From Candidatus Heimdallarchaeota archaeon (GTDB lineage Archaea; Asgardarchaeota; Heimdallarchaeia; Heimdallarchaeales; Heimdallarchaeaceae), in contig JAEOSZ010000037.1 in NCBI GenBank assembly GCA_016840095.1, forward strand, positions 1-21,029: a stretch of DNA of 21,029 nt, written 5' to 3'. Below the pieces are notes generated by a model. That model was given only the letters and a program-made list of their open reading frames with translations. It did no database searches and had not been told where the DNA came from. The translations under genes were made by a program, and so were the position numbers. Positions 1 through 21,029 of this stretch are shown one piece after another. How positions within the stretch are numbered: position 1 is the stretch's first letter; each line of letters opens with the position of its first letter.

Positions 1-364
1 ATTCACTCTTTTTGAAAACATGAGGAATCATGTGAAGTGCATTTCTAACAAACCGAATTGGCATACCAGTGCTAAGTGTTATTAGCTCTGCCCATTCGTC
101 AACCGAAGTAGAAACTCCATTGATCAACATGTCATCCATGAAGATTTTTCCTGCTTCAGCATAAATTTCTACTACATCATCAATAGGCATACTTTGCAGA
201 TGATGAAAACTCCCCTTATTGATAGGTAATGCCATTTGCACGTGAATTTCTGGTGCAATAGCCACATCCAATAAATTCTCCCCGTGGATGCCTTTGAGTG
301 TTTTCTTACTTTGAGAAAGATATTCTTCCCCATTCTTTAATAGAGGTAAAGTACTAATAGCCAT
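1..364 (-). CDS. Partial (N-terminal ~121 aa) aldehyde dehydrogenase / acyl-CoA reductase superfamily protein, runs off the window edge
   Basis: Manual translation from ATG at 364: MAISTLPLLKNGEEYLSQSKKTLKGIHGENLLDVAIAPEIHVQMALPINKGSFHHLQSMPIDDVVEIYAEAGKIF...LITLSTGMPIRFVRNAL..., open to base 1. The pattern resembles an ALDH-fold N-terminus. Not in the ORF track. Confidence 0.5.
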   Translation of the reverse strand, partial: MAISTLPLLKNGEEYLSQSKKTLKGIHGENLLDVAIAPEIHVQMALPINKGSFHHLQSMPIDDVVEIYAEAGKIFMDDMLINGVSTSVDEWAELITLSTGMPIRFVRNALHMIPHVFKKSE

Positions 365-621
365 GTCTTTAACCAACTTTGTCTTTCGTGCACTATTAGA
401 TGTACTTTCATATATAAAGGTGGTAAAATTACTTACACTATCAAAACTGTCTCTTCATTTGTAAATCCTTGTTCTTAGGGAGTTTTGGTCATTTCATATT
501 TGTTCATGTAAGGCGAGTTTATTTCTCATAAACTGTAAGTAGTTTGATGTATTTTCAGAAGATATTATGAAAAGGAAAAATTCGCAGATAAACTATTAAG
601 GATTGAATCTATGAAATCTGT

Positions 622-1302
622 ATGAATGAAGTTATTCTCTTGAACCTAGGATTTACAAATGTCTACCTACTAAAAGCTGATTCTGGATATATTCAGTTTG
701 ATACAGGTTGGAAATTCGATGTAAAGAAATACCTGAAACTTCTAGAAAAGAAAAAAATTGCCCTTGAAGAAATCAAATTGATAGTCGTAAATCACGCTCA
801 TTTTGATCATGTTGGAGCTTTAAAGAGTGTAAAAGAATTGACACAAGCCAAAGTTCTAGTTCATGAAGAAGATAGCGAATACTTAATCAAAGGGATCTCA
901 GCGGAAGTAAGACCTCTGAAACTTATCACTAAAATCTTTCTCAAATTCCTCCCTAAATCTTGGACATTTTATGAATCTGTTGAACCTGACATTGTAATTC
1001 AAGATGAATATTCTTTGTCTGACTATGGAGTTAATGGTAGAGTTATCCATACTCCTGGTCATACCCATGGAACTTTATCTATAATCACAGAAGATGGTGA
1101 TGCTATTATTGGTTGTTTAGCTCATGCATTTCCTCTTAGACTTAAGCCAGGATTCCCCAGAATAGCTTTAGATGAGGAAGGTGTTTGGAGAAGTTGGCAG
1201 AAAATAATTGATGAAGGAGCTAAAAGGATCTACATATCTCATGGAAGGTCTCCATCAATAGAATATATTAAAAAGAAATTAAAGAAAAAACAAAAAATCT
1301 GA
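622..1302 (+). CDS. Metallo-beta-lactamase fold hydrolase
   Basis: DTG, HAHFDH (HxHxDH), TPGHT and C-terminal SHG motifs. Cys occupies the usual GD aspartate position (IIGC). Confidence 0.9.
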   Translation: MNEVILLNLGFTNVYLLKADSGYIQFDTGWKFDVKKYLKLLEKKKIALEEIKLIVVNHAHFDHVGALKSVKELTQAKVLVHEEDSEYLIKGISAEVRPLKLITKIFLKFLPKSWTFYESVEPDIVIQDEYSLSDYGVNGRVIHTPGHTHGTLSIITEDGDAIIGCLAHAFPLRLKPGFPRIALDEEGVWRSWQKIIDEGAKRIYISHGRSPSIEYIKKKLKKKQKI

Positions 1303-1369
1303 AAGAGTATGAAGCAAAATGCTTTTTTGTTCTTTGAAGGAATTTAAAAAGCACTTTTTCTGATGTTTG

Positions 1370-2281
1370 ATGGATATTGATAACATGCCAATCAAAACCC
1401 CTTTAGAAATAGAATTAGAAATAGAGTCTATAGGTCAGAAGAAGTCTGAACTGAATTTCGCAGTGATGTTCGTTCTTGCCCTTTTAGCTGGTGTTTACGT
1501 TGGCTTTGGTGGTGCTTTAGCTACTTTAGTTTCTCATGATTTAGCTCCTTATGTTGGAGTTGGTTTTGCTAAGATTATCGCTGGAGCAGTTTTCTCGATT
1601 GGTCTCATTTTGGTAATTTTAGGTGGAGCAGAATTGTTTACTGGTAACAATTTACTTGTTATGCCCTTATTTAGTGGAAAAGTCAAACTTAAAAGAGTTG
1701 CAAGAAACTGGGGATTAGTTTATTTAGGAAATTTTGCAGGTTCTCTCCTTTTAGTTGGTTTAATTTACATTTCTGGTTATTGGAAATTAAATGGTAGTTT
1801 AGTTGGTGCTGCAGCTTTACAAACAGCTGTTTACAAAGTTAATTTATCTTTTCTTGAATCTTTTATTAGAGGGATCCTTGCCAATTGGTTAGTGTGTTTG
1901 GCAGTATGGTTATCCTTAGCTGCAAGAGACCTAATAGGCAAAGTAATTGGAATTGCTTTTCCAATAGCTGCTTTTGTGGCAATGGGTTTCGAACATAGTG
2001 TAGCCAATATGTATTTCATCCCTCTTGGATTATTATTAATGGGTAATAGTTCTGTTCTAGCTGCTGCAGGTGTTATTGACTTATCTAATCTAACTTGGGG
2101 CTCGTTTTTTGTGAATAATCTCATTCCTGTTACTCTTGGAAACATTGTTGGTGGAGTATTCTTTGTTGGTTTCCTTTACTGGTTCGCTTATAGAAGATAT
2201 TGTGAAAGATGCGATATGGAAGTTGATGAGGAAACGGGAGAAGTAACTTCAAGTTGTGATGATGGAGTAGACATAGATTAG
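1370..2281 (+). CDS. Formate/nitrite transporter (FNT family, FdhC/FocA/NirC-like)
   Basis: GAELFTGN, GNFAG, GILANWLVCLA, GFEHSVANM and VTLGNIVGG signatures, with multiple TM helices. ATG at 1370 (the ORF track uses TTG at 1367). Confidence 0.95.
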   Translation: MDIDNMPIKTPLEIELEIESIGQKKSELNFAVMFVLALLAGVYVGFGGALATLVSHDLAPYVGVGFAKIIAGAVFSIGLILVILGGAELFTGNNLLVMPLFSGKVKLKRVARNWGLVYLGNFAGSLLLVGLIYISGYWKLNGSLVGAAALQTAVYKVNLSFLESFIRGILANWLVCLAVWLSLAARDLIGKVIGIAFPIAAFVAMGFEHSVANMYFIPLGLLLMGNSSVLAAAGVIDLSNLTWGSFFVNNLIPVTLGNIVGGVFFVGFLYWFAYRRYCERCDMEVDEETGEVTSSCDDGVDID

Positions 2282-2868
2282 CTAAGTTTACTCTCGGCAA
2301 ATTTCTGCAGTTCTTGGTCAACTTGTTGGAATTCTTTCAAATTACCACTACTCAGTTCTTGATTGCTAATAGATGAACTTTTAACAAAATAACCGTGTTC
2401 AGATACACTTTCGTATTCCTTTTTCTCTAAACCTTTATATCTACAATCTTGATAAGAGTATTCAACAGTTCCACTATAAAACTCTGGTAGAACATCAAGG
2501 ATAGCATAAATCTTTCTTCCAAACTTTTCTATGTTCTTGAAAGCAATATCTATAGATTCAACCTTTTTTGATCCACTGGTCATTGTAGAAAAATTTTCAT
2601 CTGTATTAGTATAAACTTCTACATATTGTTCAAAAACAATTTTATCTCTTAAATAGGTCTTTTCGTTAAATTCATTTGTTAGGAATACTTCTTCTTTAGG
2701 AAGATAGATATCTATTTCTTGAGTTAGGAGGACATTTTTCACCAAAAAAGAATTGTTGAAGATGTACATATCGCCATTGATATGTTCTAAGCCAAATTCA
2801 GGAGTTCCAAAAATTTCTTGAATCTTTTCAGTCAGATCTTCTCTCCTGAAAATTCCACCGGATGACAC
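2278..2868 (-). CDS. Hypothetical protein (196 aa, acidic, soluble)
   Basis: Long ORF filling the gap between neighbours. GTG start; its stop overlaps the convergent FNT stop. No recognisable motif. Confidence 0.6.
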   Translation of the reverse strand: MSSGGIFRREDLTEKIQEIFGTPEFGLEHINGDMYIFNNSFLVKNVLLTQEIDIYLPKEEVFLTNEFNEKTYLRDKIVFEQYVEVYTNTDENFSTMTSGSKKVESIDIAFKNIEKFGRKIYAILDVLPEFYSGTVEYSYQDCRYKGLEKKEYESVSEHGYFVKSSSISNQELSSGNLKEFQQVDQELQKFAESKLS

Positions 2869-2979
2869 ACTTTATAGGAATTGTAAGGATTTAAAAGTCT
2901 TCATATGGTATTATAGAATCTTGACTTCTCATTTCAGTTAAAACAAGATTTAAGTAGCATCTTTGAGCTTATTTTATTA

Positions 2980-3372
2980 ATGGTATCTCGAGCTGAAAAA
3001 ACTATCTACATTCGAATTATTGCTTCTATATTACTTGTAGGATTTATAATTCTGATCGCTGTTCTAGATTTTGGTCAGCCAGATTGGTTAGCAATACCGT
3101 TTGCAGTTGTTTTTGTTATAATGGTTATTATTATCTGGGTTGCTTTTATCCGAATGTTGAAGAAAGAAAAGGCTGATTTCATTCCAACAGGTAAACATAG
3201 ACCTTTTGATGAAGATGCTCCTGATTACAAAGCTGTTGATCTTGATAAAGCAACTGCTTCCAAAGAAGCTATCTACTGTGAATACTGTGAAGCTAGAATG
3301 GAACCTTACGAAGAGATCTGTAGTAACTGTGGCAAGAAAAAAGATAGATATGCAGGAATGAAGCTTACTTGA
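2980..3372 (+). CDS. Membrane protein with two N-terminal TM helices and a C-terminal zinc ribbon
   Basis: Two hydrophobic segments followed by CEYC-x10-CSNCG. Confidence 0.8.
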   Translation: MVSRAEKTIYIRIIASILLVGFIILIAVLDFGQPDWLAIPFAVVFVIMVIIIWVAFIRMLKKEKADFIPTGKHRPFDEDAPDYKAVDLDKATASKEAIYCEYCEARMEPYEEICSNCGKKKDRYAGMKLT

Positions 3373-3382
3373 AGGTGGTTGA

Positions 3383-3868
3383 ATGGAACCTACACTAGCA
3401 ACTTGGCTAGAAGAAAGAAGAATTGAATATATCCTCCATACACATCAAGCTGTTTTTACTGCTGCAGAAGCAAAGATTCACTGTGGTCATATTCCTGGTT
3501 TGCATTGTAAGAATCTCTTTTTGAAAGAGAAAAATTCTGAAAACTATTTTCTAGTTACAATCCCTGCAGATCAACGCTTAGATATCAAATCATTAAGATC
3601 GATGCTTAATAGTGCTCATCTAGCTTTTGCAAACGAAGAGGATTTAGAAAGATATTTGGGTTTAACAAAAGGAGCTGTTTCTCCAATAGGTTTGATTAAT
3701 GATAAATCTAACAAAGTAATCTATGTTATTGATGAAGAAGTATGGAAGGCTGATAGAATTACTTTTCATCCAAATATTAACACAGAAACACTGGAATTAA
3801 CAAATAAGGATTTTCAATTTCTCATCAAAGAAGCTGGCAATGAAGTGATGATTCTAGATTTTAGCTAA
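3383..3868 (+). CDS. YbaK/ProX-family trans-editing aminoacyl-tRNA deacylase (ProXp-ala/PrdX-like)
   Basis: HCKNLFLK, LAFA, LGLTKGAVSPIG (GxxxP) and FHPNINT motifs. GGTGG SD-like site upstream. Confidence 0.9.
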   Translation: MEPTLATWLEERRIEYILHTHQAVFTAAEAKIHCGHIPGLHCKNLFLKEKNSENYFLVTIPADQRLDIKSLRSMLNSAHLAFANEEDLERYLGLTKGAVSPIGLINDKSNKVIYVIDEEVWKADRITFHPNINTETLELTNKDFQFLIKEAGNEVMILDFS

Positions 3869-4603
3869 CTAGATTTTCTGATATATTAGCTCATTTATTT
3901 GCTTTGTAATTTCTTCAATCAAAGCATTAGTTAATATCTTTCCTTTATCTTTTGTTGCAAGGGTAGGATCTCCCCATATTCCAGTAGGACTATAAACGCC
4001 TTCTCCCTTTGGATTTCTAGTCAATCCCTTTCTATTGGGTCTTGAATCATAATCCTTGACAGCTTTAGATAAGACTACAATTTCTGGGTACATGTAAAGC
4101 ATTATTGAAGTTTCACTCTCATCTGCATGAGTTCCCCCTTCTTGTTGTAACAAGTTAGGATCATGTTTCTTTTCAACCTCAAGTAGATTCAAATACTGAA
4201 GGATTACTCCTTCCTGTTCTAGTTTTTTGGCTGCAGATTTCAATGGTTTCAAAGTAGAAATTCCAGTGTTCAAAATATAGAATTTCTTGATCCCATAGCC
4301 TTTCATGGATAAGCAAATATCAATAATTACTTGTTCGAAAGTCTCTGCGTTTATAGATATTGAACCTGGATATTCAAGAAAAGATGGATAAAAACCATAT
4401 TGCAGAGTAGGAAGAATTATTACAGGAACTTTTTTGGCTACTTCTTTCTTCAGATATTCTGCCATTAGGTAATCATTATTTAGAGGGAGATGAGGTCCAT
4501 GTTCCTTGGTCCTAGCCCCAAGTGCAATTAGAACTACTTCATGATTATTCAAACTATCCTCAGCTTCTTGCCATGTTAGATATTCCAGTTCTACAGACTC
4601 CAT
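3869..4603 (-). CDS. Creatininase / creatinine amidohydrolase family protein
   Basis: LTWQE, EHGPHLP..ND, YPGSISI, HADESETS and TGIWGDPTLATKDKG motifs. Confidence 0.9.
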   Translation of the reverse strand: MESVELEYLTWQEAEDSLNNHEVVLIALGARTKEHGPHLPLNNDYLMAEYLKKEVAKKVPVIILPTLQYGFYPSFLEYPGSISINAETFEQVIIDICLSMKGYGIKKFYILNTGISTLKPLKSAAKKLEQEGVILQYLNLLEVEKKHDPNLLQQEGGTHADESETSIMLYMYPEIVVLSKAVKDYDSRPNRKGLTRNPKGEGVYSPTGIWGDPTLATKDKGKILTNALIEEITKQINELIYQKI

Positions 4604-4681
4604 AAGATAAGAAATGCTAACTTCTTAAAAATGCATCTTTCTTTTGTTAAATATTATAAGTGCTTGTTACAAATTATATTT

Positions 4682-6370
4682 ATGGTTTTTAAGAAAAGCA
4701 AGTTAAAACTAATTACATTTATTGCATTCTTTATGATTCTCATAGGTTTGTTACCTCAACTCAGTTCAGCTAGTAGCAAAGCCACTATAGTTCCAGTTGC
4801 TTATCCAAATCTTGTGAGAACTTGGAATGATCTAACTTTGCTCTATGACAATTATTTCCATAATTCTACTGAAGTATATGAAGAGATAGAACTAATACAT
4901 GACTCTGTTCCAGAGCTGGTTGATCTAGAAGTTATAGGACAAACATACTTAGGAAAAGATATTATCGCTTTACGAATAACGAATGAACAACGAGCTTATC
5001 AAAAAGCTAAAGCACTTGTTGTTGCTCAGCATCATGGTCGTGAACAAATAAGTACTGAAATTGCTTTACGATTCATCCATTATTTACTTAATAATTATCA
5101 AGAAAATTCTACTATAACAGAATTCGTAGATTTTCAAGAGATTTATGTTATTCCCGCCTTAAACTATGATTCTCTGGATCTTGTTGTTGATGATGGTAAT
5201 CACTGGTTACGAAAAAATTTACGTCCATGGGATGATGATGGTGATGGGTTATATGAAGAAGATAGAGCAGAAGATACAAATGGTGACGGGATAGTATCTG
5301 AGTTCAATGTTTTTGACAATTCTAATCCTGCTGATCCAGTTTATCTATACAGATACTTTGAAGGAATTGACAATGACCTAGATGGGTTAATCAATGAAGA
5401 TGATGTGGGTTATACTGATCTTAATCGTAACTATAATTCCTACTGGCGTCAAGGTTCTGGATGGAGTCCTGATACTATGTCTCAAGTTTATCCAGGGCAT
5501 GAACCTTTCTCAGAACCAGAAACTCAAGCATTTCGAGATTTTGCATTGAATCACAGTTTTGGAATGGCTTATTCTCTGCATTCTGGGATAAATGCTACAT
5601 TCTTCCCTGATAATGAAGATGGTTTTACTGAACCAGATTTATATTGGAACATGATTCAAGATTTTGCAGAAATTCTTCCACCTTCGTATACTGAAGTTTA
5701 TACAGGGTATGGGCAGGAAAATTATCCTTTTGGAGAATCACAAATTTTAGCTGGGAGCTGGGATACCTGGATGTATTTTGAGCAAGATTGTTTAGCCCCT
5801 ATTACCTTCGAACTTTACAGAAATTATTCCTCTGTTGCTCCTTTGGCTTACACTGTTTATGATACAAATTCTACTCATTTAATCCTCGAATGGAAACATA
5901 TCTATGATTACTTCAATCCTTATCCTCAATACATTAATGATCTTTGGAATAGAGTTAAGCCTGGTTTTGACTATCTTCTTGATAACACTCCTAGATTAGA
6001 CATTTTTGCAGAAGTAAATCGAGGTAAAAGTACTGCTGGAAGTACTGTATCTCTCGAGTTTGACATTACAAATCTTAGTAAACGAATTCCATCCATGGAT
6101 GAAATAACCATAGAAGCTTCTGAAGCTTTCTGGTTTGCTGATCCTTTTGAGTTGGATGGTAATTCTAATAGTCTAATCAATGAAGAAATCACTCTTCGAG
6201 AAGACTTAGTTAATAAGACTCTTAAAATCGTTATAGGTAACAACTATACTGGTTATTACCACTATATTCTTGAAGAAGCTTCTGGTGTTTCTGGTATGAC
6301 TTTTGTACCTATTCTAGCAAGTACTTTCTTACTCGGTACAATAGTATTGCTAAAACGAAGAAAGAGATAA
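4682..6370 (+). CDS. Secreted, C-terminally anchored M14-family zinc carboxypeptidase
   Basis: HGRE (HxxE), RKN, DLNRNY, FSEPETQA, LHS and FELY motifs. Signal peptide from ATG 4682 (the ORF track starts at 4631). DxDxDG-type repeats; C-terminal TM plus KRRKR. Confidence 0.9.
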   Translation: MVFKKSKLKLITFIAFFMILIGLLPQLSSASSKATIVPVAYPNLVRTWNDLTLLYDNYFHNSTEVYEEIELIHDSVPELVDLEVIGQTYLGKDIIALRITNEQRAYQKAKALVVAQHHGREQISTEIALRFIHYLLNNYQENSTITEFVDFQEIYVIPALNYDSLDLVVDDGNHWLRKNLRPWDDDGDGLYEEDRAEDTNGDGIVSEFNVFDNSNPADPVYLYRYFEGIDNDLDGLINEDDVGYTDLNRNYNSYWRQGSGWSPDTMSQVYPGHEPFSEPETQAFRDFALNHSFGMAYSLHSGINATFFPDNEDGFTEPDLYWNMIQDFAEILPPSYTEVYTGYGQENYPFGESQILAGSWDTWMYFEQDCLAPITFELYRNYSSVAPLAYTVYDTNSTHLILEWKHIYDYFNPYPQYINDLWNRVKPGFDYLLDNTPRLDIFAEVNRGKSTAGSTVSLEFDITNLSKRIPSMDEITIEASEAFWFADPFELDGNSNSLINEEITLREDLVNKTLKIVIGNNYTGYYHYILEEASGVSGMTFVPILASTFLLGTIVLLKRRKR

Positions 6371-6391
6371 TCTCTTTTCTATTTTTCCTAT

Positions 6392-7264
6392 TTAGTCAGC
6401 TTTTGTTATGTCTACAAGACCATAAGCTTCTCCTAATAATTCAGCAACTCGGGATATGAATCTAGCAATTGGAGCACCATCAACTAAATTATGATCTATC
6501 ATAAAAGTAACACTAAGTATATCTCTTGGTTGAAGTTTCCCATCAACTTCCCATCCTACCCTTTGTATTCCTCCTAGAGCAACATTACATGTTCTATCAG
6601 GGAATGGAACAGCATATCCAAAGATGTTCTTAGCAAACATGCCCAAAGAAGTAATCCCTACTGTTCCAATTAACTTCTGAATATAGAAAGGATTCTTGAT
6701 CATCTTTTTCATAAAGAATTGCCTGACTTTTCTAGGAACTAGCATTATTAATCCTGAGAAACTTCCTGAATCTCTTGTTAGCTGTTCTGTTTCTTCAATC
6801 TTCTTTGTTTGAACAGCACGTATCTCATCTGTTATTTCTTTTACACTTTTGGTTTCAACTTTCCTAATCACATGATTAAACGGAACATATTTTCCATCTT
6901 TGGTAGTTACTTCAACCATTATACTGATGTCAACATTCTCAAAAACTATTATTTTCTTCCCTTTCTTTCTGAAGGAGTTGAGTTTAGGATTTTCATTGAC
7001 AGCTTTGCTGATACATTTTGCCACCCAGGAAGTAAGAGATATGCTGTAGTTATCCTTTTCTTTGATTTCCTTGATTTTCTTTCTTCCATTTGTAATATCA
7101 ATTTCTACTAAACCCATCACTCTTGGAAATGTAGCTGCTACATCATTGAAATCAGCTAGGATTCTTCTAGCAACAGACATTTTTCTAGTTGTATGTTCTG
7201 CTTTCTTCTTTGCCATTTCAATTGTATTAACGAAAGGTCTCTCATAAAAATCTTGTGTATTCAA
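6392..7264 (-). CDS. Stand-alone 2-oxoacid dehydrogenase E2-type acyltransferase catalytic domain (no lipoyl domain)
   Basis: DHNLVDGA (DHxxxDG), GTVGITSLG and EIDIT motifs. Only ~290 aa. The start may be the downstream ATG (MAKKK). Confidence 0.85.
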   Translation of the reverse strand: MNTQDFYERPFVNTIEMAKKKAEHTTRKMSVARRILADFNDVAATFPRVMGLVEIDITNGRKKIKEIKEKDNYSISLTSWVAKCISKAVNENPKLNSFRKKGKKIIVFENVDISIMVEVTTKDGKYVPFNHVIRKVETKSVKEITDEIRAVQTKKIEETEQLTRDSGSFSGLIMLVPRKVRQFFMKKMIKNPFYIQKLIGTVGITSLGMFAKNIFGYAVPFPDRTCNVALGGIQRVGWEVDGKLQPRDILSVTFMIDHNLVDGAPIARFISRVAELLGEAYGLVDITKAD

Positions 7265-7272
7265 GATGAGGT

Positions 7273-8175
7273 TTAGTTAATATCAAAGAATTTTCTTGCA
7301 TTCTTTGCAACTTGTTCTGCAACGTCTTGTTGTTCCATTTCATAAACATATGATATTGCTGCTACTGCATATTTCACATTAGCTGGAGTGTTATAAGTTC
7401 CCATCTTAAATGGATGCTGCATACACGCGTCAGTTTCAGTCAATAATCTATCAAGAGGTACTCCTTTGATGTTTCTTCTCCATCTATTAAATCCATAAGC
7501 TGAAGAAGGTATAGAGATGTAATAACCCATGTTGGCTAGTTTTGGACCCCATTCAGAAGGACCTGAAAAACAATGCCACATGACTCTTTCTGGAGAAATT
7601 TCTTCTTCTTCTAGAATTCTTATTACTGTTTTGTTTAGGAAATCTCTTTGATTGAACTCGTGATTTGGATTTTGTTGATCAATGTCTCTTTGAGTAGCAT
7701 TCCTTACATGCAAAACATAAGGTTTGTTGAGATGCTTTGTTTCTTGGATTACTTTTTGAAAATATTCAATCTGTTGCTGTCGAACCTTGAGAGTCTTCCC
7801 ATGATGGAAATCTAAACCAAATTCCCCTATAGCAACGTAGGTTTCTGGATTGTTTTCTGCTATTTCTAAGAAGACCTTATAGTCTTTCTGTGCTTTATCT
7901 ATTGAATACCTGTTTGAAGGTATACCTGTCCCTAGAGACATATACATGTTTTCATGAGTTTGAAAAAAATCTTGTATGTAATCATAATCCCAGTCGCTTC
8001 CAGATGAGATAATAAATTGACCGTTATGTTTCTCAAAGAAGAATTCATATTGACTCTCAATTGAGTGAGTTGGTTTCCTATATGGCTCTTTATCTGGAAA
8101 ATGAGCATGGCTGTCTACCAGAGGAAATTCATTCTCTGGTTTGATAGGAATAACCTCATTTCTATTTCTGTTCAT
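7273..8175 (-). CDS. tatD: TatD-family metal-dependent hydrolase/nuclease
   Basis: DSHAH, AIGEFGLDF, LHVR, HCFSG and LLTETDA motifs. Confidence 0.9.
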   Translation of the reverse strand: MNRNRNEVIPIKPENEFPLVDSHAHFPDKEPYRKPTHSIESQYEFFFEKHNGQFIISSGSDWDYDYIQDFFQTHENMYMSLGTGIPSNRYSIDKAQKDYKVFLEIAENNPETYVAIGEFGLDFHHGKTLKVRQQQIEYFQKVIQETKHLNKPYVLHVRNATQRDIDQQNPNHEFNQRDFLNKTVIRILEEEEISPERVMWHCFSGPSEWGPKLANMGYYISIPSSAYGFNRWRRNIKGVPLDRLLTETDACMQHPFKMGTYNTPANVKYAVAAISYVYEMEQQDVAEQVAKNARKFFDIN

Positions 8176-8236
8176 GCGAGGAGAATTCTAAAGACATCTA
8201 TAAGTTTGATGGTCTTGAATGGAAACCTAGTATGAT

Positions 8237-9277
8237 TTAATACTTCACAGGGCTTTCTATAAGAGAAACTTTCTTCTTCTCACAGTTAATTTCTGCTTTG
8301 CACCCTAATGGCATAATAAACTGAGGATCTGTATGACCGAAATCCATGTTAGTTACAATTGGTAAATCTGAATACCCAAACTCCTTACTTAACACTGTTA
8401 GAATTTGTCGATCTAATTCTTCTTTTTCTGTTGTATTATAATCTCTAGCTCGTCCAAACATTATCCCTTGAACATTCTCCATTATTCCTTGAACACAGTA
8501 ATTTCTTAGCATATACTTAACTTGGTCAGGAGAAGGTTTCTCTTCAGATGTCTCAAAAAACAATATTTTACCCTTCCAAAAATCTTTTTCTGGCCAGTAA
8601 CTGGTTCCCTTCATGAATTCTAGAACCTCTATGCAACCTCCAAAAAGCTCTCCTTGTACTTTAGATGAACCTTGCAGCCATTTCCATTGCACATATTCTG
8701 TTTGTTTTTCACCAATTTTTCCCGTATTATCTTTTTGTCCCCAATCAGGATATCCATCTATGTACTCATTATAGGGTTGATATTCATTTGTTTCTCTTGT
8801 TCTTGTAAGTATATCCTTGAAATGTTCAATTGCTTTTGGAAAATTCCTCATTTGACTAAATCCTGCCATGATAGCAGGACCATTAAAAGTCACTAAACCT
8901 AGTTGATTAGCATAAGTTAATAGAATAGTTGTATCAGAATATCCCATGATTATCTTAGGGTTCGATTTGATAACTTCATCATCAATATATGGTAAAATTC
9001 GTATAGAATCATCTCCACCTATAGAAGTAATTATCGCAGACACTTCCTCATCTTGAAATGCTGCATTAACGTCTTTGGCTCTTAATTCTGGATTTTCATG
9101 AAGAAAATCTGGATGTGCTTTTGTATTAGGAAATTCCTTTATTTCAAAACCCAATTCCTTTAGAACAGATAACCCATTTTCGTATATGTGTGGAAAGAAT
9201 TCTGGTCCACCCCATGAAGGTGAAATGACTCCTATCATATCTCCTTCTTGAAGTCTTTTTGGTTTGAAGAAATTCAT
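8237..9277 (-). CDS. S66-family peptidase (LD-carboxypeptidase / MccF-like)
   Basis: IGGDDS, GYSDTT (Ser), GGCIE, FFETSEE (Glu) and DFGHTDPQ (His) motifs. Confidence 0.92.
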   Translation of the reverse strand: MNFFKPKRLQEGDMIGVISPSWGGPEFFPHIYENGLSVLKELGFEIKEFPNTKAHPDFLHENPELRAKDVNAAFQDEEVSAIITSIGGDDSIRILPYIDDEVIKSNPKIIMGYSDTTILLTYANQLGLVTFNGPAIMAGFSQMRNFPKAIEHFKDILTRTRETNEYQPYNEYIDGYPDWGQKDNTGKIGEKQTEYVQWKWLQGSSKVQGELFGGCIEVLEFMKGTSYWPEKDFWKGKILFFETSEEKPSPDQVKYMLRNYCVQGIMENVQGIMFGRARDYNTTEKEELDRQILTVLSKEFGYSDLPIVTNMDFGHTDPQFIMPLGCKAEINCEKKKVSLIESPVKY

Positions 9278-9314
9278 CTTGTTCTTTTGAACAATATATT
9301 TTCAAAATTAAAAC

Positions 9315-9461
9315 TCATCGGTTTCTTATCATCTTAACTAATCCACAGTTTGGGCACTGAAACTTAGTTTGCTTATGGAATCCACCCTTTCTTTTAACAT
9401 GTTTCATTCCTACTCTCTTCTTCTGTTTTTTTCGACAACTTGGGCATTCCATTGTGTTCAT
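9315..9461 (-). CDS. Small basic CPxC/CPxCG zinc-finger microprotein (48 aa, or 45 aa from the second Met)
   Basis: Manual translation: MNTMECPSCRKKQKKRVGMKHVKRKGGFHKQTKFQCPNCGLVKMIRNR*. Below the ORF-track cutoff. A TTTTAAAT box lies upstream on the minus strand (~9479-9486). Confidence 0.8.
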   Translation of the reverse strand: MNTMECPSCRKKQKKRVGMKHVKRKGGFHKQTKFQCPNCGLVKMIRNR

Positions 9462-9560
9462 CAGTCTATCTGTGCTGAATTTAAAACACTTTGGAACTGT
9501 GCAATAACAATCAACACATAAGCTTCTTATTCAACCTTGTTTTTAATATTGTAGATTCTC

Positions 9561-9941
9561 ATGGATAGCAGTTCTGGCGAGAAGTATTCAATCGACACTT
9601 CAATTAAATTCAAACCTTTAGAACATATTAATATCTCTGATCTTATCAGTAAATGTGATAAGAATTGGCAGAATTTCTCCTTATGTCAAGTAAACGATTC
9701 TGTTGTTAGGTTGGGTGTAATAGAAGGAGAATTTCACTGGCATAAACATGACAAAGAGGATGAATTCTTTTATGTTATAGAAGGTAAATTATTAATTGAT
9801 TTAGAAGATCAAACCATTGAACTTAATCCTCATGATGCTTTTCTTGTTCCTAAGAAAGTTATGCACAAAACAAGAGCACCTGTTCGAACAGCTATTCTGA
9901 TGGTTGAAGGAGCAAATGTGAAACCCAGAGGAGATAAATAA
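9561..9941 (+). CDS. Cupin domain protein
   Basis: GEFHWHKHDKEDEFFYVIEG and VPKKVMHKT cupin motifs. Confidence 0.92.
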   Translation: MDSSSGEKYSIDTSIKFKPLEHINISDLISKCDKNWQNFSLCQVNDSVVRLGVIEGEFHWHKHDKEDEFFYVIEGKLLIDLEDQTIELNPHDAFLVPKKVMHKTRAPVRTAILMVEGANVKPRGDK

Positions 9942-10034
9942 CTTCTAGTATTTGAGCAGGAAAAGATTCAAGAAAGAAATACAAGTAACATTGTATTTAT
10001 CTGTTATTTTTTTCATTATTTTACTCCATTAATT

Positions 10035-10073
10035 GTAAAAAATAAAAAATGAAAGAGAGCTTTTTCTCTCTTT
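10035..10073 (-). terminator. Hairpin plus T-rich tract, putative terminator of the 10072-10746 gene
   Basis: Inverted repeat aaagagag (10052-10059) / ctctcttt (10066-10073), followed on the minus strand by cattttttattttt. Confidence 0.5.
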
Positions 10074-10746
10074 AGATATCTGTACTATCTATGAAGTAAA
10101 ATGCTAATATCATAGCAAAAACTGTTATTTTTTGTAATAAAGGTCCTAAGGGGGCAATACCACCGACAAGTTGATCCCAAGCAAAGAATACGAAGTACAC
10201 AACTAGTATAGCAAGTACAATGAGAGATAGGATTGCATCCCAAAGAGCATCTCCTTTACCAACATCAGACCAACCTTTTACATGTTTTCTAATTGTGCTT
10301 GATAATTGAAGATAAGCATTGAATGTTGCAAATCCACCAATAAAACATGCTGCTCCTGTAAGATGTAAAATTCTGAGAGAATGATCTAATGGAATGGCAA
10401 TTCCTCCAGCTCCGAATGCAAGGACTAAAGATAGAATTCCTTTTGGTATTCTTCCACGAAGTTCCTTATTTATGAAGTAGAGAATTGAAACTGATAAAGC
10501 TAGAAGACCACAAATACCGAATCCGAAAATCATTATATACATCGATGTTGTGTTTGGTAAACTAGATGTGAAACTCACCGTTCCTCCTAAGTTACTAATA
10601 TGTTCTTGAAAAGCATAGTATCTTTCAGGATACCAGAAAATTGCAAGAAATAAAGTCAAAACAAGAACATATGCCATGATAATAAAGATGTTCTTAATTA
10701 TGATCTGAATCCTCAGAGGAGGTTCATAATTTTTTGTAGATGACAT
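10072..10746 (-). CDS. Multi-pass membrane protein, DUF998-like
   Basis: About six hydrophobic segments, ISNLG after TM1, a His in a later helix and LQK in the last helix. Confidence 0.65.
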   Translation of the reverse strand: MSSTKNYEPPLRIQIIIKNIFIIMAYVLVLTLFLAIFWYPERYYAFQEHISNLGGTVSFTSSLPNTTSMYIMIFGFGICGLLALSVSILYFINKELRGRIPKGILSLVLAFGAGGIAIPLDHSLRILHLTGAACFIGGFATFNAYLQLSSTIRKHVKGWSDVGKGDALWDAILSLIVLAILVVYFVFFAWDQLVGGIAPLGPLLQKITVFAMILAFYFIDSTDI

Positions 10747-10846
10747 GATGAATAAATACTCAAAGTTATGTATAAAGTTTTCTTACTATTTTTGAGTAAG
10801 AGTTTTTTTCCCGAAGAGTTTAAATTTAGAGTCAATTCTTTAACTT

Positions 10847-12142
10847 ATGTCCCAAAATTCAAGATTAGTTATTAAGTCAGGTAATGTTTTCGATTCTATT
10901 GAAGGAAAACTTAAGGAAAATTTGACTATTGTTACCAAACATAATGAGATTGTTTGGGTGGGAGATGAGGGAAGTTTTGAACAGGAAGAAAATGACAAGG
11001 TTATAGACGCTACTGGAAAAACAGTTTTTCCTGGTATGATCGAATGCCATGTTCATCTTAGTGGAACTGGCACTCCCTTATATGAAAGAGAATATTTGCG
11101 AACTAAAAGAGACATGTGGAGTTATATTGCTCTAGATAATGCACAAAAACACTTAGCAAGTGGATTCACTTGTGTAAGAGATGCAGGTTGTTACAAAGGT
11201 GTGATTTCCTCTCTGAAAAGAATAATCAATGAAGGAGTTCTTGCTGGACCTAGATTAGTTGGTTCAGAAACAGGTATTTGGCAATGGGGTGATTCTGAAT
11301 CTATTGGACCTCAAGCTTTGATAGATTTTGAGAGAGAAGTATCTGTTGTTAAAGCTGGTGTAGATAATATCAAATATGCTGTTAGAGATCAGAAAAGACT
11401 TGGTGCAGACTTCATAAAAACTGCAACTACCGGAGGAGTTCTTCATGGGATGGAATCCAAAGTAAGTATGGTTCTCTGGACTGATGAAGAACTAGTTGCT
11501 ATTAGAGAAGAAGCTCATCGACTTGGAATGCATGTTGGTTGTCATGCTCATGGAGATGATGGAATACAAGCTGCAGTTAGAGCTGGTATTGATACAATCG
11601 AACATGGTAGTTTCATATCTGAAGAATCTGCAAAAATGATGGTTGAAAAAGGAACTTATCTTATTCCAACTCGATTAGCAATTGCATGTCTAGCTAGTTC
11701 CAATATCCATAAACAAATGCCTCCTGAAGTACAGAAGAAAATTATGGAGTGTTATAATGGTGAAAAGGAAAGACACACAATGGCTTTTGAAAAAGGAGTA
11801 AAAATAGCAATAGGAACTGATGCAGCAACCCCCGGCAATTTCCATGGTTGTACTGGTTTGGAAGTTAAGTTGATGGTTGATGATTATGGTATGACTCCTG
11901 TTCAAGCTATGCAAGCTGCAACTATAGAAGGAGCTCGTGCAATCTGGTTAGATGATAAAATTGGTTCAATTGAAAAAGGGAAATTTGCTGATATAGTTAT
12001 TTCTGATAAGAATCCTCTGGAAAATATTGATGTGGTAACAGATCCAAAGAATTTCTCTCATGTAATTAAAGATGGAAAAGTAATGGTTGAACGAGGAAGA
12101 ATAACTTACTTTTCACCAACTAAACAAATTCAATTGGATTAA
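10847..12142 (+). CDS. Metal-dependent amidohydrolase (Xaa-Pro dipeptidase-like subgroup)
   Basis: PGMIECHVH, GADFIK, CHAHG, IEHG, GTDA and GSIEKGKFAD motifs. Confidence 0.93.
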   Translation: MSQNSRLVIKSGNVFDSIEGKLKENLTIVTKHNEIVWVGDEGSFEQEENDKVIDATGKTVFPGMIECHVHLSGTGTPLYEREYLRTKRDMWSYIALDNAQKHLASGFTCVRDAGCYKGVISSLKRIINEGVLAGPRLVGSETGIWQWGDSESIGPQALIDFEREVSVVKAGVDNIKYAVRDQKRLGADFIKTATTGGVLHGMESKVSMVLWTDEELVAIREEAHRLGMHVGCHAHGDDGIQAAVRAGIDTIEHGSFISEESAKMMVEKGTYLIPTRLAIACLASSNIHKQMPPEVQKKIMECYNGEKERHTMAFEKGVKIAIGTDAATPGNFHGCTGLEVKLMVDDYGMTPVQAMQAATIEGARAIWLDDKIGSIEKGKFADIVISDKNPLENIDVVTDPKNFSHVIKDGKVMVERGRITYFSPTKQIQLD

Positions 12143-12200
12143 TTTCTAACTTTTTTTCTTTCTAGAATTCTTTATAAGTGCTTTTTCTCTTGCTTCTAAC

Positions 12201-13373
12201 ATGTTTAATGCCAAAAATCGCAGTCTCCGAAAGAGGTTTTTGTTGATTTTCACAATTACTATTTCGTTTATTTTTGTTGGTGGACTTTCTGAAGGTACTT
12301 CTCTTATTTTAGATTCTAATGAGATGTGTTGGATTTTGGATAGAATAAATATTATAGATGCTTGGGAGATCACAACTGGTGATCCTGATATTGTAGTAGC
12401 TGTCATTGATAGTGGCATTGATTTTTCACATTCTGATTTAATTGATAACCAATGGATCAACAAAGATGAGAAACCAGATAATGGGAAGGATGATGATAAT
12501 AACGGTTATATTGATGATAGATTCGGGTGGGATTTCTACTATGATGATAATGAACCCGGACCTGAAGGAATGGAACTCTATCATGGTCACGGAACATTTG
12601 TCGCTGGAATTATAGCTGCTTCAATGAATGGTTATGGAGTTGTTGGTGTTTCTCCAAATGTTAAAGTGATGAATCTTAGAGCTTTGGATAAATTTCTAGG
12701 ACATAGCTCCTATAATCTCTCTAAAGCTGTAAATTATGCTGTAGATAATGGTGCTGATGTAATTAATTTCTGTATTGATGGTGCTGATGCTGTAGCAGAG
12801 CTGAATGCTTCTATTGAGTATGCTTACGATAATAATGTAATCATGGTTGGATCTGTTGGTGGATTTGGGTGGACAAATAGAAGAATCTGGCCAAGAGAGT
12901 TCATCGAATTTCCTGCTGCCTATGATGAAGTTATTTGTGTTTCTGCAACTGATTATTATGATGGATATGCTAATTATAGTAATTGGGGTTACGGAATCGA
13001 TGTTTCTGCGCCTGGAGGAGAATTGGCAGATCCGATGATCTATTACCCTAATAGTACTTGGCATCCCGTTGGATATTCACAATTATATGGAATATCTCAT
13101 GTCCCTCAAGTTGCTGGAGTTGTAGCTCTGATGAAATCTCTGAATAGGTCTATCACCTTAGAACAGGCTAAAGAGTTCCTAACCACAACAGCTGTAGATA
13201 TAGGTGATCCAGGTTATGATGAATATTTTGGTCATGGGATGATTAATGCCACTGCTGCTGTTCTAGAAGCTGCGAAAATAGCTGAGACTAGTTTCATATT
13301 TGTTTCACTTGTAGCACCCCTTCTAATAGGATTAATAGTTTTCAAACGAAGACAGTTAAAAAAGTATAAATAA
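12201..13373 (+). CDS. Secreted, C-terminally anchored S8 subtilase with atypical active-site motifs
   Basis: VAVIDSG (Asp), HGTFVAG (His), GISHVPQVAG (Ser), DDDNNGYIDD insert and FGHGMINA. Signal peptide; C-terminal TM plus basic tail. Confidence 0.9.
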   Translation: MFNAKNRSLRKRFLLIFTITISFIFVGGLSEGTSLILDSNEMCWILDRINIIDAWEITTGDPDIVVAVIDSGIDFSHSDLIDNQWINKDEKPDNGKDDDNNGYIDDRFGWDFYYDDNEPGPEGMELYHGHGTFVAGIIAASMNGYGVVGVSPNVKVMNLRALDKFLGHSSYNLSKAVNYAVDNGADVINFCIDGADAVAELNASIEYAYDNNVIMVGSVGGFGWTNRRIWPREFIEFPAAYDEVICVSATDYYDGYANYSNWGYGIDVSAPGGELADPMIYYPNSTWHPVGYSQLYGISHVPQVAGVVALMKSLNRSITLEQAKEFLTTTAVDIGDPGYDEYFGHGMINATAAVLEAAKIAETSFIFVSLVAPLLIGLIVFKRRQLKKYK

Positions 13374-13393
13374 GTCTCAAAAAAATAAGCGAT

Positions 13394-14257
13394 ATGACCT
13401 TAAATTCATTAGAGAAAGAATTTCCTCAAGAGATGATTTTTATCAAAGAATCAACCAAAGAGTTAGTTCTCATGTCTGATGAACAAGAGGTTTTTTGTTA
13501 CCATTCTCTAAAACGTAATGAAGAGGGTAAGCCAGTCATCTTTTTTATTCGTGGGGCAGGACCTGGAATCTACTCTTGGACTGATTTTTGGGATGAGTTA
13601 CACAAGTACTTTGACATGGTTATTATCGATTCAAGAGAAAAACCTTCTATAGATCTTAAGAAGAGAAAACAATGTTCTGTCCATAGAATTGCATTAGACA
13701 TTGTTGAAATCATTCATTATCTTAAGATAAAGGAAGAAGATGTTGTGTTCATCGGGTCCAGTTTTGGGGTTCATTATGTTGCTCATTGTTTAGGTCAAAA
13801 GTGGTTGAATCCTAGAAGTTGCTTATTTATTGGACCTGCACTCCAATCAGACTATCCCAAATTCAAAACAGGTCTAGCCTTTTTATTACCAACTTTCCTA
13901 TTAGAAAAAATTGGTAAAAAAATAGCTGTACGGTACGTTAGAAACAGAGTTGAAGAAGGATTTCAGAAAAAAGTTTATCTTGAAAGAGTAAACAGTATCG
14001 ATGTAGGAAGATGGAAAAGGTGTAAGAAAATGCGCTTTAGGGATTCTTCTGAAGACTATAAGAAGATAACTTGTCCTGTGTATATTTTTGAAACCTCTGA
14101 TGATAAATATCACAAAACAGAAGGAATTCATAGCGTAAGTAGACTAATCAAAGATAGCCAATTGATAAACCTTCCAAATTATAATTACATGCACATCAAA
14201 CCTGGAGTAGTAGAATTTTCTGAAATGATAAAGAACTTACTAGATAAAACTGGATAG
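13394..14257 (+). CDS. Alpha/beta-fold hydrolase
   Basis: GSSFG nucleophile elbow (GxSxG), PVIFFIRG, KITCPVYIF and a C-terminal His. Confidence 0.8.
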   Translation: MTLNSLEKEFPQEMIFIKESTKELVLMSDEQEVFCYHSLKRNEEGKPVIFFIRGAGPGIYSWTDFWDELHKYFDMVIIDSREKPSIDLKKRKQCSVHRIALDIVEIIHYLKIKEEDVVFIGSSFGVHYVAHCLGQKWLNPRSCLFIGPALQSDYPKFKTGLAFLLPTFLLEKIGKKIAVRYVRNRVEEGFQKKVYLERVNSIDVGRWKRCKKMRFRDSSEDYKKITCPVYIFETSDDKYHKTEGIHSVSRLIKDSQLINLPNYNYMHIKPGVVEFSEMIKNLLDKTG

Positions 14258-14316
14258 TGTTTTAGATTCATACTTTTTTTTTGGTTTTTTTATAGTATCA
14301 TAAATGTAAACCTGTA

Positions 14317-14685
14317 ATGGATAGATTCCAAAATGAGATACTAGAGATTGTAGGTTTGCTCTACTCTAATGGAGAAAGAATTCTTGAGACAGAGACCTTC
14401 ATTCTTGAATTTTATAAACTTAAAACCTCAAATGACGATGCAAATTGGAGAAAGAAATTAGCTGCTTTTCTTGAAGAAGGAAACTCTTATGGTTGCTCTT
14501 TAATTATACTGGATAAGAAGTCAAATTTAACTAAAAGACTCTCGCAATTAAATCCTCTATGTTTGAGAAATCTATACATGGAGCTACTTGCTTCCTTAGA
14601 TCTAAATGAACACTATCTTGTTTTTAATTCTGATGATCATATCCTTTGTTCAGTTGCAGTTACAGATGAACCAATAAATCAATAA
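14317..14685 (+). CDS. Hypothetical protein (122 aa)
   Basis: ATG-started ORF filling the intergenic space. No motif recognised. Confidence 0.55.
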   Translation: MDRFQNEILEIVGLLYSNGERILETETFILEFYKLKTSNDDANWRKKLAAFLEEGNSYGCSLIILDKKSNLTKRLSQLNPLCLRNLYMELLASLDLNEHYLVFNSDDHILCSVAVTDEPINQ

Positions 14686-14690
14686 CAAAT

Positions 14691-15194
14691 TCATTCTTCT
14701 TCAATAGTTTTTTCCCATTGTTCCTTCTTCTTGGCAAGAGCTTCACGATATCTCTCCTGTGAATCTAATACACTTGAAACTATTTCTCCTCTCTTCTTTT
14801 CATAAACTTCAAGTGTGCTTGCTCGTATCATAAGAACAGTTGCTATAAGGAAGGAAACTAAGAATACTAGACTTACTACTAACATAATGAACCATAGAAT
14901 ATTGCTAAATGGTTGAATGATATCAATGAGTCTAAAGATACAGAAACCTAGAATAGGTAAACTAAACAGCATATACAGAAAGAATTTCTTCTCAGATCTT
15001 AATAACATAACAGTCATGAAAATTGTAGATAAAACTGAAATTGCGATGAAGAATATTGAGAAATATATAGAATTTCCTCCAGCGGTTAACCCAAAGATGA
15101 ACTCTCCTAGAATGAATGAAATTGTACATAGCATTAAGAATGTGAAACTGAATATTCCAGCTGTTGTTTTAAACAATTGAGATTTACTACTCAT
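14691..15194 (-). CDS. Hypothetical membrane protein (about four TM helices, charged C-terminal tail)
   Basis: Hydrophobic segments followed by a charged helical tail. Confidence 0.7.
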   Translation of the reverse strand: MSSKSQLFKTTAGIFSFTFLMLCTISFILGEFIFGLTAGGNSIYFSIFFIAISVLSTIFMTVMLLRSEKKFFLYMLFSLPILGFCIFRLIDIIQPFSNILWFIMLVVSLVFLVSFLIATVLMIRASTLEVYEKKRGEIVSSVLDSQERYREALAKKKEQWEKTIEEE

Positions 15195-15310
15195 CCTGTA
15201 AAAATTTGAGTTATCAAATATATACTTTTAGAAAACTGTAATCAGAATTTCATAAAAGGATAACGTGATTTTTACTGTAAACTTAAATAGATAATAGTTT
15301 AAGACCTTTT

Positions 15311-15712
15311 ATGGATAATATAAGAAAATGTGGCACAACTTGTGGTCATGTGAATTCTCTAATAGGTGGGTTCATGCTAGTTTTTCAAGGATTCTTAACA
15401 ATGATTGCTCAAGCTCAGTCAGCTAGAGGTCTAGAAGTAGTTGGAGGAATGTCCTTTCTAGCATTTACAGGAATATTTTGGTTAAATGGATTGATTATGC
15501 TTTTGCTAGGTGTATTAGTTCTCTTCTTGATTTGGGATTGGTTGCAAAAAACACTTAAAACAGGTCCATGGATTAAAGATGAATCTATAGTTGCAATAAT
15601 TCTAGTAGTTATTGGATTCATTACCGGAGGACCTGGAGGACTGTTTGTATTCTCTGGAGGGTTACTTACACTAGTGGGACAGACAAGAACAACTCAGTCA
15701 AATACTACATAG
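15311..15712 (+). CDS. Hypothetical membrane protein (Gly-rich, 3-4 TM helices)
   Basis: Hydrophobic ORF with an N-terminal CGTTCGH. Confidence 0.7.
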   Translation: MDNIRKCGTTCGHVNSLIGGFMLVFQGFLTMIAQAQSARGLEVVGGMSFLAFTGIFWLNGLIMLLLGVLVLFLIWDWLQKTLKTGPWIKDESIVAIILVVIGFITGGPGGLFVFSGGLLTLVGQTRTTQSNTT

Positions 15713-15734
15713 ATATGTGAAAAGAAAGATAAAC

Positions 15735-15761
15735 CAACCTCCCCAAGGTTGAAAAAATGAA
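15735..15761. repeat. 27-bp direct repeat, left copy (6-bp stem caacct/aggttg)
   Basis: caacctccccaaggttgaaaaaatgaa, 25/27 identical to 20722-20748. Confidence 0.85.
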
Positions 15762-15872
15762 TCTCCTGAACTCAGGTAATTCCACAGATTTTTCTAGTAT
15801 TTTTGTTATTTATATTCAGAATAACGAAATTATGGAAAACACTTTTGAATGTAGAGGTGAAGCAAACTAGTA

Positions 15873-16889
15873 TTGAAACTAAACAATTATCTCTCTAGAA
15901 TACTCATAGTTATATCTTTATTATCAATAATGAGTATCGGTTTAAATCATACAACTAGTAATGCTAAATGCATCGATGATAAACTAGAGTTTCAAGATAA
16001 TGGTAATTGTTTAGTTAATTCTCATAATACACTAATTGATATCAAAAACATTGATGATGTTGATGTTACCGAAACTTTCAGAATAACAAACACCAACCCA
16101 TTACAAATTTCCTACATCCATCTCTGGATCAATCATTCGTGCAGTAATATCAATGTAACAGATATTTCTGGGAGTTTAATTTTCGAAAAAATTGTAGAAG
16201 CAGACACCTATTGTTATTTGAAAATCTTCCTAAGATCAGAAATTCAACAAGATGAAACAGCAACCATTTATGTCTCATGTACTTTAAATGAAATCCCTTA
16301 CGATGAAGGTGTTAAGAGCTATTTCTTTGAATTTTGTTCTTCCATTACATACTTCACAGAAGTACATTATCTAATAGTAAGACTTCCAGAAGAAAGTTTC
16401 ATAGATGAGGATAGTGGATTAACAGCAATTTATCCTACAAATCAAGAACAAAGTTTCATAGGAAAACGATTGACTGTATCATGGTCTCATAGTAATTTGG
16501 CTCCTCTTTCGAATCCATTTTACATCATTAGATTCGATCCACCTGATAACCCAAATGCTCACATCTGGGCATACATCTTAGGACCGGTTTTGGGTGTTAT
16601 GATAGGTGTAGCTTGCACTTTATGGATTATGAGAAGAAGAGAAAAGAATGCAATTCAAAGTATGGGTACTATTTTCCTAAATGAATCACAAAAAATCTTA
16701 CTAAAAGCAATAGATGAAAGTGAAGGGAAAATAGCTCAGAAAGATTTGATGAATAAGACTGGTTTTACAAGATCTAAAACATCAAGGAATCTGATTTCTT
16801 TAGAGCAGCATGAATTTGTGACTAAAGAGAAGTGGGGTCGAAATAGTCTAATAAAGATCACAAAAAAAGGAGAGAGAATGATAAAATGA
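15873..16889 (+). CDS. Membrane-spanning winged-helix transcription regulator (signal peptide, extracellular domain, TM, cytoplasmic wHTH; COG2512-like)
   Basis: N-terminal hydrophobic signal and ~190 aa beta-rich domain. TM IWAYILGPVLGVMIGVACTLWIM followed by RRREK. Then LNESQKILL..GKIAQKDLMNKTGFTRSKTSRNLISLEQHEFVTKEKWGRNSLI wHTH. TTG start with AGGTGA at 15855-15860. Confidence 0.85.
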   Translation: MKLNNYLSRILIVISLLSIMSIGLNHTTSNAKCIDDKLEFQDNGNCLVNSHNTLIDIKNIDDVDVTETFRITNTNPLQISYIHLWINHSCSNINVTDISGSLIFEKIVEADTYCYLKIFLRSEIQQDETATIYVSCTLNEIPYDEGVKSYFFEFCSSITYFTEVHYLIVRLPEESFIDEDSGLTAIYPTNQEQSFIGKRLTVSWSHSNLAPLSNPFYIIRFDPPDNPNAHIWAYILGPVLGVMIGVACTLWIMRRREKNAIQSMGTIFLNESQKILLKAIDESEGKIAQKDLMNKTGFTRSKTSRNLISLEQHEFVTKEKWGRNSLIKITKKGERMIK

Positions 16890-16897
16890 ACAAACGT

Positions 16898-16946
16898 GAA
16901 ATGCTCTCAAAATGCTCCCGAAAAGAACTCGTCAAATGTTTAATTA
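16898..16946 (+). promoter_or_regulatory. Operator-like 11-bp direct-repeat array plus weak TATA (copy 1)
   Basis: gaaatgctctc / aaaatgctccc / gaaaagaactc at 16898, 16909 and 16920; tttaatta at 16939-16946. 16905-16933 matches 19336-19364 at 28/29. Confidence 0.75.
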
Positions 16947-16979
16947 GAAAAGAACTAATAATATTAAATAGGTGAAAAA

Positions 16980-19283
16980 ATGAAGTCAGTATGGAAATAT
17001 ATTATAGCAGTTACAGTCGGACTGATTGTATTGACTTCAGTTTTTGTACCAGTCTATTTATTTGTATGGAAGGACACTGATGACGATAAATACATACAAC
17101 ATGAACCAATTATCATATGGAATGATAGTGATTTTAGTGAATATGGCTTACCTGGACGTGGAACAAAAAATGACCCTTATCGAATAGAGAACTATAATAT
17201 CACAACAAGTGATTTGTATGCAATATACATCTTCGGTACAATAGACTACTTTGTGATAGAAAACTGTTATCTAGAAAGTTCAAATGAGGATGGCTATGGT
17301 ATATATATTGAAGGTGTTAACAAAGGAACAGCTAAAATATACAATAATACGCTTAGTAATTGCTATCATGGCATTGGTGTATTTTATACAGATGCACATC
17401 AAATTATTGACAATAAAATCACTTGTTGTGTAGTTCCTTTTAATTTAGAAAATTCCAAAGAGACGACGATATTTAGAAATACTATAAGTAATCCAGAAAG
17501 CGAGGCGAAACTGGATCCATCAGAGCTTAGTTGGGGACATTCAAGAATACTCTTCTGTGCTGGGATCACCTTCTCTCAAAATACTGTTCAATGGACTGGT
17601 TTATTATTGGATTTAGCTATTTACTTTTCTGAAAATTTGACCTTTGTTGATAATGACTTTCAGAATGTTGAACTATCTTTTTCAGTTTGTTCTAATAGTA
17701 CGATTGAAAATAATCTAAGTAGAGGTCGTGTGGTTAATTTATTCAGTTCTACTAACATTATTGTAAATGGTAATGACTTTTCTTCATTAAATGTTGTTGA
17801 CAGCCCTTATTCTATCATAACTAATAATTATTTAAGCCATTTTTCTATAGATTTTGATTACCTAGATGACTATTACACATGTACAATCGAAAATAATTGG
17901 GTTAATGATAAACTAATGAGTTTTTACATAGGATTGAATAATACCTACTTCACGACATCTATATCTGAATATGGTCAGATGGTTTTCGTAGGTTGTAACA
18001 ATATCACATTAAGCAATCCTACATTATTCGATCAAATCCTGCATTTAGATTTCTTGTATTGTGAGTATATTTCAGTACAAGATCTTGATTTACAATTATA
18101 CTTAGAATTCGAATCTACTGATTATATTGAAATAGAAAATAACAATATTCTTGGTTTCCAATTTGAATCATCAAATAATGTAACTATTGAAAATAATAGC
18201 ATTCTAGACCCTTCAGCGAATATAATGGGTGGAAACAATTATACAATAGCTAATAATGAAATTTCCAATCTAAAGTACGGGTTATATAGTTATTGTTTCA
18301 TAAACGAGGTTCAAAATCTACTAATGTATGGTAATAGAATCTTTGATTGCGAATATTCCTTAACAATGTACGAACTCTCTAATTCAGTGATTTTCAATAA
18401 TACATTTGAAAATGTCACTAGAGGTTTAAGACAAGCATGGCTCAGCAACAACGTGACAATCAGTAACAACACTATTATTAACAGCTTATACGGTGGCATT
18501 ACCCTTCATGGAACTAATGAAACAGCGTATCTTTCCTTGACATTTGAGAATAATTATGTCGATGGCAAACTCATAGGGTATTATGTCAATCTAGATAATG
18601 TTACTGTTGATACTGGAAACTATGCTCATGTCTTCTTTGTAAACTGCACGGGACTTACAGTGAAAGATTTAACTTTCTCAAATGTCTTTGCAGGTTTAAG
18701 TGTTTTATATTGTAATCAAACTACTATCAGCAATATAACCGTTAGCCATTCGGTACTTGGTATTGAGGTTTCCGAATGTTCAATAGTTTATCTAGCAAAC
18801 AATACTTGTAGTAATTCATCTACAGGCATAGATGTTGAATACAGTTCGTTAGTTTATCTTGAAAATAACACATGCCGGGAAAATGAGAATGGTATAGAAA
18901 TTTATCAATCTGCAAATTGTACTCTAGAATGGAATACCTTAATCAACAATTCAGAATCAGGAATTTTTCTGTATTCTAGCGTATATTGTAATATTACTTA
19001 CAACCTGCTAGAAGATAATTATTATTGGGGAATAGAGATGGACTGCTATGACAGTTTTAACAAAATATACAATAATGCCTTCATCAACAATAATTGGCAA
19101 GAAGAAGAGGAGTGGTATACTTCACAAGCATTTGATGTAGACCCCAGTAATATGTGGTATAATGAAATCACTTTAATGGGCAACTATTGGGACGACTGGA
19201 TTTCTGGAACATATGAACTAGATTATTATTCTGGTGTGTCTAGGAACTCTGATCCTTACCCTCTGATATCCAATCCTCTGTAG
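16980..19283 (+). CDS. N-terminally anchored right-handed parallel beta-helix (NosD/CASH-like) surface protein
   Basis: N-terminal TM, HEPIIIWNDSDF..GRGTKNDPYRIEN, many IxNN repeats and C-terminal GNYWDDW..DPYPL. GGTGA SD at 16971-16975. Confidence 0.88.
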   Translation: MKSVWKYIIAVTVGLIVLTSVFVPVYLFVWKDTDDDKYIQHEPIIIWNDSDFSEYGLPGRGTKNDPYRIENYNITTSDLYAIYIFGTIDYFVIENCYLESSNEDGYGIYIEGVNKGTAKIYNNTLSNCYHGIGVFYTDAHQIIDNKITCCVVPFNLENSKETTIFRNTISNPESEAKLDPSELSWGHSRILFCAGITFSQNTVQWTGLLLDLAIYFSENLTFVDNDFQNVELSFSVCSNSTIENNLSRGRVVNLFSSTNIIVNGNDFSSLNVVDSPYSIITNNYLSHFSIDFDYLDDYYTCTIENNWVNDKLMSFYIGLNNTYFTTSISEYGQMVFVGCNNITLSNPTLFDQILHLDFLYCEYISVQDLDLQLYLEFESTDYIEIENNNILGFQFESSNNVTIENNSILDPSANIMGGNNYTIANNEISNLKYGLYSYCFINEVQNLLMYGNRIFDCEYSLTMYELSNSVIFNNTFENVTRGLRQAWLSNNVTISNNTIINSLYGGITLHGTNETAYLSLTFENNYVDGKLIGYYVNLDNVTVDTGNYAHVFFVNCTGLTVKDLTFSNVFAGLSVLYCNQTTISNITVSHSVLGIEVSECSIVYLANNTCSNSSTGIDVEYSSLVYLENNTCRENENGIEIYQSANCTLEWNTLINNSESGIFLYSSVYCNITYNLLEDNYYWGIEMDCYDSFNKIYNNAFINNNWQEEEEWYTSQAFDVDPSNMWYNEITLMGNYWDDWISGTYELDYYSGVSRNSDPYPLISNPL

Positions 19284-19286
19284 TTA

Positions 19287-19303
19287 CTTTCTTTTTTCTC
19301 TTC
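19287..19303 (+). terminator. Pyrimidine/T-tract, putative archaeal terminator
   Basis: ctttcttttttctcttc immediately after the stop at 19283, implying the next gene has its own promoter. Confidence 0.45.
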
Positions 19304-19335
19304 TTACAGATAATTAATTCTATACTCTTTGATTG

Positions 19336-19377
19336 TCTCAAAATACTCCCGAAAAGAACTCGTCCAATATTTCATAA
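19336..19377 (+). promoter_or_regulatory. Operator-like box plus weak TATA (copy 2)
   Basis: tctcaaaatactcccgaaaagaactcgtc (19336-19364), then tttcataa (19370-19377). Spacing to the ATG is within 1 bp of copy 1. Confidence 0.75.
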
Positions 19378-19409
19378 GAATAGAGTACATCTTGTTAATA
19401 GGTGAAAAA

Positions 19410-20645
19410 ATGAAGAAAAATAGTATTAAAAAAATGGCTTTGTTCAGTTTTATTTTGACAATCCTGATGCTATCTCCTATGTACCCAGCATATGTGGTTG
19501 CTGCTCCAACTGATATTTTCGATGCTGGATTTGATACTCAAGTTGAAACACTGATGAATACAGCTAAGGTAGAATCTTTAGCTTTAAGCATTATCAATGG
19601 AACTGAAGTATTTTATGAAACAGGTTATGGTGAACAACCAGGAACTGATAAAGTATATTGTATTGTTACTATAAGTTCCATTGTTGCCGCAACAGCAATT
19701 TTACAACTTATGGAAGATGGACTATTAGATTTAGACGATCCTGTCAATGATTATCTACCTTGGTTACTAAGAAATCCTTACTATCCTTCTACTCCGATTA
19801 CTATTCTAGATGTACTCACCGAAAGAACAGGGCTAGCAACATATCAAGAAATTATAGAAGATGTGATGATTGTAGATGAAGCTCCATTTCCAGATTTCCT
19901 CAACTTAACCATAAATGAGAATGGATTGAATTATAGTATTAGCATGTGGTCAGATATTGAACCAGGAACAGCATGGCAACATTGTTGGATTCACTATGAT
20001 ATAGCAGCTTATTTAGTTGAATTAATAGCTGGTGAGTCATATGAACAGTACGTTGAGAAGAATATTTTCACTCCTTTAGGAATGACAAACACTGAATTCA
20101 CTTATACAAACTATACACTCAGTCAACTAGCTAAACAATACATCTGGAATACAACCTCTGGTGTTAATGAAGAACAGGATTTCTGGGATGATCCGGGTTT
20201 AGGATCTGTATCAATATACTCTACAGTTGGAGACCTGTCTAGATTTCTTATAGCTCACATGAACAAAGGAGTTTACAATTCAGTAAGAATATTAGAAGAA
20301 ACCTCCGTAGAGTTAATGCAAACAGAAGTTGCTGGTAGTGCTGGTTTATTTTGGGTAGATTATGGTAGGGATGATTATCAAGGATACAGAACTTATCCTT
20401 GGATTGGTGCAGCATCCATGATAACTAAAGCAAATGTAGGTGTCGTCGCTTTTTACAACCAAGGATTTTATAATTATTACCAAAAACTAAATGACATAAC
20501 AAATTATATATTCGCCAAAGCCAAAGAACTGATTCCCACACCACCTACTACACCAAGTGAAACTAGTTTAGGTTTCATTGCTATCCCCATGATGTTAGCC
20601 TTTCTAGGAATAGTTTCAATTTATAATAGAAGACGAAATAAATAG
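19410..20645 (+). CDS. Secreted, C-terminally anchored beta-lactamase/PBP-like (serine hydrolase family) protein with degenerate catalytic motifs
   Basis: GLLDLDDPVNDYLP, ITILDVLTERTGL, IFTPLGMTNT and STVGDLSRF match the family. The true start is probably ATG 19410 (GGTGA SD, signal peptide MKKNSIKK..), not TTG 19329. Pro/Thr linker, TM and RRRNK at the C-terminus. Confidence 0.88.
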   Translation: MKKNSIKKMALFSFILTILMLSPMYPAYVVAAPTDIFDAGFDTQVETLMNTAKVESLALSIINGTEVFYETGYGEQPGTDKVYCIVTISSIVAATAILQLMEDGLLDLDDPVNDYLPWLLRNPYYPSTPITILDVLTERTGLATYQEIIEDVMIVDEAPFPDFLNLTINENGLNYSISMWSDIEPGTAWQHCWIHYDIAAYLVELIAGESYEQYVEKNIFTPLGMTNTEFTYTNYTLSQLAKQYIWNTTSGVNEEQDFWDDPGLGSVSIYSTVGDLSRFLIAHMNKGVYNSVRILEETSVELMQTEVAGSAGLFWVDYGRDDYQGYRTYPWIGAASMITKANVGVVAFYNQGFYNYYQKLNDITNYIFAKAKELIPTPPTTPSETSLGFIAIPMMLAFLGIVSIYNRRRNK

Positions 20646-20721
20646 TTTATTTCACCTCTTTCTCTTTTTCTGAGGAACCATAAACACGAAGCTACATTAT
20701 AATAAGAATAAAAAAAGAAAT

Positions 20722-20748
20722 CAACCTCTCTAAGGTTGAAAAAATGAA
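20722..20748. repeat. 27-bp direct repeat, right copy; on the minus strand a hairpin followed by a T-tract
   Basis: caacctctctaaggttgaaaaaatgaa. Both differences from the left copy are in the 5-nt loop. Confidence 0.85.
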
Positions 20749-20831
20749 AAGGATTAGTAGACCCCATTTGTTGATTTTCAGCTAAAACTCTATGAGATTC
20801 TCGATTACAATCAGTAGAGATGAGATAAGAG

Positions 20832-21029
20832 TCATTCTTTTTCTGATATTGAATTTCTATTTATATTCAATTTATCAATACTTCTAATAAATGAATAAAT
20901 AACTCCAATTGTGATTATAATTAAGAAGATAAGAAATACTACTCGCATTGAAATTAAATAGTTTGGTGGATGTTCTAAACCCAATCCTGTTCTTTTCTCT
21001 AGTATTCTTTCTGCTAGATAAGATATTAG
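20832..21029 (-). CDS. Partial (C-terminal 65 aa) membrane protein entering from the right edge
   Basis: Open frame LISYLAERILEKRTGLGLEHPPNYLISMRVVFLIFLIIITIGVIYSFIRSIDKLNINRNSISEKE* with one TM; TGA at 20832-20834. Confidence 0.65.
   Translation of the reverse strand, partial: LISYLAERILEKRTGLGLEHPPNYLISMRVVFLIFLIIITIGVIYSFIRSIDKLNINRNSISEKE

What the first reader, a model, noticed from the sequence alone, without database searches (positions are those of the whole stretch)
15873..20645. Candidate archaeal transmembrane one-component signalling regulon: surface sensor-wHTH regulator plus two co-regulated surface proteins
Seen: the 338-aa protein has a signal peptide, extracellular domain, single TM and C-terminal wHTH. 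The two following genes encode unrelated surface proteins, yet share a near-identical upstream box, and a T-tract separates them. Established: ToxR/CadC-type regulators couple an extracytoplasmic sensor to a cytoplasmic wHTH and bind direct repeats, but their domain order is the reverse (wHTH N-terminal). Archaeal COG2512-like proteins with this architecture are, to my knowledge, largely uncharacterised. Inference: this regulator senses an external ligand and activates the two adjacent genes, so sensor, operator and outputs all lie within 5 kb.
Basis: partly seen in the sequence, partly recalled or inferred. Interest (0 to 1): 0.85.

Follow-up and report, generated by a model that had tools for sequence, protein, structure and literature searches.

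The report
Ribophorin-like membrane-tethered regulator with local regulon
A Heimdall (Asgard) archaeon encodes a membrane-anchored DNA-binding protein whose outer domain derives from ribophorin I/Ost1; it probably pairs with the surface protein encoded next door and switches that gene, plus a second surface-protein gene that carries a copy of the same promoter.

Summary
Gene 15873-16889 encodes signal anchor, beta-sandwich ectodomain, one TM and a cytoplasmic MarR-type winged helix (Pfam DUF7343). It is followed by a NosD-type beta-helix gene and a beta-lactamase-fold gene. Both carry a 37-nt box (3 mismatches) found nowhere else in the 3.4-Mb assembly.

New here:
- The ectodomain is homologous to the membrane-proximal domain of Asgard Ost1/ribophorin I (hhalign 94.7-96.6%; fold Z 17-18).
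- In 33 loci of the genus the regulator is followed by a beta-helix gene (17) or by another anchored surface protein, 'X' (15), usually across a ~90-nt spacer.
- The spacers hold clade-specific repeats phased at 10-11 bp upstream of a TATA-like element.
- The second box is a duplicate of the whole spacer, seen only in this genome among 25.
- A paralogous locus (C91) has its own phased GTACC boxes before two beta-lactamase-fold genes.
- A complex model supports binding of the ectodomain to the N-terminal cap of the beta-helix protein (0.74 against 0.00 for controls).

Best reading, about 60%: a transmembrane transcription regulator working with a co-encoded surface partner (ToxR/ToxS-like logic) on a two-promoter regulon. 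DNA binding, the signal and the sign of regulation are inferred. The scan has reported the same family in other Heimdall genomes (e1-547122, e1-5662277, e1-1494640).

The parts
15705..15761 (.). Left copy of a 57-nt hairpin-containing repeat that brackets the three-gene block
   Evidence: the repeat finder D1, 77% identical to 20692-20748. Terminator-like hairpin on the minus strand. Only 3 such hairpins in the genome.
15873..16889 (+). REG: membrane-tethered wHTH regulator gene (338 aa, TTG start)
15873..15944 (+). N-terminal signal peptide or signal anchor (aa 1-24)
   Evidence: Hydrophobic helix 3-22 in the AF2 model, conserved in homologues.
16005..16550 (+). Ectodomain (aa 45-226), Ost1/ribophorin-I-like beta-sandwich
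   Evidence: Foldseek and VIA top hits are yeast and human Ost1/RPN1, Z 17-18. hhalign against 11 heimdallarchaeial Ost1 homologues: 94.7%, E 6e-8 for the ectodomain alone; reversed control 0.2%.
16566..16631 (+). Transmembrane helix (about aa 232-253), followed by RRREK
   Evidence: Sequence, alignment, AF2 helix 227-265.
16674..16886 (+). Cytoplasmic MarR-type winged helix (aa 268-338); recognition helix aa 300-312
   Evidence: Pfam DUF7343. MarR structures Z about 14, rmsd 1.0-1.3 A over about 70 aa. PDB profile hits to MarR and Lrs14.
16890..16979 (+). REG-to-BH spacer: putative regulated promoter of the beta-helix gene
   Evidence: Aligns without gaps with orthologous spacers. The CM finds it only downstream of REG genes. 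No RNA structure.
16899..16941 (+). Phased repeats / box copy 1 (ATGCTC at 16901 and 16912, 11 bp apart)
16934..16947 (+). Conserved TATA-like element (inferred)
   Evidence: Conserved columns 48-61 of A2. Its position about 33-46 nt before the ATG fits a short SD-bearing leader. This is inference.
16970..16975 (+). Shine-Dalgarno AGGTGA, 4 nt (AAAA) before ATG 16980
   Evidence: Sequence; identical at 19400-19405.
16980..19283 (+). BH: NosD-type parallel beta-helix surface protein (767 aa), N-terminal anchor, 26 N-x-S/T sequons
   Evidence: Residues 42-192 form the predicted interface with REG.
19284..19309 (+). T-rich tract after the BH stop (likely archaeal terminator)
   Evidence: Sequence.
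19318..19409 (+). Duplicate of the whole REG-to-BH spacer, placed before the beta-lactamase-fold gene
   Evidence: CM score 75.8-76.6 bits, as high as true spacers. 85% identical to copy 1 over columns 16-62.
19336..19372 (+). Box copy 2
19410..20645 (+). BLA: surface-anchored beta-lactamase-fold pseudoenzyme (411 aa)
   Evidence: PF00144. SxxK is replaced by T-I-S-S and YxN by H-C-W in alignments to 2qmi and 4y7p. Signal peptide and C-terminal TM.
20692..20748 (.). Right copy of the bracketing hairpin repeat

Best explanation
REG is a transmembrane transcription regulator (TTR). Its ectodomain and TM derive from the membrane-proximal half of Ost1/ribophorin I. The cytoplasmic tail is a minimal MarR-type winged helix held about 20 residues from the membrane.

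Several tethered winged helices are proposed to bind a row of short repeats spaced one helical turn apart, so that all lie on one face of the DNA. The repeats sit directly upstream of a weak TATA-like element in the ~90-nt spacer and control transcription of the adjacent beta-helix gene, most likely by activation.

Outside the cell, the ectodomain is predicted to sit on the membrane-proximal N-terminal cap of that same beta-helix protein. The pair would then work like ToxR/ToxS or TcpP/TcpH, with the partner's state or abundance, or a ligand it binds, setting the regulator's activity.

In this genome the whole spacer was copied in front of a surface-anchored beta-lactamase-fold pseudoenzyme gene. 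That recruits the gene into a two-promoter local regulon.

Shown computationally: architecture, homology, conserved synteny, the unique and conserved spacer, the phasing. Supported by a model only: ectodomain-partner binding. Inferred: DNA binding, activation, the nature of the signal.
For: Architecture and topology.

MarR-type wHTH.

Ost1 homology:
- Fold Z 17-18, above M1-peptidase N-domains at about 14.
- hhalign 96.6%, E 6.5e-10 for the whole protein; 94.7%, E 6e-8 for the ectodomain alone; reversed control 0.2%.

Conserved pairing:
- All 5 paralogues in this genome and all loci inspected in relatives have REG followed by a surface-protein gene.
- Of 33 distinct loci, 17 have BH and 14 have X immediately downstream; one more has X about 270 nt further on.

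Spacer:
- Gapless alignment among orthologues whose proteins are only about 50% identical.
- The CM gives 51-80 bits only for REG-downstream spacers plus the window's bla promoter, and at most 23 bits elsewhere in 25 genomes.

Phasing:
- 4-mer self-matches at lag 11 are 2.2 against 0.24 in shuffles over 30 spacers.
- The signal is seen separately in three clades, at lag 10 or 11.

Repeat sequence tracks the recognition helix (by eye):
- TR(S/A)KT with CTCYC / TGTCTC-type repeats.
- (T/S)KSKI/V with GTT(G/T)C.
- TKNKV with GTACC.

Independent paralogous regulons in the same genome:
- GTACC pairs at 10-12 bp occur 6 times genome-wide. Three are in the 7.5-kb C91 contig, before its two beta-lactamase-fold genes.
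- [GC]TTTCA pairs at 11 bp occur 12 times genome-wide. Two are in C82, upstream of REG and in the REG-to-BH spacer.

Complex model:
- Score 0.74, the median of runs 0.00, 0.74 and 0.75. Best of 3 controls 0.00.
- The mark was reached by 58 of 80 solved complexes and 2 of 110 mismatched pairs. These counts hold only roughly, because my own alignments were used.
- Runs agree in at least 0% of contacts. Partner pLDDT is at least 67.
- The interface is BH 42-192 with REG 50-70, 128-131, 164-168 and 192-207.

No RNA structure and no Rfam family in the spacer.
Against:
- The TATA assignment is inferred. A genome-wide scan gave no sharp TATA position relative to starts.
- The two window boxes are similar by descent (promoter duplication), so their similarity alone does not prove a shared regulator.
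- The recognition helix is highly conserved (SRNL invariant) while the repeats differ a lot. The helix-repeat correlation rests on 2-3 independent clades read by eye.
- The REG-to-BH spacer of C91 has its AGTAC[CT] copies 23 bp apart, not 11.
- One of three complex runs failed (0.00), so agreement between runs is not established.
- No T-tract follows REG, so BH may also be read through from the REG promoter.
Confidence: 0.6

Rival explanations
1. REG is a biogenesis factor rather than a signal transducer. It would be an Ost1-like, substrate-specific helper for secretion or N-glycosylation of its cognate surface protein. Its winged helix would tether the gene, or its transcript or ribosome, to the membrane site of export (transertion-type coupling), with no signal-dependent switching.
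For: - Homology to Ost1.
- The cytoplasmic tail of canonical Asgard OST1 binds ribosomes (PMC11417166). In REG a nucleic-acid-binding wHTH occupies that position.
- Strict one-to-one pairing with a secreted partner.
- BH is rich in sequons: 26 against 16.1 +/- 3.3 in shuffles.
- The complex model supports an ectodomain-BH contact (0.74 against 0.00 for controls; 58/80 against 2/110; run agreement at least 0%; partner pLDDT at least 67).
Against: - A separate canonical Ost1 is present as a single copy here and in 39 of 41 genomes of the class.
- REG keeps only one of the two lumenal domains and misses the Pfam Ribophorin_I model.
- Repeats upstream of a TATA-like element, changing with the regulator clade, are what a classic operator looks like.
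- The bla gene shares the promoter although it is a different kind of protein.
Confidence: 0.15
2. There is no dedicated regulation. The shared sequence is a promoter and leader duplicated by recombination and kept by general promoter constraints. REG may bind elsewhere or not bind DNA at all.
For: - The second copy is a duplicate of the whole ~90-nt spacer including SD and start context.
- It occurs in only one of 25 genomes.
- The block is bracketed by repeats, which suggests rearrangement.
Against: - The upstream, non-core part of the spacer is conserved across orthologues and is unique in the genome.
- The 10-11-bp phasing recurs in three clades with different repeat sequences.
- Paralogous loci C91 and C82 show their own locus-restricted phased motifs at several promoters.
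Confidence: 0.12
3. The conserved spacer acts as RNA: a leader, riboswitch or processing site shared by the two mRNAs.
For: The conserved stretch lies between a stop codon and the next start, and REG has no terminator of its own.
Against: - RNAalifold finds no pairs in 8 aligned spacers.
- No Rfam match in 15500-21029 apart from a chance hit at E 0.09 elsewhere.
- Conservation has an 11-nt direct-repeat pattern, not a stem pattern.
- The two copies share no reading frame, so a leader peptide is excluded (sequence).
Confidence: 0.03

Closest known systems
Transmembrane transcription regulators (TTRs) of the ToxR/ToxS, TcpP/TcpH and CadC type (bacteria); class surveyed by Demey et al. 2023, PMC10269533
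   Same: - One polypeptide joins an extracytoplasmic domain, a single TM and a cytoplasmic winged helix.
- The DNA sites are direct repeats upstream of the target promoter.
- The regulator gene is followed by the gene of an extracytoplasmic partner that (in the model) binds the outer domain.
- The class is reported as common in archaea.
   Different: - Domain order is reversed: the outer domain is N-terminal and the wHTH C-terminal.
- The wHTH is MarR/DUF7343-type, not OmpR-type.
- The outer domain is Ost1-like.
- The partner is a 767-aa beta-helix surface protein with its own promoter inside the spacer.
- The survey does not mention Asgard or this family (0 occurrences of 'Asgard' or 'MarR').
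ArnR / ArnR1 of Sulfolobus acidocaldarius (PMC6396743)
   Same: Archaeal, membrane-bound one-component activators that bind promoters of surface-structure genes and form oligomers.
   Different: From my own knowledge of the published architecture, ArnR has an N-terminal HTH and C-terminal TM segments with no large ectodomain. There is no sequence relation, and it is regulated by phosphorylation.
Ost1 / ribophorin I of the oligosaccharyltransferase (eukaryotes; Asgard homologues, PMC10307638, PMC11417166)
   Same: The ectodomain and the following TM are homologous to the membrane-proximal lumenal domain and TM. Same type I topology.
   Different: - Only one of the two lumenal domains is present.
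- No match to Pfam PF04597.
- The cytoplasmic ribosome-binding helical bundle is replaced by a wHTH.
- REG is multi-copy and paired with surface-protein genes, whereas the canonical gene (C14, 697 aa) is single-copy.
MarR-family regulators
   Same: Winged-helix core superposes at rmsd 1.0-1.3 A. Some clades have palindromic sites.
   Different: Lacks the MarR dimerisation helices. It scores below the Pfam MarR cut-offs (20.4 against 27 bits). It is membrane-tethered.

Membership tests
Transmembrane transcription regulators (TTR; definition of PMC10269533: a predicted TM region plus a predicted DNA-binding domain) | At least one TM region and a DNA-binding domain in one protein | tested here: met
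   TM at about aa 232-253 and a DUF7343/MarR-type wHTH at aa 268-338. Definition read.
Transmembrane transcription regulators (TTR) | Regulates transcription while in the membrane | not testable with these tools
   Only indirect evidence: a conserved phased operator-like array next to the gene.
ToxR/CadC/TcpP family | N-terminal cytoplasmic OmpR-type wHTH followed by a TM and a C-terminal periplasmic domain | tested here: not met
   The order is reversed, and the wHTH matches MarR/IclR/DUF7343 models, not OmpR-type.
ToxR/CadC/TcpP family | Co-encoded extracytoplasmic partner that binds the outer domain (ToxS, TcpH) | tested here: inconclusive
   The partner gene is always adjacent. The complex model supports binding: 0.74 against 0.00 for controls; 58/80 against 2/110; run agreement at least 0%; partner pLDDT at least 67. 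No experiment.
Pfam DUF7343 (PF24034) winged helix | Score above the gathering cut-off | tested here: met
   39.2 bits against 27.6. All 23 aligned homologues hit, best E 4.3e-15.
MarR family | wHTH core | tested here: met
   Z about 14, rmsd 1.0-1.3 A to MarR structures.
MarR family | N- and C-terminal dimerisation helices; Pfam MarR/MarR_2 above cut-off | tested here: not met
   Only about 70 residues lie beyond the juxtamembrane helix. MarR_2 scores 20.4 against 27 bits and MarR 16 against 24.6.
Ost1 / ribophorin I (PF04597) | Match to the Pfam Ribophorin_I model | tested here: not met
   No hit at E up to 10 in any of 23 members. The genome's canonical copy does hit, at 59 bits.
Ost1 / ribophorin I (PF04597) | Homology of the lumenal beta-sandwich plus TM | tested here: met
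   hhalign 96.6% (whole protein) and 94.7% (ectodomain only) against 11 heimdallarchaeial Ost1 homologues; reversed control 0.2%. Best fold matches are Ost1/RPN1.
Ost1 / ribophorin I (PF04597) | Two tandem lumenal domains and a cytoplasmic helical ribosome-binding domain | tested here: not met
   One beta-sandwich only, and the tail is a wHTH. The canonical paralogue has both features (PMC11417166).

The most novel reading that the evidence does not exclude
In the archaeal class closest to eukaryotes, duplicates of the OST subunit Ost1/ribophorin I have exchanged the ribosome-binding tail for a sequence-specific DNA-binding domain. Each copy then holds the promoter of one surface-glycoprotein gene at the membrane while its outer domain grips that same protein. 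This would be a gene-specific coupling of transcription, export and glycosylation (programmed transertion) rather than ordinary signal sensing.
Probability: 0.12. Interest if true: 0.9.

Novelty: new variant of a known kind. Interest (0 to 1): 0.68.

Why it matters
Membrane-tethered transcription factors are counted by the thousand in surveys, but in archaea only ArnR/ArnR1 have been studied. How such proteins reach DNA from the membrane remains an open question.

This locus puts every component within 5 kb:
- the regulator;
- a predicted partner;
- a short operator-like array whose helical phasing fits binding from one side, the membrane;
- two target promoters;
- four paralogous systems in the same genome, with different repeat sequences, as natural specificity controls.

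It also shows an eukaryotic-signature protein domain (ribophorin I) being reused outside glycosylation in Heimdallarchaeia. That bears on how the OST and translocon accessory subunits diversified before eukaryogenesis.

Tried and rejected
- RNA element: RNAalifold found no pairs and Rfam nothing relevant.
- Leader peptide: the two copies are not in a common frame.
- Genome-wide repeat or generic promoter motif: the box is unique to the two sites.
- Sigma-70-type scan: not informative for an archaeon, with counts equal to shuffles.
- Genome-wide TATA position relative to SD-led starts: no sharp peak, so it could not support the TATA assignment.
- Pfam Ribophorin_I on 23 members: no hit.
- A single-sequence hhalign gave only 45% before the profile-profile run.
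- ESM Atlas on the ectodomain: scores of 0.82 only, with a Ribophorin I cluster at rank 7. This is a lead, not evidence.
- NCBIfam: nothing above cut-off for REG or BH.
- Autoregulation: only weak spacer-like matches just upstream of REG in two relatives (E 0.04 and 0.09), and none significant in the window.
- The bracketing hairpin as a common element: only 3 copies in this genome. It recurs near orthologues of the 133-aa gene in relatives, and its meaning is left open.
Full report
WHAT IS THERE. The window is a whole 21-kb contig (C6) of a 3.44-Mb, 89%-complete assembly with about 33% GC. Relatives carrying the same gene family are deposited as 'Candidatus Heimdallarchaeota archaeon' MAGs.

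Three co-oriented genes fill 15873-20645:
- REG (338 aa) has an N-terminal hydrophobic helix, a beta-rich ectodomain, one TM followed by RRREK, and a C-terminal winged helix. The winged helix matches Pfam DUF7343 above cut-off and MarR/IclR models below it.
- BH (767 aa) is a NosD-type parallel beta-helix with an N-terminal anchor.
- BLA (411 aa from ATG 19410) has the beta-lactamase fold, a signal peptide and a C-terminal TM anchor.

The 37-nt box occurs at 16905-16941 and 19336-19372 with 3 mismatches. None is expected by chance, and there is no third copy in the genome. A T-rich tract follows the BH stop.

THE BOX IS PART OF A WHOLE DUPLICATED PROMOTER. The two upstream regions align over about 90 nt down to an identical AGGTGA-N5-ATG context. 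The REG-to-BH spacer aligns without gaps with the spacers of orthologous pairs in other genomes, although those proteins are only about 50% identical.

A sequence-only covariance model of eight spacers was searched in all 25 genomes of the genus:
- It gave 51-80 bits only for sequences directly downstream of REG genes, plus the window's bla promoter.
- Everything else scored 23 bits or less.
- With filters off on 99 kb, the gap was at least 62 bits against at most 12.

So the box never occurs strongly without the regulator. The copy in front of bla is a lineage-specific duplication of the entire spacer. Over the repeat-plus-TATA part it is 85% identical both to copy 1 and to the G023 orthologue.

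THE REGULATOR-PARTNER PAIR IS THE CONSERVED UNIT.
- This genome has four further REG paralogues at 34-38% identity. Each is immediately followed by a beta-helix gene.
- Across 33 distinct REG loci of the genus, 17 are followed by a beta-helix gene and 14 by a different anchored surface protein, 'X'. X has 330-430 aa, a signal peptide, a C-terminal TM and no Pfam family. One more locus has X about 270 nt further on, and the last locus ends too early to tell.
- Each REG clade keeps to one partner family.
- With a profile, the family is found in 88 of 201 sampled genomes of the phylum. In the other genera and families inspected, the adjacent conserved gene is X, either upstream or downstream.
- A library-wide profile search gives 3113 representatives at E up to 1e-3 and 704 at up to 1e-10. 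These include full-length matches from Hydrothermarchaeota and Undinarchaeales MAGs. The layout is therefore widespread and unnamed.

THE SPACER LOOKS LIKE AN OPERATOR ARRAY IN FRONT OF A WEAK PROMOTER. Directly after the REG stop, the spacers contain short repeats, then a conserved TATA-like element about 33-46 nt before the ATG, then the SD.
- Over 30 distinct spacers, 4-mer self-matches peak at lag 11 (2.2 against 0.24 in shuffles), with lag 10 and a 22-23 harmonic also raised.
- The peak appears separately in three clades.
- The repeat sequence changes with the clade and, by eye, with recognition-helix residues: CTCYC-type repeats with ..R(S/A)KT.., GTT(G/T)C with ..KSK(I/V).., GTACC with ..KNKV...
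- Some X-partner clades have perfect palindromes instead.
- In the window, ATGCTC occurs at 16901 and 16912. That pair at 11 bp is unique in the genome.

Helical phasing puts all sites on one face of the DNA. This is the geometry expected for a row of domains that all approach from the membrane (inference).

INDEPENDENT SUPPORT FROM PARALOGOUS LOCI.
- In contig C91 the order is bla-fold, bla-fold, REG, BH, amidohydrolase. GTACC pairs at 10-12 bp occur six times in the whole genome. Three of them lie in this 7.5-kb contig, in the promoters of the two bla-fold genes. The local REG-to-BH spacer has AGTAC[CT] twice, 23 bp apart.
- In C82, two of the genome's twelve [GC]TTTCA pairs at 11 bp lie upstream of REG and in the REG-to-BH spacer.

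Locus-restricted phased motifs at several promoters therefore recur. Beta-lactamase-fold genes have been tied to REG loci twice.

WHAT THE ECTODOMAIN IS. The AF2 model (pLDDT 82.6) was searched against the PDB.
- Its best matches are Ost1/ribophorin I of the yeast and human oligosaccharyltransferase (Foldseek E 1.5e-9; VIA Z 17-18, e.g. 7oci_A at rmsd 2.3 A over 174 residues).
- These stand above the N-domains of M1 aminopeptidases at Z about 14.
- Pfam Ribophorin_I does not hit any of 23 members.
- The genome has a separate canonical copy: C14, 697 aa, with a coiled-coil tail. That gene is single-copy in 39 of 41 genomes of the class.
- A profile-profile comparison of the REG family with eleven heimdallarchaeial Ost1 homologues gives 96.6% probability (E 6.5e-10). 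It aligns the REG ectodomain plus TM to the membrane-proximal lumenal domain plus TM.
- The ectodomain alone gives 94.7% (E 6e-8). A reversed control gives 0.2%.

REG is therefore a truncated Ost1 paralogue. The cytoplasmic helical domain binds ribosomes in the canonical Asgard protein (PMC11417166). In REG it is replaced by a wHTH.

DOES IT TOUCH ITS NEIGHBOUR? One complex job was run with BH (full length) and REG aa 44-262, both as alignments.
- Score 0.74, the median of runs 0.00, 0.74 and 0.75. Best of three controls 0.00.
- The mark was reached by 58 of 80 solved complexes and 2 of 110 mismatched pairs. These counts hold only roughly, because my own alignments were used.
- The runs agree in at least 0% of contacts. 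Partner pLDDT is at least 67.
- The interface joins one sheet of the REG sandwich (50-70, 128-131, 164-168, 192-207) to the N-terminal cap of BH (42-192).
- Both regions are membrane-proximal, and the BH cap is the most conserved part of the BH paralogues.

This is a model's confidence, not a measurement. It fits the strict one-to-one pairing.

THE OUTPUTS.
- BH is a generic parallel beta-helix (NosD repeats, below subfamily cut-offs). It has 26 N-x-S/T sequons against 16.1 +/- 3.3 in shuffles.
- BLA lacks the catalytic motifs: T-I-S-S replaces SxxK and H-C-W replaces YxN, in alignments to 2qmi and 4y7p. The C91 paralogues keep the Ser but have Phe for the Lys. These are probably surface binding proteins.

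MECHANISM AND RIVALS. The best-supported reading (about 0.6) is a transmembrane transcription regulator with a co-encoded partner, acting on the spacer promoter and its duplicate. Activation is inferred from the position of the repeats upstream of a weak TATA.

Rivals:
- An Ost1-like biogenesis or transertion factor without switching (0.15).
- A duplicated promoter without a dedicated regulator (0.12).
- An RNA element (0.03; no structure, no Rfam family).

COMPARISON WITH WHAT IS KNOWN. The class is known. TTRs are reported as widespread in bacteria and archaea (PMC10269533), and ArnR/ArnR1 are studied archaeal examples (PMC6396743). This family differs in four ways:
- the domain order;
- the MarR-type wHTH;
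- the Ost1-derived ectodomain;
- obligatory pairing with a surface-protein gene.

I found no paper naming DUF7343.

Earlier agents of this scan reached the same core reading on other Heimdall genomes (e1-547122, e1-5662277) and noted that the family is widespread (e1-1494640). New in this window:
- the duplicated promoter, which gives a two-gene regulon;
- the GTACC regulon of C91;
- the two partner families;
- the complex model.

LIMITS.
- Everything is computational.
- The genomes are MAGs (this one 89% complete, 7.8% contamination).
- Related genomes are not independent samples.
- The helix-repeat correlation was read by eye.

Noticed in passing
window 15705-15761 and 20692-20748: A 57-nt repeat (77% identical) with a hairpin (CAACCT-N4-AGGTTG) brackets the REG-BH-BLA block exactly. 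Only 3 such hairpins exist in the genome (the third is on C27). In relatives, 2-3 copies cluster around orthologues of the 133-aa gene 15311-15712. This may mark an insertion or rearrangement of the block.
   Followed up: partly
window 19410-20645; L009:4476-5813 and L009:5894-7246 (contig C91): The beta-lactamase-fold proteins next to REG loci lack the catalytic Lys of SxxK. The window copy also lacks the Ser and the YxN motif. All keep a signal peptide and a C-terminal TM anchor, so they are likely surface-anchored pseudoenzymes or binding proteins.
   Followed up: partly
L045:13478-14536 (G001:C2), L112:7319-8389, L113:7422-8501 and relatives: The alternative REG partner 'X' (no Pfam or NCBIfam family) folds into a beta-supersandwich with a C-terminal TM. 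Its best PDB matches are the lysosomal membrane protein GLMP (6nyq_C E 9e-7; 8r8q_B, the MFSD1-GLMP peptide transporter), at TM-scores of only about 0.5. In two complete genomes the gene order is MFS transporter, REG, X.
   Followed up: partly
L011:6705-7907 (contig C33 of the same genome): In this paralogue the REG reading frame has no stop at the usual place. It runs on for about 37 codons through the repeat-bearing spacer and overlaps the BH start (400-aa frame).
   Followed up: no
L042:674-742 (G023:C76) and L046:9687-9751 (G020:C5): Weak spacer-like matches (E 0.04 and 0.09) lie just upstream of REG genes of one clade, hinting at autoregulation. Nothing comparable is significant upstream of the window's REG.
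   Followed up: partly
window 8237-13373: The genes upstream on the contig include an S66 LD-carboxypeptidase, a cupin, an amidohydrolase and an S8 subtilase. With the beta-lactamase-fold and beta-helix proteins, this gives a peptide or cell-wall-scavenging flavour to the neighbourhood.
   Followed up: no
window 15873 vs 15930: The public gene call for REG (319 aa, P0001) starts at ATG 15930 and removes the signal anchor. The TTG at 15873 fits the homologues, but its SD (GGTGA at 15856-15860) is 12 nt away, further than at the two downstream genes.
   Followed up: partly
L080:1012-3105 (contig C14 of the same genome): The canonical Ost1/ribophorin I homologue (697 aa) has a long charged coiled-coil-like cytoplasmic tail of about 150 aa. 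This is the part that REG replaced with a winged helix.
   Followed up: partly
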